The notes below the pieces were generated by a model. It made no database searches. It was not told the DNA's origin and saw nothing but the letters and a program-made list of their open reading frames with translations. DNA of 64,000 nt, taken from IMG/VR virus record IMGVR_UViG_2675903313_000009; one strand, 5' to 3'. Positions 1 through 64,000 of the stretch are shown here, one piece after another. Source of the stretch: a virus (lineage: Duplodnaviria; Heunggongvirae; Uroviricota; Caudoviricetes). The position numbers and the translations under genes were made by a program. Within the stretch, counting starts at the first letter, position 1. The number at the start of each line of letters is the position of its first letter.

Positions 1-1503
1 GTTTCTGGCGCTACGCCGGTAATGCGTGATTCTGAACACTTCTTCTTTGATCTGCCCTCTTTCAGCGAAATGTTGCAGGCATGGACCCGCAGCGGTGCGT
101 TGCAGGAGCAGGTAGCAAACAAAATGCAGGAATGGTTTGAATCCGGCCTGCAACAGTGGGATATCTCCCGCGATGCGCCTTACTTCGGTTTTGAAATTCC
201 GAACGCACCGGGCAAATATTTCTACGTCTGGCTGGACGCACCGATTGGCTACATGGGTTCCTTCAAGAATCTGTGCGACAAACGCGGCGACACTACCAGC
301 TTCGACGAATACTGGAAGAAAGACTCCACCGCCGAGCTGTACCACTTCATCGGTAAAGATATCGTTTACTTCCACAGCCTGTTCTGGCCTGCCATGCTGG
401 AAGGCAGCAACTTCCGCAAGCCGACCAACCTGTTTGTTCATGGCTATGTGACGGTGAACGGCGCAAAGATGTCCAAGTCTCGCGGCACCTTTATTAAAGC
501 CAGCACCTGGCTGAATCATTTTGACGCTGACAGCCTGCGTTACTACTACACTGCGAAACTCTCTTCGCGCATTGATGATATCGATCTCAACCTGGAGGAT
601 TTCGTTCAGCGCGTGAATGCCGATATCGTGAACAAAGTGGTGAATCTGGCGTCCCGTAACGCGGGCTTTATCAATAAGCGTTTTGACGGTGTGCTGGCAG
701 GCGAACTGGCTGACCCGCAACTGTACAAAACCTTTACTGATGCCGCTGAAGTGATTGGTGAAGCATGGGAAAGCCGCGAATTTGGTAAAGCGATTCGTGA
801 AATCATGGCGCTGGCTGATCTGGCTAACCGCTATGTCGATGAACAGGCTCCGTGGGTGGTGGCGAAGCAGGAAGGACGCGATGCCGATCTGCAGGCGATT
901 TGCTCTATGGGCATTAACCTGTTCCGCGTGCTGATGACGTACCTGAAACCGGTACTGCCGAAACTGACTGAACGTGCAGAAGCATTCCTGAATACAGAAC
1001 TGACCTGGGATGGTATCCAGCAACCGCTGCTGGGCCATAAAGTGAATCCGTTCAAGGCACTGTATAACCGTATCGATATGAAACAGGTGGAAGCACTGGT
1101 GGAAGCATCCAAAGAAGAAGTGAAAGCCACAGCTGCACCGGTAACTGGCCCACTGGCTGACGACCCGATTCAGGAAACCATCACCTTTGACGACTTCGCC
1201 AAAGTTGACCTGCGTGTGGCGCTGATTGAAAACGCGGAGTTTGTCGAAGGTTCTGACAAACTGCTGCGCCTGACGCTGGATCTCGGTGGTGAAAAACGCA
1301 ATGTCTTCTCCGGCATTCGTTCTGCTTATCCAGACCCACAGGCACTGATTGGTCGTCACACCATTATGGTGGCTAACCTGGCTCCGCGTAAAATGCGCTT
1401 CGGTATCTCCGAAGGCATGGTGATGGCTGCTGGCCCTGGCGGGAAAGATATCTTCCTGTTAAGCCCGGATGTCGGTGCTAAACCTGGCCACCAGGTTAAG
1501 TAA
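1..1503 (+). CDS. metG: Methionyl-tRNA synthetase, C-terminal portion (5' end outside window); includes C-terminal tRNA-binding domain
   Basis: Frame open from position 1; translation matches enterobacterial MetRS C-terminal region from memory; followed by hairpin terminator. Confidence 0.95.
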
Positions 1504-1524
1504 TTAAGCAACCATTCTTCACAA

Positions 1525-1549
1525 TGCCCAGCAATACGCTGGGCATTTT
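1525..1549 (+). terminator. Rho-independent terminator after metG
   Basis: Stem tgcccagc/gctgggca with 5-nt loop followed by TTTTC. Confidence 0.85.
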
Positions 1550-1586
1550 CATATAGACACAACCCCTTCTGACTTTAACAAACCCT

Positions 1587-1601
1587 AAAACAATTTGTTT
1601 T
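1587..1601 (+). promoter_or_regulatory. Early operator motif copy (AAAACAAnTTGTTT palindrome)
   Basis: aaaacaatttgtttt; one of about 10 near-identical palindromes in 5' leaders. Confidence 0.5.
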
Positions 1602-1636
1602 CTACCTTTTGTTAATTGAGATAATAAGCCACATAA

Positions 1637-1652
1637 GAAAACAAATTGTTTC
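1637..1652 (+). promoter_or_regulatory. Early operator motif copy
   Basis: gaaaacaaattgtttc, 12 nt upstream of ATG 1665. Confidence 0.5.
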
Positions 1653-1664
1653 GGAGTGGTTGAA

Positions 1665-1964
1665 ATGTTGAACATTACCCAAGCCTACCAGGTGGCATTG
1701 ATCAGTTCATCTCATACATCAGAGGAAGATGCTCGCCGATTCATGATCGCAAGCAATGAGCTGGATTGGGTTTCACAAATTGATGGCGGTTGTATTGTCC
1801 ACGCCGGGTTACAGGATGATGTCTGGAAAGACGACTTGCGTCGATATGGTATATCCGAAGGCGCGATTGCTAACATTCAGAAAGTACTTGATGTAGGCTT
1901 TGACTCTGTACATTTTGATTGTGGTGCACCGGTCGTTGAAGGGCTAGAGTGCTGGCAATGGTAA
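1665..1964 (+). CDS. Hypothetical early protein, acidic
   Basis: ORF with GGAG RBS; preceded by operator motif. Confidence 0.5.
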   Translation: MLNITQAYQVALISSSHTSEEDARRFMIASNELDWVSQIDGGCIVHAGLQDDVWKDDLRRYGISEGAIANIQKVLDVGFDSVHFDCGAPVVEGLECWQW

Positions 1965-2000
1965 TCCGGCAATCGCTTCATACTAGACAACGGAGAATTT

Positions 2001-2186
2001 ATGCTTAAAGAAGACTCATATCTACTAAAGGCGCTTGAAATGCGTGGCGTTGAACCTACAGTGAAAAACGCTCACGATATCTACCTTCAGTTTTCACCGG
2101 AGCTGAAACGGTTCATAAATCAATACGGGGTTAATGACTCAAGTGTTAAAGCAATGATAGATGATGAATTAGACCATCTCATCTAA
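2001..2186 (+). CDS. Hypothetical small protein
   Basis: 61-aa ORF with GGAG RBS. Confidence 0.4.
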   Translation: MLKEDSYLLKALEMRGVEPTVKNAHDIYLQFSPELKRFINQYGVNDSSVKAMIDDELDHLI

Positions 2187-2338
2187 TCGTTTCCTATGAT
2201 AATGGTTTTCACTTTGAGATTGTTATTTTTCATAGCTAAAGCTGATGTTTGTGGAAGGTGGATTGATAAACGGATGCGTATTTAGGTTATACAAGTGAGA
2301 AAATTGATAATATATAAACGCGATTTTTATGTGATGGA

Positions 2339-2908
2339 ATGGATGTGATGGAAACCCAGAACCAACAAACAAAACCTCTGAATAACATTTATGCGTGGAT
2401 TCTAGCGTTCATGCCTTTCTTCTTTGGAGTATCGCCGGAAGAGTATACCAATTACGCTATTATAATTGGGGGTGTAACTACCATCGGTTTGTTAGTAGCT
2501 GACAGAATGGCTCTATCGGAGTCTGGCTGTGAACCACCTTCAATTCTATGGGGGGTATTCCTCCTGCCTGTCTATCTCTGGAAGCGCGCGACTATTACAA
2601 AAGGCAGCAGAGTGCCATTTATCATAATCGTTGCGTCGCTGGCTTGGATTATCTTCATCGGCATCCCACACAAGGACGAGGTTGCTCTTGAAGAAGCAGC
2701 CTGCCCTCTCGTGACAACTATTCTGAAAGAGAATAACGGTTCGACTGCACCAAAATGTATGAAGGTGACAATAGAGGACAAGGTGACGGATAAGTTCTAT
2801 AGAGCAACGGCTACACTAGACAATGGTAATGACATTAACATTACTCTGGAACTTACCGGCGACAGGAACTTCTACGTCCGTGTTCCAAATGTTTATCTGA
2901 ACAACTAA
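2339..2908 (+). CDS. Predicted membrane protein, unknown function
   Basis: Several hydrophobic segments in N-terminal half; start codon uncertain. Confidence 0.5.
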   Translation: MDVMETQNQQTKPLNNIYAWILAFMPFFFGVSPEEYTNYAIIIGGVTTIGLLVADRMALSESGCEPPSILWGVFLLPVYLWKRATITKGSRVPFIIIVASLAWIIFIGIPHKDEVALEEAACPLVTTILKENNGSTAPKCMKVTIEDKVTDKFYRATATLDNGNDINITLELTGDRNFYVRVPNVYLNN

Positions 2909-2999
2909 CGGTTGTAACTTATTGATAATGGCGGTCACAATTTGATTCTTTTCTATAAGAATCCGTTGATCGCCACTACTCCCCTACCATACCCGCAAT

Positions 3000-3780
3000 C
3001 ACATCCTTAAATATCAATAAGTTATAGTTGTTTATACAATCAAGAAAACAACTGAATAACAGATCAACGAAACATCAACGCTTTCACCCGATTTGGTCTA
3101 AAAAATTGACGTTTTCACACATCACTTCTTATACCCGTAACTCTACGCAGCAGACAGCGCCACAGCGTCCAATTTTCACCACAGACGACCCAACACACTA
3201 CCAATAAAAACACACGCTCAAAATCGCTCCCGTTGCGTTACACAACCATATAAACAACTTATTTTCAGGCATAACAAAACAACTAAATAACACAAATGCC
3301 ATTCCCAAAAACAACCAACCTCTTTATGGCAGGCTACCGAAAAGACCCACCTCTTCTCCCCAGGCTACCGGACAACCAACCTAACTTTCACAGGCAATCC
3401 GAAAACATTCATACGCGCGATACCCACGACACGCCATTACCCAAACAGCGAAGAAACACCAGAATCACTGAAACCCCAACGAAGCCTGTAACCGCAAGGT
3501 TTCTCTCAATCCCAAAAGACACGAAACATAACAATCACGGGAAACGCCATTACCCAATACACGAATAACTACAAAAGCCTTTCACACACTCCAGACAAAC
3601 AACTCAAACACAATAACGAAAGGAATCGCCCACCTGCCATTACTCCATACACGGAGAAGAACAATCACCAAAACGACGAGAACACCCCATAGAAGAACCA
3701 CCGCAAAACGAACGAAACCACAGACACCGACAGAGAAAACAACACACCCAATTCACCAACAGAAATAGTCGCCGTATAGA
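3000..3780 (+). other. CA-rich, G- and T-poor non-coding tract (candidate long non-coding transcript)
   Basis: About 780 bp with strong A+C excess on + strand; only a low-complexity ORF without RBS; internal degenerate repeats (caaccaacct..ggctaccg). Confidence 0.4.
3106..3134 (+). promoter_or_regulatory. Candidate sigma70-type promoter reading into the CA-rich tract
   Basis: TTGACG, 17-nt spacer, TTATAC. Confidence 0.35.
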
Positions 3781-3892
3781 ACGTTCTGGAAGGAGTGAGC
3801 ATTAACGCCTATAGAGAGGTTGAGACAGATAAAACACGAAGAAAACACAACATGTATAGCGAACAAGACAGGTATGTATAAGTGGGGAGGGA

Positions 3893-3916
3893 AGGAGGGG
3901 TGTCGCCTCCTTTTTC
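3893..3916 (+). terminator. Rho-independent terminator at end of CA-rich tract
   Basis: Stem aggagg/cctcct with 7-nt loop then TTTTT. Confidence 0.7.
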
Positions 3917-3980
3917 GTATTTATTCAACTCCTGATTTTCATCCCCCGTAACACCCCTACGGTCAGCCTTCGGTCCATAC

Positions 3981-4120
3981 AGGGAAAAGGCTGCATCCCG
4001 CTACAGAAACGGCTGGGTTGCCTTCGGGGAACGGCTGGAGGTTTTCAGGGAAACGGTCGAGTTGCCTATGTGGATTTCGGGAAAAGGCTCGATGCCGGTT
4101 CAGGAACGGTGGCGTACCGG
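3981..4120. repeat. Direct-repeat array A: about 6 units of ~21 bp with core GGGAAACGGC
   Basis: Units agggaaaaggctg / agaaacggctgg / ggggaacggctgg / agggaaacggtcg / gggaaaaggctcg / aggaacggtgg at about two helical-turn spacing. Confidence 0.6.
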
Positions 4121-4445
4121 TATAGCGAGAGGGAGAGTTGCGGCTACCCACCTGTAATGTGCGGGAAGAAGAGAGGCGCTCACGTGCAGGCAGACTAACT
4201 TACCGTTGGACTCCCTTTGAATGCCCAACTACAGCGTAATTGTGCCAGAGAGTCAGCGGGTCACAATCGATTTCAGTAGGTTTTCGGGGAGAGGATTATT
4301 CTGCTCACCAGCCACTTTCGGCCACTAAATCAGAATAATGTAAAAAGTGTACTCGGTACTAAACCTGAAAACTCACTGCCAAAACCACATTCACCGGAAT
4401 AAAATCCTTTTTCGCCTGTGCGTTATTGCGATAATAACACCATCA

Positions 4446-4466
4446 AGAAAACATGTTGTTTAAGGA
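4446..4466 (+). promoter_or_regulatory. Early operator motif copy
   Basis: agaaaacatgttgtttaagga, immediately upstream of ATG 4474. Confidence 0.5.
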
Positions 4467-4473
4467 TTGCTTT

Positions 4474-4803
4474 ATGTTTGCAAATATCGACATCAACCAA
4501 ATCAAGAAAATGACTCAAAAAGAGTTTGACCAGTTTTATGAGTTAGAAGGTTGGTCTTCCACGCTGATCAATTCGCGCTGGGTGCTTGAGCTGATGACTC
4601 GTGATGATGCTCCTGCTTTGATTATTTGCGACCTGGGTGATGATGCTGACTTTATGGATATGAGCGAATTTTGTGTGGACACATACAACCGCAGCCAGAA
4701 GTACTACTTCACATGCGATAGCGAGAATGACGTTATTTCTAAGGTCTATCTTCACCTTGTCCAGCATTGGGACGTTCAGGAGTTTCTTGAAGTATTCGAG
4801 TAA
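4474..4803 (+). CDS. Hypothetical small acidic protein
   Basis: ORF with AAGGA RBS; Asp/Glu-rich. Confidence 0.5.
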   Translation: MFANIDINQIKKMTQKEFDQFYELEGWSSTLINSRWVLELMTRDDAPALIICDLGDDADFMDMSEFCVDTYNRSQKYYFTCDSENDVISKVYLHLVQHWDVQEFLEVFE

Positions 4804-4928
4804 CCCCAACCAAAGCCAGCATTGCTGGCTTAATTTCTCTATAGCCGCAGGGAAGAACCTGCATATCGCTCATGCACCTGATCAATATGCTTTGTAGCCG
4901 TTTTCTTACTGGTATTATTTACGCCATT

Positions 4929-4950
4929 GAGAAAACAAGTTGTTTACGGA
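4929..4950 (+). promoter_or_regulatory. Early operator motif copy
   Basis: gagaaaacaagttgtttacgga upstream of ATG 4957. Confidence 0.5.
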
Positions 4951-4956
4951 GTTGTA

Positions 4957-5268
4957 ATGAAAAAATCATTGGTTCTTGGTCTGGACAAAGACCAGAAGAA
5001 AAAAGAGAAGCCTGCGCTGGTTGCTCAATTAACTTTGCTGGACATCGTTGCCAATGGAACCTCTATTCGTCTGTTCCGTGAAACAGCGGTGTCTTTCGAT
5101 AAAAACACCTTTACTCGTTATGTAATGAATGTTCGTCGCCAGCGTGGAAAAGGCTGGGTGGCATTTCAAAGAATGTGGCCGGAACATCAGCTCGAACTGG
5201 CTTTGATGGAAGTTAACCGCGTGGCCCAGCAAGAAATTCAGAGAGCATCAGTGATGGCAATAGCCTGA
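4957..5268 (+). CDS. Hypothetical small basic protein
   Basis: ORF with RBS; followed by terminator. Confidence 0.5.
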   Translation: MKKSLVLGLDKDQKKKEKPALVAQLTLLDIVANGTSIRLFRETAVSFDKNTFTRYVMNVRRQRGKGWVAFQRMWPEHQLELALMEVNRVAQQEIQRASVMAIA

Positions 5269-5302
5269 TAATGTGCAAGTGGTAATTAGTCGACCGTACG
5301 AC

Positions 5303-5331
5303 AGCCCCGCCATCCTTACGGGGCTTTTTTT
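5303..5331 (+). terminator. Rho-independent terminator
   Basis: Stem agccccg/cggggct followed by T7. Confidence 0.85.
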
Positions 5332-5336
5332 GTATT

Positions 5337-5352
5337 GTAAGTACATACTTAC
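5337..5352. promoter_or_regulatory. Palindromic TAAGTA..TACTTA motif copy
   Basis: gtaagtacatacttac, perfect palindrome. Confidence 0.4.
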
Positions 5353-5395
5353 GATCATAGAATAGAAAAATAACCAATACACTACGGAGAGTGAA

Positions 5396-5791
5396 ATGAC
5401 CGTTAAACGCGAAAAACTGACAGTTGATGTTTACTATGCCTCTGAAACCGCCGAAGGTAAGAATGTGGCAAAAATCACCGTTGTTACGTACAACACCGAA
5501 ACTGGTGCCGAAGTCCAGGCCAGTACGATCGTGCGTAAAGGTGATGCCTCCGGCGGCGAGTACGCGACTCAATACCAGTCCATTCTCGATGCAACTGACC
5601 CGCTGCTGCTGAAAATCGAGAACTACTTCCGCCAGGTTGATGAAGAGGTGTTTGAAACCATGATGAATATGGTTAACACCGTATTCGCCTCCAGCCTGAA
5701 TACCAACACTACCTGGATTGGTCAGTACGGCCTGCGCATTACCTCTGGCATTCCTGCCGACACCTTAATCCCTGAAAGCGTATTCGCTTAA
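5396..5791 (+). CDS. Hypothetical protein
   Basis: 131-aa ORF with GGAGAG RBS. Confidence 0.5.
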   Translation: MTVKREKLTVDVYYASETAEGKNVAKITVVTYNTETGAEVQASTIVRKGDASGGEYATQYQSILDATDPLLLKIENYFRQVDEEVFETMMNMVNTVFASSLNTNTTWIGQYGLRITSGIPADTLIPESVFA

Positions 5792-5835
5792 TCCTCTTTA
5801 AATGGCGCGTAAACCGCGCCATTTTATTAAGCCCG

Positions 5836-5856
5836 ATAACAATTTGTTTTCTGCCT
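5836..5856 (+). promoter_or_regulatory. Early operator motif copy
   Basis: gataacaatttgttttctgcc. Confidence 0.5.
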
Positions 5857-5908
5857 TATCTGATTTGTGAAAATGATTTCACTGAAGCAAGTTAATAAGG
5901 AAACCATC

Positions 5909-6283
5909 ATGGGACTTGATATCTATATCGAGACACAGCCTAAAAACGATCTGAATAACGAGGCATCCAGAAAGCAGGTTGCTTACTTCCGTAAGTTCAA
6001 TGCGCTCGTTGGGTGGATGGAGCGCAACGTAGGTGAAGTCGAAAATTGTGAGCTTTTAGAATTAACGATGAATGACATTTGTTTTCTGAAGGCTCATTTG
6101 ATGCACATAAACGAAAGTAATTGCGAAGAGTACTTGCCTACCCGGGAAGGTTTTTTCTTCGGCAGTCAGGAGTACGATGAAGGTTACTGGCATGATGTGG
6201 GGCAGTTGAAAGAGCTTGTGGAAGATCTGATTAAGAACCACGACTTTCACAATAACAGACTGACCTTCTGCGCCTGGTGGTAA
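5909..6283 (+). CDS. Hypothetical acidic protein
   Basis: ORF with TAAGGAAA RBS; start chosen at ATG 5909 rather than upstream GTG. Confidence 0.5.
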   Translation: MGLDIYIETQPKNDLNNEASRKQVAYFRKFNALVGWMERNVGEVENCELLELTMNDICFLKAHLMHINESNCEEYLPTREGFFFGSQEYDEGYWHDVGQLKELVEDLIKNHDFHNNRLTFCAWW

Positions 6284-6285
6284 AT

Positions 6286-6429
6286 ATGGGCGATTTCAAG
6301 AAACGCCTGAAGGAAAGAGCCGAGATGGTCAGAAAGCAAAACGCCTCTTCTGTCATCAGATACGCAAGGCAGTTTAGTCGCAACAACAAATCAGTTGAGG
6401 AAAAGATCCTTAGCGTAATCGGTCGATAA
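6286..6429 (+). CDS. Possible small basic protein (47 aa), translationally coupled
   Basis: ATG 3 nt after upstream stop; below ORF-track size cutoff. Confidence 0.3.
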   Translation: MGDFKKRLKERAEMVRKQNASSVIRYARQFSRNNKSVEEKILSVIGR

Positions 6430-6434
6430 TTATT

Positions 6435-6458
6435 AAGGCCATCAATGCTGGTGGCCTT
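6435..6458 (+). terminator. Hairpin, possible terminator
   Basis: Stem aaggcca/tggcctt; weak T tract. Confidence 0.4.
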
Positions 6459-6483
6459 AAATGACCATCCTGTTTCCCGCAGG

Positions 6484-6560
6484 CTAAAAACACCAACCTC
6501 TTACCTCCAGGCAACCGACAAACCCACCTGTTCCCGTCCGGCTACCGCAACTTTCCACTT
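6484..6560 (+). repeat. Second copy of CA-rich element (about 75% similar to 3312..3395)
   Basis: caccaacctctt..ggctaccg..ctttccac shared with the large CA-rich tract. Confidence 0.45.
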
Positions 6561-6596
6561 TGACGCCTTATTCGTACAACGATAATTAACACCAAC

Positions 6597-6620
6597 AAGA
6601 AAACAATTTGTTATTTACGA
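6597..6620 (+). promoter_or_regulatory. Early operator motif copy
   Basis: caagaaaacaatttgttatttacga upstream of ATG 6634. Confidence 0.5.
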
Positions 6621-6633
6621 TAAGGAATTAATC

Positions 6634-7116
6634 ATGAATTTTATCGCTACTGTAAACGCACCCGCACATGGCAATATCGCTGTAACGTTCTCTGACATTG
6701 AAAAACGAGTACTTGGTGCATGGCGCGACAATGAGACGGTAGAACTGTCAGCACAAGAAAAATGCATTATTGCACGCGACATCATTGGCAATCGTCGTTA
6801 CTCGCGGGTATTTGAGAAAGCGTATGTGGTAAATTCTGGATTCGGAACGTTCGTCTTTCCGGTGCGCTCCGGGCGATTCTGCCAGTCCAAGCTGATTGAG
6901 TTCGCTACGCAGATTTCTGTCTGGATTAAAACTCAATCGTCGTTCAAATTTTCCGACGATGAAGCAGTATCGCAGGGGATGCGGATCGCCAACAATGCGA
7001 TTAAATGCAAAAACATTACGTATACCGCTGGCGTTGATACATGGAAACTGTTTTGCGCTAACTTTATGCTGAATGTATACGCAAGCAACCGCATCCACAT
7101 CCTTGATGGCGTGTAA
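6634..7116 (+). CDS. Hypothetical protein
   Basis: 160-aa ORF with TAAGGAA RBS. Confidence 0.55.
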   Translation: MNFIATVNAPAHGNIAVTFSDIEKRVLGAWRDNETVELSAQEKCIIARDIIGNRRYSRVFEKAYVVNSGFGTFVFPVRSGRFCQSKLIEFATQISVWIKTQSSFKFSDDEAVSQGMRIANNAIKCKNITYTAGVDTWKLFCANFMLNVYASNRIHILDGV

Positions 7117-7124
7117 CTGAGAAG

Positions 7125-7147
7125 AGGGCCAGAAACGGCCCTTTCTC
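7125..7147 (+). terminator. Hairpin terminator after 6634..7116
   Basis: Stem agggcc/ggccct then TTCTCT. Confidence 0.5.
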
Positions 7148-7255
7148 TATAGCCACCAGCTGCCGCAGGGAAATTTTCAGAAACGGCGAGGAACGTATTC
7201 ATGAGCCGACGGGGAACGGCCAGGATTTTTTCGGGAAACGGCTGCATTCGCCTTT
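7128..7255. repeat. Direct-repeat array B: about 4 units with core G(G)AAACGGC
   Basis: cagaaacggcc / cagaaacggcg / ggggaacggcc / gggaaacggctg; same core as array A. Confidence 0.55.
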
Positions 7256-7660
7256 GTGTAGAAAAAACATCGGGAAGCTGGTGGAATCCAACCAGCGGTT
7301 GTCGGACAGGTGAGCGGGGAAAATTATGATGACTTTCGTCACCTGAGACATCCAGATTTCTTTCGTGGCATAATCACATACGTGATTAAGTGGTGTGATT
7401 ATGTGAAAAATCACGCGCACATAATACGCGAGCGGATACAGAACAAAACAAAATGCCGATCCGCACCGACAAATAAACGCGGATCACATAGCAAGACTAA
7501 AAGCCAATGATTAACCATACTCTATAGCGCAATATAACGCGTTTTAAGCGCGTTAATGTGTTAAGTAATGGGCATGTACTGGTAAGGATATAAAAGCGCG
7601 TCTATGGCGTTATTTTGGCGCTTATTTTTATGTTGTTGGAGTGAGTTAAAGACAATAAAA

Positions 7661-7680
7661 ACGCGCCATCATTGGCGCGT
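7661..7680. promoter_or_regulatory. GC-core palindrome acgcgcca..tggcgcgt
   Basis: 20-bp inverted repeat in AT-rich intergenic region. Confidence 0.3.
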
Positions 7681-7707
7681 TATGGTGGGAGTATTGGAAA
7701 CGAAAAA

Positions 7708-7726
7708 AGCGCCCATAGTGGGCGCT
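7708..7726 (-). terminator. 19-bp palindrome agcgcccatagtgggcgct with flanking A/T runs (copy 1); likely bidirectional terminator
   Basis: Perfect inverted repeat directly downstream of minus-strand gene 7732..7962. Confidence 0.55.
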
Positions 7727-7731
7727 CGATT

Positions 7732-7962
7732 TTATTTGTGTAAACTGATTTTAAATCCCATTTCTACAAACGCTTTTAGCATTAAAAATATATCAGCGTC
7801 GTTCACGTCTGCTTTTTTTCGCTCCTGGTCGCTCAATAAGTCAATTTTGTGCGTCGTTTCATCTATAAGCTCGACTGCGCGCCCAGCGTAACCAGCGATC
7901 CCAGCGATGCGATTAACATAATATTCATTATGGACGTTAACGCCAGCGATAAGAACAAACAT
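7732..7962 (-). CDS. Hypothetical small protein
   Basis: 76-aa ORF in AT-rich minus-strand block. Confidence 0.4.
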   Translation of the reverse strand: MFVLIAGVNVHNEYYVNRIAGIAGYAGRAVELIDETTHKIDLLSDQERKKADVNDADIFLMLKAFVEMGFKISLHK

Positions 7963-7983
7963 GATTAAGCTCCTTAAAAAAAA

Positions 7984-8187
7984 TTAAATAGAATTTTGAA
8001 GTTTTCCGATTAATGCGCTTAAACGTAAGTATTCACGTTTGCGCTTGCAATCTCGCTTGCTGTTAAGCAAATCAGAAAACGTAAAATTTAATTGGTCGCG
8101 TTGCGCGATTAAATCATCGATTAATTCCAGTTTATAAGCGCGATACTTTGCGCGATATTCCGCGCGGATCTTGTCATAGCTGACCAT
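7984..8187 (-). CDS. Hypothetical small basic protein
   Basis: ORF with GGAG RBS before ATG at 8187; Lys/Arg-rich. Confidence 0.4.
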   Translation of the reverse strand: MVSYDKIRAEYRAKYRAYKLELIDDLIAQRDQLNFTFSDLLNSKRDCKRKREYLRLSALIGKLQNSI

Positions 8188-8204
8188 TTTTAAAGCTCCT
8201 TTAA

Positions 8205-8223
8205 AGCGCCCATAGTGGGCGCT
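8205..8223. promoter_or_regulatory. 19-bp palindrome agcgcccatagtgggcgct (copy 2)
   Basis: Identical to 7708..7726; lies between two minus-strand genes. Confidence 0.4.
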
Positions 8224-8235
8224 TGATTCCATTAA

Positions 8236-8895
8236 TTACGCTTTGAAAGCATCAGCTAAATAATTGTAGAAATCATTTTTAATGAAGCGATATTGCTGAG
8301 TACCAGCTTTCGCGCTCCCAGCTCCTTTGACTTTTTCAACAAGTCCAAGACGTTCGCAAAGATTGATCAACTGGTTGGCTTGAGTATAGCCAGCGTCCAA
8401 TTTAATTTCACACGCTTTTTTAGCTTCATTCATTAAATCGAAAACAGCGCCATTGGTGAACGTGTCGATCTCGTCGTTAATCATATCGATTAAAGCGAAT
8501 ACACGAGATCCTGACATATCAGCGATGGAATAAACGCATTTACCAGATTTAATTGATTTAACCAGATAAACCAGTTTTTCCAGAGAATAACTATTAGTCA
8601 TTGCATCACGGAAAAATACTTCTGGCGCTTGTTTGCTTGCTTTAATCGCATAGTAGAAAACAGAGCATAATTTTTCGTCTTCTACAGCGTTTACAACGTT
8701 GTTGATGAAGTAAGCAAGTTTCGTGGTCGCAGCTTGCATATTTGCTTTGTCTGTTTTAGTGTGCGTACCATTTTTATAATGTTCGTTATATGTTTGAGTC
8801 GCCAGATCTGCTTTTTCGCGCAGCTCGTCGGATACAATAGATGCAGCTTCAATGATGGACTTTTTAGAAATGATAACGTTAGCCATGATGGACAT
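8236..8895 (-). CDS. Hypothetical protein
   Basis: 219-aa ORF, AT-rich. Confidence 0.55.
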   Translation of the reverse strand: MSIMANVIISKKSIIEAASIVSDELREKADLATQTYNEHYKNGTHTKTDKANMQAATTKLAYFINNVVNAVEDEKLCSVFYYAIKASKQAPEVFFRDAMTNSYSLEKLVYLVKSIKSGKCVYSIADMSGSRVFALIDMINDEIDTFTNGAVFDLMNEAKKACEIKLDAGYTQANQLINLCERLGLVEKVKGAGSAKAGTQQYRFIKNDFYNYLADAFKA

Positions 8896-9140
8896 CCTTA
8901 CGAAAAATTAAAATGAATTTATTTTTTACTGTCGTTAGCTAGCTCGCTTTCGACGAGTTCAATTATCGATACGTGAAAAAAGATTGCAAGTATTTTTTTT
9001 AAATTTTTTGCAGGGATGAAAGCCCTAGAAATAAAAGCGAGATCGTCGAAGGTGTTCCCTAAATAAATAATCAATTCGGGCCTTTAACCTTATATATTTA
9101 TACAGAGTGGCATTGAAAGAGTTTTAAATGAATGGCATGT

Positions 9141-9168
9141 AAAATAATAACCGGGCTTAGCCGGTTAT
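9141..9168 (-). terminator. Rho-independent terminator (minus strand) after 9182..9706
   Basis: Stem aaccgg/ccggtt followed by T-run on minus strand. Confidence 0.65.
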
Positions 9169-9181
9169 TACCCTTATAGAT

Positions 9182-9706
9182 TTAAAATGGAAGGATTCGT
9201 TCAACCCAATCGAAGAAAACAAGTATTTTTCTGCCGTCTTCTAACTTAAGAGTGACCTGGCAAGCATCAACGCCTCTTGACACCCCTTCAATTTCACGAC
9301 CGTCTGCCATGTAGACCCTTATAGATTGGTCGTTTTGATAAGCCTTGCGACATATCGCAAAAAAGTCACGGCGTGATGGCTGATTGTCAACATAGTCTGG
9401 ATGTATTGTTAGCCTACCTTTGAACTCGCGAGCAATGCCATCGATTACACCTGATTCAATTGTGCTAATGCGCTCAAGTGGGAGTCTTATACGATTTTCT
9501 TTATCATATGGAAGCGGGCATAAATCTAGCTTATTGCGGGAAGGCATTGTCCCCTGAACGTACATGCAAAACACCTGACCGTCTTCAAGCGTGACTCTTA
9601 CAGGAATGTTGTTCTTCCGCCAGAACATAAGTATGTTTTCAGCATGTTCGTAGTCTCGCGGCCAGACTTCAGCCGGTATGCCGTAGGTGATGTCCAATGT
9701 TCTCAT
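9182..9706 (-). CDS. Hypothetical protein
   Basis: 174-aa ORF; overlaps upstream gene by 4 nt. Confidence 0.5.
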   Translation of the reverse strand: MRTLDITYGIPAEVWPRDYEHAENILMFWRKNNIPVRVTLEDGQVFCMYVQGTMPSRNKLDLCPLPYDKENRIRLPLERISTIESGVIDGIAREFKGRLTIHPDYVDNQPSRRDFFAICRKAYQNDQSIRVYMADGREIEGVSRGVDACQVTLKLEDGRKILVFFDWVERILPF

Positions 9707-10317
9707 TCTGATACTCTTAGAGGTGTTTTCAGCAACCCAAATTTAAATTCTTTGTTACCAACGACAAAGAAGGGAACCTCAACATAGATTTTTTTATCGA
9801 CGGATTTAGAGTTAGCTGTTTTCTGTATGTCACGAACGATACGTTTTGAGATATTTTCATCGATAAACAATACCTTTCCACTTGTATTCCCTTCAGCCTT
9901 GGCGTAAGTAACGATAGGCTCTTCATTGCCAACCCTAATGTTTACTTGGCAACCTGTTGTAGCCATTTCATCACAGTAAAGTGTGCCGTCTTGAACTTCT
10001 AAAACAATTCCAGATGGCTTCATGGCTTCGTCAGAGTTTACATTAACGTTTTCTGGTACAGCGGTCCCGTTAATTTGCAACCGTAATCTTTCTTTTCCTC
10101 CATTAAGTATTGTTTCTTCTGCGTTGTCTGAGAATCTGAACCAAACTGGCTGATTCAGACCTCGTGATTTGTATTCTACTACGTCTTCGGAGGTAAACAT
10201 GCTGTACGTTTTTTGCATGTCAGAGACGAAATCTGATAATGCGTTGGCGGAAAACGCCGGGAGGCATATACAAGCAAGGAGTAACGAAATTTTCATTTTC
10301 ATATCATGATAATCCAA
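9703..10317 (-). CDS. Predicted secreted protein (N-terminal signal peptide)
   Basis: N-terminus MKMKISLLLACICLPAFSANA; true start probably a few codons inside the ORF. Confidence 0.55.
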   Translation of the reverse strand: MDYHDMKMKISLLLACICLPAFSANALSDFVSDMQKTYSMFTSEDVVEYKSRGLNQPVWFRFSDNAEETILNGGKERLRLQINGTAVPENVNVNSDEAMKPSGIVLEVQDGTLYCDEMATTGCQVNIRVGNEEPIVTYAKAEGNTSGKVLFIDENISKRIVRDIQKTANSKSVDKKIYVEVPFFVVGNKEFKFGLLKTPLRVSE

Positions 10318-10806
10318 TTATTTAACATCACACTTTCTAAGTTTTTCTATTTGTTCTAATTTTTCATGATCATCATTTAGATTTCCTTCGACTATCTCCG
10401 TTTCAAGTTTGCTGATTAGCATGTTAAGTGCGTTGTAGTTATTGCATTTTACTTTGTAGGCGTAGTATGACCTTGTCCCTGGTTTTTGTACACCCATATC
10501 ATTAAAGTTAGAGCTTAAAGTATAACCTTCAAGTTCAACCCCTTTTATTGTTGGAAGAATTATATTTAATGGTTCTAATTTAAATGGGTAGATATAAATA
10601 TGTGATATGAAGTACTCTTCTGAAGAGATTTTCTTCATGTCTTTTGTGATTGAAGCTGAATATTTACGGTTCCGAGTGATATAAAATTTTGTGCATTTGT
10701 ACAACTCTAGGTTGAATAGATAATATTTATCTTTAAAAAGAACATCTTTTCCATGTGATATTTTATGTCGTAAAGAGTTAATTATTTTGTTTATGGAAAT
10801 ACTCAT
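10318..10806 (-). CDS. Hypothetical protein, Lys-rich
   Basis: 162-aa ORF abutting downstream gene; low GC. Confidence 0.5.
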   Translation of the reverse strand: MSISINKIINSLRHKISHGKDVLFKDKYYLFNLELYKCTKFYITRNRKYSASITKDMKKISSEEYFISHIYIYPFKLEPLNIILPTIKGVELEGYTLSSNFNDMGVQKPGTRSYYAYKVKCNNYNALNMLISKLETEIVEGNLNDDHEKLEQIEKLRKCDVK

Positions 10807-10951
10807 CTACAGTATCCGACCTTAGTTATCAATTGAAAAGCCTACAAATATCGTTCTGCCAATCAAGAAATTTTTTCAGCCGGAGGTGTGTGCTTCAAAA
10901 AATGTGATGAATATCACATGCAGGTGCTCTCATACACCTGCATGTAGACTA

Positions 10952-11551
10952 TTAATCATTCAATAATCTATATTTTCTTTTGATTAAATCTTCACCTTTT
11001 TTGGTGAACACAAAACCAAATTGCGATTTTTTGTTCAGCCTAAGTACTCTGTTATCCAACGCATCGGTTGATGGAATCAATGTTTGATCATCTATCCAAT
11101 TAAGTAGCGTAAGAAAGTTCAGCAGCCTCAACGTTGTTGTGCGAAGCTCTTTCGATATATTTTCAATGCTGGCAATTCGTCTTTCTTTTTTCTCAGGTGG
11201 TACAGATAATTGTTCTTGAGGTTTCGTGGATAGATAATCAATTTCGTTTGCTGCATCGAATGATATGTGTGGCGTAATTTTGCTAAAAAAGCCTTTCGCT
11301 GACTCACTTGATAATAAACCAGACCTATTCATATCGTTTGTTATTCTGTACAGGAGTGGACTGTGTTTCATTTCAGGATAACGTTGATAAAAGTTAAGCA
11401 ATTCAAAAGCAGCATTAGCGCCAACAAGAAAATCAGAAGGATCGCTGACTTTCCAGAAAGAATGATTTTTCTTAGCGCCAGTGGTGTCAACAAATGATAA
11501 TTCTTTTAACCAACTCATGATGTGCTCCTTTCTAACAAGTGAGCACATCAT
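10952..11551 (-). CDS. Hypothetical protein
   Basis: 199-aa ORF, low GC. Confidence 0.5.
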   Translation of the reverse strand: MMCSLVRKEHIMSWLKELSFVDTTGAKKNHSFWKVSDPSDFLVGANAAFELLNFYQRYPEMKHSPLLYRITNDMNRSGLLSSESAKGFFSKITPHISFDAANEIDYLSTKPQEQLSVPPEKKERRIASIENISKELRTTTLRLLNFLTLLNWIDDQTLIPSTDALDNRVLRLNKKSQFGFVFTKKGEDLIKRKYRLLND

Positions 11552-11583
11552 AGAATTAGTAGATAGGGGGTAAATATGAAATG

Positions 11584-11862
11584 TTACGGCAACCTGCTCA
11601 GTATTTCCTCTAGATCTTTTTTTGTCATATTGGAGTTCTCATAGATGCGCATGATTTTCTCACGCGTCTTAGCGGAAACCCCAACGGCAGATGTGACTTT
11701 GTCAAATTCAGCCATAGTCATCGTCTCCAGAATGGCATTGATAACTTCAGCCTTAGACATCTTGATTTTTTTCTCTTTGAGTTTTATTTGAAATTTTCCA
11801 AGTTTTTCATTGGCTTTATCAGACAATGCCACTTGGCAATAAGTTGTTTTTTTTTCGCTCAT
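11584..11862 (-). CDS. Hypothetical small protein
   Basis: 92-aa ORF overlapping helicase stop. Confidence 0.45.
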   Translation of the reverse strand: MSEKKTTYCQVALSDKANEKLGKFQIKLKEKKIKMSKAEVINAILETMTMAEFDKVTSAVGVSAKTREKIMRIYENSNMTKKDLEEILSRLP

Positions 11863-11864
11863 AA

Positions 11865-13424
11865 CTAATCTCGTTTCAGAACTCCAAAATCGAATGTGCC
11901 ATCAATTGGCAATACACCTTCTGCAAAGCCAGGTGTGGTGTCGATGATGTGTTTTCGCTCATAAGAGTGAGACAACAGGTATTTGTTGCTAATGTCAATG
12001 AAATCAGTGATAAAACACACGTTTGCCTGATTTTTTTTTGCTCGTAAGCCACGACCGACACGCTGTCTCATTTCAACTTCTGCTTTCCCACCACCAGCAA
12101 GAATGACCGCGCCCACGCTTGGCACATCAACACCGACATCCAGAATAGTCGAGCCTATTAAAACATCTATTTCGCCAGACGCTAAACTGTTCAGCTTTGC
12201 TTGCCTTGTCGCCTGGTTCGATTCCCCATAAATGAAGTCAACTCTAAGGCCGGACTCCTTCATCATCTCCATCAGGATTTGCCCGTGGCGTTTAAGACGA
12301 ACCAGAGTCATACAATTGAGAGAATGTTGCTTATAGAGCAATGCTTCGCGCACAATGGCCTCGTTACGTCCCAAATTATACACGATCCCCAACTGATAAG
12401 CCTTTTGGTAGGCAGTGCTCATACCAACTCTAAAATTGAGGTGTTTGTTGGCAAGTTCGGCCTTGATTCTGGCCTCGTCTGGCTTGTAGGCAACTTTATG
12501 ATAAAGGAAGTACGGCTTTGCCAGAATGCCTCGATCAATCAGGTACTTTTCTGTGACTTTAATTTCAATTCGCCCGGCCACCGCCATCAGGCGCATGTTG
12601 GCTTCCGTCGAATCCTTCATGAACGGCGTGGCTGTAAGCGCCAGACGATAGTCTGCGTTCACACATAATCTGGCAATGTCATAGAAATTAGAGCCTGAAG
12701 ACTCATGCGCTTCTTCCAGAATAAGCAGAGACACACTTGAAAGGAAGCGTTTCACTAGCTCCCGACGTTTGAGGTGGTAGCTCTTTTTATCTGGTGTTGC
12801 ATCGCGTGGTGGTTCTTCAAGGAAACTTGCCAGAGTTTGAACTGTAGCGACGTTGATATGTCGTGATACCTGGAACTCACCCGAGCCAATGACTCCAACC
12901 TTTTGGCCCTTTAACCACGGTTCGCCATTTTCGGCGCGGTAGTCGATGGATCTCTGGAAGTTTTCGGCCATTTGAAACATCAGAACAGAGCGGGTTGTTA
13001 AAAATAATGTCATTCGACCGATACGTGCAGCTGCTTTGCAGGCAACATTAGATTTCCCGCCACCAGTAGCGATCTGCGCAATCATCATTCCCTCTCGAAC
13101 CAGTGTTTCCACAGTCTGATCCTGATACGCATAATCAGGATTGTATGGGAATGGGTTAACCGCTGGATTTGGTTTTCCAAGCGCCGGGGCTTTGTCTTTG
13201 CGGATATGAACACATTTGATGCCCGCCTTGTTCAAGTTCGCCGCTACAGGCTTGGCAAAGCCAGCAGGGAACGAGTTTTTACTCCAGTTGAACATTGTGC
13301 TTGTGCCCTTCCAGTCGCCAGTCTCGACTTCGTAGCTCAACATCTGTTGCACCATTTGCTTTACCTTGTCATCTGCGCCAGAAATAAGCGCATTAACTGC
13401 GTTAGATACAATCCGAACAGTCAT
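11865..13424 (-). CDS. Superfamily-2 (DEAD/DEAH-like) helicase
   Basis: Walker A ATGGGKS, DEAH-like LILEEAH, motif III LTATP. Confidence 0.8.
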   Translation of the reverse strand: MTVRIVSNAVNALISGADDKVKQMVQQMLSYEVETGDWKGTSTMFNWSKNSFPAGFAKPVAANLNKAGIKCVHIRKDKAPALGKPNPAVNPFPYNPDYAYQDQTVETLVREGMMIAQIATGGGKSNVACKAAARIGRMTLFLTTRSVLMFQMAENFQRSIDYRAENGEPWLKGQKVGVIGSGEFQVSRHINVATVQTLASFLEEPPRDATPDKKSYHLKRRELVKRFLSSVSLLILEEAHESSGSNFYDIARLCVNADYRLALTATPFMKDSTEANMRLMAVAGRIEIKVTEKYLIDRGILAKPYFLYHKVAYKPDEARIKAELANKHLNFRVGMSTAYQKAYQLGIVYNLGRNEAIVREALLYKQHSLNCMTLVRLKRHGQILMEMMKESGLRVDFIYGESNQATRQAKLNSLASGEIDVLIGSTILDVGVDVPSVGAVILAGGGKAEVEMRQRVGRGLRAKKNQANVCFITDFIDISNKYLLSHSYERKHIIDTTPGFAEGVLPIDGTFDFGVLKRD

Positions 13425-13470
13425 AAACCTCTTTCCTTAGTGCCTTTTGTATGTTATTTGGCTATTATAA

Positions 13471-13489
13471 TAAGTAAGTGATTACTTAG
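13471..13489. promoter_or_regulatory. Palindromic TAAGTA..TACTTA motif copy in divergent promoter region
   Basis: taagtaagtgattacttag. Confidence 0.4.
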
Positions 13490-14187
13490 TGGATTGTAGC
13501 AATAAAATGGATGTAAAAATCACGATTTTGCAGGTTGATGTTGCCAACCTTCGCCCGAATACCTGGAACACCAATTCGGTTGGTGCGCAGAATTTTGAAA
13601 AACTGAAAGGTTCTATCGAAAAATTGGGCTTTTTTAAGCCAATTTTGGCTCGTGAACTTGAAGATGGATTTTTTGAAATCCTCGGCGGCGAACATCGCTG
13701 GCGTGCTGCTATTGAGCAAGGAATTTCAACGGTTCCAGTGCTTTCTGTGGGCAAAATTAGCGATGTCGTAGCTAAACAGATGTCACTGGTGGACAACGAG
13801 CGATACGGTGAAGACGACCAAATCGCATTGCAACGCTTCATTGAAGAAATTCAGTCAGAACTTGACTATCAACTGTCTGAAATCGCCCCGTATGACGACG
13901 AAATCTCGATGGTTTTAGCAAAAGAGGCGGCAATCGACCTTGAAGCACTGGAGGCGTTGTCTCGTGGTAGTGATGAGCCTGTCGATACCGACAAACGAGA
14001 GAAAACCGAACGTGTGGGTGCGGAACATCAGACCATGCGCTTCAAAGTAACTTTCGATGCGTCAGATCGTGTTGCAGAAACCATAAAAAACATCATCAAA
14101 GAGCAGGATATTAACACCGGTAATGAAATGGAGAACGCTGGTGAGGCTCTGGTGTGGCTGGTCGACTACTACAAGGAGCGTATGTAA
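13489..14187 (+). CDS. ParB N-terminal-domain (ParB/Srx-like) protein
   Basis: GGEHRWRAA resembles ParB box II; start codon uncertain (GTG 13489 or ATG 13507). Confidence 0.7.
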   Translation: MDCSNKMDVKITILQVDVANLRPNTWNTNSVGAQNFEKLKGSIEKLGFFKPILARELEDGFFEILGGEHRWRAAIEQGISTVPVLSVGKISDVVAKQMSLVDNERYGEDDQIALQRFIEEIQSELDYQLSEIAPYDDEISMVLAKEAAIDLEALEALSRGSDEPVDTDKREKTERVGAEHQTMRFKVTFDASDRVAETIKNIIKEQDINTGNEMENAGEALVWLVDYYKERM

Positions 14188-14855
14188 TGACCAAAAAGTT
14201 TGAAATCGTATATCGCGACCCGGCAGATCTTATTCCCTATGAGATGAATGCCAAAAAGCATGATGAACAGCAGATCCGAGATCTAGCCGCAGCCATTAAA
14301 AAGCGCGGATTTGACCAGCCAATTACGGTCGATAAGAACGACGTAATTATTACTGGCCACGGCCGCCGTGAGGCTGCAATTTTTGCTGGACTTGAGCGCG
14401 TACCGGTTATTGTTCGCGATGATCTTAGTGATGACGAGGTTCGTGCGAAGCGCCTTGAAGATAACCGACTTGCCAGCATTGATTACGATGCAATTAAGCT
14501 ACAGAAAGAGCTTGAGTCGCTTGTTCTGGACGATATCGAGGTTTTCGGCTTTGAAGAGCGTGAGTTGAATGTTCTCGTTGGCAGCATGACAGAAGAAATG
14601 GACACCGACTCGCTAGTTATCGATCTTGGCGAAGAAACTAAACGACAGAAGGATGAACACACCGAGATCAGTCGTGAAGTTGCAGCGGAAGAAGTACGTG
14701 TTGTCGACGTATTGGGCTTTAAAACGCTTCCTGCTGGCTCTGCCATTGTTGTTGGTGATTTGCTTGCCCACATGGAAGAAATGACGGGAGAAAGCGGGGT
14801 AGACGCATTTGTGGCATATGCGGAGAAGATCTCTTCCGGGGAGATGGCTGCATGA
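14187..14855 (+). CDS. Second ParB N-terminal-domain protein
   Basis: GHGRREAA motif; start overlaps upstream stop (TAATG). Confidence 0.7.
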   Translation: MTKKFEIVYRDPADLIPYEMNAKKHDEQQIRDLAAAIKKRGFDQPITVDKNDVIITGHGRREAAIFAGLERVPVIVRDDLSDDEVRAKRLEDNRLASIDYDAIKLQKELESLVLDDIEVFGFEERELNVLVGSMTEEMDTDSLVIDLGEETKRQKDEHTEISREVAAEEVRVVDVLGFKTLPAGSAIVVGDLLAHMEEMTGESGVDAFVAYAEKISSGEMAA

Positions 14856-15517
14856 GCAAATACATCATCAACGTATCGTTTCAGACACGCGTAAATAAAA
14901 CCACGCGCACGTTGGAAATCGCTGAGTCGTTCGGGCTTGGCCTGGACGAAAAAGAGTGGACGCTTTACGACAATCTGGAGCTGGATGTGAAGCAGGGCGA
15001 TGTGGTGTACATCACCGGCCAATCCGGTTCCGGCAAATCCGTTGTGCTGCGCGAGTTGCAACGACAGATGAAGGATGAAGGGCTGTCTGTAGCCTCCATC
15101 GATGATTTTACCTTCGATAATGAGGTTAACGTCATCGATCAGTTGGGCAAAACGACCAGTGATGCGCTTGGGTTGTTATCTATGGCTGGTCTGAACGATG
15201 CATATCTGTTTGTTCGCAAGCCTTCTGAAATGTCAGACGGCCAGAAATATCGTCTCAAGATTGCCAAACTGATTGAGTCAGGCGCTAAAGTATGGGCTGC
15301 TGACGAGTTCGGCGCTGTTCTCGACCGTGTAACCGCTCAGGTTGTGGCGTCTAACCTCCAGCGTGCCGCTCGAAAGGTTGGTGCGACGGTAATGGTGGCG
15401 ACGACTCACGAAGACCTGAAGAACGCGCTGCGCCCGGATATGCAGATCACCAAGCACTACAAAGAACGCGTGAAGGTGGAATATCACAATGGTAGTCATG
15501 ATGAGGTCCATTCATGA
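14852..15517 (+). CDS. Stand-alone ABC-type ATPase
   Basis: Walker A GQSGSGKS, signature-like SDGQ, Walker B AADEFGAVLD, H-loop ATTHE. Confidence 0.7.
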   Translation: MSKYIINVSFQTRVNKTTRTLEIAESFGLGLDEKEWTLYDNLELDVKQGDVVYITGQSGSGKSVVLRELQRQMKDEGLSVASIDDFTFDNEVNVIDQLGKTTSDALGLLSMAGLNDAYLFVRKPSEMSDGQKYRLKIAKLIESGAKVWAADEFGAVLDRVTAQVVASNLQRAARKVGATVMVATTHEDLKNALRPDMQITKHYKERVKVEYHNGSHDEVHS

Positions 15518-16404
15518 CGGACATCATCATTAAACGCTACCGCCCTGAAGAGTTTCCGCGTCATCTGGACTTTCTGGAGCGAATGACTGTTACAAAGGGA
15601 ACTGTAGAGGACTGGCACGCTCTTAAGTCGCTTCACTACAAAACAGACGGCAAACCTTTCGCGCCAACTTACTATCGCTGCGAACTTGATGACCGTCTGG
15701 TGGGCGTCGTGGTTATGGCTTACCCGAAACTACTGTTGGCACCTCGCCACCGCATGTTTCCTAAGTTGAAACCAACCACTAATACCACCGTGGCTAACCA
15801 GTACTGGGGTCGGTACGTGAATAACAACTTTGCGGTGATCAGTCGCTCAGTTGTGGATACTCAGTATCGTGGCGTAGGCGTCTCTTATCGAATGATTAAC
15901 CTGGTTAGCAGGATGCATGACCGGCCAATCATTGAGATCCAGTCCTCGATGAGCAAATACAATCCCTTCGCCATGAAAGCAGGGTTTAAGTTCATCCGCC
16001 CTGAGCGACCGAAGAGCTATGAAAGTGCACTGCGTGTATTCCAGCGCCATTTCCGTTCCGACCCTGGTGATAACGAGGCGATCGTCAAAGAGTTGTTCGC
16101 AATGAGCGAGTCTCGTCGTCGCCGTGCACTGCGTGATCTGGTGGCGGACTACCACAAGAACAGTTCCCTGGCAAAAGCTGGGCGGAATCGTGGCACGACG
16201 ATTCAGGACATTGCCGACAGTCTGGTGGACGAGGCCAGCATTGTGAAGCTGCTCAAGGACATTCACAACCTGAGCTTTACGTCTCCGTTGTATGGTGTGT
16301 ACCGAAACCCTGACTTTGGTCGTCGACTGCCTGACACGCTGCCACTGCTGGCATTCGACAAACAACCTTTGGATAAACCGTTAGAAATTGCTTTACCGGC
16401 ATAA
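15514..16404 (+). CDS. Hypothetical protein with possible GNAT acyltransferase core
   Basis: YRGVGVS resembles GNAT motif A (R-x-x-G-x-G/A); C-terminal 150 aa unassigned. Confidence 0.45.
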   Translation: MTDIIIKRYRPEEFPRHLDFLERMTVTKGTVEDWHALKSLHYKTDGKPFAPTYYRCELDDRLVGVVVMAYPKLLLAPRHRMFPKLKPTTNTTVANQYWGRYVNNNFAVISRSVVDTQYRGVGVSYRMINLVSRMHDRPIIEIQSSMSKYNPFAMKAGFKFIRPERPKSYESALRVFQRHFRSDPGDNEAIVKELFAMSESRRRRALRDLVADYHKNSSLAKAGRNRGTTIQDIADSLVDEASIVKLLKDIHNLSFTSPLYGVYRNPDFGRRLPDTLPLLAFDKQPLDKPLEIALPA

Positions 16405-16413
16405 GGATTTGCC

Positions 16414-16680
16414 ATGACGTTAACCGACAAACAAAAGGACATCATCAAAACGCTCAATCTCGGTTATGAGCGAGGTCATCTACTTGATCTGGACGAATTG
16501 CTTGAAGTTTTGCCGTACAAGACAACAAAGCAAAGTATCCAGTTCTCAATTCGCGCTCTGATAAAAAAGGGGCTGGTGGAGAAAGGGCATACGCGCCAAC
16601 GCAGTGACAATCGCTATCACCGCCGGACTCTTGGGTTAACCACTTTAGGTCGAGCCAAAGCGAAGTTACTGGTGATGTAA
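16414..16680 (+). CDS. Small putative DNA-binding (winged-helix-like) protein
   Basis: 88-aa basic ORF with helix-turn-helix-like segment. Confidence 0.4.
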   Translation: MTLTDKQKDIIKTLNLGYERGHLLDLDELLEVLPYKTTKQSIQFSIRALIKKGLVEKGHTRQRSDNRYHRRTLGLTTLGRAKAKLLVM

Positions 16681-16704
16681 TCGGTCTGGGAGCTTATTTA
16701 AAGA

Positions 16705-16761
16705 CCTGCTTCTGTATATATAAATAATAAGTAACTTATTAAATATATATACGGAAGCAGG
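16705..16761. repeat. 57-bp AT-rich near-palindrome with GC clamps (copy 1)
   Basis: cctgcttc..gaagcagg arms around AT-rich palindromic core; second copy at 50433. Confidence 0.7.
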
Positions 16762-16796
16762 CTTAGTAAGACATGCCAGACCTAATTAAACACCCC

Positions 16797-16815
16797 AGAA
16801 AACAAGTTGGTTAGC
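16797..16815 (+). promoter_or_regulatory. Early operator motif copy (degenerate)
   Basis: cagaaaacaagttggttagc. Confidence 0.4.
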
Positions 16816-16832
16816 AGATGCAGTAAACAAGT

Positions 16833-16850
16833 TGTTTTAGAGCGCATGGA
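16833..16850 (+). promoter_or_regulatory. Early operator motif copy upstream of terminase small subunit
   Basis: gtaaacaagttgttttag. Confidence 0.45.
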
Positions 16851-16877
16851 CGCGCTCTGTGTGTTTTAGAGGGATCT

Positions 16878-17510
16878 ATGACGGTCGAAAAAGACGAGGT
16901 AAAAACTCGCCTGACACCAGCGGAGTGGGCCGAAGCTGAAGCCAAATGGACGTCAGGCGAATATACACTCTCAAAGCTGGAGGAAGAGTACGGCATTCGT
17001 CGTGAAACACTCTCCAGACATTTCAAAAAGCGAGGATTAGAGAAAGGCGCGGACTCTGTTGGGAAGATGGTTCGTGAGTCTCTTAAATCTGACGCAGAGC
17101 TTCGCGCTAAAGCCCGTGCGGAAAAGATAGAAGAACGTCGTACACGTTATGACGGCTGGGCGTATGCGTTGGGGCAGATGGTGATGGTCGAAGTCACTAC
17201 GGCCAAACGTGAGGGTAAGCCTTTAGGGGCGATTGAGGATTCTCTCAAGAGCTTACAGAGAGCCAGTAATACTCTTGCAAAATGCTTTGAAGTTTCGTCC
17301 AAAGCATTGGGCATGGATCATGCGGAAAATGACGAGGAAGAAATTCCGAACCTGGTATTTGGTGAGCTTACGCCTTCCCAGGTGGCGAAATTACGTCAGG
17401 AAGACGACGAGCCTGAAATCATCGATGACGAATTGCTTGAGACGTTGGAAGAAGAAGCTCTAAGCGAATTTGATGCGACAGATGATGGAAGTGAAGGGGA
17501 GGACGAATAA
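16878..17510 (+). CDS. Putative terminase small subunit
   Basis: HTH-like N-terminus, acidic C-terminus; directly upstream of large terminase. Confidence 0.6.
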   Translation: MTVEKDEVKTRLTPAEWAEAEAKWTSGEYTLSKLEEEYGIRRETLSRHFKKRGLEKGADSVGKMVRESLKSDAELRAKARAEKIEERRTRYDGWAYALGQMVMVEVTTAKREGKPLGAIEDSLKSLQRASNTLAKCFEVSSKALGMDHAENDEEEIPNLVFGELTPSQVAKLRQEDDEPEIIDDELLETLEEEALSEFDATDDGSEGEDE

Positions 17511-18766
17511 TGGCAATCCCGTCCTCGCTCAGTCTTGTGCAACTGCATTCTGGACAGATGAAAGTCTTCCAGTCTCCGCATCGATTTAAAGTTGTTTGTG
17601 CTGGTCGACGCTGGGGAAAATCCCGGTTGTCGATCTCCACTATTATTCGTGCGGCGGCAAAGGAAAAAAAGCAAAGAGTCTGGTATGTCGCTCCTACTTA
17701 CCAGATGGCTCGCCAGATTTTGTGGGACGATCTACAGGAAGTTCTGCCTCGTAAGTGGGTTAGGAAAAAGAACGACACCACGATGACAATCGTGTTGAAG
17801 AACGGTTCGGAGATCGCCCTCAAAGGTGCTGATAAGCCTGACACTCTGCGCGGCGTAGCGTTGCATTTTGTAGTGCTTGATGAATTTCAGGATATGAAGG
17901 CTGACACCTGGTACAAGGTGTTACGACCTACTCTTTCATCGACACGCGGCGGTGCACTGATCATTGGTACGCCAAAAGGCTTCTCGGAATTTCACAAACT
18001 GTGGACTATAGGCCAGAACGTAGAGCTGCAAAGAAAGGGACAGTGGAAGAGCTGGCAGTTTGTAACTGCCGATTCTCCGTTTGTACCTACGGCGGAAATT
18101 GAAGCTGCTAAGAACGATATGGACCCGAAATCGTTCGCTCAGGAGTACCTGGCTAGCTTTGAGAACATGTCCGGGCGCGTTTACTACCCGTTCGATCGTA
18201 ACGTGCATGTAAAACCGCTTCAGTTCAACCCTCGGTTGCCTATATGGGTAGGGCAGGACTTCAACATTGACCCGATGTCTTCCGTAATTTTGCAACCTCA
18301 GCCAAATGGTGAGCTATGGGCAATTGATGAATTGGTGCTCTTTTCCTCTAACACGGCAGAGGTTTGTGATGAGCTTGAGAGACGCTTCTGGCGCTGGAAA
18401 TCACAGATAACGGTATTTCCAGATCCGGCAGGTGCTTATCGCCAACATGCTCGCGGGGAGTCTGACGTCGACATATTCAAAGAGAAGGGATTCTTACGTG
18501 TCGATTATTCGAAAAAGCACCCGCCAATTGCGGATCGTGTTAATGCTGTTAACCGAATGCTGATGACCGCATCTGGAGATATCCGGTTGTATATCGATCC
18601 GAAGTGCAAGCATTTGATTGATTCACTGGAAAAAGTCATCTACAAGCCTGGAACACGAGATATGGATAAGACAGGTGGCATTGAGCATAGTGCAGACGCA
18701 TTGGGCTATCCAGTACATCGTAGGTATCCAGTCAAAAACCGTGTTATTCTTGGTGGTTCTCGATAG
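17510..18766 (+). CDS. Terminase large subunit
   Basis: Walker A-like CAGRRWGKS; position before portal. Confidence 0.8.
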   Translation: MAIPSSLSLVQLHSGQMKVFQSPHRFKVVCAGRRWGKSRLSISTIIRAAAKEKKQRVWYVAPTYQMARQILWDDLQEVLPRKWVRKKNDTTMTIVLKNGSEIALKGADKPDTLRGVALHFVVLDEFQDMKADTWYKVLRPTLSSTRGGALIIGTPKGFSEFHKLWTIGQNVELQRKGQWKSWQFVTADSPFVPTAEIEAAKNDMDPKSFAQEYLASFENMSGRVYYPFDRNVHVKPLQFNPRLPIWVGQDFNIDPMSSVILQPQPNGELWAIDELVLFSSNTAEVCDELERRFWRWKSQITVFPDPAGAYRQHARGESDVDIFKEKGFLRVDYSKKHPPIADRVNAVNRMLMTASGDIRLYIDPKCKHLIDSLEKVIYKPGTRDMDKTGGIEHSADALGYPVHRRYPVKNRVILGGSR

Positions 18767-18784
18767 GTAAGTAATTATCTAAGG
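18762..18784. promoter_or_regulatory. GATAGGTAAGTA motif copy
   Basis: gataggtaagtaattatctaagg before portal gene. Confidence 0.35.
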
Positions 18785-18792
18785 TTATTCAA

Positions 18793-20367
18793 ATGGAATT
18801 GAACGACAAACAAATTAAGGATCTGGTGGCGCGACGCCACCCGGAATACGAAAAGAAAAAAGAACATTGGGACTTCCTCGCCAGCACTTACGCTGGCGGG
18901 CGTGGTTGGTTTACAGACAATATCTTTCGTTACTTTAAAGAGGGAGATCAGGAGTTTAAGGAGCGAGTTGAACGTGCTTATCGCTTCAACCACACTCGTG
19001 AGGTGGTAAACCTCATCAACAAATATCTCTTTAAAGAAGATATTCATAGAAATATCGAAGAGGCACCAGAGCAGATCCGCAATTTCTGGAAACGTGCGAC
19101 TCGCCAGAATGCCTCTATTGACTCATTTATGGCCGCTATTGATTTGCAGTCGTCTATTTACGGTCGCATATGGGTTGTTGTCGATAGCACGATGAGTGGT
19201 GATGTTGAGTCAGTAGCTGACGAGAAAAAGAAAGATGCTCGCGCCTACGCCTACTGGATTTCACCTCAGCAAATGCTGGATGTGGCATGGGACGACGACG
19301 GGAATATGTTGTGGGCGTTAATTGTGGAAGTCGCTCGTGATGACGCAGATCCTTTTACTTCTACAGGTCAGGAATACCAACGTTATCGTCTGTGGACACA
19401 AAACGAGTGGTATCTGCTCCGTGAGGAAGTGAAGAAGGGCGCTGGTGGAGCAGGTCGCCGTCAGGCAAAAGTTATTTTAGAGGATAGCGGTGAGCATAAT
19501 CTCGGCGTAGTTCCTGTGTTTCCTGTTGATTGTATTGGAGAAAGTGAATCACCGTATTTCAGCCCATCGTTGATCGATGATATCGCTTATCTTGATCGTG
19601 CGGTTGCAAACTATCTGTCAAACCTTGATGCCATTATTCAGGATCAGACATTTAGCCAGTTGGCTATACCGGTACAGTCGCTTTTACCTGGTGATGAAAA
19701 CCACACTAAAGTGCTTGAAATGGGCACAAAGCGAGTCTTCACCTACGATTCTGAAGGTGGAAACCAGCCGTTTTATCTGTCACCAGACCCGAAACAAGCT
19801 CAGATGATCATCACTACAATTAAGACGGTGATTAACGAAATCTACCATTCAGTTGGTGTAGCTGGTGAGCGAACGAAGCAGGACAACGCACAGGGAATCG
19901 ATAATTCATCTGGTGCCGCAAAAATGTATGACTTCCAGCGTGTAAATAGCTTGCTTGTCACAAAAGCAGAGCGTCTGGAAAGGGCTGAACGCCAAATCAT
20001 GCTACTGGTTGCGAAATGGATGGGGGTAGATCTGGACGAAGACCACTCTTTAATTGCGTATCCAGAAAGTTTCGATATTCGTGGCCTTACTGATGAATTT
20101 TCTGTTGCCGAGAAACTGTCATTACTTCAGGCACCGGACTCTGTACGTCGTCACCAGATGGAAATGCTTATTGAGAAGATTTTCCCGAACATTACTGAGG
20201 CGATGAAAAAGGAATTTGATAAAGATCTCTTGAATTTTCCTCCAAAAAATGATCTAAATACCCTTGAAAATAAGTCAGTACTTACTTATGATCGTGGTGC
20301 AGCCCAAGAAAGCGGGCAAGATCAACCCCGAGGGAATGGGGACTCATCTACTCAAGAGAACGAGTGA
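18793..20367 (+). CDS. Portal protein
   Basis: 524-aa ORF after terminase; size and gene order. Confidence 0.75.
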   Translation: MELNDKQIKDLVARRHPEYEKKKEHWDFLASTYAGGRGWFTDNIFRYFKEGDQEFKERVERAYRFNHTREVVNLINKYLFKEDIHRNIEEAPEQIRNFWKRATRQNASIDSFMAAIDLQSSIYGRIWVVVDSTMSGDVESVADEKKKDARAYAYWISPQQMLDVAWDDDGNMLWALIVEVARDDADPFTSTGQEYQRYRLWTQNEWYLLREEVKKGAGGAGRRQAKVILEDSGEHNLGVVPVFPVDCIGESESPYFSPSLIDDIAYLDRAVANYLSNLDAIIQDQTFSQLAIPVQSLLPGDENHTKVLEMGTKRVFTYDSEGGNQPFYLSPDPKQAQMIITTIKTVINEIYHSVGVAGERTKQDNAQGIDNSSGAAKMYDFQRVNSLLVTKAERLERAERQIMLLVAKWMGVDLDEDHSLIAYPESFDIRGLTDEFSVAEKLSLLQAPDSVRRHQMEMLIEKIFPNITEAMKKEFDKDLLNFPPKNDLNTLENKSVLTYDRGAAQESGQDQPRGNGDSSTQENE

Positions 20368-20388
20368 TAAGTAACAAAAGGAATTTTT

Positions 20389-21276
20389 ATGAATCTGTGG
20401 CAAATGCTTTTGGCCCGTCGTGGTCTGATGGATGTCGCTGAAGCGCATGAGCGTGGAGGCGCTGGCGGTGTAGCTGCTGATGATGAGCAGAGTACACAAG
20501 ATCCTGACAAACAGGGTGAACAAAAAGAGCAGCCGAAGGGCGATGACGAATACGCTGGCATGACTCAGGAAGAGTTACTGGCCGAACTTCGTAAAACCAA
20601 GAAAGCTGGTGCTGAACTGCTGAAGGAGAACATGAAGCGCAAAGAGAAAGAGCGCACATTGGCCGATCAGCTTGCTCAGTACGGTGAAATCGACCCGGCG
20701 CGTGCTCGCCAGCTTTTAGAAGCTGAACAGGCCGCAGAAAACGCACGTCGTGAGGCGGAGCAAGCTGAACTGGAGCGTCGTGGTGAGTTCGATGCTGTTA
20801 AAAAACAGATGATCGAAGCACACCAGGCAGAGCTGGCACAGCGTGACGAACGTTATGCAGCACTGGAAAGTGAAAACGCATCACTGAAATCTCAATTAGT
20901 CGAGATGACCGTGGGCGCTTCCTTCAGTAACTCTCTCTTCCTACGTGACAAAGTTCTGATGACTCCGGCAAAAGCCCGCGTGATCTACGGTTCTCATTTT
21001 GAAGTGGGTGAAGACGGTAGCGTAGTGGGTTATGACAAACCGGCAGGTCATAAAGAACGAGCTGTTCTGGTTGACGGTGAAGGTAAGCCGTTGCCGTTTG
21101 AATCCGCGATTGAACGCATTGTGCGGGCAGATCCGGAAGCTGACGCATTGATGCGTAGCGAAGCCAAGCAGGGTGTAGGCTCACATTCCAAATCGACCTA
21201 CACAATATCCCGACCGAAGAACAAGTCGACTATGGATAAGTTGGCCTCCGGTCTGGGGAAAATTGGACTTAAGTAA
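20389..21276 (+). CDS. Scaffolding protein
   Basis: Charged, coiled-coil-like (EAEQA/ELERR repeats); between portal and capsid. Confidence 0.6.
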   Translation: MNLWQMLLARRGLMDVAEAHERGGAGGVAADDEQSTQDPDKQGEQKEQPKGDDEYAGMTQEELLAELRKTKKAGAELLKENMKRKEKERTLADQLAQYGEIDPARARQLLEAEQAAENARREAEQAELERRGEFDAVKKQMIEAHQAELAQRDERYAALESENASLKSQLVEMTVGASFSNSLFLRDKVLMTPAKARVIYGSHFEVGEDGSVVGYDKPAGHKERAVLVDGEGKPLPFESAIERIVRADPEADALMRSEAKQGVGSHSKSTYTISRPKNKSTMDKLASGLGKIGLK

Positions 21277-21301
21277 CATCTAAATCAAAGGGAATTGATA
21301 G

Positions 21302-22177
21302 ATGCCATTACTGCGTGAAGAAGCTGAAAAGCTGTCTAACAACGAACTCGAACAGGGTGTGATCGAAACTATCATTGATCGCGATGACCTGTTTGCCATC
21401 CTGCCTTTTATGAAAATTAATTCAAAGGCATATCTGTACAATCGTGAAAAAACGCTGAGTGAAGCTACCTTCATCGACGTTAACGACACCATCACTGAAG
21501 GTGCAGCAACCTTCGAAGAATGCGTTGCGAAACTGCGTATTCTGGCTGGTGACGTAGACGTTGATAAATTCCTGGCGACCACTATGGCCGACACCAATAA
21601 CCAGTTGGCTATTCAGGTTCGTCAGAAAGTTAAAGGTCTGGCTCGTGCGTTCCGCCGCAACCTGATTTTGGGTGACTCCAGCTCCAACAACAAAGCGTTT
21701 GACGGCATTCCACGCCTGATGCACGCAGATCAGAAGATCGATATCGCCGGTGCATCTATGACTTTCTCTATGTTCGACGAACTGGTCGATGCGGTGAAAG
21801 ATCTTGGTGCTGACTGCATCATGATGCGTTCAGAGCACCTGCGTGCTTATCGTGCGCTGCTGCGTACAGTAAACGTAGGTCCGTCTGAAATCATGATGGA
21901 GAACTTTGGTCGTCCGATGCTGTGTCATAACGGCGTTCCGTTCATCATCAACGACTTCATCCCGACCGATGCTGGTAAAGCAAGCATCTACTGCCTGCAT
22001 CTGTCAGAAGAGAACGGCGTTACTGGTCTGTATGGCGGCGACAACGCAGGTATCGTTGTTGAAAACATTGGTACTGTACAGAACAAAGACGCAGTACGTA
22101 CCCGTGTGAAGTGGTACTGCTCTCTGGCGAATAAGCACGATAAGGCTATCGCTGCACTGACCAATGTAAAAATTTAA
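21302..22177 (+). CDS. Major capsid protein
   Basis: 291-aa ORF after scaffold, followed by strong terminator. Confidence 0.75.
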   Translation: MPLLREEAEKLSNNELEQGVIETIIDRDDLFAILPFMKINSKAYLYNREKTLSEATFIDVNDTITEGAATFEECVAKLRILAGDVDVDKFLATTMADTNNQLAIQVRQKVKGLARAFRRNLILGDSSSNNKAFDGIPRLMHADQKIDIAGASMTFSMFDELVDAVKDLGADCIMMRSEHLRAYRALLRTVNVGPSEIMMENFGRPMLCHNGVPFIINDFIPTDAGKASIYCLHLSEENGVTGLYGGDNAGIVVENIGTVQNKDAVRTRVKWYCSLANKHDKAIAALTNVKI

Positions 22178-22188
22178 TCAGAGTAGTA

Positions 22189-22202
22189 GATAAGTAGTTA
22201 TC
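22189..22202. promoter_or_regulatory. Palindromic GATAAGTA..TTATC motif copy
   Basis: gataagtagttatc. Confidence 0.35.
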
Positions 22203-22211
22203 TATGTTAAA

Positions 22212-22238
22212 GGGTGGGCTATACGCCCACCCTTTTTG
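22212..22238 (+). terminator. Rho-independent terminator after capsid gene
   Basis: Stem gggtgggc/gcccaccc then TTTTT. Confidence 0.85.
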
Positions 22239-22250
22239 TAGGAGCGAGAA

Positions 22251-23171
22251 ATGCCAGAACAAAAGATGAAGATTACGGAAGAGGCATTTTCGGATTTTAC
22301 GGGGCATATGTGCCGCGCCGGATTTACCAATTCTATCTCCGATGAACCTTTAACCGAGCGGCAACAAAGTCAGCTATCTGCTTGTTTGCAGGCGGTTCCC
22401 CTCTCCCAATCCGTAAACATAACCCCGGCTTCACCGTCAGTTTTGGTTGGGAAAACTGTTCAACTTAGTGCAGGTATTAGTATGGGTAAGAGTGCCAGTT
22501 CATTCACCTGGAAGTCAGCAAATGACCAAATTGCAACCGTTAACGGCACTGGATTAGTAACTGGCGTAGCACCAGGCAAAGTAAAAATTACTGCAACTGA
22601 TCAGGAAACCCAGCTTTCCGCTTCAGTGGAAGTCACCGTAAATCCGGTAGCCGTTCAATCCGTAACGGTAACGCCAGCATCAACGTCTGTTGAGAAAGGG
22701 AAATCAGTCAGTCTGAAAGCGAATGTTCAGCCGTCAAATGCGACGAATAAGGCTGTTACCTGGTCTTCCAAAAATGAAGATAAGGCAACGGTAGACCAGA
22801 GCGGGAACGTTACTGGTGTAGAAGTTGGCACTGCGACGATTGAGATCGTTTCCCAAGATGGTAGCAAAAAGGCAACTGCAACGGTGGAAGTAACTGCGCC
22901 TGTTGTGGCTGTTACAGGCGTCGAAATCGACCCAAATAGCACAACCGTTGAGGCAAACAAAACTGTTCAGCTGACCGCAAATGTCGAGCCGGCAGGAGCC
23001 ACAAATAAAACCGTTACTTGGGAATCTAAAAATACCGAGTTTGCAACGGTTGACAGCGAAACCGGTGTTGTAACTGGTGTTGCGGCTGGTACTGCCACAA
23101 TCGAGGTTACTACCCAAGATGGTAGCCACAAAGCGACAGCGACCGTAGAAGTCACTGCTGCACAGGAATAA
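22251..23171 (+). CDS. Ig-like (Big_2-type) domain protein, probable head decoration or fibre
   Basis: Three tandem ~80-aa Ig-like repeats (VTVTPASTSV..TATVEVTA). Confidence 0.7.
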   Translation: MPEQKMKITEEAFSDFTGHMCRAGFTNSISDEPLTERQQSQLSACLQAVPLSQSVNITPASPSVLVGKTVQLSAGISMGKSASSFTWKSANDQIATVNGTGLVTGVAPGKVKITATDQETQLSASVEVTVNPVAVQSVTVTPASTSVEKGKSVSLKANVQPSNATNKAVTWSSKNEDKATVDQSGNVTGVEVGTATIEIVSQDGSKKATATVEVTAPVVAVTGVEIDPNSTTVEANKTVQLTANVEPAGATNKTVTWESKNTEFATVDSETGVVTGVAAGTATIEVTTQDGSHKATATVEVTAAQE

Positions 23172-23179
23172 TCAATATT

Positions 23180-23197
23180 GGGCGGCGAAAGCCGCCC
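23180..23197 (+). terminator. Hairpin, possible terminator
   Basis: Stem gggcggc/gccgccc with GAAA loop; no T tract. Confidence 0.4.
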
Positions 23198-23215
23198 ATG
23201 TAGAGAGAATGCGTT

Positions 23216-23650
23216 ATGAAACCAGCAAAAATTGTTTTATTAGAACCGCAATTTTCCGGTTATTCGGGAATGTTGTGCGGCGTTCAGTTCGAGAACGGGT
23301 TGTCCGTAGCGGAGTTGCCTTTTATCGATCAGCAAAGGATTTGTGCCTCAATGCGAGCATCAACAGTCGAGGGCAAAAATGTTTCTCCGTCTGCCGCATA
23401 CAGTGATCGTGGCGAGTTGACCGCAGACCTGATTACCGAGCCAGCAGCACCTGACATTGTGCCAATGAAACGTGGGACACCAGATGAACCGGCCAAACAG
23501 ATCCAGACTTTCACACGAGAAGAGTTGGAGTCAATTGCAGACAATGAAGGCATTGCCGGTCTACGTGTGATTGGTAATCAGGTTGGTGTCAAAGCGAAAG
23601 GAATTGTCGAGATGATTGAAGGCATCCTGAAAGCACAAGGCGGTGAGTAA
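23216..23650 (+). CDS. Hypothetical virion morphogenesis protein
   Basis: ORF in head-tail connector region. Confidence 0.4.
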   Translation: MKPAKIVLLEPQFSGYSGMLCGVQFENGLSVAELPFIDQQRICASMRASTVEGKNVSPSAAYSDRGELTADLITEPAAPDIVPMKRGTPDEPAKQIQTFTREELESIADNEGIAGLRVIGNQVGVKAKGIVEMIEGILKAQGGE

Positions 23651-24483
23651 TGGCGCAGATCGACTCGTATCGTAGCGGTGAAGCTGTTTCCCTTTCATTT
23701 GCCTTCAACGTGCTGGATATCGAATCTGCTACCTACACAGTAAAGGACAGCACCGGGGCTATTCTCGTTGATGGCGAGCCGCTAGAAATTACCAGCGGTC
23801 AAATGTCGATTCCGGTTGTCGTGTCGGCTGAATATAACCAGCTCTCTGAGAAAGAACGCGATCTGCGGTACGTCATTGTGAAGGCTGTTGCATCGGGTCT
23901 GACGCATGAAGAGCGGCAAATGTATGTTCTGCTGAATAGTTTTGAACTGTCGATACCAGAACAGTCGTTTGCAACTGTCGCTGATGCTCAAATGCAGGCG
24001 ATCGATATGCTGAATGGGGACACTTTGCTGTCGGATGGTGAAGGCTTAATGCGCAAGCGTCTCATTGAGGCTACCAGACGAATTAAAACTTTACCGTTCT
24101 CAATCCGCAAAATTCTACGTATCGACTTTGACCGATACGATCGCCCTCAAAATATGCTGAATGTGTATGACATTCCGTGGGGAGCAGATGGAGCGTACCG
24201 GCATGATTTAGTCGATTGGGAAAAGATGACGCAGGAGAAGTTTGAAGAGTTCCCTGACTACTTCAAAGAAGCGTTGATGCTTGCCGTTGTCAACGAAGCG
24301 TGTGAGATCGCAAATGGCAATGATGTAGCCGCAGCACGAGAGGATGGCATTTTGTCAGAGTCCATCGGTGAAACAACCAACATGTACCGTACCGGTAAAG
24401 CTGCAAACGTGCATGTGGCTCGTAGTACCTGGCGCTTGCTGGTCAGTTACATCAACAACCGTATGATTGTTCGCCGTGCGTAA
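23650..24483 (+). CDS. Hypothetical virion morphogenesis protein
   Basis: 277-aa ORF, start overlaps upstream stop. Confidence 0.45.
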   Translation: MAQIDSYRSGEAVSLSFAFNVLDIESATYTVKDSTGAILVDGEPLEITSGQMSIPVVVSAEYNQLSEKERDLRYVIVKAVASGLTHEERQMYVLLNSFELSIPEQSFATVADAQMQAIDMLNGDTLLSDGEGLMRKRLIEATRRIKTLPFSIRKILRIDFDRYDRPQNMLNVYDIPWGADGAYRHDLVDWEKMTQEKFEEFPDYFKEALMLAVVNEACEIANGNDVAAAREDGILSESIGETTNMYRTGKAANVHVARSTWRLLVSYINNRMIVRRA

Positions 24484-24562
24484 CGCCAGTCGCATTATTT
24501 ACTTTTGGTCGAAAGGTTTTTTGGCCAGTAATGAGAGCGACCGACAACAACAGGGAGAGAGC

Positions 24563-24907
24563 ATGAATATTTCATGGCAAACAGAAATTGCGATATACCG
24601 ATTTGGCGCAAAGAATGTTTACGGCGAGGCGCAATTGCAATTCGTCAGGAAGACGAATGTCGGCGTGGTTAAGTTCGAACAGAGTAATGAGAAATCGTCA
24701 GTTCGTGCTGATAGCTCTGGTAGTCGTGGTAAGGCGAGCCTGGAACTGTTTGATGCTGTGTTAGTTGTCCCTTTGGAAGCGGCTGTACAACTTGATGATG
24801 TACTGATCCTTGAAGGTCAAAAATTAAAGGTGTCCAGTGTTCATCGCCGCTGGGGGCTACGAGGAAGACCTGGGCATCTTGAAGTGGGGGCGAATATATG
24901 GGTCTGA
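24563..24907 (+). CDS. Hypothetical head-tail joining protein
   Basis: Start set at ATG 24563 with GGGAGAG RBS. Confidence 0.4.
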   Translation: MNISWQTEIAIYRFGAKNVYGEAQLQFVRKTNVGVVKFEQSNEKSSVRADSSGSRGKASLELFDAVLVVPLEAAVQLDDVLILEGQKLKVSSVHRRWGLRGRPGHLEVGANIWV

Positions 24908-25371
24908 AATACGATGCGCATCAGTTCAAACGTGCGGGGAATAGACTCAACAACAGCCAGAAAGCATTTAAGCGATATCTTATTCGGGACATGGAAAAGC
25001 TGGCGCGTTTGGTTGAGCGTCTCAGCCGTGCAATGGCCCCGCTGGAAACCGGATCTCTGGAGACAGCCATCTTTGCCAGGGTGATTAAAGAAGGTTATTC
25101 AGGGCTGCGCATTGAGCTTTCTGTGTCTGGAGCAAAACCACGTCAGGGGCATCCGGGCGTAGAAGTCGGTGACTATGCTAAGTACATGGAGCTGGGTAAA
25201 TACCGACTCGGTTATCTTTCTCGAATGAAGAACGTGACAAACCCACCAATTGCCGGTGTTAAACCCCGTGTTGGGCCACACTTTCTGGAAAGAGCGGTGG
25301 AAATTAGCGAGAAGCAGTTCTCAGAAGCGATTCTTGAGGCTGCCAGAAAAGCCGGATTTACGAGAGGTTAA
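24898..25371 (+). CDS. Hypothetical head-tail joining protein
   Basis: 157-aa ORF overlapping neighbours. Confidence 0.45.
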   Translation: MGLKYDAHQFKRAGNRLNNSQKAFKRYLIRDMEKLARLVERLSRAMAPLETGSLETAIFARVIKEGYSGLRIELSVSGAKPRQGHPGVEVGDYAKYMELGKYRLGYLSRMKNVTNPPIAGVKPRVGPHFLERAVEISEKQFSEAILEAARKAGFTRG

Positions 25372-25372
25372 T

Positions 25373-25756
25373 GTGTTTATTGAAGCGTTTGCAAGTTTGA
25401 TGCAGAAGGCAAAGATTGGCACGGTCGGGACTGACATTTTCTGTCACTACTTGCCTGCCAATGTGAAATCTGGCGTCCTGCTTATTAACCCAAATACCGG
25501 TATCAGCATCGATCATGAGCTACAGGGCTTTTATCACGAATCATTCACAATCATTGTGCGTGGTTCGTCAATTACTACGACGGTTGAGAAAGCCAATAAA
25601 ATCATTGAGATGTTTCCAGTAGAGGAAACGGAATCTGGTGGTGTTTATTTTCGACTTGTACGACCGATGGCGATGCCAATCATTTATCCCAAAAATGATG
25701 GGGCATTAATAGAAGCAGGCATTCCTGTTGAATTTGCTGGCTATTTATTGAATTAA
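25373..25756 (+). CDS. Hypothetical tail completion protein
   Basis: GTG start with GAGG RBS immediately after upstream stop. Confidence 0.4.
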   Translation: MFIEAFASLMQKAKIGTVGTDIFCHYLPANVKSGVLLINPNTGISIDHELQGFYHESFTIIVRGSSITTTVEKANKIIEMFPVEETESGGVYFRLVRPMAMPIIYPKNDGALIEAGIPVEFAGYLLN

Positions 25757-25762
25757 CTCAAT

Positions 25763-25782
25763 TAGTAAGTATATACTTACTA
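25763..25782. promoter_or_regulatory. Palindromic TAAGTA..TACTTA motif copy (perfect 20-bp palindrome)
   Basis: tagtaagtatatacttacta upstream of major tail gene. Confidence 0.45.
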
Positions 25783-25830
25783 TTAGCGCAATGAATGCGT
25801 AGAATTAACGGAAAAAGGAGTTTTCCATCA

Positions 25831-26577
25831 ATGTCTAATACCCATGTAAAAAACATCAAACTTGGTGCCTGTAAGGTGTCGTTTGGTGGTGTGGATTTGG
25901 GTTACACCAAAGGTGGTGTTCAGGTTGAAATCGCAACCGAAACGCTGAAAGTGACCGTAGACCAGCTGGGCCAGACCACGATCTCCGAGCTGATCCAGGG
26001 CCGCAACATCACCATTACTGCGCCGCTGGCTGAATCCGTGTTGAAAAACATGGTCGATCTGATGCCAGGTTCCACGCTGAGTTCTGGCGAAGATACCGTA
26101 ACCATCACGTCTGCGCAGGGAGTGAACCTGATCGACGTTGCGAAAGAGTTGGTGCTGACCCCGCAGGATGCGACGGATTATGTTCTGACCATCCCTAAAG
26201 CAGCAACCGCGGGTAACTTCACCATGACCTACCAGTCTGACGACGTTCGCGTGTTCTCAGTTGAGTTTTCCGCTTACCCGGACGACGCTGGCGTGTTGGG
26301 GAAAATGAGCCTCCCAAAGCCGGTTGAGAGCGTCACGCTGACCCCGTCTTCACCGACCGTAAAAGTGGGCACTAAAGTTCAATTGAGCGCAACCTTCACC
26401 CCGGCCGATGCAACCAATAAGACTGGCGTGTGGAGCTCTGATGCGACTGATAAAGCGACCGTAGATCAGAACGGACTGGTAACTGGTAAAGCTGTCGGTT
26501 CAGCCAATATCACCTTCACAACTAATGACGGTGCCAAGAAGGCGACCAAAGCCGTCTCTGTAACTGCCGCAAGCTAA
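25831..26577 (+). CDS. Major tail protein with C-terminal Ig-like (Big_2-type) domain
   Basis: AAAGGAG RBS; C-terminal Ig-like segment; position before chaperone and tape measure. Confidence 0.7.
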   Translation: MSNTHVKNIKLGACKVSFGGVDLGYTKGGVQVEIATETLKVTVDQLGQTTISELIQGRNITITAPLAESVLKNMVDLMPGSTLSSGEDTVTITSAQGVNLIDVAKELVLTPQDATDYVLTIPKAATAGNFTMTYQSDDVRVFSVEFSAYPDDAGVLGKMSLPKPVESVTLTPSSPTVKVGTKVQLSATFTPADATNKTGVWSSDATDKATVDQNGLVTGKAVGSANITFTTNDGAKKATKAVSVTAAS

Positions 26578-26592
26578 ATTGTGATAACCCAA

Positions 26593-26612
26593 GAGGCCCA
26601 TGGATGGGCCTC
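26593..26612 (+). terminator. Hairpin after major tail gene
   Basis: Stem gaggccca/tgggcctc. Confidence 0.45.
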
Positions 26613-26638
26613 TGTATGAGTTTAAAAGGATTTAAACC

Positions 26639-26956
26639 ATGACCAAATTACTCGATCTCGACTCCATTCTGCCGCCGAAAAAAAGCATCAAATTTGGTGG
26701 CAAAGAATATCCCATCGTTGAAATGACCGTCGGCCTCTTTGTTTCCATCAAGCAGATGGAAGGCAAAGATCTCATGAACATGTCTCCTGTTGAGCAAGTG
26801 ACAGCTTATGCAGATCTGGTTCGTAAGGTTATCCCTTCAGTACCTGACGAAGTTCTTGAAAAACTGACTGTTCCGCAACTCCAGCAGATCTTCACCTTCG
26901 CTATGGAAGTGATTGATGAAGAAAACGAAAAAGCGGCTGGCGAAGGGGCAAAGTAA
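26639..26956 (+). CDS. Tail assembly chaperone (lambda G-like position)
   Basis: Small acidic ORF between major tail and tape measure. Confidence 0.55.
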   Translation: MTKLLDLDSILPPKKSIKFGGKEYPIVEMTVGLFVSIKQMEGKDLMNMSPVEQVTAYADLVRKVIPSVPDEVLEKLTVPQLQQIFTFAMEVIDEENEKAAGEGAK

Positions 26957-27036
26957 TTTCCCGTGATGAATCCGGGACAAGGACCGTCTCAATAGATCTC
27001 GGATTCTATTTCAGTCGTGTAGTTGCTCACTACGCC

Positions 27037-27306
27037 GTGTCGCCATTAGAGCTACTGAACGTTCCTCTCACGATGTTCTGGATGCTCAGTCGCAATATAG
27101 ACCGTCTGCGTGCGGAAGAGGATGTCCGCAACTTACAAGTCGCTCGTGCGTCCCAGGCGGATGGCGAGGCTGTGAAGGCGTTCATGGAGGGTTTGCAACT
27201 CAGGATTGGAAGACCTGTCGTAACAGATAAAGTCTACGATCCAAGCCAGGATAAGGCAGACCCTGACGCCAAAGAGCAACTGATGCAAATATTTGGCAGA
27301 GGATGA
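27037..27306 (+). CDS. Possible tail assembly chaperone extension (T-like)
   Basis: Frame is -1 relative to 26639..26956 and open from 26920; no canonical slippery heptamer found. Confidence 0.35.
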   Translation: MSPLELLNVPLTMFWMLSRNIDRLRAEEDVRNLQVARASQADGEAVKAFMEGLQLRIGRPVVTDKVYDPSQDKADPDAKEQLMQIFGRG

Positions 27307-30300
27307 CAAGGGAATGTCACAAAACGTAGAGTTTATCCTGTCGCTGGAAGACAAACAGTTTACAGCGTCAATCGATCGTGCGGGGAAACTGCTTACTCGA
27401 TTTGGTGAGCAGGTAACAAAGCCTGCTCAAAAAATCCAAACCTTTGAACGCTCTTTGGGTTCGGTCGCCCGTATCATTGGCGTTCTGGAAAGCAAGCTCG
27501 ATTCTACGGCAGATAAACTACAGGATGTAGCTGCCGGTTTTGAGCTTGCTTCAGATGCTACGCGTAAAATGCGTGGCAACATCACCAGCCTCAATTCTGG
27601 TCTTAAAGCCCTGATTGAGCGCGTCGATACGACAACTTCTTCAGTAGATAAACTCACCGCGTCATTACGTAAAGTGCAATCAGAGCTAAATGATTTCTCT
27701 GATTGGGCGACCTATGCAAGCAAAAGCGCAAGCCGCTTTGGTACGGAGGTCAAAGAAGCCTCTGCGTCCGTGAGTGGCATGAATACGCGCCTTAATACCA
27801 CGACGAAGCGACTCAGTAATTGGGGTGTCACAACGAGTCAGGCTGCCGAGGGACTGAAAAAGGTTCGTGAGCAGATGGACGAAGTTATCGGACGTCAGCA
27901 ACTGATTAGCAAGCCGGTACGCGTTCGTACATCTGGAAGTGGCGATGGTGGCAGCGGGCGGCGTAGCGGCTCTGGCCATAGCGGTAAAAGTAACGAAGGA
28001 GGTATGTTCTCTGGCCTTCGTGGCAACATTTTCCTGCTTGGCGAGATCGGAGATGCAGCCAGAACGGTTACTGACATCATGTTTGGGTGGCAGAAGCCTA
28101 TTGTTGAAGCTGCGGCCGAAATGGAACGTATGCGGGTGATGCTTCGAGGGTTGAATAAGGATAAGCCCAACCCTGGCCAGGCTGCCGCTGATGATATGAA
28201 GTACATCGTAGACATGGCGCAAAATGCGCCGTTCGCGATGCAGGCGTTAACAGACTCCTTCGTGAAGTTTCGTTCTGCTGGCTTAGATCCAACCGATGGT
28301 TCTCTGAAGGCGCTGGTGGACTCCGTTGCTCGTTTTGGTGGTGATAGTGAGCTGTTGAAACGTGCGGCTGTGGCCGTTCAGCAGATGTCCGGTAAGGGCG
28401 TTGTGTCAATGGAAGAGCTACGTCAGCAATTAGGTGAAGCCGTTCCTAACGCGATGCAGGCAATGGCAGACGCCGCAGGCATCACTATGGGGGAACTGAC
28501 TAAAGCCGTTGCCAGCGGTACGGTTGAGGCAAAACAGGCGTTGTCTCTGATGTTTGTTGGTCTGCGTGCGGAGAATGAGAACGCAGCGAAAGACATGATG
28601 CAAACCTACACAGGTGCGCTGGCGCAACTTCAGACGTCATTCACGTTATTTGCTGATCGGGTTGGTCAGGCCGGATATCTGGATTCTCTATCGAAGGGGA
28701 TGAAAGAACTGGCTTCAATCATGAATAGCGCCGAAGGGATTTCGTTTGCCAATTCTTTAGGTTCGGGGTTAACAACGGCAATCGATGGGTTGCGTCAGCT
28801 TGCTCAATGGTTAGCAAAGAACCAAGAGCTGGTAATTAATCTCGGTAAGGTCGTGGCCGCGATGGTTGCGTTCAAACTGATGCGAGCAGGGATCATGGGG
28901 GTAGTTGGCGCAGGCAGCCAGATGGTTAGCACCTTTGCCACGATGGCGACAGCCATACAGACTCCATTTAACCTCGGCGCTACAGCAGCAACCCGATTCA
29001 ATCGTGCGGCACGTATGGGGCTGGCTCCGATCCCCTCTCTTATTTTCGCCATCCGTGGGGCGATTACGGGGCTTAAAGGCGCTTTTGCTGGATTAACGGC
29101 GTTCATTGCAGCAAACCCTATAGGGGCAGCATTTACAGTTGCCACTGTAGCTGTTGCTGGCCTAATCACGTACATGACCATGCTCCGCAGCGAAACTTCA
29201 AAGGTCGTTGACGAGATTAGGAAAATACCAGAAGCGATGACAGCGGCCAAACGTGCACAGATGGCGGAGTATAAAGCGCGTCTTGAGCAACAAATCACGC
29301 AAAAGGAACAAGAGTTAAAATCTGGCGAAAAGGTGGTTTATGGGCCGGGTATGGCCGGAACTACAGTAAAGATTAATCAGGATGAACGTAAGCGTATAGA
29401 AAATGAGCTAAATGACCTTCGTAAGAAACGCGATAAAACTACTGGGGCAATTGAACGCGGAGACATTGCTGTAGCCAAACGTCTTGCAAAAGATGCGGCA
29501 GAATCACAGATAGAGAAAATACGGGAAGAGAATAGAGACTTTGCGGCAACATTCGTGAAAGCCCGGCAGGAGGCTCTGGATAAGATCCAGAAAATCAATG
29601 ATGACGGTTCACTTTCAGATGACGAAAAGAACAAGCTATTGGCACCGTTACGTGAAACGGTAAACAAAAGCTATCTGGAGCCTGCGCAAAAACTGGTTGA
29701 TTCACTTTCTTCTCGTAAGAATGCTGTCGAGGGGCAAATAGCCACTCTTAATGATCAGCTTGAAAAAGCGAAAAAGGAAGGAAACACCGAGCAGATCAAG
29801 AAACTGCAAGGCAGTATTCGTGGTTATCAGGAGAATTTGGAAGTCGTCGCTCAGGAACTGACTCAGGCAGAGTTCGAGAGAGATAACGCTGCCAAAACTG
29901 GTAAGGGCGTAATGTCAAACCAGGGGACTGTTCTGGGGTTAGGTACAACTGATAAAGCTGCTCAGAAGGCGCTGGCGCAATATATGCGAAACCAGATGGA
30001 TTCTGCGACTTATCAGCGTACTCTGCCTGACGGCACTCCGATGATGGACTTCGAAGGTAAGCCGATTATTGGGCCTAAACAACTCAAGACGCAGCTTAAT
30101 TTGCAGAAAGCATCCAGCGCCAGCTCTCTGGAGAAAATGAGCGATGAAGAGCGTGCCGCAGCCATTGCTGCACTAACTAAAGCTCGTGAACAGGATGCAG
30201 CAGCTGCCGAGAAAGCAGCCCAACGATCAGCTAACGCCTCGCAGCGTGCGGCCAAGAAGGAACAGGCAGCGCAACAGAAACTGGCAGCCGGATACCAGAA

Positions 30301-31870
30301 GGCTCTGGACAAAGCCGATCAGCTTATGGGGCAAATGGGTGAAAGCTCTAAGGCTACGGTATCGTTTGATCAGTCTCTTCGCGATACAACGAAATCGCTG
30401 TCAGATTTGGCTAATGCGGTTCCTAACGAGTTCATCACTCAAGAGATGATCGACAAGGCGAAAAAACGTCTTGAAGACCTCAAAAATGCGACACCTGAAT
30501 ATCGCGAGATGTTTAATCGCCGCAATGTTGAGCAGATGATCTCCACTTGGGCACCGGAGGCGGATTCCATTATTAGTGCTGGCTATACGCCGTCTCGCGA
30601 AGAGAAAGTTGCTGATTTCGAAGACACCTACAACCGCAATCTCAAAGCGTTGATAGAACTTCGTGATAAGGCGTCTGATCCTAAAGTTGTGGCGCTTTAT
30701 ACAAAGAAAATCAATCAACTGATTGCTGCTGGCAATACCGCGCTCATTAAAGAGACGGGGACTGCGACGCAGAAGTTGGCACTGGAATACGAAAACTTGG
30801 CAGAGCAGATCGAAAGCACCTGGACTGATTTGTTTAGTGGCTTAACTGATGTCCTGACTGATTTCGTTATTAACGGGAAGATGAGCTTCTCCAGCCTATC
30901 TCAGTCCATTTTGAAAGATATCACCAATATGGTCGTGAAGTCGCAGATCACGCTGCCTCTAATGAACATGTTGGGGATGGGAACCACCGCAGCTGGTAGT
31001 TCACAGAGTGGTAATTTGCTGACCGGGGTTGCTTCCGCCGTTGCCAATCAAGGGGTACGAATGGGCAACACTGTTAACGGCGACAAGTCGGTAGGAGAAG
31101 CCACGAAGGAGACGTCCAGTTCGGTAACTGGATTGGGGCAAACAACACAGCAGACCACTAGCGCAATTGGCACTGCAACAAATGCGATTGGTAGCTGGGT
31201 ATCAGGGCTATTTGATAGCACTGAAGCCAAAGATGCCGAGACAAAAGCCGTGAAGGACTCCATCTTCTCGATGCAGAACCTCAGCTCTGTTACCGGCGCG
31301 CTGTCTGCCGCGTTTGCAATGCTTGGAGCTAATGCTTCCGGCTCTGGTAATAAGTGGTTGAGTTTTGGAGCAACGGTTGCATCTGGTCTTGTTTCAGCTT
31401 GGGCTGGCGGTGGTTTCGACAGCGTGACATCAAGCTCTGCTAAAACCGCAACCAGCAGTGTGGCTGACGGAACTAAAGGCATTCCTGCAATCCCGAAGTT
31501 TGCAAATGGAGGAATATTCGGAAAAGACGGCGTGATCCCACTCCGGGCATACCAGAAAGGCGGTATTGCTAACTCGCCTCAATTAGCGTTATTTGGGGAA
31601 GGTTCTATGAATGAGGCGTATGTTCCATTGCCTGATGGTCGAACAATCCCTGTAACGCTCAGTACCGATGGTATGAGTGGAGGAGGAAATGTTCTTTCTC
31701 CGGTATCAATTGAGATCAACGTCCATAGTGACGGTAGCACAACTGAATCCGGCGATACAGAAAGCATATGGAACAATGCCGCTCAACGGATGAAAGCAAT
31801 CGTGCTTGAGACTATCGCTCAAGAGAAACGCCCTGGCGGATCACTCAACCCAAACACTCAACGTAACTAA
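27293..31870 (+). CDS. Tail tape measure protein
   Basis: 1525-aa ORF, helical N-terminal two-thirds, Gly/Ser-rich C-terminus; start may be ATG 27314. Confidence 0.9.
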   Translation: MAEDDKGMSQNVEFILSLEDKQFTASIDRAGKLLTRFGEQVTKPAQKIQTFERSLGSVARIIGVLESKLDSTADKLQDVAAGFELASDATRKMRGNITSLNSGLKALIERVDTTTSSVDKLTASLRKVQSELNDFSDWATYASKSASRFGTEVKEASASVSGMNTRLNTTTKRLSNWGVTTSQAAEGLKKVREQMDEVIGRQQLISKPVRVRTSGSGDGGSGRRSGSGHSGKSNEGGMFSGLRGNIFLLGEIGDAARTVTDIMFGWQKPIVEAAAEMERMRVMLRGLNKDKPNPGQAAADDMKYIVDMAQNAPFAMQALTDSFVKFRSAGLDPTDGSLKALVDSVARFGGDSELLKRAAVAVQQMSGKGVVSMEELRQQLGEAVPNAMQAMADAAGITMGELTKAVASGTVEAKQALSLMFVGLRAENENAAKDMMQTYTGALAQLQTSFTLFADRVGQAGYLDSLSKGMKELASIMNSAEGISFANSLGSGLTTAIDGLRQLAQWLAKNQELVINLGKVVAAMVAFKLMRAGIMGVVGAGSQMVSTFATMATAIQTPFNLGATAATRFNRAARMGLAPIPSLIFAIRGAITGLKGAFAGLTAFIAANPIGAAFTVATVAVAGLITYMTMLRSETSKVVDEIRKIPEAMTAAKRAQMAEYKARLEQQITQKEQELKSGEKVVYGPGMAGTTVKINQDERKRIENELNDLRKKRDKTTGAIERGDIAVAKRLAKDAAESQIEKIREENRDFAATFVKARQEALDKIQKINDDGSLSDDEKNKLLAPLRETVNKSYLEPAQKLVDSLSSRKNAVEGQIATLNDQLEKAKKEGNTEQIKKLQGSIRGYQENLEVVAQELTQAEFERDNAAKTGKGVMSNQGTVLGLGTTDKAAQKALAQYMRNQMDSATYQRTLPDGTPMMDFEGKPIIGPKQLKTQLNLQKASSASSLEKMSDEERAAAIAALTKAREQDAAAAEKAAQRSANASQRAAKKEQAAQQKLAAGYQKALDKADQLMGQMGESSKATVSFDQSLRDTTKSLSDLANAVPNEFITQEMIDKAKKRLEDLKNATPEYREMFNRRNVEQMISTWAPEADSIISAGYTPSREEKVADFEDTYNRNLKALIELRDKASDPKVVALYTKKINQLIAAGNTALIKETGTATQKLALEYENLAEQIESTWTDLFSGLTDVLTDFVINGKMSFSSLSQSILKDITNMVVKSQITLPLMNMLGMGTTAAGSSQSGNLLTGVASAVANQGVRMGNTVNGDKSVGEATKETSSSVTGLGQTTQQTTSAIGTATNAIGSWVSGLFDSTEAKDAETKAVKDSIFSMQNLSSVTGALSAAFAMLGANASGSGNKWLSFGATVASGLVSAWAGGGFDSVTSSSAKTATSSVADGTKGIPAIPKFANGGIFGKDGVIPLRAYQKGGIANSPQLALFGEGSMNEAYVPLPDGRTIPVTLSTDGMSGGGNVLSPVSIEINVHSDGSTTESGDTESIWNNAAQRMKAIVLETIAQEKRPGGSLNPNTQRN

Positions 31871-31877
31871 CTCTCGA

Positions 31878-31895
31878 CTGCCCCGGTCGGGGCAG
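31878..31895 (+). terminator. Hairpin after tape measure gene
   Basis: Stem ctgcccc/ggggcag. Confidence 0.45.
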
Positions 31896-31912
31896 TCTCA
31901 CAAGGATGTGAG

Positions 31913-32248
31913 ATGGAAAGACAAACGTTTAATTGGTATCCAGATTACGAATCTGAAAAGAGCGTAAAACCGAATGTAACGGTACTTAATTTTGGTGATG
32001 ACTACGAGCAGCGACAGGCTCAAGGTCTTAATCGTATTAAAGAAGAATGGTCGTTAACCTTTACCAGATCATACAACGAAATTAATGCAATCGATGACTT
32101 CCTGACTGAGCGATCAGGCGTTGAATCGTTCTATTGGGTTAATCCAAGAGGCAAGCAGATTGTAGTTGTATGTGACAGTCATACGGTCAAGCGATATCAG
32201 GGGTACTGTGTCTTAACTGCTACATTCAGACAAGTATTTGAGGCTTAA
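31913..32248 (+). CDS. Minor tail protein (lambda M-like position)
   Basis: 111-aa ORF immediately after tape measure. Confidence 0.65.
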   Translation: MERQTFNWYPDYESEKSVKPNVTVLNFGDDYEQRQAQGLNRIKEEWSLTFTRSYNEINAIDDFLTERSGVESFYWVNPRGKQIVVVCDSHTVKRYQGYCVLTATFRQVFEA

Positions 32249-32255
32249 GTATCTG

Positions 32256-32280
32256 GATAAGTAAGTACTAATTTACTATC
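32256..32280. promoter_or_regulatory. GATAAGTAAGTA motif copy
   Basis: gataagtaagtactaatttactatc. Confidence 0.35.
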
Positions 32281-32330
32281 ATTGTGGCGCTGACAGGATG
32301 TTAGCGCCTACTTATTTCAAGGATGAAACA

Positions 32331-33029
32331 ATGGGAATTAAAGCTGATATTCAGAGCTTATCTCCCTCTGCACTCATTGAGTTGTTCGTACTGGATATGT
32401 CGAACACAACTTCAGGGGGGAAGCTATTCTTCCACGCCGGAACAAACGAACTGATGCAACCGGTCGTCTGGCAAGGAGTGACATACGAGCCGTGGCCAAT
32501 CAAAGCATCAGGCTTTGACAAAACTGGCCAGGGAACGTTGCCACGTCCAAAAATTCAGGTATCGAACTTTGCCGGAACCGTCTCTGCGGAAGTTCAGGCG
32601 AACGACGATCTTGTTGGCTGCCGCATTATTCGCAAGATGACGCTGGCTCGCTTCCTCGATGCCGTTAATTTTAAAGACGGCAACCCAACAGCAGATCCAA
32701 ACCAACATTTCCCGGATGAAATGTGGTTTATCGAACAGAAAACTCTCGAAACTCATCAGGTTGTCGAGTTTGAATTGTCCAGTGTGTTCGATTTGATGGG
32801 GGTGCAACTGCCGTATCGTCAGATCATTAAAAACACCTGCCCGTGGAAATACCGAGGGCCAGAATGCGGCTATACCGGTCCATATTTCGACAAAAATAAC
32901 CAGCAGACGTCTATGTCTGGTGCTGATTACTGCACAAAACGTTATGACGCCTGTAATGCGCGTCGGAATTATTTTGCCAACGGAGTGATCCATTTTGGCG
33001 GGTTTATTGGAGCTACGCGATATGGGTAA
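32331..33029 (+). CDS. Minor tail protein (lambda L-like position)
   Basis: Gene order; start set at ATG 32331. Confidence 0.65.
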   Translation: MGIKADIQSLSPSALIELFVLDMSNTTSGGKLFFHAGTNELMQPVVWQGVTYEPWPIKASGFDKTGQGTLPRPKIQVSNFAGTVSAEVQANDDLVGCRIIRKMTLARFLDAVNFKDGNPTADPNQHFPDEMWFIEQKTLETHQVVEFELSSVFDLMGVQLPYRQIIKNTCPWKYRGPECGYTGPYFDKNNQQTSMSGADYCTKRYDACNARRNYFANGVIHFGGFIGATRYG

Positions 33030-33819
33030 TAAAGCAATCCCTGAGCTTGGCTCTGATGTTATGCAGCAAATCTATCTCTGCGCCATAAATCGCTACCCTA
33101 ATGAAGCGTGTGGCTTTCTGGTGAGAACTAATGGCGACAAATATCGCTTTATGGAAGCGCGAAATGTTTCGGAGAACCCGCAGAACACTTTTGTAATGCA
33201 CGTTGACGACATTATGGCGGCAGAGGATGCGGGTGATGTTATCGCAATCTGGCATTCACATACTGATGAATCAGCAGAAGCATCTGATGCCGATCGTGCA
33301 GGCTGCGAAGCGACGGAAGTTCCGTGGATGATTCTGGCTATTCGCAAGAATGTTGAGGGAGATGCCCCTTTCCATTTTAGCGAGATGAATGTGATCACAC
33401 CTGATGGTTTCGAAATGCCATACCTGGGTAGACCGTATGTATTTGGCGTATTCGATTGCTGGATGTTGTGTCGGGACTATTTGAAGCGTGAGTTTAACGT
33501 CGAACTAAACCCGAACGCACACCTGCATATTCCATCGTGGTACACCGGCGATAACGACATTCTCGATCAGAACTACCGTAACGAGGGATTGGTGCGTCTT
33601 GCGCCCGGAACAGAGCCTCAACGTGGGGACATCTTCTTTATCCAATACGGGAAAATGCCTGACCACTGCGCGGTTTATATCGGCGATGGAATGATTCTTC
33701 ATCACCAGATCGACCGCCTTAGTTGTCGTGCTTATTACGGCGGGATGTATCAGAAACATACGACGCATCACTTGCGTCACAGAGACTTGCTCAAGGGAGA
33801 TGAGACGTGTCTGAGTTAG
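33022..33819 (+). CDS. Tail assembly protein K-like (JAB/MPN plus NlpC/P60-like)
   Basis: AIWHSHTD metal-binding-like motif; conserved Cys/His in C-terminal half; gene order. Confidence 0.75.
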   Translation: MGNKAIPELGSDVMQQIYLCAINRYPNEACGFLVRTNGDKYRFMEARNVSENPQNTFVMHVDDIMAAEDAGDVIAIWHSHTDESAEASDADRAGCEATEVPWMILAIRKNVEGDAPFHFSEMNVITPDGFEMPYLGRPYVFGVFDCWMLCRDYLKREFNVELNPNAHLHIPSWYTGDNDILDQNYRNEGLVRLAPGTEPQRGDIFFIQYGKMPDHCAVYIGDGMILHHQIDRLSCRAYYGGMYQKHTTHHLRHRDLLKGDETCLS

Positions 33820-34400
33820 TTCATGTGCAGCTTGGCGGCCCTATGGCCAAACATTTTGGCCGCCACTGGCATCTAAAGGTGCGCAATACAAAACAGGCTC
33901 TGGATTTAATTGAGGCCAACAAGCCTGGGTTTAAAGCATGGATGAAGCGCAACATCAAAACCTATGACAGATACCACATCCAGATCACCAATAAACAGGG
34001 CCACAAGTGGTCTGTGGACGAGAGTGAATATCAGATGATGGGGCAGTCTGACAACATAGCCAAAATCCGCATTACCCCTGTTCCGCGAGGAAGCGGCGGT
34101 TCTGCTTTTGGGTGGTTTCAGACGGTAGTAGGAGCCGCTTTGTTGGTTGTATCGGCGGTAATGATGCCCGCTCTTGCGCCTCTCGGTTTGTCACTGATGA
34201 TGGGCGGTATAGCGCAAATCATATCTCCGCAAGCCACTAACGAAAGTGTGAGGCAGGCGGATAACTCGAACTCTTATTACTTTGATGGACCTCAAAACAC
34301 AACAAACCAGGGGAACCCTGTACAGCTTATCTATGGCGAGGAAATTTTAGTTGGCTCACAGGTCGTGAGTTCTTCTATCACCATCGATCAGCTTATGTAA
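33807..34400 (+). CDS. Tail assembly protein I-like
   Basis: C-terminal hydrophobic segment; position before J-like gene. Confidence 0.65.
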   Translation: MSELVHVQLGGPMAKHFGRHWHLKVRNTKQALDLIEANKPGFKAWMKRNIKTYDRYHIQITNKQGHKWSVDESEYQMMGQSDNIAKIRITPVPRGSGGSAFGWFQTVVGAALLVVSAVMMPALAPLGLSLMMGGIAQIISPQATNESVRQADNSNSYYFDGPQNTTNQGNPVQLIYGEEILVGSQVVSSSITIDQLM

Positions 34401-34411
34401 TCAAGGATTTT

Positions 34412-37400
34412 TTGGACATGGAACAGTTCAAGAAGAAAAAATTACCGCTTCTTATTGCCGGTGCTGGTGGCAAGAAAAGTAAAAGCTCCAGCCGTACCCC
34501 GGTTGAAGCTGATGATACTGTCAATTCTCGTGCTATGGCAGCCATCCTCGACCTTCTTGGCGAGGGGGTTATCGGTGGCCTGGTAAATGGCGCAAAGTCG
34601 ATCTTCATCGACGATTTACCGATCTTGAATGAAGATGGCTCTTCCAACTTCAGCGGTATTACATGGGATTTTCGTGACGGCTCACAAGACCAGACGCCAA
34701 TGGCTGGTTTTGATTTTGTTGAAACGCCTAAGTCCGTAAATATTCAGCTTAAAAAAACACACGACGTTACGGTTTCAATCGATAACGATGAAGCTGATCG
34801 CGTTCGTGTCATCATGAAATTCCCCTCTTTACGTAGCGTTGATAAAAGCTCTGGCGATACAAATGGCACTACGGTGAAGTACAAATTCCAGATCGCCAAC
34901 GCAGACGCAACATTTTCTGATGTAGTGGCAGAAGGTGAGAAAAGCGTTGATATCACGCTAACGGCAAAGAAAACCGGCGTGTATTACCGTAGCCATGAGC
35001 TGAAACTGCCTAAGCCTGGTCGTGCATACAAGGTTAGGGTGATTCGTCTTACAGATGATAATAGTAGCCAGTACCTCTACAACGACACATGGGTTGATTC
35101 CATCGGTGAGATTGTCGACACGCCAATGAACTACCCTAACTCTGCTCTTGTTGGCTTGAAGGTCAATTCAGAGCAGTTTGGTAGCACAATGCCTTCCCGT
35201 TCGTATTTGGTGCGCGGTATCAAAATCCGAGTACCGTCAAACTACAACGAATACACCAATACTTATGTCGGCGTATGGGACGGTACTTTTAAGCTGTTGT
35301 CTTCTTCAAACCCTGCGTGGATTCTCTACGATTTGCTTACCAATACTCGGTATGGTCTTGGGCAATTTGTGTCGGAATCCATGATTGACCTCGGCCAGCT
35401 CTACCAGATTGGTCGATATTGTGACGAAGAGGTCGATGATGGCTTTGGGGGTAAAGAGAAACGCTTTGCAATCAATACGCAGATCACCAGTCGACAAGAC
35501 GCATACCGATTAATTCAGGATATTGCCGGTGCATTCCGCGGCATGGTGTTTTGGGCTGGTGGCATGGTTAACATCATGCAGGATAGCCCATCAGATCCGG
35601 TAATGATGTTTACCAACTCCAACGTCAAAGATGGACTGTTTACCTATAAAGGTTCTGCGCGTAAAGATCGCCCATCCGTTGCGCTCGTAACCTACAACAA
35701 CAAGGAGGACGGTTATAAGCAAAATATCGAGTACGTTGAAGATCAGGACGCAATGCGCCGTTATGGTGAGCGTAAAACAGAAGTCGTAGCATTTGGATGT
35801 ACAAGCCGAGGCCAGGCTCACCGAGTTGGTTTGTGGCTTTTGTATACCGCCAGAATGGAGTCGGATGTAATTACATTTACTGCCGGCTTAGACGCCTCAT
35901 TTCTGATGCCCGGTGAAACCGTTCTGATTCAGAACAAATATCGTGCAGGTAAACGTAACTCCGGTCGAATTGTGGAGTTTACCAAAAACAGCATCACTCT
36001 CGATGCGCCTGTGTCGTTAGCTAAAAGCGGCAGCTTTATTCGGATATTGAATCAGGAAGGCAAAATCGTTGAACGCGATGTTCTTGAAACTGGCGAAAAC
36101 ATAACAAAGGTTACGTTTTCAAAAGCCCTGTCGTCAGCGGAAACGCCTGTTTTGAACGGTGTCTGGACAATTACAGAACCAGATCTCGAACCTATGCGCG
36201 TTCGCATCGTTAACATCGCGCAGGGGGAAACGCCGGGTAGCTTTGACATCACCGCTGTTGAGAACAATCCGTCTAAATATGAGGCAATCGACAATGGTGC
36301 AACGCTGATCCCGCAGAATACGACGGTATTGGACCCAACTTACTCCAAGCCATCTAATCTGCAAATCACTGAAGGGACTTATCTCTCAAGCCCGGGCAAC
36401 CTGTCAGTAAAACTGACTGCAACATGGGAAGGAAAATCTCCAGAGTATTGGATCAGTTGGCGACGTTCTGATGAAAACAATGTATCGAACTGGCAATCGG
36501 CGCGTGTAACCGAAGAGCAATACGAAATCGTTAATGTCGCGGAGAATGGACGCTACGACTTCCAGCTGTATGCGGTTTCATTCAACGGTAAAAAAACAGA
36601 GATTATCAGTACCGTTTATCAGGTGTTGGGCACAATGACACCGCCGGATGCCCCAACGTCATTAACGGCCGTTGGAGACTATCGTAATGTGATACTGAAT
36701 TGGGTTAATCCAGATTCGGTAGACCTTGATCACATTAATGTTTACGCATCCCAGACCAACAATCTGGATACGGCGAAACTGATCGCAGAGTCTGCAAGCA
36801 CCACCTTTACACATGCTGGTCTTGGGGATAGCGAAACGTGGTATTACTGGGTTCGAGCATCGAACAAGCGAGGTATGTTAAGTCCTCCGAACTCAAACTT
36901 GGGTACAGAGGCGGCAACTCGCGATGTACTGTCGTTCCTGACTGGCAAAATTACATCTTCCGAGCTTGGTCAGGCTCTGCTTGAGGACATCAACAGCAAA
37001 GCCTCTCAAGAAGCAGTTGACGAGTTAAATGAGCATATCAACCAGAGCGTCGAATCTTTGGAGGGGGCGGTAAACGACGTTAAGGAAGATATAGCTGAAT
37101 TAGATAAGCAGTTCAGCGATAACCTCGCGAATTTTGAAATAAAATTCAACGAGCGTAGCGATGCTTTGGAGAACGCACAAACCGAGCTTAAAGGTGAGGT
37201 TTCGGCAACGATCGACAAGGTCAATGAAGCGTTTGAAAAAATTGATGCTACTGATGCTGCAATTGTTGAAATCGAAAACACCGTATCTGAACACGATAAA
37301 GCTCTCGCTAATACAGTCGAGGCAATAAAGGCTGCAAGAGATGAAGCGGCGGCTCTTATTGCTAAGGAAAGCGAGGCTCGTGTTGAAGGCGATGCTGCAA

Positions 37401-39142
37401 ACGCTAAACAACTGGAAGTGTTGCAGTCAACGGTAGAGGAAAGCTCCGCTGCCGTTGAAGAAATGAAAAAGACGGTTGCAGAGGTCGATCGTGCCAGTGC
37501 AGAACTGACTACGAACATTGAGGCGTTAGCCAAAACAAATATTGACTTGGCTCTTCGTCAAGATGAAGACCAGCACAAGCAGATGGTCAATAACGCGAAG
37601 ATCGCAACAACACAGAAAACCTTTGCTGATGATATGTCTGCAATGGCCACGAAGGTTGAGGAAATTCGCGTAGAAATTGGCGAAGACATTAAGGCCAGTA
37701 TTCTGGAAGAGTCCACCGCTCGTGCCGATGGCGATGAAGCGTTGGCAAAGCGTGTCACTCAGCTGCAATCTAAGTTTGAAGGAGATATCAGCGCGGCGAT
37801 TAGTACAGAGCAGGAGGCTCGTACATCTGCCGATGAAGCTCTGACGACACAGATCACTCAGCTTGAGTCGAAAGTAAGCAACGATATCGTCGCAGCTATT
37901 AAGGAAGAGCAAGAAGCCCGAGCAACGGAAGATTCGGCTCTGGCAAGCCAGATCACCCAACTTCAGGCAAAGGTTGATGATGATATTTCTGCTGCAATAC
38001 GTAGTGAGCAGGAGGCCCGAGCAAGCGGGGACTCTGCGTTAGCCAAACAAATAAACCAGCTTCAGTCAAAGGTTGACGGTGATATATCCGCTGCCATCAC
38101 TCAGGAGCAGGAGGCCAGAGCAAGTGCTGACCAGGCGCTCTCACGAGAAATTAACAGCCTGCGAGCACAAACCGGAACTGATATTGCCGCAGCGGTTGCT
38201 GTAGAGACAAAAGCAAGGACTGATGCCGATAGTGCATTGTCTACCCAGATTACGTCTCTTACAGCAAAAGCTAATGATCTCAAGGCGTCTCTTGCCAGAG
38301 AAACAACGGCTCGTGCAGATGGTGATACCGCTTTAACAAAAGAGGTTTCAAGTTTAAAAGCACAGACAGCGAAAGATATTAGTGCGGCCGTTGCAGTTGA
38401 AACGCAGGCTCGAACTGATGCTGACTCGGCGTTGTCGTCTCAGATCACCAAGCTGACCTCTCAATACAAAGAGGATATTAAAGCGGCTGTAGCAACCGAA
38501 ACGAAAACGCGTACAGAGCAAGATGCTGCATTGGCAACTCAAATCACAAACTTAGAGTCTCAAACGGCAGCCAACATTTCCGCGGCGGTCACAACTGAAA
38601 CGACAGCGAGAACGCAGGCAGATAATGCTCTGAGTGGGCGAATCGATACTCTGAAAGCAGAGGTGAATGGAAATACCGCGACAATTCAACAGCAGGCAAC
38701 AGCTATTGCTGATACCAACAAAAAAGTGTCAACCGCGTGGACGTTGAAAATGGAGACTTCAACGAGCGGAGGGCAGAAGTATGTTGCCGGTATTGCGCTT
38801 GGTATTGACACCACTGGGCTATCTCAGTTTTTGGTTCAGGCGGACAGGTTTGGTTTGGTCAACTCTGTTAACGGGAAGATCACAACGCCATTTGTTATCG
38901 AAAACAGTATCGCCTATATGAATGGAGCGTATATCAAGGATGGCACAATCACCAATGCAAAAGTAGGCGATCTGCAATCTACCAATTTTGTTAGCGGTAG
39001 ATCTGGATGGCGGTTCGGCAAAAATGGAACGCTTGAGATCAACGGTAATAGCGGCGGCAATGGGCGATTGGTTATAAATGGTCAGCGGATTGACGTTTAT
39101 GACGATAACAACGTCCTACGAGTAAGAATTGGCCGTCTGTGA
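34412..39142 (+). CDS. Tail tip / host specificity protein (J-like) with long coiled-coil repeat domain
   Basis: 1576-aa ORF after I-like gene; about 11 tandem 28-aa repeats. Confidence 0.85.
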   Translation: MDMEQFKKKKLPLLIAGAGGKKSKSSSRTPVEADDTVNSRAMAAILDLLGEGVIGGLVNGAKSIFIDDLPILNEDGSSNFSGITWDFRDGSQDQTPMAGFDFVETPKSVNIQLKKTHDVTVSIDNDEADRVRVIMKFPSLRSVDKSSGDTNGTTVKYKFQIANADATFSDVVAEGEKSVDITLTAKKTGVYYRSHELKLPKPGRAYKVRVIRLTDDNSSQYLYNDTWVDSIGEIVDTPMNYPNSALVGLKVNSEQFGSTMPSRSYLVRGIKIRVPSNYNEYTNTYVGVWDGTFKLLSSSNPAWILYDLLTNTRYGLGQFVSESMIDLGQLYQIGRYCDEEVDDGFGGKEKRFAINTQITSRQDAYRLIQDIAGAFRGMVFWAGGMVNIMQDSPSDPVMMFTNSNVKDGLFTYKGSARKDRPSVALVTYNNKEDGYKQNIEYVEDQDAMRRYGERKTEVVAFGCTSRGQAHRVGLWLLYTARMESDVITFTAGLDASFLMPGETVLIQNKYRAGKRNSGRIVEFTKNSITLDAPVSLAKSGSFIRILNQEGKIVERDVLETGENITKVTFSKALSSAETPVLNGVWTITEPDLEPMRVRIVNIAQGETPGSFDITAVENNPSKYEAIDNGATLIPQNTTVLDPTYSKPSNLQITEGTYLSSPGNLSVKLTATWEGKSPEYWISWRRSDENNVSNWQSARVTEEQYEIVNVAENGRYDFQLYAVSFNGKKTEIISTVYQVLGTMTPPDAPTSLTAVGDYRNVILNWVNPDSVDLDHINVYASQTNNLDTAKLIAESASTTFTHAGLGDSETWYYWVRASNKRGMLSPPNSNLGTEAATRDVLSFLTGKITSSELGQALLEDINSKASQEAVDELNEHINQSVESLEGAVNDVKEDIAELDKQFSDNLANFEIKFNERSDALENAQTELKGEVSATIDKVNEAFEKIDATDAAIVEIENTVSEHDKALANTVEAIKAARDEAAALIAKESEARVEGDAANAKQLEVLQSTVEESSAAVEEMKKTVAEVDRASAELTTNIEALAKTNIDLALRQDEDQHKQMVNNAKIATTQKTFADDMSAMATKVEEIRVEIGEDIKASILEESTARADGDEALAKRVTQLQSKFEGDISAAISTEQEARTSADEALTTQITQLESKVSNDIVAAIKEEQEARATEDSALASQITQLQAKVDDDISAAIRSEQEARASGDSALAKQINQLQSKVDGDISAAITQEQEARASADQALSREINSLRAQTGTDIAAAVAVETKARTDADSALSTQITSLTAKANDLKASLARETTARADGDTALTKEVSSLKAQTAKDISAAVAVETQARTDADSALSSQITKLTSQYKEDIKAAVATETKTRTEQDAALATQITNLESQTAANISAAVTTETTARTQADNALSGRIDTLKAEVNGNTATIQQQATAIADTNKKVSTAWTLKMETSTSGGQKYVAGIALGIDTTGLSQFLVQADRFGLVNSVNGKITTPFVIENSIAYMNGAYIKDGTITNAKVGDLQSTNFVSGRSGWRFGKNGTLEINGNSGGNGRLVINGQRIDVYDDNNVLRVRIGRL
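37690..38650 (+). repeat. Tandem ~84-bp (28-aa) repeats inside the J-like gene
   Basis: Repeating (D)ISAAI..EQEARA..D.ALA.QI.QLQSKV units visible at DNA and protein level. Confidence 0.8.
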
Positions 39143-39177
39143 TGGTGGAAAAAAAAATTTATATCGGTAAAAATAGG

Positions 39178-39191
39178 TAAGTATTTACTTA
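39178..39191. promoter_or_regulatory. Palindromic TAAGTA..TACTTA motif copy
   Basis: taagtatttactta upstream of tail fibre gene. Confidence 0.4.
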
Positions 39192-39235
39192 ATGGCGGGC
39201 AAGGTTGGCCCGCCAAATCAAGGAGCATATTCAAC

Positions 39236-42200
39236 ATGTGGTACAGGGAAGGTACTATCACATTTACACAGGGTAGCAATACTCTGGTTGGGGCAGGGAC
39301 AGCCTGGAATGTAACAGCTAATGGTGTGTTGCCGGGGATGATCGTCATTGGCCCCGACAATAAGCTGTATGAGATCAAGCGCGTAATAAGCGATACGAAT
39401 ATTGTTCTCTCAGAACCTTATACCGGCGAAACTCAGTCTGAGGTTCCGTGCCGAATCATTACGACCTATGAAGGCGACTTAACACAGTTTAGCGCGCGCT
39501 TTACTGCGCTAATGTCGCGTATGTCGGCTGATTCCAAGTCCATACGCAGTTGGTTGACTGCGCTGGATGAGGTGACAATCGAGCGTGAAGACGGTACAGA
39601 AGTGACCGTTAAGCCGCTAATGCAGATCGTCAACGAGCACAACGAAAACGTTGAGTGGTATAAAAATAACACTGACGCGATTGATGCTGCTGGCGACAAA
39701 GCTCGTGAGGCGGCGGCCAGTGCTGCCGCAGCAGCAAAAAGCGCCAATGTCGCTGGAGAAAAAGCCTCTCAAGCGTCTCAAAGTGCATCCGCTGCGGCAT
39801 CCTCACAAAGTGCCGCAAGTGCGAGTGCAACTGCTGCGAAAAAATCTGAAACGAATGCTGCAGCGTCACAAAAATCTGCAGCCACTTCTGCATCCACCGC
39901 GACCACGAAGGCGTCAGAAGCTGCCACCTCAGCCCGGGATGCGGCGGCCTCAAAAGAGGCAGCGAAATCATCAGAAACGAGCGCTGCCTCGAGCGCCGGC
40001 AGTGCAGCTTCCTCGGCAACGGCGGCAGGAAATTCCGCGAAGGCCGCAAAAACGTCTGAGACGAATGCGGATAACAGCGCACAGGCGGCAGCAGACTCAC
40101 AAACTGCATCGGCAAACTCCGCGACAGCAGCCAAAAAATCAGAAACCAACGCGAAAAATAGTGAGGCAGCAGCAAAGGTCAGCGAAACCAACGCTAAAGC
40201 GTCAGAGAACAAGGCGAAAGAATATCTCGACAAGGTCGGGGGACTCGTCAGCCCGATGACGCAATACGATTGGCCCGTTGTTACTGGTAATGAGTCTTTT
40301 TACATAAAGATCGCGAAACTTTCCGATCCCGGAAGCAACAATTGCCATGTAACGCTAATGGTTACTAACGGCGGTGACTACGGCTCCCCTTACGGAAACA
40401 TTGACTTTATCGAGATCTCGGCGCGCGGTCTGCCTTCTTCGCTTACTGCTGATAATGTATCTCGTTACCTGAGTATACGCCGTTTAGGGCCAACCGGGCT
40501 AATCAATAGCATGCAAATGCGTTACGGCCTGGTTAAAGGTGATGGCTTTATTGAGGTTTGGGCCTTCCAGCGTGCATTTATCAACGGCGCAAAGGTTGCG
40601 GTACTGGCGCAGACGGCACGCACGGAATTATACATTCCAGACGGATTTGTTAAGCAAACCGCCGCGCCTTCTGGATATGTTGAAGGCAACGTTGTAAGGA
40701 TTTACGACCAGGTAAACAAGCCGTCGAAATCGGATGTTGGACTTGGCAACGTAACGAACGATGCGCAGGTAAAAAAAACCGGCGATACAATGACCGGTGG
40801 GCTTACTTTTGCAAACGACTCAATCCTTGCCTGGATTCGGAATACTGACTGGGCGAAGATTGGATTTAAAAATGATGCCGATGGTGACACTGATTCATAC
40901 ATGTGGTTTGAAACAGGCGACAACGGCAATGAATATTTCAAATGGAGAAGCCGCCAGAGCACCACAACAAAAGACCTGATGAATCTTAAATGGGATGCTT
41001 TGTCTGTTCTTGTTAAAGCCCTTTTCAGCAGTGAAGTAAAAATATCGACAGTCAATGCACTGAGGATTTTTAATTCATCCTTTGGTGCTATTTTTCGCCG
41101 TTCTGAAGAAAGCCTGTATATCATCCCTACACGAGAAAATGAGGGTGAAAATGGAGATATTGGGCCATTAAGGCCATTCAACATCAACTTAAGAACAGGA
41201 GTTGTGTCTGTTGGTCATGGACTAAATGTTACTGGTGGCGTTAATGGTAGTTTGAACGGTAATGCTTCAACAGCTACGAAGTTGCAGACTGCGCGTACTA
41301 TTAATGGGGTGTCGTTTGACGGTTCTAAAAACATTGAGCTAACTCCAAGGTCTATAGGAACGATCAACTCAGCAACAATGTCTTTTAGTGGTGGTGCCGG
41401 ATGGTTCAAGCTGGCAACTGTAACCATGCCACAGGCCAGTTCCGTGGTTTACATAAGCCTGATTGGTGGTGCAGGGTATAACGTTGGCGCCCCGCAGCAA
41501 GCAGGCATCTCTGAGCTGGTTCTGCGTGCCGGAAATGGAAATCCAAAGGGTATTACTGGTGCATTATGGCGACGGACATCGGTTGGATTTACTAATTTTG
41601 CATGGGTGAATACATCCGGTGATACCTATGATGTTTATGTTGAAATAGGTAATTACGCCACAGGTGTTAATATTCAGTGGGATTATACCAGTAACGCCAG
41701 CGTAACGATTCATACATCACCAACTTATACAGCGAATAAACCAACTGGTCTTACTGATGGAACGGTATATGTCATTTACAGTTCGCACATTAAACCGACC
41801 GCCACGGATGTCGGCGCATTACCAATAACCGGAGGAAATCTCAACGGCGGTTTAACGGCTACTGGTGAGATCATTTCAAAATCGGCGAATGGTCTGCGCA
41901 TTGCCTATGGCAACTATGGATTCTTTATCCGTAATGACGGCGGCAGCACATATTTCATGCTAACAGCATCAGGAGATACATTAGGTTCATGGAACGGTTT
42001 GCGACCTATTACAATTAATAATACCAGCGGTGCTGTATCAATTGGTAATGGACTAAATGTGACTGGTGGCGTAAATGGTAGTTTGAACGGTAATGCTTCA
42101 ACAGCTACGAAGTTGCAAACAGCGAGAAACATCAATGGTGTTAAGTTTGATGGTTCAGGCGATATCAATATTAATACATTGGTATCTCGTGGCCGAGTTA

Positions 42201-43150
42201 CGGCGTTAAGCGGCTCTACTCAAGGCACTGCTGGCATTCAAATGTATGAGGCGTACAACAATAGCTACCCGACCACGTATGGCAACGTATTGCACATGAA
42301 AGGTGCGAGTGCTGCTGGTGAGAGCGAGTTGCTTATTGGCTGGAGTGGTACGAGCGGTGCACATGCGCCAGTTTTCATTCGCTCACGAAGAGATAACACA
42401 GGTGCAGCATGGTCAGCGTGGGCGCAGGTATATACCGCTAAGGATTCAATCCCTGGTGTGAATACAACTGGTAATCAGAACACTACTGGTAATGCCGCAA
42501 CCGCCACAAAATTGCAGACAGCAAGGAAAATTGCTGGTGTGGCGTTTGATGGCTCTGCCGATATAACTTTGACTGCGGCTAACCTTAATGCTTACACGAA
42601 AACAGAGGTAGCAAACCTTCTAAGTTCCTATGCAAGCAGATCATCACTGACAGGCTATAGTGGCAACCTGGATATTGTTGCTGAAACACTGGTTGTCAAA
42701 TCAGGCGGTAGTGGAGGGTTTGCTATATGGGATATTGGCACAACTACTAGCGGTGCCAATATGTACATTGATCCAAACCCAGGTATCAATACAGTTTGGC
42801 GTTCAACGTCTTCAAGGCGCTATAAAAAGGATATTGAAACATTACAAGATCGATATGCTGATGAACTTTTGTCATTAAGACCTGTTTGGTATCGTTCAAT
42901 TTGTCGAGGTGACCGAAAGAATTGGGGGTATTACGGCCTTATTGCTGAAGAGGTTGGTGAGATTGCCCCGCAATATGTCCATTGGCGTGAACCAACAAAT
43001 AATGATTCTCCAGAAGATATTTCCTCAAATGGTATGGTCGCTGAAGGAGTGATGTATGAGCGTTTGGTTGTACCACTCATTCATCATATTCAGCAATTGA
43101 CCAAAAGGGTTGAGGAGCTTGAAACGAAGTTAAATTCACCTAAAGAATAA
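39236..43150 (+). CDS. Long tail fibre protein with Ala/Ser-rich region and C-terminal intramolecular chaperone (peptidase S74-like)
   Basis: Ala/Ser-rich low-complexity block; three internal repeats containing [13 protein letters not shown]; C-terminal segment resembles auto-cleaving fibre chaperone domains. Confidence 0.8.
41203..42570 (+). repeat. Three dispersed internal repeats in tail fibre gene
   Basis: [33 protein letters not shown] near 41215, 42055 and 42480. Confidence 0.7.
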
Positions 43151-43163
43151 ACAACTTCAATCG

Positions 43164-43186
43164 GGGCTGGAGCTAAACCAGCCCCT
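43164..43186 (+). terminator. Hairpin after tail fibre gene
   Basis: Stem ggggctgg/ccagcccc. Confidence 0.5.
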
Positions 43187-43210
43187 GCTTAAAAGTATAA
43201 GGATATATTT

Positions 43211-43465
43211 ATGAGCTATGGTGCACAGGTTTGGTCGCCATCAAGACAGGAGATGGTCAATGCGTTGGCCCCTGTTTATTACCTCGATTATTTTACTCCC
43301 TCTGGTTCAGGAAGTAGAACATATGAGGTTGAGGCGGGATTGGGAATCGACTATTACATAATGGACGTAACCAATGGAAAGTACACAAGTCTTACGGTTT
43401 CTGGAAATACCATTTCGTGGTCTGGAGCTAGTGGTAATTTAAACATATTGGTTTTTCAAAAATAA
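43211..43465 (+). CDS. Hypothetical protein (possible fibre accessory)
   Basis: 84-aa ORF downstream of fibre. Confidence 0.4.
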   Translation: MSYGAQVWSPSRQEMVNALAPVYYLDYFTPSGSGSRTYEVEAGLGIDYYIMDVTNGKYTSLTVSGNTISWSGASGNLNILVFQK

Positions 43466-44073
43466 TGTACGGAAGCAAGATATATCGATCTGACGGGAAG
43501 GTCTGGATGTCTCCTTCTTTGTCTCCTATCGTTTTTCAGAGAAAGCAGGTTGTTTCTTTGTCCGGCGGAACAGAGTTTAACACCAAAATATCTCCAGATC
43601 GTTCACCGATTATTTTTGTTGCCTATTCGAAAGCTGTTTCATTAATAGCCAACAGAATAGTGCGTAACAACCAGGTGATTTACAGTTTCGGAGGTCGGGG
43701 TAGCGACTCTAGTGCCACGATATACGTATTTTCGAAAGGTATAGCCAAAAAAGAAACTTGGGGCATGAGTTTTTTCAATGCACAAGGGGGGGAAATCTAT
43801 AATACGGCAAATATCCCACTTTCATTTACCTTTCTTAATAATACGGAGTGGAACAGCTCTGGAGGGCATGTTTTTGATTACCCTCCAGCGATAATCCCAA
43901 CATATGCGAATGTGTTCGCTGTTCCAGTACCGGGCGGAGCCATGACAATGGTTTATGGATATGCGGCGTATGGAAATACTGTTAGCTCGATATTCGTAAA
44001 CCAACTTAATGGCGGCCATAGTTTTAGCGTAAATGGCAGAGTACCGGTAATAAATAGAAATCTGTATAACTGA
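43465..44073 (+). CDS. Hypothetical protein (possible fibre assembly or adhesin)
   Basis: 202-aa ORF, start overlaps upstream stop. Confidence 0.45.
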   Translation: MYGSKIYRSDGKVWMSPSLSPIVFQRKQVVSLSGGTEFNTKISPDRSPIIFVAYSKAVSLIANRIVRNNQVIYSFGGRGSDSSATIYVFSKGIAKKETWGMSFFNAQGGEIYNTANIPLSFTFLNNTEWNSSGGHVFDYPPAIIPTYANVFAVPVPGGAMTMVYGYAAYGNTVSSIFVNQLNGGHSFSVNGRVPVINRNLYN

Positions 44074-44080
44074 TGAGTAA

Positions 44081-44314
44081 ATGATGAAAAGATTATTTCT
44101 AACAATAGCTGTTGTTCTCTCTCTTACTGGCTGCCAGAAATTGCCGACACCTATATGTTATGGTGAAGCTATCATTGGTGGACAGGAGACAGTCATACCC
44201 ATATATGCTGTTAAAAAAGTGAACGACTATACCTTATACAAAGCGGGTAGCATCTATAACTGGCGATGGGTTGGAGTAGGTGCTTTCTCATCAATCGGTT
44301 GCAATGCTGAATGA
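44081..44314 (+). CDS. Small lipoprotein
   Basis: Signal peptide with lipobox LTGC (MMKRLFLTIAVVLSLTGCQ). Confidence 0.6.
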   Translation: MMKRLFLTIAVVLSLTGCQKLPTPICYGEAIIGGQETVIPIYAVKKVNDYTLYKAGSIYNWRWVGVGAFSSIGCNAE

Positions 44315-44333
44315 TAGGTAAGTACACACCTAC
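44313..44333. promoter_or_regulatory. GATAGGTAAGTA motif copy
   Basis: gataggtaagtacacacctac. Confidence 0.35.
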
Positions 44334-44395
44334 AACAAAAGGGTGAAATGTGATATAAATCCGCCATCCCGATTTGACTTTTCATGGAGGAAAAC

Positions 44396-44719
44396 ATGTC
44401 GAACGAGATGGCGGGCGTTACAACAGAGCAAGTTGAGCGTATTGCCGCGATCGTTGCTCGGGAGGTTGTTGGCAAATTAGGTAAAGAGCTACGTGAAGAA
44501 ATTGGCCAGGAGGTCAATGATCAGCTGAAAACCTACTTTGGTGATATGACCCCGGCGCAACATAGTATTCAACACTCCAATCTGGACAAACTCCTTAACC
44601 GGTTAGATTCCATCTCAAGTGGGTTCTTTGGCGGCATTGTTTCTAAAATAACGTCGTTCATTATTACCGCACTGCTTTTGGGGTTAGCCGCGTATGGCGT
44701 AAAAAGTGGACTGCAATAA
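44396..44719 (+). CDS. Putative holin or lysis regulator
   Basis: Single C-terminal transmembrane segment; directly upstream of endolysin-position gene. Confidence 0.4.
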   Translation: MSNEMAGVTTEQVERIAAIVAREVVGKLGKELREEIGQEVNDQLKTYFGDMTPAQHSIQHSNLDKLLNRLDSISSGFFGGIVSKITSFIITALLLGLAAYGVKSGLQ

Positions 44720-44732
44720 CAGGAGATCAAGG

Positions 44733-45425
44733 ATGAAGACTCCGAGAGGCATTCGTAATAATAACCCCGGTAATCTTGATAAAGGATCACCGTGGCAAGG
44801 TCTGGTTGCGAATCCAGACGAACCGCGCTTTTGCACGTTTAAAGACCCTGTTTGGGGGATTCGTGCGCTGGCGGTGACTCTAATTACCTACCACGATAAA
44901 CGTCGCGCAAAAGACGGCTCAAGTATCGATACCATTCGTGAAGTTATTGAACGCTGGGCACCGCCGAATGAAAACAATACTGACGCCTACATTAATGAGG
45001 TGTCTAAAGCCGTTGGTGTAACCGCAGACATGATCATCGATCTGCATGATTACGACATCCTTCGACCTTTGGTTGAGGCAATCATTCGCCACGAGAATGG
45101 CCGAGGCCCGCTAAAAACGCTGAACACCTGGTATGCGGCAGAAGTTATTGAGGAAGGTCTGCGTCGAGCTGGCGTTGTTAAGCCGGTGAAAACCGTGAAG
45201 GCTGTTCCTGTAACTAAAGAAACCGCAGGCGCAACTGTTACAGCAGGTATTGGTCTGGCGCAGCTGGCCGATGTTATGCCGCAGGTTTCCGCTGCTATGG
45301 ATAAAGCACAAGGTCATATCTCTAGCGGGGATACAGTACGCATCATCTTCGGTATTGCCACTATTGTTGTGGCAGGATTCATTGCCTGGTCGCAGGTAAG
45401 AAAACACCAGAAAGGGATGGTCTAA
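44733..45425 (+). CDS. Putative endolysin (by position), C-terminal hydrophobic segment
   Basis: AGGAG RBS; lies between holin-like and spanin genes; enzymatic family not assignable. Confidence 0.45.
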   Translation: MKTPRGIRNNNPGNLDKGSPWQGLVANPDEPRFCTFKDPVWGIRALAVTLITYHDKRRAKDGSSIDTIREVIERWAPPNENNTDAYINEVSKAVGVTADMIIDLHDYDILRPLVEAIIRHENGRGPLKTLNTWYAAEVIEEGLRRAGVVKPVKTVKAVPVTKETAGATVTAGIGLAQLADVMPQVSAAMDKAQGHISSGDTVRIIFGIATIVVAGFIAWSQVRKHQKGMV

Positions 45426-45426
45426 T

Positions 45427-45678
45427 ATGCTAGGCAGCCTGATGACAAAGCTAAAAGTTGCTTTGATTACGCTGGCTGCCGTTCTTTTCGTTCTGGTCGG
45501 CGCTTACACGATGGGCGGAAATGCGGCGCGACGAGCAATGGAAGAGAAGGCAAAACAGGAAGACAGGAAACGACTTCAAAGCACAGTGGATGTCAAAAAT
45601 GAAACGGTTAATGAAGTGCGGCAAAAAGATGCCTCTGGTGTTCATCGCGAGCTGTTTGATAAATGGGTGCGTGATTAA
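45427..45678 (+). CDS. Inner-membrane spanin (Rz-like)
   Basis: N-terminal TM helix then charged helical region. Confidence 0.6.
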   Translation: MLGSLMTKLKVALITLAAVLFVLVGAYTMGGNAARRAMEEKAKQEDRKRLQSTVDVKNETVNEVRQKDASGVHRELFDKWVRD

Positions 45679-45826
45679 GACGCAGGCTCCAGGCGTGCTA
45701 TTCTGCGATGCTGCAAATCCTATCTATGTGAGTAGAGAGGATTTTATGACTGAGGAAACGGAGCGACAGTTGCTTATCCACAATACGATAGGTGAAAGGC
45801 TGTGTGAGTGGGGGCACCTGAACTGA
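45599..45826 (+). CDS. Outer-membrane lipoprotein spanin (Rz1-like), overlapping Rz in +1 frame
   Basis: Lipoprotein signal ending LINGC; overlaps Rz 3' half and extends beyond it. Confidence 0.5.
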   Translation: MKRLMKCGKKMPLVFIASCLINGCVIKTQAPGVLFCDAANPIYVSREDFMTEETERQLLIHNTIGERLCEWGHLN

Positions 45827-46050
45827 GTCGATGATTGATGAGTGGTCTCAGTTTACCTTTTATCCTAAAGATGGCATCTTCACTCATATACACGCCTGTT
45901 CACTCAAGCTCATGTTGAATCATTTAGTAATTTGATGTAGATTTATTAGGCATCCACGTAAGTGGGCACATACAGGCTACGCATCCTCGTAGCCTTCAAC
46001 CCCGAGAGGGGTGCCGCAATGACACTTGTGTTAACGGCTAAGGTGGATAT

Positions 46051-46470
46051 ATGCTAAATTATCATGACAATACGCGTTCTATGCAGACGATCCGCACCAA
46101 TACTGCGGTCATCGACAGCTTTCCTATGCGTATTCACAACAGTGAAGACGCAGTAGAAGTGCGACGTATGTTGTGCCGTGAATCAGCTAACCGCCAGCAC
46201 TTCATCGTCACTTTTAAGAGCGATGTGGCGCGTGCCGAAAAGATCTCTAATTCTACGTCACTGGTTAAACCGTTGGCCGAGGTTGTCGCTAACGGTAAAC
46301 GAACCTCTTTTGTTTTAGATGTTGCTGAACAATATCCTGACTTGAAGTGTTTAGATCGTGATATTTCTTCACGAATCAAACAAGTTGTAGAGTCTTTTAT
46401 GAAGAAATTCTGTAAAATCGATGATATGGAACCATCAACGGCACAGAATACTTCATGGCACCATCTCTAA
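46051..46470 (+). CDS. Hypothetical protein
   Basis: 139-aa ORF. Confidence 0.45.
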   Translation: MLNYHDNTRSMQTIRTNTAVIDSFPMRIHNSEDAVEVRRMLCRESANRQHFIVTFKSDVARAEKISNSTSLVKPLAEVVANGKRTSFVLDVAEQYPDLKCLDRDISSRIKQVVESFMKKFCKIDDMEPSTAQNTSWHHL

Positions 46471-47228
46471 TTGGTCAGGCGAACAGATTAATCCCTGAAA
46501 TAGAAGACTACAGCAAGGTCTTGTCTGAAATGCCGAGAGCGACGAGAATTATCGCTCTCGGTGAGTTCTATTTTATCTCCCGAGGTTTCGATCTAATTCG
46601 ATTTACCGAATACGAGCTTGTTGATTCGGCCTATGAACGCTGTATTGTTGGCGAGTGTCTTGAGTCATGTGATCCTGATTACCAAGAGCAGGAAGTTAAG
46701 CGACTCAAACGTGCTGGTTACACACCTCTTGAGATAGGAGCAGAAATTGAATCCTACAAGTTGCATGTGGGGCAGCCAGTCCAAACAGTCTTCCGCGTGG
46801 CCTACTGCGAGTTTCCAATCAAGGATAAATCTGGAGTAAAAGTCAGCGCCAAGCAGATTAGAGGGGTTTTTACTCATGCTGATTATATGGGATTAGGCAT
46901 CGCAAGTTTTGCTTACCTTTATCTCGTAGATAAGTATCAGTACTTGGTTTGCGATACGTTACAGACGGTAAAAGGCGCAACTCTTTGGGCTGTGAGTATG
47001 CGCAAACATGGACTGGTCGAAATTTACGATACGAAGAACGAAAATTTTATAGAGGAATTGGGTGAGGATGCCTGTGGCGTAAGTGGTTTTATTCCGTGGG
47101 ATATCGGTAAGTCTGACGGAGGCCAGATGCGAAGACGTGAAGAGTGGGGGACTAATAAAATCAATCTCACCCCAGGTGCTTGTACTCATATAGTGAACAT
47201 TCTGACTAAACGATCTATGAATCAATAA
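46455..47228 (+). CDS. Hypothetical protein with possible GNAT-like motif
   Basis: HADYMGLGIAS weakly resembles acetyltransferase motif A; overlaps upstream gene. Confidence 0.45.
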   Translation: MAPSLIGQANRLIPEIEDYSKVLSEMPRATRIIALGEFYFISRGFDLIRFTEYELVDSAYERCIVGECLESCDPDYQEQEVKRLKRAGYTPLEIGAEIESYKLHVGQPVQTVFRVAYCEFPIKDKSGVKVSAKQIRGVFTHADYMGLGIASFAYLYLVDKYQYLVCDTLQTVKGATLWAVSMRKHGLVEIYDTKNENFIEELGEDACGVSGFIPWDIGKSDGGQMRRREEWGTNKINLTPGACTHIVNILTKRSMNQ

Positions 47229-47250
47229 ACCCGCTACGGCGGGTTTTTTG
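47229..47250 (+). terminator. Rho-independent terminator
   Basis: Stem acccgc/gcgggt then T6. Confidence 0.85.
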
Positions 47251-47325
47251 TTATTAAGCCCCCCCTATGTACCTATCATTAAACCTTTACACCGCAGCCG
47301 TAGGCATTTAGGCTATATCACATAT

Positions 47326-47348
47326 AAGAAAACAAGTTGTTTCAGACG
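47326..47348 (+). promoter_or_regulatory. Early operator motif copy upstream of parA-like gene
   Basis: taagaaaacaagttgtttcagacg. Confidence 0.5.
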
Positions 47349-47377
47349 ATAATTATATACGCAAAGGGAACTCTCCA

Positions 47378-48046
47378 ATGACCAAGATCTTTGTGGTTGG
47401 CGGCACAAAGGGCGGGCCTGGCAAATCCACCGTTGCCCAGCAAATTGCCGTTTGCCTGAAAGTCAAAAAGAAGAAGAAGGTTTATATTACCGATATAGAT
47501 ATTCAGCGCACGACAACGAGCTGGTGTGAAGACCGTCGACAGAACGAAGACCTTGAGCTGATTCCTTTTGCATACGTTCAGGATGACATCATTAAGCACC
47601 TAAAATCGCTTCAGGGTAGAGCTGAGTTTGTAGTGGTAGATGCTGGTGGCTTCGACTCCGAAATTCAGCGACAAGCGATGCTGATGGCTGACGTTATCAT
47701 TATCCCGCTGCGTCCTAAGCGTCGTGATTTGAAATCTTTACGTGACATCGATCCTATTATCGACAATGTTCGCAATGTAAACGATAAAGTGAAGGTCCGC
47801 GCGGTCATGAACCAGTGCCCGGCTTTGCCATCACAAGTGTCTCGCATTCTGGCGGCTAAAGAGATTGTTGAGACGTTTGGCATCGAGTCTGCGCCAGTCA
47901 ATCTATATAACCGCAACGTCTATGATGATGCGGAAGAGTCTGGTCGTTCTATCTTTGAAATGACCGGTAGCGAGCGCGACAAAAAGGCGGAAGCCGAGTT
48001 TGAAGAATTTGTAGATTATCTGTTGAGTCTGGAGGAAGAAGAATAA
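47378..48046 (+). CDS. parA: ParA/MinD-family partition ATPase
   Basis: Deviant Walker A GGTKGGPGKST; 222 aa. Confidence 0.85.
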   Translation: MTKIFVVGGTKGGPGKSTVAQQIAVCLKVKKKKKVYITDIDIQRTTTSWCEDRRQNEDLELIPFAYVQDDIIKHLKSLQGRAEFVVVDAGGFDSEIQRQAMLMADVIIIPLRPKRRDLKSLRDIDPIIDNVRNVNDKVKVRAVMNQCPALPSQVSRILAAKEIVETFGIESAPVNLYNRNVYDDAEESGRSIFEMTGSERDKKAEAEFEEFVDYLLSLEEEE

Positions 48047-48405
48047 TGTCCATGAAAATGGGTGACCTAGCAAAGCGCAAAGAGCCTGATGCACCGGCTA
48101 AGAACACAACTCCTTTGCGCCAACCAGTCAGACCACAGGGACGCCCGACTCGTGGCAAAGAGAAAATTAAAAGCCGCACAATGTCACTGGAGGACGAATA
48201 CTTCGAACTGCTGGAGATGATGAAGTTCATCCCTCGCTTCGAGAAGTTCACTCGTTCTGACGTGATTCGTGCTGCTATTTTCCATCTTGCGGAGAAGACA
48301 CCGCAGGAAATCGAGGACATCGTGAAACTTAACGAGGCGATCACAGCTGCCGATGTCACGATGCGTACCGATGAAATCAAACGCGAGTTGATGAAGAAAG
48401 GTTAA
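48046..48405 (+). CDS. Small partition partner (ParG/ParB-like centromere-binding candidate)
   Basis: 119-aa basic protein coupled to parA (ATGTCC overlapping stop). Confidence 0.5.
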   Translation: MSMKMGDLAKRKEPDAPAKNTTPLRQPVRPQGRPTRGKEKIKSRTMSLEDEYFELLEMMKFIPRFEKFTRSDVIRAAIFHLAEKTPQEIEDIVKLNEAITAADVTMRTDEIKRELMKKG

Positions 48406-48412
48406 TTTTATT

Positions 48413-48437
48413 GAGGTGCTGCTTGGCACCTCTTTCT
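48413..48437 (+). terminator. Terminator after partition operon
   Basis: Stem gaggtgc/gcacctc then TTTCT. Confidence 0.65.
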
Positions 48438-48449
48438 ATAGGTTCCCTA

Positions 48450-49169
48450 ATGCTCTACAAATATATTGGAAGTGAAGATTCGCAAAAAGTGTTACGTAAC
48501 CTCAAACGGTTTGTAGAGGACGGCACTATCTCTGCTAGCGCACCTTCTTCATTCAACGACCCATCAGAGTTCAAAGTTTCGATAACGATGGGAGGTACAG
48601 AAGTGGAGCACCGGAAACACTTTGAAGACAATGGATGTAAGGATTTTTCCTTTGAAGACTGGGATGCTGTAGCTCCTGAAGCTGCAAAATCGTTGGCTGT
48701 GGATTTGCGGAAAGAATCATTAGGGGCTTTTGGTGTGGTGTGCTTGTCACCAAACGAAGATAACATCTTGATGTGGTCACATTACTCAGTGTCGCATAAA
48801 GGTTTCTGCATAGGCTTTGATGATGATTTTGTTACCTCTATTGAGGGGTATCACAGCTTTGATAATGTGAAATATATACCTTCTGTTCCCGTGTTCGATG
48901 AAGTTACAGATGAGTTTAAGGTACTTTTTGATAAGCTCTTTTTCTACAAGCACGAATGCTGGAAATATGAGGAAGAACAAAGGGTTATTACTAAAAAAAT
49001 AGGCGCTCAGGCATTTGATAAGAAATATATTAGAGAGATCATTCTTGGACATAACGTTTCTCCTGAAGTAGAAGAATATGCCCGGACACAGCTAGACACG
49101 AGCATCGAGGTTTACAAAATGAGTACACCTGATGATGGTTATCTTCTTGTCAAAGAAAAGCTGAAGTAG
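48450..49169 (+). CDS. DUF2971-like protein
   Basis: N-terminal LYKYIGSED and FNDPSEF, later MWSHY; recalled as DUF2971 hallmarks, not verified. Confidence 0.5.
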   Translation: MLYKYIGSEDSQKVLRNLKRFVEDGTISASAPSSFNDPSEFKVSITMGGTEVEHRKHFEDNGCKDFSFEDWDAVAPEAAKSLAVDLRKESLGAFGVVCLSPNEDNILMWSHYSVSHKGFCIGFDDDFVTSIEGYHSFDNVKYIPSVPVFDEVTDEFKVLFDKLFFYKHECWKYEEEQRVITKKIGAQAFDKKYIREIILGHNVSPEVEEYARTQLDTSIEVYKMSTPDDGYLLVKEKLK

Positions 49170-49235
49170 CTCCAGACTTTCCTCAAATGATTATGTTGGG
49201 CGCTTTTCTTATTGAACTGGTTAGTGAGGCTAATA

Positions 49236-50408
49236 ATGGATTTGTTCTCAACCAAAATAGCAAAAAACAAGCTGCACGAATCTTTTAAACAGATTTATCA
49301 AGATAATACATATGCTCCAGTAAGAGAAGTGATACAGTCGTGGGGGCGTGGGTTACTGGAGCGTAGCGGTGAGCAGACTAAATTCGTTAAAGAGTTTCAG
49401 ACAACCTTCAATTCCGCCTTATGGGAATTGTATCTGAACGAAATGTTTATTCGTCTCGATTATTCTGTCGACTACACAAAAGACAGTCCCGATTTCTGTG
49501 TTACTACACCGTCAGGCTACCAGTTTAACGTCGAAGCTGTGATATCAGATCGGCCACATAATCCACCTGCAGGTGTTCTTTTTAGCGAATCAAAATTCAA
49601 ACATCAATCAACGCTAAAATTAATCGGAAAAATCAAAGACAAACATGATCTTTTTACAGGAGTTAATGGCAAAAAATTCCCGTACTCTACGATGTCTCAT
49701 GTAGTTAATAAGCCGTTTGTTCTGGCGCTTGCACCCTTTGACTCCGATTTATCATTGTCTCAAAATAACACAATCATCAATCGAGTGTTGTTTGGCATTG
49801 AGGAACCTACCACCAGAAATTTGGTGACTGGCAGCCAAACTAAAGTTACCTCAATCAAAAAGAATGAAGACGTTGAAATTCCATTAGGTATATTTACTAA
49901 CGACTCATATAAAGAAATAAGTGCGGTTATTTTCTCCACCACCGGCACTTTTGGAAAAGCCGTGGTTCAAAGCGGTATCGGTAGATATGTAAGGTCAACA
50001 CGATATCGAGCCATTGATGTGAATGATTTCATCGCCAATGAAGGGATGAAAAACGAGGGAAAGCACACACAAAGGATAGGACCTGATCATTTCATCACTA
50101 CATATCGGCATTTTTTAAATAACGAAGTCACTGGTGCGGATATTGTAGTTTGTCATTCCACTGCTCATGAAGAGACGCACTTTGACGGCCTTCATATTTA
50201 CTACAATCCTTTTGCGACAGTGCCACTGGACAGAAATATTTTCTTCCCCCCAGAGATAACTCATAATTTTTACGATATGGAAAAAGAACAGTCTGTTCAG
50301 AATCATCCTGATGGAGCGCTGGTATCTAGACAGGTTTTTGAACCAACTAGAGCACATTTTAGGTATATCATGAAACATTGGTTTCCAGGCTTTCTAAAAG
50401 ATGTTTAA
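49236..50408 (+). CDS. Hypothetical 390-aa protein, partner of DUF2971-like gene
   Basis: GTGAGG RBS; no recognisable motifs; lower GC than neighbours. Confidence 0.55.
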   Translation: MDLFSTKIAKNKLHESFKQIYQDNTYAPVREVIQSWGRGLLERSGEQTKFVKEFQTTFNSALWELYLNEMFIRLDYSVDYTKDSPDFCVTTPSGYQFNVEAVISDRPHNPPAGVLFSESKFKHQSTLKLIGKIKDKHDLFTGVNGKKFPYSTMSHVVNKPFVLALAPFDSDLSLSQNNTIINRVLFGIEEPTTRNLVTGSQTKVTSIKKNEDVEIPLGIFTNDSYKEISAVIFSTTGTFGKAVVQSGIGRYVRSTRYRAIDVNDFIANEGMKNEGKHTQRIGPDHFITTYRHFLNNEVTGADIVVCHSTAHEETHFDGLHIYYNPFATVPLDRNIFFPPEITHNFYDMEKEQSVQNHPDGALVSRQVFEPTRAHFRYIMKHWFPGFLKDV

Positions 50409-50432
50409 GCATCCTGCTGGTTGAATTTGGAA

Positions 50433-50486
50433 CCTGCTTCTGTATATAAATACTAAGTTACTTATTATTATTTATACGGAAGCAGG
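50433..50486. repeat. 54-bp AT-rich near-palindrome with GC clamps (copy 2)
   Basis: About 85% identical to 16705..16761; followed by TCTTTTT. Confidence 0.7.
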
Positions 50487-50572
50487 TCTTTTTCTATGCC
50501 AACTTCCCAGACACATTCCCTTCCGTTTCCACTTCCAAAAACTGCCACCAGTCGCTATCATCCGCTCATTGC

Positions 50573-50594
50573 AATAAGTAAGTAACTACCTATC
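50573..50594. promoter_or_regulatory. TAAGTAAGTA / GATAGGTA motif copy (inverted orientation)
   Basis: aataagtaagtaactacctatc. Confidence 0.35.
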
Positions 50595-50605
50595 TGGTGA
50601 GCCAC

Positions 50606-51346
50606 ATGAGCCAAATCTTTTTTGATACCATTGACAACGACCAGTACGACTTCATGACAGAGTGGAATACCGCTGTTATGGACAAGTGGGTCGCTGAAAA
50701 CATTGGTTTGTCGCGCTGCAAAGACGAGGCTGAACTCTTCGAGACGAAGTGGTTTGATTACCGCGATATGCATCCTCTCATGGCCACCTGTCTGTTTACG
50801 GAGGCGTACAAACGTCAGTACTCAAATATCATGCTGACGCACGGTCGCGAACACTTTGAAACAGCTCCGTTCACCACCGGGTTAAAACGCCTGCCTTATC
50901 AGGAGTTGTCGACTGCCAATAAAACGTCGCTATGGAAAGCACGCCAGTTTGCTGATCGCTATTGCTGTTCATACGACTACTTTATCTCCACGGTTCTTTC
51001 CGCAGCTGCACGGCGTCTGTGGGACAAGTTGCCGCGCCCACAGCATTTATGGCAGCCAGAACTGGTTGAGATATTCGAAGAGAAATTATCCAGACGCGCA
51101 ACAACCCGTCTGGATGACTCTCTGGTTAGCTTTAAGCATATGGGAGACATGCAGTTCAACCCGATTCAGGAAAGCTATTTTGAGTGGATTCTGGAGCGTT
51201 TGCGCATCATCCCCCGCAGCAAGCGCATACGCGCAATTTTCTCTGCTATCTGGCTAATGGAAATCGTTCCAGAGCGCCTTATTTCCGCCCACTTTCCAGA
51301 AGAACTGGAAGAAGCACGGCGGTTTATTGATCCCCTATCTAATTAA
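50606..51346 (+). CDS. Hypothetical protein (possible replication initiation or helicase loader, by position)
   Basis: ORF immediately upstream of DnaB-like helicase. Confidence 0.45.
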   Translation: MSQIFFDTIDNDQYDFMTEWNTAVMDKWVAENIGLSRCKDEAELFETKWFDYRDMHPLMATCLFTEAYKRQYSNIMLTHGREHFETAPFTTGLKRLPYQELSTANKTSLWKARQFADRYCCSYDYFISTVLSAAARRLWDKLPRPQHLWQPELVEIFEEKLSRRATTRLDDSLVSFKHMGDMQFNPIQESYFEWILERLRIIPRSKRIRAIFSAIWLMEIVPERLISAHFPEELEEARRFIDPLSN

Positions 51347-51353
51347 CTAATAC

Positions 51354-51378
51354 TAGAAAACAATTTGTTTAAAAAACA
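51354..51378 (+). promoter_or_regulatory. Early operator motif copy upstream of helicase
   Basis: ctagaaaacaatttgtttaaaaaac. Confidence 0.5.
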
Positions 51379-51389
51379 AAGGAAAGCAC

Positions 51390-52730
51390 ATGACCGAACT
51401 TTGCCATACAGGACGCGGGCTGTCCGAAGAGTTTGATGAAGATTTCCAGAACAGACTGACGGCATATTTTTGTCGTGATCACGAGTTTCTTACTCGTGCG
51501 GGAGATCTGGTTGTGCCTAGCCAATTTGCCAATGCGGCCAATGCCATATTGGTTAATATGGTTTCGGGCTATTACCGTATGTACAAGAGCGCGCCTTCTT
51601 CATCTGCGATTCTGGATATGCTTAAGCGCGCGAAACGCGATAAGACCATCCGTGAGGAACTCTTCCCGGATGTTGTTGCTGCGTTTAAGCGCATCCTTGC
51701 AGAAAAATTGTCTGATACCACGTACATGGTTGACCAGGTATCCACATTCGCAAAAAGTGTAGCGTTTGATGATGCTCTGATTAAAGCTGCTGAACTGAAA
51801 GAGAAGGGCGACTTTCAGGGGGCGATGGCAATCATGGCCAAGGTTCAGCAGATAGGCTCGAACGAAGCGACCGGAATCTATGACTACTACACCTCCGCAA
51901 GTGAGCGATTGAAAGCGCGTGAATATGAGGCTTCAGAGGAGTATGTGCCAAACAGCATTACAACTGGACTCCCTCTGCTCGATAGGTTGCTGTACCAAAA
52001 AGGCTGGGCGAAGCGTGAAATGGTGCTCTTCATGGGGTTCGCTAAATCCGGCAAATCGACCGCAATGGGTGAGTTTTCCATAAACGCAACGCTTGCTGGC
52101 TACAATGTTCTGTATCTCTCGCTGGAGGTTCACACCACCATTTTATCCGACCGTTTTGATGCAAGATTGTCGGAGACAGAAATGTCCAAGCTGGTGGAAC
52201 GGCGCGATGAGGTTCATCGTAAGTTGGCAGAGTTGGGAGCCACGAAGGGGATTGGTAGTTTGTGGGTGGTTGAGCGTCCGTCAGGAAGTATGTCACCGGC
52301 AGATCTGGACCGTATGCTTAACAGCATGAAAGCCAACGGCATGGTGCCTGACATGGTTGTTGTCGACTACGCAGATTTGATGCGTGCCAGTTATGACCTT
52401 CGTGATGATCGCGCCAACATTCGTAGTATCTACACCGATTTACGTGCTCTTTATGACAAGCATAACGTTGCTGGGATTACGGCATCGCAGACAAACCGTG
52501 AAGGTGGCGCGTCAGAAGTTGCCACAATGATGCACGCTGCCGACAACATCGAAAAAGTACGTATTGCTGACCTGGTAATAACGATCAACAAAACCGAAGA
52601 AGAAGAAGCGAAAGGAGAGGCTCGTCTCTACTTTGCTGGTTCACGTAACCAGCAGGGAGGGATCAGCATTCGCGTTAAACAAAACCTCGAACAAATGCGC
52701 TTCATTGAGCGAATCTTAGACGTTACCTAA
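51390..52730 (+). CDS. DnaB-like replicative helicase
   Basis: Walker A GFAKSGKST, Walker B MVVVDYADLM; 446 aa. Confidence 0.8.
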   Translation: MTELCHTGRGLSEEFDEDFQNRLTAYFCRDHEFLTRAGDLVVPSQFANAANAILVNMVSGYYRMYKSAPSSSAILDMLKRAKRDKTIREELFPDVVAAFKRILAEKLSDTTYMVDQVSTFAKSVAFDDALIKAAELKEKGDFQGAMAIMAKVQQIGSNEATGIYDYYTSASERLKAREYEASEEYVPNSITTGLPLLDRLLYQKGWAKREMVLFMGFAKSGKSTAMGEFSINATLAGYNVLYLSLEVHTTILSDRFDARLSETEMSKLVERRDEVHRKLAELGATKGIGSLWVVERPSGSMSPADLDRMLNSMKANGMVPDMVVVDYADLMRASYDLRDDRANIRSIYTDLRALYDKHNVAGITASQTNREGGASEVATMMHAADNIEKVRIADLVITINKTEEEEAKGEARLYFAGSRNQQGGISIRVKQNLEQMRFIERILDVT

Positions 52731-52736
52731 AAAATA

Positions 52737-52759
52737 AGCGTGGAGAACACCTCCACGCT
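52737..52759 (+). terminator. Hairpin after helicase gene
   Basis: Stem agcgtggag/ctccacgct. Confidence 0.45.
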
Positions 52760-52877
52760 TGATTCATTGGTGAAACAACTTTTCTTTTGCCAAACCACAA
52801 AAGAAAAACACATGAACCTTTATATTATATCAACATTTAGGTTGGTCACAATATTGCCTATTAAAAGTGGAATTATC

Positions 52878-53993
52878 GTGAGCGAGCTGAAAGAGCTAAT
52901 TACCGAATTAGATTTTGAACAATGGTTGGACACTGAAGGTATCGTTTATCGACGTGGAGGCGTGAGTGCTCGCGGTCGTGAAGTGAATATCAAGGAGTGT
53001 CCGGTATGTGGCAGCTCCAACTGGAAGGTATATTTCAATCTGACCAGTGGCGTCGGCAAATGCTTTGCTGGTGATCATCCCGAAGAGATTCAGTTCAATA
53101 AGCTGATCTTCCTCAAGCACTACAGCGGTAAATCACGACGACAGTTCGAGGAATATGTGCAGAACGCGCTGATCTCACAAGGATGGGCGCCGAAGAAGGA
53201 AGAGGTCGTGCTGGCCAGCAAGGTTGAACTCGAAGGGCCAGTAGCTCTCCCTCGACATTACGAACTCCCCATTGACGGTCGTCTTCCTGATTATCTGGTG
53301 GAGCGCCATATCTCCCCGGATCTGGCCAAATACTTTGATCTGCGTTACTGCGTCGAAGGCAAGCACGCATACGTCGATCCGTACACAGACCAGGTCAAAG
53401 GGCAGGTGTTTGATATGCGCATCCTGATACCGGTTTACGATCTGGATGGCGTGATGAAGACCTTCCAGGGGCGTGACATTACCGGTGCAGCAGAACGTCG
53501 CTACCTCTTTCCTATGCAGCTTCCAGCTTCAGGTAGGTTTCTCTACAACGGCCATAATGCAGTCGGCAAACAGACTGTAGTTGTCTGTGAGGGGGCGTTC
53601 GATGTTATGGGGGTCAAACGAGCTATTTTTGACGAAGAAACATTACGTGATTACGTGGAACCAATAGGAACGTTCGGGATGCATCTATCTGGTAACACCA
53701 CTCAGGATGCAGAAGATCAGCTGGGCGCGTTCCTGACGCTCAAGGCGCGTGGGCTACGTAATGTGATTATGATGTGGGATAGTGAAAAGCAGGCTATACG
53801 CAACACTATGGCCGCAGCCAGGCGACTGAGCAGTATTGGTCTTAATGTGAAAATTGCATGTTTGGGCGAGGAAGGACTCGACCCCGGCGATGCGACCCCG
53901 GGGCAGATTATCAAAGCCTACTATTGCGCAAAACCTTACTCACGACAGCTTGAACTTTTAAGCAAGGTAAAAGGCATAGCTGCATTAGTTTGA
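52878..53993 (+). CDS. DNA primase (zinc-finger plus TOPRIM)
   Basis: CPVCGSS..CFAGDH zinc-binding motif; TOPRIM-like VVVCEGAFDVMG; start codon uncertain. Confidence 0.75.
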   Translation: MSELKELITELDFEQWLDTEGIVYRRGGVSARGREVNIKECPVCGSSNWKVYFNLTSGVGKCFAGDHPEEIQFNKLIFLKHYSGKSRRQFEEYVQNALISQGWAPKKEEVVLASKVELEGPVALPRHYELPIDGRLPDYLVERHISPDLAKYFDLRYCVEGKHAYVDPYTDQVKGQVFDMRILIPVYDLDGVMKTFQGRDITGAAERRYLFPMQLPASGRFLYNGHNAVGKQTVVVCEGAFDVMGVKRAIFDEETLRDYVEPIGTFGMHLSGNTTQDAEDQLGAFLTLKARGLRNVIMMWDSEKQAIRNTMAAARRLSSIGLNVKIACLGEEGLDPGDATPGQIIKAYYCAKPYSRQLELLSKVKGIAALV

Positions 53994-55130
53994 ACCAGTA
54001 TTAGTCACATACACATTGACCGAAAATGATTTAACTTCAGTATTGAAGTTGTCAGTCATTACCGCGAGGTAGGCATTTTTGGTATCTCTGAATTGCTTCA
54101 GGATGATTTGAACGTTATCTGTGCAAACAAACGAGGTAGCCAGATTGCCTCCTTTCTCTGAAAAATCCTTCAGGAATGTGCAGTCAACTTTGCCATCATT
54201 AGCGGTGAAGGTAGCATCATCACCCTGCCAGGTAAATGTAGCGTTAACGCCCTTATCAATGGATTTAGCAATAAGTCGCTGGGTGGCGGATTTTGTTTTG
54301 GCTTTGGAAGCCGGCGCTCGATATTTGCCGCTTTCTTTCAGTTCTGCAATGTAATCGCAGCCTCTTTTTTCTCCTTTATCGCAAGCAGTCTGATAAAGGT
54401 CGGCTGCTTTTTTATAGTCCTTTTTTACACCTTCCCCATTCTCATACATAATGCCAAGATTGGTTATGGCGTCGGCGTTTCCAAGTTCCGCTGCCTTTTT
54501 ATACCACTTAACTGCTTCTGCATCATTGCGTTTAACGCCTAACCCATCATCGTATAGTATTCCTAATCCTATCATAGCTTCTGAACTGCCTTGGTCTGCC
54601 GCCTTTTTGTAATAAGTAAAAGCCTTTTTATAATTCTTTTTAACGCCTTTACCATATTGGTAATACGCCCCAAGAACTGAAGTTGCTTTAACATACCCGG
54701 CATCAGAGGCTAGTTTGAAGTATTTAATGGCGAGTGCATGATCTACTTTACCAAGCAACCCCTTTTGATAAATAGCACCAAGATTGTTGTAGGCTCTACC
54801 TTCACGAGCATCCCCCGCAAGTTTGTAGTACTCAACAGCTTTATTTAGGTCTTTATCTACACCCTCGCCAAATGTGTACATAACCCCAAGTGCATAATAT
54901 GCTACTTTGTCTCCCTTTTCTGCAGCGAGATCAATCCACTTCTTGGCCTCAACTACATCCTTATCAAAACCATTGATACCATCAAAATAATTTGTCCCTA
55001 ACTCACTTTGTGCTGCGGTATCCCCTGCGGTAGCGGCTTCTATCAGCGTTTGTTTATTGTCTGCGTTAACGAATCCAGAGCTAAAAAGCAAAGTTAATGC
55101 CAGCAACGATGAAGATTTTATGTATTTCAT
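53985..55130 (-). CDS. Secreted Sel1-like repeat protein
   Basis: Signal peptide MKYIKSSSLLALTLLFSSGFVNA; about 7 Sel1-type repeats; C-terminal ~120 aa unassigned. Confidence 0.8.
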   Translation of the reverse strand: MKYIKSSSLLALTLLFSSGFVNADNKQTLIEAATAGDTAAQSELGTNYFDGINGFDKDVVEAKKWIDLAAEKGDKVAYYALGVMYTFGEGVDKDLNKAVEYYKLAGDAREGRAYNNLGAIYQKGLLGKVDHALAIKYFKLASDAGYVKATSVLGAYYQYGKGVKKNYKKAFTYYKKAADQGSSEAMIGLGILYDDGLGVKRNDAEAVKWYKKAAELGNADAITNLGIMYENGEGVKKDYKKAADLYQTACDKGEKRGCDYIAELKESGKYRAPASKAKTKSATQRLIAKSIDKGVNATFTWQGDDATFTANDGKVDCTFLKDFSEKGGNLATSFVCTDNVQIILKQFRDTKNAYLAVMTDNFNTEVKSFSVNVYVTNTGSN

Positions 55131-55363
55131 ATTTTTTGTTCTGTTGATATAGGATGAACAGTTTAGACGCGGCAAGCGTCAAGTGTGCGAAAAAGGGTAC
55201 TTAAATTTAGTTAATATGTCAGCTTTGTTGATTTAGTTTATGGTCGGTAAAGTTACTAGGAAACTAATAACCATAAGAAATAGTACGCCATTTAATTATT
55301 GTGGCACTGCTCGTGTTTTGATTAACTAATACCTGCGATAAATATAAATAAAGGGAAGCCAAC

Positions 55364-55777
55364 ATGAGCAAAAATAAGCTGATTTTAACAGGAGCTTTAT
55401 TGTCTTTGTTTGCTTTAGTGGGGTGTAAGCCTACAGACGAGAAGGCTATTGCTCTGGGCCAACAAGCAATTGCGGATGATATGAAAGATCCCACGTCGGT
55501 GATGTTTAGGAAAGATAAGTTTGTCAGGACTGATCATGACGATGGGAGTGTGACAGGCTTTGTGTGCGGAGAATTGAACGCCAAAAATGGCTTTGGTGCA
55601 TACGTGGGCTATCACTCATATGTTGTTGAACTCGAAATGAAGCCAAAGGGCATGTTTTCGAAAGGGGTGGTATACAAAATCCTATCGAAGTCGTTGGCAC
55701 CTAATGATCCTCATGACTTACAGCGTTATAAGCAGGTCTACAGAAAGATGTGCAACAGTGAGGCTGTAGCTCATTAA
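55364..55777 (+). CDS. Lipoprotein
   Basis: Lipobox LVGC in N-terminal signal peptide. Confidence 0.65.
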   Translation: MSKNKLILTGALLSLFALVGCKPTDEKAIALGQQAIADDMKDPTSVMFRKDKFVRTDHDDGSVTGFVCGELNAKNGFGAYVGYHSYVVELEMKPKGMFSKGVVYKILSKSLAPNDPHDLQRYKQVYRKMCNSEAVAH

Positions 55778-55783
55778 TGGTGA

Positions 55784-55815
55784 ATGCCGGGCAGACTATA
55801 AGCCCGGCATCTTCG
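55784..55815 (+). terminator. Hairpin terminator after lipoprotein gene
   Basis: Stem atgccgggc/gcccggcat. Confidence 0.6.
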
Positions 55816-55840
55816 TATAGGGAACTATTGCGCCTAAAAT

Positions 55841-55861
55841 GATAAGTAGATACATACTTAG
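55841..55861. promoter_or_regulatory. Palindromic GATAAGTA..TACTTA motif copy
   Basis: gataagtagatacatacttag. Confidence 0.4.
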
Positions 55862-55902
55862 TTTTTTGTAAGAATACTTTCATCTGTTAGCTAGGAGTTG
55901 GT

Positions 55903-56679
55903 ATGAAAGACGAAATTCAGAAATTGGCCTGTGACATCATTGATAAAACAGGTTTAGAAATCAGCGAGGGCAGTCGACTAGACATCATTGGAAAGGCCGT
56001 CAATACAGCAATGAATCATATCGCTGCTCGTATGGACGAGATCCCGCTACCAGGGTTGCCTTATCTGAAAGTTGAGTTACACGTATGGGGCGAACCTTCT
56101 TGTGCACGGCGTTCTGCATTAGTTGTTTTTATTAGCAAAGAAAACCCGCTCAGTCTTAAAGTGCAGGTTGGAGCATGGCTTGATGGCAGAGTGATCTACA
56201 CAAATACCGTTTTTTGTCTTTCAAACGACGAAACTATTGAAGCGGCCATTCAAGAAGCAGTTCTAGCAATGCGCAGCAGCGGTTTGATGAAGAATAACTA
56301 CGAAGAGTACTTGCGTTCGATAAGTGGTGAAAAGACATTATCTCTGAAAGCAGATTTCGTTACCCCGAAAAATCTGTTGGAAGTTTTGATTAATAAAGGG
56401 GCTAATAGTGCCGTAAATGTAATCAGAGAGAGTGAATACGCGTCTCTTTGGGATATGTGCAAAAGCCAGTTGGATCTTGTGCATATCGTTGTAGATGCGG
56501 GGAAGGCTTGTGATGGCGTAATGGCGGAATTTACTGGGAAGATGGTCAGGATTGCTAACGAATTACCGATGATTAAACAAGAGGCTAAATCATACGCCAC
56601 CAATCATGTCACAGAGCTTCTTGCCCCTTATCGCTTAGAAAGCGATCAGCGCAAGATGATTAGCTGGGGAAGTTGGTAA
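55903..56679 (+). CDS. Hypothetical protein
   Basis: 258-aa ORF. Confidence 0.5.
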   Translation: MKDEIQKLACDIIDKTGLEISEGSRLDIIGKAVNTAMNHIAARMDEIPLPGLPYLKVELHVWGEPSCARRSALVVFISKENPLSLKVQVGAWLDGRVIYTNTVFCLSNDETIEAAIQEAVLAMRSSGLMKNNYEEYLRSISGEKTLSLKADFVTPKNLLEVLINKGANSAVNVIRESEYASLWDMCKSQLDLVHIVVDAGKACDGVMAEFTGKMVRIANELPMIKQEAKSYATNHVTELLAPYRLESDQRKMISWGSW

Positions 56680-56746
56680 GCTCTCTGTGTGTCGTTTTTT
56701 ACGCAAACAATGATAGGTAAGCACAAGATTATTTCTGGCGGTAATT

Positions 56747-57217
56747 GTGAAAGCTGATTTGTCAAAAATCCCTTCTATTTCAGGAAATAACGGTTATTCA
56801 CTTCGTTGTGAGGAAGTAAAGATAAACGGTGAGTCGGCATATTGCAGCTACTCCGTTTGCCAGCACACCATTCTTGCCTTCAAAGAAAACCGTCTTCCTC
56901 GAACTTCATTCCAGTCGTGCGCAACCGCTATCAAAGCAGGCAAATGCAAGGCGTTAAAAATGATGGTTGAAGAGATTCGTAAAGGAGAATCTCTGTATTT
57001 CGAAGATATGACCGCGCTCATTAAGGAGGTTGAAGAACGGAATAAACAAGCCAGAACTTTAAAACGAAAACGTGACAGTGTAACGATTAATAGCATGGTT
57101 AAGAAGAGCACCACATCACAAACAGCGATCACTGACGTGTATGCGGCGTTGCTTGAAGAAACAACAAAAGAAACACATGAGCAAATCGATCAACATATGG
57201 AGGTAAAACAACAATGA
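56747..57217 (+). CDS. Hypothetical protein
   Basis: 156-aa ORF (GTG start in track). Confidence 0.4.
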   Translation: MKADLSKIPSISGNNGYSLRCEEVKINGESAYCSYSVCQHTILAFKENRLPRTSFQSCATAIKAGKCKALKMMVEEIRKGESLYFEDMTALIKEVEERNKQARTLKRKRDSVTINSMVKKSTTSQTAITDVYAALLEETTKETHEQIDQHMEVKQQ

Positions 57218-58536
57218 AAAAGTTGATCGCACTTAAGCATAAGCTGGACGAAATGAAAGCTATGGGAACCAATGCAAAAAAAGAGGCATTGGCCAACATG
57301 GATGACTTCGAGCAAAGCATGGTTTCATTGATGCTCAACCCTTTCATCCGTTTTGGGGTAAAGAAATACAAAGTGGCAGAGCCGCTTAGTGAGTCCATCC
57401 CAAGTGACGAAAAAGCCATTGATGTACTGAATAAGCTGGCCTCTCGCGAGCTAACGGGGAACGCAGCAATAGCTGCTGTTGAGTCTATCGTGGCGTCAAT
57501 GTGCGCCGATGGGCAGGACGTGTTCCGTCGTTTCCTCTTAAAAGACCCGAAAGCGGGTGTTGGGATTAGCCTATGCAACAAGGTTTTTGAAAATCCCATT
57601 CCGAAATTCGAGGTGCAGCTGGCGTCACCGTATAAAGAAAAAGGCGACAAATACCCCTTCAAGCCAAATCCTAAAGCAAAATGGCCGATGATTGGCAGCC
57701 TTAAGCTCGATGGTTTGCGAGTAATTTGCGAGGTTATTGTTGACGAAGAAGAGGTTAACTTCCTTTCTCGTACTGGTAATCCAATCACGTCTCTCGATCA
57801 CCTAAAGCCAGCCATGCTCGAATTAGGCAAACTTTCAGGCCACAAACACATCTTCTTCGATGGTGAAGGCACAGCCGGTTCATTTAACCAGTCCGTATCT
57901 GCATTGCGCAAAAAGAACGTGCAGGCAATTGGCGCTATTTATCATATTTTCGACTTCTTCCTACCGGAATGGCGAGCACAGGCTAAATCCAAAGAGTATG
58001 CAAAGACAGGTATGAAGCTGAAAGAGCGCCTGGCTATGCTGGTGGCGTTGTTCAAAAACGATCGCAGTGAAGGCTACACACAAGACATTCACCTGCATCC
58101 GTTCTATATCATCCATAGCCACGAAGACTTCATCGAACGCTTCATGAAACGCCTGGACGATAACGAAGAAGGGGAGATGGGCAAAGATCCGAACTCTGTT
58201 TACGAGTTTAAACGTACCCGCAGCTGGTGGAAGTTAAAAGACGAAGATTCAGAAGATGGTGAAATTATCGACTTTGAGCCGGGCGATCCGGACTCTGGTT
58301 TTGCCAACACGCTTGGAAAAATTGTTATTCGCCTTGAAAACGGTGTGATTGTTCGTGCGAGCGGCATTAAGCATAAATATCTGGACGAGATCTGGAACAA
58401 CAAAGAGAAGTACCGTGGTCGTATTGTCGAGGTTCATTGTCACGAGAAAACGCCGGATGGCAGCTTACGCCACCCACGACTGAAATGGCCGCGTTGCTTA
58501 CGCGATACAGAAGATCGAATCGGAGATAAAGAATGA
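57214..58536 (+). CDS. ATP-dependent DNA ligase
   Basis: Adenylation motif I KLDGLR (SLKLDGLRV); about 150-aa N-terminal extension. Confidence 0.85.
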   Translation: MKKLIALKHKLDEMKAMGTNAKKEALANMDDFEQSMVSLMLNPFIRFGVKKYKVAEPLSESIPSDEKAIDVLNKLASRELTGNAAIAAVESIVASMCADGQDVFRRFLLKDPKAGVGISLCNKVFENPIPKFEVQLASPYKEKGDKYPFKPNPKAKWPMIGSLKLDGLRVICEVIVDEEEVNFLSRTGNPITSLDHLKPAMLELGKLSGHKHIFFDGEGTAGSFNQSVSALRKKNVQAIGAIYHIFDFFLPEWRAQAKSKEYAKTGMKLKERLAMLVALFKNDRSEGYTQDIHLHPFYIIHSHEDFIERFMKRLDDNEEGEMGKDPNSVYEFKRTRSWWKLKDEDSEDGEIIDFEPGDPDSGFANTLGKIVIRLENGVIVRASGIKHKYLDEIWNNKEKYRGRIVEVHCHEKTPDGSLRHPRLKWPRCLRDTEDRIGDKE

Positions 58537-58712
58537 TGCTCGGTTGGATGATTGCATTTTTAGCAGTTGGTTTTTTCATAGGTATTGTGGTGATGTCCAG
58601 TTGCATCAATGACTACATTAAAAGCGGTGTTATAGAAAGACGCGGTCGTATTTATCGCATTGTAGAAATAACCAACACCGTGAAGGAGATTAAGGATGAT
58701 CGTATTAAGTAA
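58536..58712 (+). CDS. Small single-pass membrane protein (paralog 1)
   Basis: 58-aa ORF found by eye; TM helix then RIYRIVEIT; start overlaps ligase stop (ATGA). Confidence 0.45.
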   Translation: MLGWMIAFLAVGFFIGIVVMSSCINDYIKSGVIERRGRIYRIVEITNTVKEIKDDRIK

Positions 58713-58911
58713 ACGGGAGAAGGAAACGCTTCATGAAATCAGTAAGTGGCCGGAGTTCCCTGAGTACTGGAAGCCTAAAACGCGAGCTAAGTTAGAGCGT
58801 TTAGGGTTGGTTGCAAACGTTTCTGAAACGTGGTGTTCGGCCAACTACCAGTTAACTGATAAAGGGAAAGTATTGCTACAGCAATTAGTAGAATCAGGAG
58901 TGTTAAAATGA
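58696..58911 (+). CDS. Hypothetical small protein
   Basis: 71-aa ORF overlapping neighbours. Confidence 0.4.
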   Translation: MIVLSKREKETLHEISKWPEFPEYWKPKTRAKLERLGLVANVSETWCSANYQLTDKGKVLLQQLVESGVLK

Positions 58912-59060
58912 TTCCATACATCTCATTAGCTTTTATGGGTGGCTTCCTTATCGGCTTCGGCATCTGTCGTGATTTAATTAAGCAGGAACTTAAAACCAAA
59001 ACACTGTGCATCGGAAAGCGTGTGTATCGGGTAGTTCATGAAACAAAGGTGAAAAAATGA
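58908..59060 (+). CDS. Small single-pass membrane protein (paralog 2)
   Basis: 50-aa ORF found by eye; TM helix then RVYRVVHET; ATGA overlaps at both ends. Confidence 0.45.
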   Translation: MIPYISLAFMGGFLIGFGICRDLIKQELKTKTLCIGKRVYRVVHETKVKK

Positions 59061-59347
59061 TCAATTTGACTTCTTGGAACTGGTGGTTGGCCACCTATTT
59101 CTTAGCGGCCGGAGTCGCATTCGCCTTTTACGTAGGTCAGTTAGTCGTAAAACTGTTGCTGATTAAATTTGCTAGTCATAAACGTATCGATGATGGTCTG
59201 TGGCGTCTTGGCACCCTGGTGGAAATTCGCTACGGGCAACTTAAGGAGAACGAAACCATTACTATCCAAGCGAAACGATTCACTGCCACCATTACAAGAA
59301 CACCTAGTCGTAGAGTGGCCTTGATCAAAAAAGTCACAACCGAATAA
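59057..59347 (+). CDS. Small membrane protein (paralog 3)
   Basis: N-terminal TM helix; basic C-terminus. Confidence 0.5.
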   Translation: MINLTSWNWWLATYFLAAGVAFAFYVGQLVVKLLLIKFASHKRIDDGLWRLGTLVEIRYGQLKENETITIQAKRFTATITRTPSRRVALIKKVTTE

Positions 59348-59356
59348 AAACATATT

Positions 59357-59378
59357 GATAAGTATTTACTTACTTATC
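59357..59378. promoter_or_regulatory. Palindromic GATAAGTA..TACTTATC motif copy (full 8-bp arms)
   Basis: gataagtatttacttacttatc. Confidence 0.45.
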
Positions 59379-59553
59379 TTTTGTGTATAAGATGACTTTG
59401 TTTTCGTTGAGACGCGACTGTTTGAACTTAAATACAAGTGCAAACGAAGAAGTCTATCTGGCAGTAGCCTAATAAGCCAAACACCAGCGAGGTCAGTTTC
59501 CAGCCTCGTTACCGAAATGGGACACACTGAGCGAGTGTGATTGCAGAACGCAG

Positions 59554-59576
59554 GAGGGAACATTCATGTTCCCTCC
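59554..59576 (+). other. Perfect 10-bp-stem hairpin
   Basis: ggagggaaca/tgttccctcc with 4-nt loop. Confidence 0.5.
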
Positions 59577-59582
59577 GATGAA

Positions 59583-59661
59583 GTAACAGAATGGGCGGTT
59601 GGTATATTTTCAACTCCATATGACTCCCGGATTCTTAGCCACTGACCGCCCATCCTGTTAC
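59583..59661 (+). other. Long-range stem-loop (17-bp stem around ~45 nt), candidate structured RNA
   Basis: gtaacagaatgggcggt pairs with accgcccatcctgttac. Confidence 0.4.
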
Positions 59662-59736
59662 GTCATTTTGTTCAATTATGTCGTTTATACTGGGTTAAAA
59701 AGCGGCGACGTAGCCCGGCTGGTATGGTTAGCCAGC

Positions 59737-59859
59737 ACACAACGTTGAGGCCATTACATTTTTATCAATTCTAAGGTTCTATTCACAGAGATACCGGCGA
59801 ACGTTGATATGTAACATGTTGGGCAAACATTCAATCGGAGTAGTGGCCTCAACGTTGTG
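59737..59859 (+). other. Long stem-loop H1 (ACACAAC..GTTGTG termini)
   Basis: 16-bp stem acaacgttgaggcca/tggcctcaacgttgt around ~90 nt. Confidence 0.45.
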
Positions 59860-60125
59860 AAGACGGGATTGTTGTGTAGGTTTAACCACTGTTGCCATTG
59901 GTGCCTGTTTTCACAACAAATGATTCCATACATCACATAGTATAAATTACAAAGTAGGTGCTGTCCTCAGAAACATCATCTACTTAAAGATTTTGCCTTC
60001 TACTATTGAGCGAAGTCGAAAGCGTCTGGCACTAACGAAAAGTGCAAGTAGCGGTGCGTTTCCTGGCAGAAACTAAACCGTCGCGATTGGCACTGTTGAG
60101 TAATAAATACTGGCAGTGCTGAATT

Positions 60126-60200
60126 GATGGTGTAGCTCAGCGGTAGAGCAGTTGGCTGTTAACCAACTGGTCGGTGGTTCGAATCCACCCACCATCGCCA
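60126..60200 (+). tRNA. tRNA-Asn (anticodon GUU)
   Basis: Cloverleaf folds by hand; anticodon loop CUGUUAA; CCA encoded; not the E. coli Asn tRNA sequence. Confidence 0.85.
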
Positions 60201-60205
60201 ATTTA

Positions 60206-60292
60206 GGGGAGTTAGTCCGTAGAGGTAGCGGTGTAGACTGTAAATCTACTGTCATGGCGACTCGGGTGGTTCGACTCCATCACTCCCCACCA
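60206..60292 (+). tRNA. tRNA-Tyr (anticodon GUA), long variable arm
   Basis: Anticodon arm gtaga-CUGUAAA-tctac; acceptor ggggagt/actcccc; CCA encoded. Confidence 0.75.
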
Positions 60293-60296
60293 AATT

Positions 60297-60372
60297 GCCG
60301 GTTTAGCTCAGTTGGTAGAGCAGTCGCTTTGTAAGCGAATGGCCAGCGGTTCAAGTCCGTTAACCGGCACCA
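60297..60372 (+). tRNA. tRNA-Thr (anticodon UGU; assignment tentative)
   Basis: Acceptor gccggtt/aaccggc; anticodon loop UUUGUAA with one mismatch in stem. Confidence 0.65.
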
Positions 60373-60462
60373 ACACAACAGGTAAGAGCATTGGGCGAAT
60401 CGGCGATACTGACCCACAAGGCCGTAAATCGATAGAGTCAGACCAGTGCTCTTACCGTTGTG
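60373..60462 (+). other. Long stem-loop H2 directly after tRNA-Thr
   Basis: acacaacaggtaagagcattgg pairs with ccagtgctcttaccgttgtg. Confidence 0.45.
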
Positions 60463-60562
60463 ATGAATGCACAGGCTGATGTGCCGCAACTACAGTAGTG
60501 CGCGCTTTGCGGGGCTTGCTACAACCCTGTGTCGGAGTTCAGTACCGACCATCACAATAGCT

Positions 60563-60649
60563 GGAGAGTAGGGAGCATGGTGCTCAAGCGGTCTTGAAAA
60601 CCGTTCCATTGTGCAAACGATGATGGTTCGATTCCATTACTCTCCGCCA
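60563..60649 (+). tRNA. tRNA-Ser (anticodon UGA), long variable arm
   Basis: Acceptor ggagagt/actctcc; anticodon loop CUUGAAA; CCA encoded. Confidence 0.8.
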
Positions 60650-60650
60650 G

Positions 60651-60729
60651 ACACAGCGTTGAGCGGTTTGGCCTTTTAATCAACTCGATTAAGACTCCGC
60701 TAACATAAACCAGACCGCTCAACGCTGTG
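60651..60729 (+). other. Long stem-loop H3 directly after tRNA-Ser
   Basis: acacagcgttgagcggtttgg pairs with ccagaccgctcaacgctgtg. Confidence 0.45.
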
Positions 60730-60803
60730 ATAGATAATTACGGCAGACGTTCTTAACCATAGCTTGCTAACATCTTAGCAACACTTTTTTCAGCGCAAAA
60801 TTC

Positions 60804-60826
60804 AAAGGGGCTTCGGCCCCTTTTTT
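60804..60826. terminator. Bidirectional rho-independent terminator
   Basis: aaaggggc ttcg gcccc tttttt, A/T runs on both sides. Confidence 0.9.
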
Positions 60827-60841
60827 GTTGAACAGTGCAAT

Positions 60842-62104
60842 TTACTTTACATAGTCGCCCAGTTTTAATATTTCGCGCTTATATTCTTTAACCATGCTAC
60901 TGGATTCAGTATAAATTCGATTTAAAAGATTATCGCTATCTTTATTCTCATTTATCTTAATGAGTGATAATTTAAATTCATAGTCATCAAATGCCACAAT
61001 CAAATGGTGGCCTGGGATTATATCTTCGTCACTCTTGAAGTATATATCTTCAAGTATGTAATCTAGTTGATTAGATTTTCTTTTCTCGATGTAATCTTCA
61101 GCCATAGCTATTACATCATTCCTGTCATTTAACCTGTTTTTTTCGGAAGGCACATCTTCGTAATGTTGCACGATTGAACAACCAATAAGGCGTGGGATGT
61201 AAACGTCAAAATGAGTAACTCTATCATTCGCGGTTTTAAGTTGTTCCTCAAAGTAGTTTCTTACATGTAAAGGCAACTTCTCAAAGTAATCATTAATTAT
61301 AGGAGAACAAGGAGTTTTATAATTCATAAGAACCGACGGTACGAGCTGTGGGCGTCGAAACATCCAGTCCCTTTTAACGTCCGATGGAACATAATAACTT
61401 TTAATGATATTATCAAAATAATTTATCATTCGAGATTTGAATATTTTATTGAATCTAAGGTTTATGAATGTATCCAGATAAGGCATATTTGAATAAGCAT
61501 CATCAAAAAATATTTCATCATTGAAAAAATCATATTTATTCAATAAACAACACAGTTTTTCCGAATTAATATGTTCACAATAATCGATTTTTAATCCAAA
61601 GATAGCAATGATCAACTTCATCTGAGGTGGGATTTTAAAAATTAATTGTGATACATACGCTCTTTTTTCCTTGAGACATTCCCCATCAATATAAAATGAA
61701 CTATCCACATACTCAAATATATTAATAATATGCTTCACATACTGTATTACCTCATGCTGTTTTACCAATGGGTAATAGAGTCTATGTAACTCATCGCTGT
61801 TTAAATTAATTTTGTGTTTATCGATAATTTGTTTTGCAAGAAGACATAACGCATCATGTTGATTTAATAAGGAATCAAACCATTGTTTAAATGCACTCTT
61901 TCGCATTTCGAACAATGATTCAGTTGTTAATTGAAGGGCTGAAAAAGCTGCTTTTGCACTTTTTCTCGCTTCGTAGGCATTCCATGCTGTTGCTATAAAA
62001 GCAAATGCTGTAGCCAATGTTCCAACAGTTTGACCATTTAAAACAACCCAATCCCAAAAAATAACGGTGAGCAGTAGTATAATAATGAAAATTAAAAAAG
62101 GCAT
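60842..62104 (-). CDS. AT-rich membrane-anchored protein of unknown function
   Basis: 420-aa minus-strand ORF; two N-terminal hydrophobic helices; GC far below neighbours; own terminator. Confidence 0.6.
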   Translation of the reverse strand: MPFLIFIIILLLTVIFWDWVVLNGQTVGTLATAFAFIATAWNAYEARKSAKAAFSALQLTTESLFEMRKSAFKQWFDSLLNQHDALCLLAKQIIDKHKINLNSDELHRLYYPLVKQHEVIQYVKHIINIFEYVDSSFYIDGECLKEKRAYVSQLIFKIPPQMKLIIAIFGLKIDYCEHINSEKLCCLLNKYDFFNDEIFFDDAYSNMPYLDTFINLRFNKIFKSRMINYFDNIIKSYYVPSDVKRDWMFRRPQLVPSVLMNYKTPCSPIINDYFEKLPLHVRNYFEEQLKTANDRVTHFDVYIPRLIGCSIVQHYEDVPSEKNRLNDRNDVIAMAEDYIEKRKSNQLDYILEDIYFKSDEDIIPGHHLIVAFDDYEFKLSLIKINENKDSDNLLNRIYTESSSMVKEYKREILKLGDYVK

Positions 62105-62278
62105 GTATGTATTTCACTCTACTAACTATAAATTATTAGGCTAATGTTAACCAAACAATGCCTTAATTAATAGATTGATCGAGGCTTTAATAGCTTTATA
62201 ATGCAGACTGCAAAGATAAGTATGCACATACCTATCTTCTTTGTAAGTAAAGTTGCATATCAATTCTATGAGGTAACA

Positions 62279-62524
62279 ATGACGATCACTATCTACGGAC
62301 GAGATAACTGCTCATACTGCAAACGTGCGGTCGAGCTGGCGAAGCAACTAAAGGGACATGGCTACGGTGATTATGAGTACATCGACATCACCACTGCCGG
62401 TATCAACAAGGAAAAACTAAGTGAAATTGTTGGTAAACCGGTAGAGACTATCCCCCAGGTGCTGATCGATGGCCAGCCGATTGGCGGATACACAGAACTG
62501 GCTGCATACGTCAGCACCCTCTGA
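62279..62524 (+). CDS. Glutaredoxin (GrxA/NrdH-like)
   Basis: CSYC active site in YGRDNCSYCKRA; GKPVETIPQ and GGYTE motifs resemble E. coli glutaredoxin 1 from memory. Confidence 0.8.
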   Translation: MTITIYGRDNCSYCKRAVELAKQLKGHGYGDYEYIDITTAGINKEKLSEIVGKPVETIPQVLIDGQPIGGYTELAAYVSTL

Positions 62525-62529
62525 TTTTA

Positions 62530-62552
62530 ACGGCTCACAGGAGCCGTTTTTA
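62530..62552 (+). terminator. Rho-independent terminator after glutaredoxin
   Basis: Stem acggctc/gagccgt then TTTTT. Confidence 0.85.
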
Positions 62553-62603
62553 TTCCCACCAAACTCACTCCCATTTCCCTTAAAATTCAAAAAACAACGT
62601 CAA

Positions 62604-62630
62604 AATGATTCCATACCTACTATGTATGGA
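62604..62630. promoter_or_regulatory. Inverted repeat upstream of integrase
   Basis: attccata..tatggaat. Confidence 0.3.
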
Positions 62631-62734
62631 ATCATTACTGAAAATGAGTTACTTTTACTCTTGATCCTATAAGAATCTATGCCTAATATACTGTTTACTT
62701 ATACAGTGAATCGGCGTAACTCGGTGATTGTCAT

Positions 62735-63838
62735 ATGAAAAATAGCTTTGACAGAGCACGCGCTGCGGAGAACACCTCAAAAGAGGCGATTGAGTATCTC
62801 GAAAGAGCATCTCAAATGCAGGCCGTTATGATCTCGCAGGTCAGCAATGACATGAGATTCTCGGACGCATTCATGTTATTCACTCGCTTATCTCTGCTGA
62901 TAACAAGACGTCGGCCAGAGATCGCTGTTCATTGTATTTTGATACATGTTTTGCCGCACATTGCCGATGTAAAAGTAAGTGACATTAATAGGTTCATGGT
63001 GAACCAACTGGTCAACCCACTAATACTGGATGGCAAAATTGTTATGGGCCGCCGCGTTTTCTCTCTGATGAAGCAGTTCCTTAGCTGGTGCGCCTTCCAG
63101 GGGATGATAGACGTGTCACCGTTAAACGATATGTCACTAAACAAAGTTGCCGGTGGCGCAAAGCCCACACCTCGCGAGCGGAAGCTGACCGACGCAGAGG
63201 TATGGGTGTTCTGGAATATATGGGACTACTTCAATGTGTGCGCTGGTACAAAATGGGCGGCCAGGCTGTGTCTTGTATCCGCAAGACGACCTGACGAAGT
63301 ACTGCGGGCTAAAAAAAGTGAGTTCAATCTTAAGCGTGGGGTTTGGAATCAAGGCAAGAGGAACAAATCTGCCCGTGAGCATTCGCTGCCTTTAAGCACA
63401 TTAATGCGCACATGTATTGAAGAGTTGTTCGAATACGGTAAAGGCAGCCAGTGGCTCGTGCCTTCGAATAAAAAAATCGGGAAAGACCTTCCTATGTCTA
63501 AAGTGGCAATAGCCCAGGCATTACGTCGTATCCTGGAACGACCAGAACTGATGGAGCTTGAGCCATTTACACCCCGAGACTTGCGCCGTACTGCGCGTAG
63601 TTACTTCCCAGCATTAGGCATAAGCCAGGAGGTATCACGCAAAATCATGAACCACAGTCTTGAGGGGATAGATCGAGTCTACGACCGGCACGATTATATG
63701 GACGAGATGCGAGACGCCTTAGAAAGTTTCTCGACGTACATCGCATCAATCGTAGAGCAACCGGATTTAGACGAAATTGACCACAAATTCAAGGGAGATC
63801 GTCTATCAACAGAGCTTATTCGTGTAAATTTTTCATAG
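62735..63838 (+). CDS. int: Tyrosine-type site-specific recombinase / integrase
   Basis: C-terminal catalytic signature (TPRDLRRT, MNHSLEGI, RVYDRHDY); N-terminus atypical. Confidence 0.8.
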   Translation: MKNSFDRARAAENTSKEAIEYLERASQMQAVMISQVSNDMRFSDAFMLFTRLSLLITRRRPEIAVHCILIHVLPHIADVKVSDINRFMVNQLVNPLILDGKIVMGRRVFSLMKQFLSWCAFQGMIDVSPLNDMSLNKVAGGAKPTPRERKLTDAEVWVFWNIWDYFNVCAGTKWAARLCLVSARRPDEVLRAKKSEFNLKRGVWNQGKRNKSAREHSLPLSTLMRTCIEELFEYGKGSQWLVPSNKKIGKDLPMSKVAIAQALRRILERPELMELEPFTPRDLRRTARSYFPALGISQEVSRKIMNHSLEGIDRVYDRHDYMDEMRDALESFSTYIASIVEQPDLDEIDHKFKGDRLSTELIRVNFS

Positions 63839-64000
63839 AGACTTTATGGCCTCAACAACCTTTTGTGATGCGCCTTTCTCTTTACCGAATCGCTCGTTAT
63901 ATGCAGCAAGAACCTGTTTTTCGTCCTCGTTAAGAGGAGCGGTGCCTTCTTTGTATAAAAATGCTGCGAGTTCAGGTTGGCGTTCTTCCAGCACCATCAT
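63832..64000 (-). CDS. Hypothetical protein, C-terminal fragment (start beyond window)
   Basis: Minus-strand open frame ending ..VVEAIKSL; overlaps integrase stop. Confidence 0.35.

What the first reader, a model, noticed from the sequence alone, without database searches (positions are those of the whole stretch)
59554..60729. Phage tRNA cluster with conserved long stem-loops sharing ACACAAC..GTTGTG termini
Four non-host-type tRNAs (Asn, Tyr, Thr, Ser) are packed together. Three long hairpins (59737..59859, 60373..60462, 60651..60729) have 16-20-bp stems with the same terminal sequences, and two begin within 1-2 nt of a tRNA 3' end. Further hairpins lie at 59554 and 59583. They could be processing or stability elements or small stable RNAs co-transcribed with the tRNAs.
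Basis: seen in the sequence. Interest (0 to 1): 0.5.

Follow-up and report, generated by a model that had tools for sequence, protein, structure and literature searches.

The report
Modular structured RNAs flanking phage tRNAs
The long hairpins next to these phage tRNA genes are real and conserved, and they are copies of a modular, unannotated RNA building block that many E. coli/Klebsiella/Salmonella phages (P1, lambda-like and SSU5-like) carry; one copy is joined to a tRNA-shaped small RNA related to known prophage regulatory sRNAs.

Summary
There are four tRNAs (Asn, Tyr, Thr, Ser) and three 16-20-bp hairpins closed by CACA(A/G)C/G(T/C)TGTG, two of them starting 1-2 nt after a CCA. The window is an SSU5-like phage-plasmid.

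The hairpins lie in a 1.45-kb non-coding stretch (about 59400-60826). They are conserved in about 75 relatives, with compensatory changes. Their G.U wobbles only make sense as RNA on the tRNA strand.

They are not tRNA-specific. The same "H clamp", with a conserved stem and a hypervariable top, occurs in phage P1's ban operon, in lambdoid late-operon leaders and cI-downstream regions, and in Klebsiella siphoviruses, usually without tRNAs.

H shares its 3' GUUGUG with the closing helix of a following "S" domain. S is a four-way junction with tRNA-like 7/4/5-bp helices and a covarying loop-loop contact. The window has one full H-S unit (60373-60561). S is a distant, sub-threshold relative of Rfam STnc100/PasD, which are Hfq-dependent prophage sRNAs.

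Best reading, partly inferred: a polycistronic stable-RNA operon that is cut up to give tRNAs plus structured regulatory or scaffold RNAs, with H acting as an insulating or maturation clamp.

Also seen: a tmRNA-like tag frame (ANEEVYLAVA**) at 59440-59475.

The parts
59366..59393 (+). Promoter-like sequence: TTACTT, 16 nt, TAAGAT. The region is invariant in relatives.
   Evidence: It is conserved in alignment A2. The homologous module in phage wV8 has TTGACA-17-TATAGT at the same distance from GTTTTCGTT. The sigma-70 scan did not call it, so this part is inferred.
59400..59552 (+). 'T' module: a nearly invariant leader RNA that carries a tmRNA-like tag frame at 59440-59475, GCA AAC GAA GAA GTC TAT CTG GCA GTA GCC TAA TAA = ANEEVYLAVA**.
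   Evidence: Shown. Weak Rfam tmRNA hits appear. Homologues are present in 320 phage records.
59553..59576 (+).
   Evidence: Found. It covaries strongly, with 5 of 11 pairs showing compensatory changes.
59578..59666 (+).
   Evidence: Found. It is conserved in nearly all relatives and its pairs are kept.
59718..59736 (+). Small hairpin GCTGG / CCAGC that abuts HP1.
   Evidence: pairs 656-661 with 669-674, one of them compensatory. The same arrangement of 'small hairpin, 1-3 nt, CACAAC' is seen upstream of H in other phages.
59737..59859 (+). HP1: an H-type clamp hairpin, CACAACGTTGAGGCC.. / ..GGCCTCAACGTTGTG.
   Evidence: Shown. Compensatory variants include GAGACC/GGTCTC, GAAGCC/GGCTTC and GAGATC/GATCTC.
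59854..59917 (+). S1: a reduced S-type domain. Its closing helix is GTTGTGAAGACGGG / CCTGTTTTCACAAC, and its 5' strand re-uses the GTTGTG of HP1.
   Evidence: (repeat I8). Relatives carry compensating versions, read from A2. Model R1 does not detect it.
59920..59931 (+). ATGATTCCATAC motif, operator- or promoter-like. It may split the region into two transcription units.
   Evidence: There are 4 copies in the window against 0.33 expected. It is invariant at this site in all relatives.
60126..60372 (+). tRNA-Asn, tRNA-Tyr and tRNA-Thr, separated by 4-5 nt.
60373..60462 (+). HP2: an H clamp, CACAAC-A-GGTAAGAGCATTGG / CCAGTGCTCTTACC-GTTGTG, with a 48-nt allele-specific top.
   Evidence: Shown. 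At least 9 different loop alleles sit on the same stem within SSU5-like phages, and 74-83 distinct H sequences occur in other phages.
60455..60561 (+). S2: a tRNA-shaped four-way junction.
- P1: 60459-60465 paired with 60550-60556.
- hp-a: 60469-60484.
- Variable core: 60485-60530.
- hp-b: 60531-60549.
- Loop-loop pairing: 60075+400 i.e. 60475-60479 with 60539-60543.
   Evidence: Model R1, which was trained without this allele, scores it 68.6 bits with E = 2e-15. Covariation of the scaffold is shown.
60563..60649 (+). tRNA-Ser(TGA).
60651..60729 (+). HP3: an H-type clamp, CACAGCGTTGAGCGGTTTGG / CCAGACCGCTCAACGCTGTG, with the conserved loop motif AAGACTCCGC.
   Evidence: Shown. Two pairs are compensatory (UA<->CG and GC<->AU), and a U.G wobble is kept in 11 of 12 sequences.
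60730..60826 (+). Conserved 3' tail plus the intrinsic terminator (stem 60804-60823, then a T run). Together with HP3 it forms a 3'-external-spacer RNA of about 175 nt.
   Evidence: The terminator is found. The tail is conserved in all 12 diverse relatives.

Best explanation
The hairpins are RNA helices of a modular phage non-coding RNA system. They are transcribed on the tRNA strand as part of one or two long untranslated transcripts (about 59400-60826) that also carry the four tRNAs.

**What each unit is**
- Each 'H clamp' is a 19-20-bp helix closed by CACAAC/GUUGUG. It carries a freely evolving apical domain and sits directly against the 3' end of the preceding folded RNA, which may be a tRNA CCA, a small hairpin or a terminator.
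- Its 3' GUUGUG is also the 5' strand of the closing helix of the next domain (S). The base of H and the P1 helix of S therefore cannot both be fully formed.
- S is a tRNA-shaped four-way junction: a 7-bp P1, a 4-bp arm with an 8-nt loop, a hypervariable core, and a 5-bp arm with a 9-nt loop that abuts the P1 3' strand. The two loops pair with each other. S is a distant relative of the Hfq-dependent prophage sRNAs STnc100/PasD.

**Inferred mechanism**
- tRNA-processing nucleases cut the precursor: RNase P at tRNA 5' ends, and RNase E and/or RNase III at or in the clamps.
- This releases the tRNAs and also compact, nuclease-resistant H, H-S and HP3-tail-terminator RNAs.
- H insulates neighbouring folds and holds back the folding of S until it is cut.
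- The variable cores are specificity determinants, either base-pairing seeds or ligand surfaces, that act on host or phage RNAs.

**Shown versus inferred**
- Shown: structure, strand, modularity, distribution, and the relationship to STnc100-type RNAs.
- Inferred: the cleavage enzymes, the stability of the products, and the regulatory function.
For: **Structure is conserved and real**
- HP1, HP0 and the 59553 hairpin keep their pairs through compensatory changes. HP3 does the same.
- The H stems of 74 distinct copies, oriented by S, give WC 1223, G.U 114 and A.C 11. The sense strand is more stable in 68 of 74.
- The layout is conserved in about 75 SSU5-like loci, down to 58% aa identity of the neighbouring ORF.
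- The non-coding leader is more conserved than that ORF.

**H lies directly after a folded RNA**
- A hairpin of 15 bp or more lies within 3 nt of the CCA at 46 of 49 distinct terminal-tRNA junctions, against 9 of 830 random positions.
- In other phages H follows a small hairpin or a terminator within 1-8 nt.

**The same module occurs elsewhere**
- It is found in P1, with 94.8% identity over 115 nt to window 60442-60556.
- It is also in HK629 and IME207 and in at least 120 IMG/VR contigs.
- Every nearby tRNA is on the same strand as the module.

**The S scaffold covaries**
- 95.4% of cells are paired, and 10 pairs show a compensatory change against 1.3 in shuffles, with 0 of 500 shuffles reaching that.
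- The loop-loop pair is G-C in 54 copies, G.U in 12, A-U in 6 and A.C in 0.
- One copy has a fully compensated P1, GAUUGGAUG/CAUCCAAUC.
- Model R1 finds window 60455-60561 at 68.6 bits. It also finds the loci that Rfam STnc100 hits at 33-44 bits.

**Links to known sRNAs**
- STnc100/PasD are Northern-verified, Hfq-dependent prophage sRNAs associated with Q antiterminator and holin-lysozyme genes (PMC8550237; bioRxiv 10.64898/2026.05.13.724894). STnc100 has also been detected as RNA by RT-qPCR (PMC12370729).
- The H-S copies I found have the same neighbours: a Q protein upstream and a holin downstream.

**Three-way covariation of the shared hexamer**
- One P1 copy has CGUAAC / GUUGCG / CGCAAC in place of the usual hexamers.
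Against: - There are no expression or processing data for this element in any phage searched.
- The window's own S2 gets no Rfam STnc100 hit even at E <= 10. Even the best relatives stay below the gathering score.
- S2 has no terminator of its own, whereas typical Hfq sRNAs do.
- No complementary target of 12 nt or more for any loop or core was found in the 64-kb window.
- The tops of HP1 and HP3 are conserved rather than hypervariable within the family, so 'variable specificity' applies mainly to HP2-type units.
- Phage N4 has hairpins of unrelated sequence right after its tRNAs. That fits a plain tRNA 3'-end role at least as well.
- The nuclease or nucleases are unknown.
- A U.U mismatch is conserved in the stem, giving UGCUCUUU, which is boxA-like. 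This hints at a sequence-specific factor that my model does not include.
Confidence: 0.55

Rival explanations
1. The hairpins are only tRNA 3'-end formation or stability signals. A long duplex directly after the CCA stands in for a downstream tRNA, acting as an RNase III or RNase P/E entry site or as an exonuclease block, and has no function of its own.
For: - Hairpins follow exactly those tRNAs that lack a close downstream tRNA: 46 of 49 junctions against 1% of random positions. The tightly spaced Asn-Tyr-Thr tRNAs have none between them.
- Relatives with a single tRNA-Asn still have the hairpin 0-2 nt after the CCA.
- N4 has long hairpins of unrelated sequence right after tRNA-Thr, after a tRNA-like element and after tRNA-Pro.
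- The stems are about 20 bp, which is the length of an RNase III substrate (established knowledge).
Against: - About 80% of H-S copies in other phages have no tRNA within 1.5 kb.
- H also follows terminators and small hairpins.
- HP1 is 267 nt upstream of the first tRNA and does not follow any tRNA.
- The apical domains are long and structured, are kept as discrete alleles, and some contain T-arm-like hairpins.
- The 3' hexamer is tied to a following S domain that covaries.
Confidence: 0.2
2. The elements are tRNA mimics that act as decoys or sponges for tRNA-binding proteins, such as tRNA-targeting defence nucleases or transferases, or modification or processing enzymes. The hypervariable parts would then reflect an arms race.
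For: - S has tRNA-like 7/4/5-bp helices and a D/T-like loop-loop contact.
- Many H tops contain consensus T-arm hairpins (GGTTCGAATCC-type), often right before the 3' strand of the stem.
- The modules occupy the same genome niches as phage tRNA genes and are co-oriented with them.
- The co-resident tRNAs (Asn, Tyr, and a His variant in L056) belong to the Q-family. These are targets of known anticodon nucleases (knowledge).
Against: - There is no anticodon-like arm.
- CCA is not conserved after P1: it is in register in only 2 of 26 sequences.
- There is no tRNA model hit.
- The characterised relatives, PasD and STnc100, behave as Hfq-bound base-pairing sRNAs (PMC8550237).
Confidence: 0.13
3. 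The elements work at the DNA level, as attC-like or MITE-like recombination sites or cruciforms that move small cassettes (tRNAs or spacers) between phages. On this view the RNA structure is incidental.
For: - The termini carry ..AAC / GTT.., there is a bulged base next to them, and the central part is variable, as in integron attC sites.
- Presence and absence vary among phages that are 94-98% identical.
- Arrays of 1-4 units occur.
- Phage Cyrano has an 'empty' site that keeps a single CACAAT.
Against: - G.U outnumbers A.C by 114 to 11 on the transcribed strand. This points to RNA, not to a folded bottom-strand DNA.
- The tops are not palindromic.
- The S scaffold has a pseudoknot-type loop-loop covariation that is meaningless for DNA recombination.
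- No integrase or transposase is among the ORFs on either side of the window's non-coding stretch (57214-59344, 60845-62104, 62201-62521).
- The polymorphism is equally well explained by homologous exchange between the conserved clamps.
Confidence: 0.07

Closest known systems
STnc100 (Rfam RF02076) and PasD1/PasD2 prophage sRNAs of Salmonella, EPEC and EHEC
   Same: - They share the multi-branch fold: it is closed by a UGGUG/CACCA-type helix, AAU is followed by a first hairpin, and a last 5-bp hairpin abuts the 3' strand (alignment compared).
- They share the phage niche between the Q antiterminator and the holin (bioRxiv 10.64898/2026.05.13.724894).
- The core between the conserved flanks is variable.
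   Different: - The window copy does not score with the Rfam model. The best relatives reach 33-44 bits against a gathering score of 47.
- The window copy sits between two tRNAs in a phage-plasmid and has no terminator of its own.
- It is preceded by the H clamp, which is not part of the Rfam model.
- Neither the tRNA-like 7/4/5 geometry nor the loop-loop pairing is mentioned in the passages of those papers that I read.
tRNA-operon spacer-derived sRNAs of E. coli, such as 3'ETS-leuZ and the metZWV internal spacers (from my own knowledge: Lalaouna et al. 2015)
   Same: They are non-coding RNA made from the transcribed spacer or trailer of a tRNA operon, bounded by the tRNA 3' end and the operon terminator. 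HP3 plus tail plus terminator (60651-60826) has exactly this position.
   Different: - The host examples are short and largely unstructured sponges.
- Here the spacer RNAs are large, highly structured, modular, and also found away from tRNAs.
Phage T4 stable RNAs species 1 and 2 (rnaC, rnaD), which are co-transcribed with the T4 tRNA cluster (from my own knowledge)
   Same: They are small stable RNAs of unknown function that are encoded next to phage tRNAs and processed from the same precursor.
   Different: No sequence or model relationship was tested, and T4 RNAs C and D are not known to be modular or widespread across phage families.
P1/P7 C4 and P4 CI immunity RNAs, which are processed from longer transcripts by RNase P (from my own knowledge; Rfam C4 was seen in L090)
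   Same: They are phage or phage-plasmid small RNAs cut out of untranslated leaders by tRNA-processing enzymes. Variable loops set their specificity.
   Different: - C4 and CI are hairpin RNAs of about 70-77 nt with known cis targets.
- No target complementarity was found here, and there is no sequence similarity.
Integron attC sites
   Same: They are imperfect hairpins of 60-140 nt with ..AAC / GTT.. at the base, a bulged base and a variable middle, and they occur in arrays.
   Different: - The strand asymmetry here indicates an RNA on the sense strand.
- The full RYYYAAC/GTTRRRY consensus is not met.
- There are no cassette ORFs and no integrase nearby.
PeSL mobile regulatory cassettes of T4-type phages (from my own knowledge: Arbiol et al. 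2010)
   Same: They are conserved stem-loop cassettes at the borders of variable segments, and they promote modular shuffling between phage genomes.
   Different: - PeSLs combine an early promoter with a short stem-loop.
- H clamps have no promoter, are much longer, and carry variable internal domains.

Membership tests
Rfam RF02076 STnc100 / PasD | Scores at or above the family's gathering score (47 bits) with the Rfam covariance model. | tested here: not met
   The window gives no hit at E <= 10. Relatives score 41.3 bits (L010), 43.8 bits (L068) and 33.4 bits (P1). The common lambdoid H-S copies give no hit at E <= 0.01.
Rfam RF02076 STnc100 / PasD | Multi-branch fold closed by a UGGUG/CACCA helix, with a first hairpin after AAU and a last 5-bp hairpin that abuts the 3' strand. 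| tested here: met
   The consensus and structure line are shown. The same architecture covaries in A5. Model R1 hits both window S2 (68.6 bits) and the STnc100-type loci (35-39 bits).
Rfam RF02076 STnc100 / PasD | Own Rho-independent terminator at the 3' end. | tested here: not met
   S2 ends 6 nt before tRNA-Ser. The only terminator is at 60804-60823. Many lambdoid copies do have a terminator 20-60 nt downstream.
Rfam RF02076 STnc100 / PasD | Hfq-dependent stability and base pairing with mRNA targets. | not testable with these tools
   The only evidence is from the literature on PasD (PMC8550237).
canonical tRNA (RF00005) | Cloverleaf that scores with the tRNA model or with ARAGORN. | tested here: not met
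   Only the four tRNAs are called. Nothing is called at 60373-60561 or in the other hairpins.
canonical tRNA (RF00005) | 7-bp acceptor stem, 4-bp D stem, and a 5-bp T stem that abuts the acceptor 3' strand, with D-loop/T-loop contact. | tested here: met
   The loop-loop pair statistics are. This is a resemblance of shape only.
canonical tRNA (RF00005) | Anticodon arm and a 3' NCCA end. | tested here: not met
   A hypervariable core replaces the anticodon arm. CCA is in register in 2 of 26 sequences (alignment).
integron attC | R'' RYYYAAC and R' GTTRRRY boxes. | tested here: inconclusive
   The AAC/GTT triplets are present, but ACACAAC and GTTGTGR each break the consensus.
integron attC | Functions as folded bottom-strand DNA and is associated with an IntI integrase and cassette ORFs. 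| tested here: not met
   G.U against A.C is 114 to 11, which favours a sense-strand RNA. No integrase is among the ORFs flanking the non-coding stretch. The units contain no ORFs.
tmRNA (for the leader 59400-59552) | Tag reading frame that begins at a GCA resume codon and ends in a stop, and encodes an ANDENYALAA-like peptide. | tested here: met
   The frame reads ANEEVYLAVA**. Nine peptide variants with synonymous changes are seen, there is no conserved in-frame start, and 1-2-nt indels lie upstream.
tmRNA (for the leader 59400-59552) | tRNA-like domain with an acceptor stem carrying G3.U70, a T arm and a 3' CCA. | tested here: not met
   ARAGORN finds none at default or -ps settings, and only an unconvincing call at -ps70. 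Rfam tmRNA models score 14-24 bits.
tRNA-spacer-derived sRNA (3'ETS type) | Lies between the last tRNA and the operon terminator on the same strand. | tested here: met
   HP3 plus tail, 60651-60826.
tRNA-spacer-derived sRNA (3'ETS type) | Released by RNase E and bound by Hfq. | not testable with these tools
   No expression or binding data are available.
RNase III processing stem | About two turns of nearly perfect duplex RNA. | tested here: met
   The stems are 19-20 bp. Whether they are cleaved is not testable.

The most novel reading that the evidence does not exclude
The T, H and S modules together form a previously unrecognised phage RNA system built from tRNA/tmRNA-derived parts.

- T is a tag-encoding mRNA-like module: AN[DE][END]x[YF]LAVA, with no start codon.
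- S is a tRNA-shaped domain.
- H is a clamp that controls how S folds.

In this reading the phage supplies its own split, or otherwise non-canonical, trans-translation RNA, or a decoy of the host's tmRNA. The hypervariable H/S cores would make it a programmable scaffold. All of this would be carried, unannotated, by P1, lambdoid phages, Felix-O1-like phages and SSU5-like phage-plasmids.
Probability: 0.12. Interest if true: 0.9.

Novelty: new variant of a known kind. Interest (0 to 1): 0.62.

Why it matters
If this reading is right, several things follow.

- A large fraction of the unannotated "empty" DNA next to tRNAs, after Q/pR' and after cI in enterobacterial phages is a modular RNA toolkit. 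This includes phage P1, where the annotated plp and upl ORFs lie on the opposite strand over these modules.
- The reading gives a structural definition, namely the H clamp and the tRNA-shaped S scaffold with variable cores. That definition ties the orphan sRNAs STnc100/PasD of pathogenic E. coli to phage tRNA operons.
- It suggests how such RNAs are matured, by tRNA-processing enzymes and a folding clamp.
- It supplies hundreds of natural variants for testing what the variable cores recognise.
- It flags a widespread tmRNA-like tag element in phages.
- On the practical side, phage and plasmid annotation pipelines, and Rfam, currently miss all of it.

Tried and rejected
1. Known RNA families. 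Rfam at gathering score and at E <= 10 found only the tRNAs in the window. No ribozyme, GOLLD/ROOL, DicF or Y-RNA match was credible.
2. Antisense targets. No complement of 12 nt or more for any loop or core was found in the 64 kb. Short c4-like targets of 7-9 nt cannot be excluded.
3. Coding explanation. ORFs of at most 70 aa overlap the hairpins on both strands. The indel-rich, allele-swapping cores and the arrays are incompatible with conserved proteins.
4. attC or MITE. Rejected on strand asymmetry and the lack of a recombinase.
5. S as a real tRNA or as the tRNA-like domain of tmRNA. It has no CCA, no G3.U70 and no model hit.
6. boxA antitermination site. The 3' arm of most H copies reads UGCUCUUU, at the price of a U.U mismatch, but it is buried in a stable stem. 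This could not be tested and is left as an observation.
7. Literature on SSU5/pHCM2 and P1 ban-operon RNAs. Nothing relevant was found, and the P1 genome paper is not held.
8. Genome-contig scan with the neighbouring ORF.
9. First hairpin-after-tRNA test. It was too permissive, with 27% of random positions passing. It was repeated with strict criteria.
Full report
**What is there**

The window is an SSU5-like phage-plasmid. It is 99% identical to E. coli plasmids such as NZ_CP035843 and close to phages CMS-2020a and Cyrano.

A 1.45-kb stretch without credible ORFs lies between the ORF at 59057-59347 (+) and the ORF at 60842-62104 (-). It ends in a strong intrinsic terminator at 60804-60823.

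ARAGORN and Rfam agree on four + strand tRNAs with encoded CCA:
- tRNA-Asn, 60126-60200
- tRNA-Tyr, 60206-60292
- tRNA-Thr, 60297-60372
- tRNA-Ser, 60563-60649

- They fold far better than shuffles, with z-scores of -7.2, -5.6 and -10.1.
- All three close with CACA(A/G)C / G(T/C)TGTG.
- Only five perfect hairpins of 13 bp or more exist in the 64 kb, and two of them are HP1 and HP3.
- The two smaller features at 59554 and 59583 are also real. One is an 11-bp hairpin at 59553-59576 and the other is a hairpin with 22-nt arms at 59578-59666.

No Rfam family other than tRNA matches the region, even at E <= 10.

**Conservation and strand**

I collected about 75 related loci from IMG/VR and three from genomes, using the upstream ORF as the query. 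That ORF is 58-97% identical at the amino-acid level across the set.

The order of elements is kept throughout: small hairpin, HP0, HP1, tRNA(s), then a hairpin directly after the last tRNA. Distant relatives have only tRNA-Asn, yet the hairpin still starts 0-2 nt after its CCA.

With strict criteria, a hairpin of 15 bp or more lies within 3 nt of the CCA at 46 of 49 distinct "terminal tRNA" junctions. The same test passes at 9 of 830 random positions.

The stems are kept by compensatory changes:
- HP1: GAGGCC/GGCCTC becomes GAGACC/GGTCTC, GAAGCC/GGCTTC or GAGATC/GATCTC.
- HP3: two double changes, UA<->CG and GC<->AU.

The lowest 10-11 bp never change. U.G wobbles are fixed on the + strand, for example GGTTTGG/CCAGACC.

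The whole leader from 59400 to 60125 is more conserved than the neighbouring protein. Its predicted fold has 163 pairs, and 25 of them show compensatory changes.

**The Thr-Ser spacer is modular**

Phages that are otherwise 94-98% identical differ in this spacer.
- Cyrano has no HP2 at all, and only ACACAAT remains there.
- Other phages have one to four units.
- Each unit has the same stem, CACAAC-A-GGTAAGAGCATT / AATGCTCTTACC-GTTGTG, but an unrelated top. At least nine alleles were seen.

Each hairpin (H) is followed by a second domain (S).
- The closing helix of S starts with the same GTTGTG and ends in a second CACA(AC).
- The layout is therefore 5'-CACAAC-H-GTTGTG-S-CACAAC-3'.
- The middle hexamer can pair with either flank, but not with both at once.
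- HP1 is followed by a reduced version of S at 59854-59917, whose distal pairs covary.
- One copy in P1 has changed all three hexamers coherently, to CGTAAC / GTTGCG / CGCAAC.

**The module is not tRNA-specific and not SSU5-specific**

A BLAST of HP2+S2 found phage P1, at 94.8% identity over 115 nt.

In P1 the C1-controlled ban operon runs as follows: promoters, a dicF-like region, a homologue of the window's leader, an H, trnA, trnT, three H-S units, tciABC, trnI. The annotated plp and upl CDS lie on the opposite strand across these units.

The module is also present elsewhere:
- In lambdoid HK629 it lies between an HNH gene and the holin, with no tRNA nearby.
- In the Klebsiella siphovirus IME207 it lies upstream of tRNAs.

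- About 95 of these have an H directly upstream of S.
- There are 83 distinct H and 83 distinct S sequences, with conserved clamps and hypervariable cores.
- Only about 20% have tRNAs within 1.5 kb, and those tRNAs are always on the same strand.
- Upstream neighbours are Q antiterminators (about 39 of 71) or CI-type repressors (18 of 71). Downstream neighbours are holins (about 30 of 55).
- H is always preceded within a few nucleotides by the end of another folded element: a tRNA CCA, a small GC hairpin or an intrinsic terminator.

Phage N4 has long hairpins of unrelated sequence immediately after three of its tRNA or tRNA-like genes.

**RNA, not DNA**

The orientation of H can be fixed independently by the adjacent S domain. 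Doing this for 74 distinct H stems gives 1223 Watson-Crick pairs, 114 G.U and 11 A.C. The sense strand is the more stable one in 68 of 74. That asymmetry is expected for a sense-strand RNA and not for a DNA cruciform or a bottom-strand attC.

Two irregularities are conserved in H:
- a bulged A directly after CACAAC;
- in 34 of 74 copies, a U.U mismatch that makes the 3' arm read UGCUCUUU.

**The S domain**

I aligned 26 non-redundant S sequences, leaving out the window's allele. The scaffold has these parts:
- P1: a 7-bp core, UGUGGUG/CACCACA.
- A 3-nt junction, AAU.
- hp-a: a 4-bp stem with an 8-nt loop.
- A hypervariable core of 30-120 nt.
- hp-b: a 5-bp stem with a 9-nt loop, directly abutting the P1 3' strand.
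- A six-base loop-loop pairing, GCUGAU/AUCAGC.

On this scaffold 95.4% of cells are paired. Ten pairs carry compensatory changes, against 1.3 in shuffles, and 0 of 500 shuffles reach the observed value.

For the variable loop-loop position the combinations are G-C 54, G.U 12, A-U 6 and A.C 0. One copy has a completely different but complementary P1.

The 7/4/5 helix lengths, the T-like arm abutting the acceptor-like strand, and the D/T-like contact give S a tRNA shape. It has no anticodon arm and no conserved CCA.

A covariance model built from this alignment finds window 60455-60561 at 68.6 bits, with E = 2e-15.

**Link to known RNAs**

The same model also hits a second S subtype, in P1, L010 and L068. 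Rfam's STnc100 model recognises that subtype at 33-44 bits, just under its 47-bit gathering score. The alignment shows the same closing helix and the same first and last hairpins.

What is known about STnc100 and its structural relatives PasD1/2:
- They are prophage-encoded sRNAs whose conserved neighbours include Q antiterminator genes, with a holin-lysozyme operon usually nearby.
- They are Northern-verified and Hfq-dependent, and they have RIL-seq partners (PMC8550237; bioRxiv 10.64898/2026.05.13.724894).
- STnc100 has also been detected as RNA by RT-qPCR (PMC12370729).

The window's own S2 and the commonest lambdoid subtype are not detected by the Rfam model. I therefore treat S as a broader superfamily that includes STnc100-type RNAs, not as a member of RF02076.

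In some phages S has a TTGACA-18-TACATT promoter in place of H (sequences). This fits the idea that H is the element used when S must be cut out of a longer transcript.

**Most likely mechanism (inferred)**

One or two long untranslated transcripts are dismantled by tRNA-processing enzymes. The products are the tRNAs and compact structured RNAs. A conserved ATGATTCCATAC motif at 59920 may mark a second start.

H acts as a fold insulator and as a clamp that keeps the 5' strand of S's P1 occupied until H is cut or opens.

HP3 plus its invariant tail and the terminator (60651-60826) has the position of a 3'-external-spacer sRNA.

The variable cores would carry specificity.

None of the cleavage or binding steps could be tested. 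No target complementarity of 12 nt or more was found in the window.

**Rivals**

The rivals are a pure tRNA 3'-end signal, tRNA-mimic decoys, and DNA-level recombination sites. They are weighed in the dedicated fields.

**Verdict**

- The element is a new variant and extension of a known kind, the phage/prophage structured sRNAs of the STnc100/PasD type and tRNA-spacer RNAs. It adds an undescribed clamp module and a much wider distribution than is currently annotated.

Noticed in passing
window 59400-59552 (tag frame 59440-59475); P1 locus L086 about 285-460; L209 (wV8) 905-1060; L210 (HK620) 858-1035; L211 (KP591P3) 860-1020: A tmRNA-like tag frame with no start codon: GCA AAC GAA GAA GTC TAT CTG GCA GTA GCC TAA TAA = ANEEVYLAVA**. 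The E. coli SsrA tag is ANDENYALAA**.

- Nine peptide variants, AN[DE][END]x[YF]LAVA, differ by synonymous changes. Indels of 1-2 nt just upstream rule out a normal ORF.
- Homologues are present, unannotated, in 320 phage records, including Felix-O1-like phages, HK620 and Klebsiella siphoviruses, and also in P1.
- Some copies have their own sigma-70 promoter.
- No tRNA-like domain (acceptor stem, T arm, CCA) was found.

   Followed up: partly
window 58908-58919, 59920-59931, 62605-62616 (+), 62624-62635 (-): ATGATTCCATAC occurs four times, against 0.33 expected. Two of the copies form a perfect 13-bp palindrome at 62604-62636. The copy at 59920 is invariant in all relatives. It is probably an operator or a phage-specific promoter element.
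   Followed up: partly
P1 NC_005856 69472-70041 (L086 871-1440): The annotated P1 genes plp and upl lie on the strand opposite to, and entirely across, three conserved H-S RNA units downstream of trnT. These ORFs may be annotation artefacts.
   Followed up: no
N4 locus L083 1151-1240, about 1385-1495, 1583-1670: Phage N4 has long hairpins (13-24 bp) of unrelated sequence starting right after the CCA of tRNA-Thr, of an unannotated tRNA-like element, and of tRNA-Pro. One loop holds a consensus T arm, TTAGGTTCGAATCCTAA. The N4 record annotates no tRNAs here.
   Followed up: no
H 3' arm, e.g. window 60446-60456; 34 of 74 H copies elsewhere: The 3' arm of most H clamps reads (CAG)UGCUCUUU(CC), which is identical to the core of the rrn boxA antitermination element. 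It is kept at the cost of a conserved U.U mismatch. The window copy reads UGCUCUUA, as in lambda boxA.
   Followed up: no
L056 5317-5391 and 4489-4750: One relative has tRNA-His(GTG) at the position where all the others have tRNA-Asn(GTT), which looks like an anticodon switch. It also has a 260-nt insertion inside the conserved leader.
   Followed up: no
L070 about 5097-5260; L069 about 5098-5340: After tRNA-Asn there are tRNA-like genes interrupted by inserts of about 60 nt (a tRNA-Thr-like gene) and about 170 nt. Each has an intact T arm and CCA, and each is followed directly by an H clamp. These may be intron-containing or disrupted tRNAs.
   Followed up: no
upstream of H in many loci, e.g. 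L037/L038 arrays and L100, L113, L190: Further recurrent non-coding modules precede H. One is an element of about 85 nt ending in GCTCCACGAAACGGAGC. Another ends in CCTGGGAAGAGACCAGG and is typical of the cI-downstream context. The 'RNA islands' therefore have more module types than H, S and T.
   Followed up: no
E. coli RefSeq chromosomes (e.g. NZ_CP023820 2750102-2750326): The HK629 allele of the H-S unit alone is present in 340 of 5426 complete E. coli genomes, and it never has an annotated feature under it.
   Followed up: no

Follow-up and report, generated by a model that had tools for sequence, protein, structure and literature searches.

A divergent AbiC/AbiP-related gene as putative abortive-infection cargo of an SSU5/pHCM2-like phage-plasmid

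The minus-strand gene at 60842..62104 of the window, by which we mean the entire 64,000-nt stretch of viral DNA analysed here, encodes a 420-aa protein that, judged by profile comparisons, is a very distant and hitherto unannotated relative of the lactococcal abortive-infection proteins AbiC and AbiP. What appears to be new is a divergent, so far unannotated branch of the AbiC/P (putAbiC) family that resides on enterobacterial phage-plasmids. The gene can plausibly be regarded as an anti-phage gene of a known kind, and we assign a probability of roughly 0.6 to the reading that it provides a single-protein, membrane-anchored defence of the abortive-infection type (AbiC/AbiP lineage), expressed by the phage-plasmid in the lysogen. 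The first-pass annotation of this DNA had proposed a superinfection-exclusion or abortive-infection protein; of this predicted function, it is the abortive-infection side that gains support, from profile homology to putAbiC, AbiC and AbiP, from the architecture of the protein and from its genetic context.

Gene, cassette and carrier element

The reading frame has an ATG start and the position, strand and length of 420 aa that had been reported for it. By our own arithmetic, a random open frame of 420 codons would occur with p near 1e-14 (about 7.6% stop codons expected at the gene's composition), and because intact homologues exist and dN/dS amounts to 0.26 in the comparison with a 98% allele and to 0.32 in that with an 86% allele, we take 60842-62104 to be a real, selected gene. 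It matches PHROG 18168 (E 6e-217), a PHROGs family of unknown function, and corresponds to a gene of plasmid pTW10722_119 (NZ_CP035843.1) with 100% amino acid and 99.9% nucleotide identity, whose WP_001116203.1-type product is annotated as 'hypothetical protein'. The strong AT-richness and the deviation from the flanks, both pointed out before, are readily quantified: the GC content of the ORF is 31.7% versus a window mean of 45.8%, which is 3.6 sd under same-size windows (sd 3.9%) and makes the ORF the stretch of lowest GC within the 64 kb, and its GC3 is 0.29, the ligase and integrase genes nearby having a GC3 of 0.52.

The gene is also the sole minus-strand gene between two plus-strand blocks, in agreement with the opposite orientation remarked on earlier. 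One block comprises DNA ligase, small ORFs and four tRNA genes (Asn, Tyr, Thr and Ser; 60126-60649), the other the glutaredoxin and integrase genes. The last of the four tRNA genes, tRNA-Ser(tga) at 60563..60649 (plus strand; ARAGORN and Rfam), forms the left border of the slot, and a GrxA-family glutaredoxin gene at 62280..62524 (plus strand; ORF and annotation of identical plasmids) forms the right one. Located 18 nt beyond the stop codon of the minus-strand gene is a G+C hairpin, AAAGGGGC-TTCG-GCCCCTTT (60804-60823), with folding energies of -19.5 and -20.7 kcal/mol and z values of -2.7 and -3.5 on the two strands. Since the terminator scan found an A-run and a T-run on its flanks, the hairpin plausibly serves as a bidirectional terminator, as had been suggested, closing the tRNA block on the plus strand and probably the abiC-like gene on the minus strand. 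It is part of the conserved tRNA backbone common to phage Cyrano and lies outside the cassette defined below. A second predicted terminator (62529-62548) is situated downstream of glutaredoxin, away from the 5' side of the gene, so that the notion of a gene insulated by terminators holds beyond its stop codon but not at its 5' side.

Upstream of the gene extend 175 nt of divergent intergenic DNA (62105..62279) with promoter candidates on both strands and a palindrome at 62214-62237. Glutaredoxin has a good plus-strand promoter-like site (62175-62202); the minus-strand candidates are weak, the best being an 8/12 match (TTGGTT-18-TATAGT) with its -35 element at 62154 and its -10 element ending at 62125. 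The gene thus does have an upstream region of its own, as claimed, but one in which the promoter matches on its strand are weak. A search of the cassette for a partner element, be it an antitoxin ORF, ToxI-like tandem repeats or known RNAs/sRNAs, found none, so that the cassette looks like a single-gene unit. Convincing direct repeats were not found at the cassette borders.

Sequence comparison places the window among the SSU5/pHCM2-like phage-plasmids of E. coli: over the 8 kb surrounding the gene, identity is 95–97% to Escherichia phages CMS-2020a and Cyrano and 79% to SSU5, and the gene region is 99.9% identical to pTW10722_119, a 119.8-kb non-mobilizable plasmid of E. coli TW10722. The allele is present in 40 of 5,426 complete E. 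coli genomes, plasmid-borne in every case, and is intact and full length in 39 of these 40 carriers. A search of 50,697 phage records, among them Cyrano and CMS-2020a with their shared backbone, gave no match to either the DNA or the protein of the gene, and the gene is missing from SSU5 as well. Alignment to Cyrano by blastn stops at 60826/60827 and restarts at 62267. The intervening 1.44 kb (60827-62266), consisting of the gene and its 5' region, represent a replaceable cassette that is missing from Cyrano and CMS-2020a, the closest phage-deposited relatives, where other DNA is found in its place; the Cyrano counterpart is a 376-bp segment with a different, plus-strand gene. Similar breakpoints (~60829 and 62244) were obtained against another element, L002.

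Homologues with 24–100% identity were detected by tblastn in 138 plasmid records from Escherichia, Klebsiella, Enterobacter, Salmonella and Citrobacter hosts; 119 of these plasmids are non-mobilizable, and most measure 105–115 kb. With 636 PLSDB plasmids sharing the flanks, about one fifth of the related plasmids carry a homologue and about four fifths lack it. Elements of Klebsiella, Enterobacter and Salmonella harbour 34–40%-identical homologues in the same slot, here bordered by the tRNA block on one side and a phoH-gp49-grx operon on the other, and in the same divergent orientation. Across phage-plasmids of Escherichia, Klebsiella, Enterobacter and Salmonella, same-slot alleles share 24–55% identity, with backbones up to 98% identical. 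One E. coli element has flanks 97–98.6% identical to those of the window and a slot allele that is just 32% identical at the protein level, and it is for this reason that we interpret the pattern as allelic replacement, not gradual divergence. All alleles have a GC content of 31–38%, as opposed to 44–54% in their flanks. One allele (P0008) is found on IS-rich non-phage plasmids which have kept the tRNA-Ser/terminator flank over 305 nt (95% identity); it was therefore captured from a phage-plasmid.

Precise junctions, deviant GC, opposite orientation with a terminator hairpin and a weak promoter match characterize the gene as accessory cargo (a moron) of a temperate element. This status, already suspected in the first-pass annotation, is borne out by the lack of the cassette in Cyrano and CMS-2020a and by the swapping of slot alleles within a near-identical backbone. 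As in prophage morons and defence hotspots such as those of P2/P4 (PMC13586616), a fixed slot between conserved genes receives alternative cargo of deviant composition and opposite orientation; unlike the P2/P4 hotspots, the slot mostly swaps alleles of one family or stays empty and does not host many unrelated systems. Its neighbours in the accessory/lysogeny block are an integrase and an HTH regulator gene and, in relatives, a YafO toxin pair, the latter located in the adjoining slot between grx and the integrase gene.

Homology to the putAbiC family

The window protein itself gave no match at E<=1 in Pfam, NCBIfam or PADLOC, and a direct scan of PDB sequences yielded no significant match either; phmmer retrieved just 7 matching clusters among 5.8 billion proteins. 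The previous description of a large domain 'without recognisable motifs' therefore applies to such direct scans, but it fails for profile searches, which reach PF16872 (putAbiC). A 5-sequence profile led to PF16872-bearing proteins at E values of 6e-35 to 1e-20, and when 1.84 billion representatives were scanned exhaustively with the profile, 68 relatives were collected, with PF16872 proteins at E values of 1.9e-35 to 7e-21; a further word-indexed search with a 15-sequence profile added three new sequences only. When 16 subfamily sequences devoid of a Pfam match were compared with 15 PF16872-positive sequences by hhalign, a probability of 100% and an E value of 6.5e-51 were obtained over 386 columns, and homology therefore spans the whole protein, beyond the 80-residue Pfam core. 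Many of the distant profile matches end at about position 210. The remote-homology search that had been named as a check on the initial proposal thus arrived at an abortive-infection family, and no membrane protein with a characterised function outside defence turned up as a homologue.

Among the 50 aligned relatives, 35 match PF16872 (best E value 1.4e-11), and the PADLOC models for AbiC and AbiP are matched by 7 and 5, respectively, whereas the window protein matches neither of the two; in the five AbiP-positive relatives, the match falls in the same region as the putAbiC core. Relative to the PF16872 cut-off of 22 bits, the relatives P0007 and P0008 (31–32% identical to the window protein) score 18 and 22 bits, and more distant relatives score 28–37 bits. 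PF16872 maps to approximately residues 128–230 of the relatives, equivalent to codons of about 115–200 of the window gene (61505..61762, minus strand) by alignment, a region in which the window protein scores below reporting. Relatives in Pantoea and Erwinia carry the PGAP label 'putative phage abortive infection protein'. A tblastn search started from P0039, a relative that matches AbiC, brought up no Lactococcus plasmids, so that the link to lactococcal AbiC is drawn solely through the Pfam and PADLOC models.

Our literature search for putAbiC/PF16872 found no papers. Publications mentioning 'Abi_C' (SadR, PMC13590631; Taranis, 10.1101/2024.07.02.601686) were set aside, as they concern the HEPN C-terminal domain of AbiJ and not AbiC; the HEPN motif Rx4-6H is not conserved in the family of the window protein.

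Membrane anchor, predicted fold and uneven conservation

Residues 2-22 (62039..62101, minus strand) form a strongly hydrophobic first transmembrane helix, with a Kyte-Doolittle 19-residue mean of up to 2.83 and helices at residues 2-15 and 17-22 in the structure model. The second helix (residues ~26-44) is Ala/Thr-rich and highly conserved, but reaches a value of only ~1.05 (hand sum), which is moderate to marginal, and past residue 7 no 19-residue window exceeds 1.6. Thus, of the two N-terminal hydrophobic helices described before, the first stands and the second needs to be toned down. An N-terminal membrane anchor as in the AbiC/AbiP group (two helices in AbiC, one in AbiP) can accordingly be predicted, with helix 2 being a marginal case. 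Helix 2 is followed by the sequence EARKSAKAA and further K/R residues, six K/R in all, which is why the large domain (~375 residues) is predicted to be cytoplasmic. The AlphaFold2 model based on the 50-sequence alignment (pLDDT 88.1, pTM 0.76) is all-alpha, like the AbiC/AbiP architecture of anchor and helical domain set out in PMC13064643, and shows the N-terminal hairpin and then a single continuous helix from residue 24 to 96; topology and structure prediction, both recommended at the outset, are hence in accord with a hairpin-anchored, all-alpha protein whose large part is predicted to face the cytoplasm. Modelled alone, residues 97-420 gave a pLDDT of 91.8 and a pTM of 0.86, and the soluble domain of ~320 residues is again predicted to be all-alpha. 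Foldseek retrieved nothing at E<=1e-3 from the viral structures in BFVD, and no structural relative was found in the PDB.

Conservation is distributed unevenly along the protein. Within the subfamily, residues 1-200 show a mean pairwise identity of 46% and residues 201-420 one of 22%; over the 50 relatives it is 36% in the N-terminal and 14% in the C-terminal half. Identity peaks at residues 26-56 (codons at 61937..62029, minus strand), with 70% in the subfamily and 47% over the 50 relatives; this most conserved segment of the family covers helix 2 and the juxtamembrane motif ATAWNAYEARKSAKAA, contains invariant columns and lies at the beginning of the helix 24-96. The dN/dS values follow the same partition (0.14–0.20 in the N-terminal and 0.39–0.41 in the C-terminal half), and we conclude from the dN/dS pattern that the gene is functional, experiences purifying selection and combines a constrained membrane-proximal module with a fast-evolving distal half. 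The latter (codons 201-420; 60845..61504, minus strand) is our candidate for a specificity or sensor part.

The canonical polar residues of the putAbiC core, organized in the motifs QHN/GH, SPYMRxLYHxLK, RSxIxND and FDFFEH, are kept at 87–100% in the 30 PF16872-positive relatives, but the full set is not found in the window protein, which replaces most of them (equivalents of positions 116, 120, 124, 127, 128, 131, 155, 156, 160, 161, 169, 184, 185, 195 and 196). The canonical R, H, K, R, N, D, N and H positions replaced in the window protein are variable across the phage-plasmid subfamily. Retained are Q82-H83, Y122, Y150, S152 and F193-F194, plus the hydrophobic scaffold. A site that serves binding or catalysis in canonical members may thus be lost in the window protein, and because the conserved polar residues are mostly replaced, its effector step may differ from theirs, perhaps not involving nucleic-acid binding.

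Putative function and competing explanations

The closest points of reference are AbiC, AbiP and a group of enterobacterial homologues. Like Lactococcus AbiC (Prf; pTN20), on which PF16872 putAbiC is based, the window gene is a single, plasmid-borne, AT-rich gene whose product begins with two hydrophobic helices and continues as an all-alpha domain, the length being 344 aa for AbiC and 420 aa for the window protein. Unlike AbiC, the window protein remains below every curated threshold and has most polar residues of the PF16872 core substituted, and its carrier is an enterobacterial phage-plasmid instead of a lactococcal plasmid. For AbiC, as for our protein, structure comparison gives no functional prediction (PMC13064643). 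According to the literature on the family, AbiC lowers the production of major capsid protein, whereas the window protein is a putative Abi protein by homology. An AbiC-like lactococcal protein that is 38% identical to AbiC conferred no resistance to the phages used as challenge (PMC11381338), and by analogy homology is no guarantee of activity here.

AbiP, united with AbiC in the 'AbiC/P' group (PMC13064643), resembles the window protein in being membrane-anchored and in having a helical domain with the putAbiC core. It arrests phage DNA replication and stops the switch-off of early transcripts (early-to-middle switch), and it needs its membrane anchor and nucleic-acid binding (PMC13064643, PMC12184496). 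Its essential anchor and a toxicity triggered by a phage structural protein, the major tail protein (PMC12184496), make it suitable as a mechanistic template. It differs from the window protein in having one TM helix and a shorter PADLOC profile (223 positions). AbiP binds RNA and ssDNA, whereas the soluble part of the window protein is mildly acidic (pI 6.2) and lacks the conserved basic residues; such a pI does not suggest a general nucleic-acid binder of the AbiP kind. More similar in size are the enterobacterial proteins labelled 'putative phage abortive infection protein' (Pantoea agglomerans NZ_CP143400.1, Citrobacter P0013), which belong to a 430–470 aa length class, share the N-terminal hairpin and the ATAW..EARKSAKAA motif, and are alignable over ~390 columns with 19–27% identity to the window protein. 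Unlike the latter, they retain the canonical polar motifs (LLEQHN, SPYMRxLYHLLK, RSxIxND, FDFFEH), and they occur outside the phage-plasmid slot.

On the reading we favour, expression in the lysogen would be driven by the gene's own weak promoter, and the protein would sit in the inner membrane with its large domain on the cytoplasmic side. Helix 24-96, which is rich in Ala, may oligomerise, such that the conserved hairpin and the Ala-rich stalk would constitute an oligomerising, membrane-linked effector module, and the variable C-terminal half could act as the sensor for a product of an incoming competitor phage. Activation would block phage development post-entry, at the cost of the infected cell and to the benefit of the phage-plasmid's clonal hosts, which would be protected. 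AbiC appears nowhere in the text of a study that looked for defence systems in clinical phage-plasmids, SSU5-group elements included (10.1101/2025.09.12.675607), which is consistent with the gene having been overlooked, but equally with a non-defence role.

An alternative would be superinfection exclusion at the envelope, where the protein would block DNA injection or receptor use of incoming phages, SSU5-like ones included, with no killing of the cell. Membrane anchoring, the cargo status on a prophage and the fact that the membrane and juxtamembrane helices are the most conserved part would suit such a function, and with the canonical putAbiC polar residues gone, a cytoplasmic mechanism may have been abandoned. 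However, the large domain is predicted to be cytoplasmic, leaving a periplasmic loop of a few residues, there is no Pfam or PHROG match to any known Sie family, and the homology indicates post-entry Abi proteins. Known Sie proteins (T4 Imm, P22 SieA, lactococcal Sie2009, Cor/Llp) are small and unrelated to the 420-aa window protein, which makes classical superinfection exclusion less likely than abortive infection; we consider it an unlikely explanation. We are similarly sceptical about a role in the phage-plasmid's own biology, for example as a lysis or membrane-timing factor, a toxin for post-segregational killing and maintenance, or a counter-defence factor. The location in the accessory/lysogeny block near the integrase gene, the HTH regulator gene and, in relatives, the YafO pair would be compatible with this idea, as would a membrane protein that lacks a structural relative. 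Yet the gene is dispensable, given its lack in Cyrano, CMS-2020a, SSU5 and some four fifths of related plasmids, it is not part of any lysis cassette and has no antitoxin partner in its own, the pattern of extremely divergent alleles at one fixed position fits conflict genes better, and the homology is again to Abi proteins.

In E. coli, DNA of very low GC is typically subject to silencing by H-NS, and together with the weak promoter and the loss of canonical polar residues the composition of the gene raises the question of whether the cassette is merely hitch-hiking AT-rich DNA, acquired horizontally and now inactive or silenced, with no current role. We regard this as highly improbable in view of the intact, full-length gene in nearly all E. 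coli carriers, the dN/dS values with their stronger constraint on the N-terminal half, and the syntenic intact homologues in four genera. Going beyond abortive infection in the AbiC/AbiP lineage as such, the phage-plasmid subfamily could be envisaged as a functionally new AbiC/P offshoot which, having given up the conserved polar site, would exert its effect at the membrane alone. In this picture, the invariant Ala-rich TM2/juxtamembrane helix would assemble into oligomers that form a depolarising pore or lesion, the hypervariable C-terminal half, part of a helical domain with no structural precedent, would recognise structural proteins of competing phages in an allele-specific manner, and allele swaps at one slot would retarget immunity across Enterobacteriaceae. 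This extended scenario is speculative, and we would give it a low probability.

Clinical E. coli, Shigella, Klebsiella and Salmonella commonly carry SSU5/pHCM2-like phage-plasmids, which are usually called cryptic or defence-poor. A gene family related to AbiC/P and present in about one fifth of such PLSDB plasmids escapes the current thresholds of Pfam, PADLOC and NCBIfam. Should the gene be inactive or otherwise employed, it would be one more hypothetical cargo gene. The finding is unsurprising in kind, but useful in that it brings up a defence candidate overlooked in an element of wide clinical distribution. The mechanism of AbiC and AbiP is a question three decades old, and a putative E. 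coli member would bring it within experimental reach, given its confident model, its natural series of alleles and a host that is easy to work with.

Variable tRNA block and adjoining inverted repeat

The tRNA block of the window (60126–60649, plus strand) comprises four genes (Asn, Tyr, Thr, Ser). Phage Cyrano lacks tRNA-Tyr (window 60206–60292) in a block that is elsewhere 96–97% identical to that of the window, and Salmonella phage SSU5 retains tRNA-Asn as the sole tRNA, indicating that the tRNA set is itself variable. The tRNA-Ser matches tRNA-Sec in Rfam (47.3 bits at a threshold of 47 bits), probably owing to its long variable arm. Directly after this gene lies a 20-nt inverted repeat (60652–60671 and 60710–60729), with arms that are 95% complementary and enclose a 38-nt loop; it belongs to the backbone common to the window and Cyrano.

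Surroundings of the glutaredoxin gene and possible further cargo

A near-perfect palindrome, AGATAAGTATG-CA-CATACCTATCT (62214–62237), is positioned after a plus-strand promoter-like site (62175–62202) and before the glutaredoxin start. It occurs once in the window, and a related palindrome is kept upstream of the glutaredoxin gene or of phoH-gp49-glutaredoxin in elements from E. coli, Klebsiella, Enterobacter, and Salmonella; it is a candidate operator. Between the glutaredoxin stop and the integrase lies a second variable slot (62502–62603), adjoining that of the abiC-like gene and devoid of an insert in the window. In related phage-plasmids (L002, 2450–3478; L010, 1249–2286; L011, 1152–2083) it is occupied by a YafO-family toxin gene and a partner of 175–205 aa, and in Cyrano by a 555-nt minus-strand gene. 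Additional cargo may reside in two AT-rich minus-strand ORFs of 162 aa (10318–10806) and 199 aa (10952–11551), which form the window's second-lowest-GC spot (about 33.5%).

Accessory status of the region and probable capture of an allele

P0008, a 31%-identical allele of the abiC-like protein, is carried by non-phage plasmids rich in IS1, IS91, and IS110 (L004–L006). A 305-nt tRNA-Ser/terminator flank of phage-plasmid type remains beside it at 95% identity (L004, 5316–5620), which is evidence that this allele was captured from a phage-plasmid. SSU5 lacks the entire tRNA-to-cobT block, with the abiC-like gene, glutaredoxin, integrase, and HTH regulator all missing at the corresponding site (L013, 42525–42761). 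The tRNA-to-cobT region is thus wholly accessory within the SSU5 supergroup.
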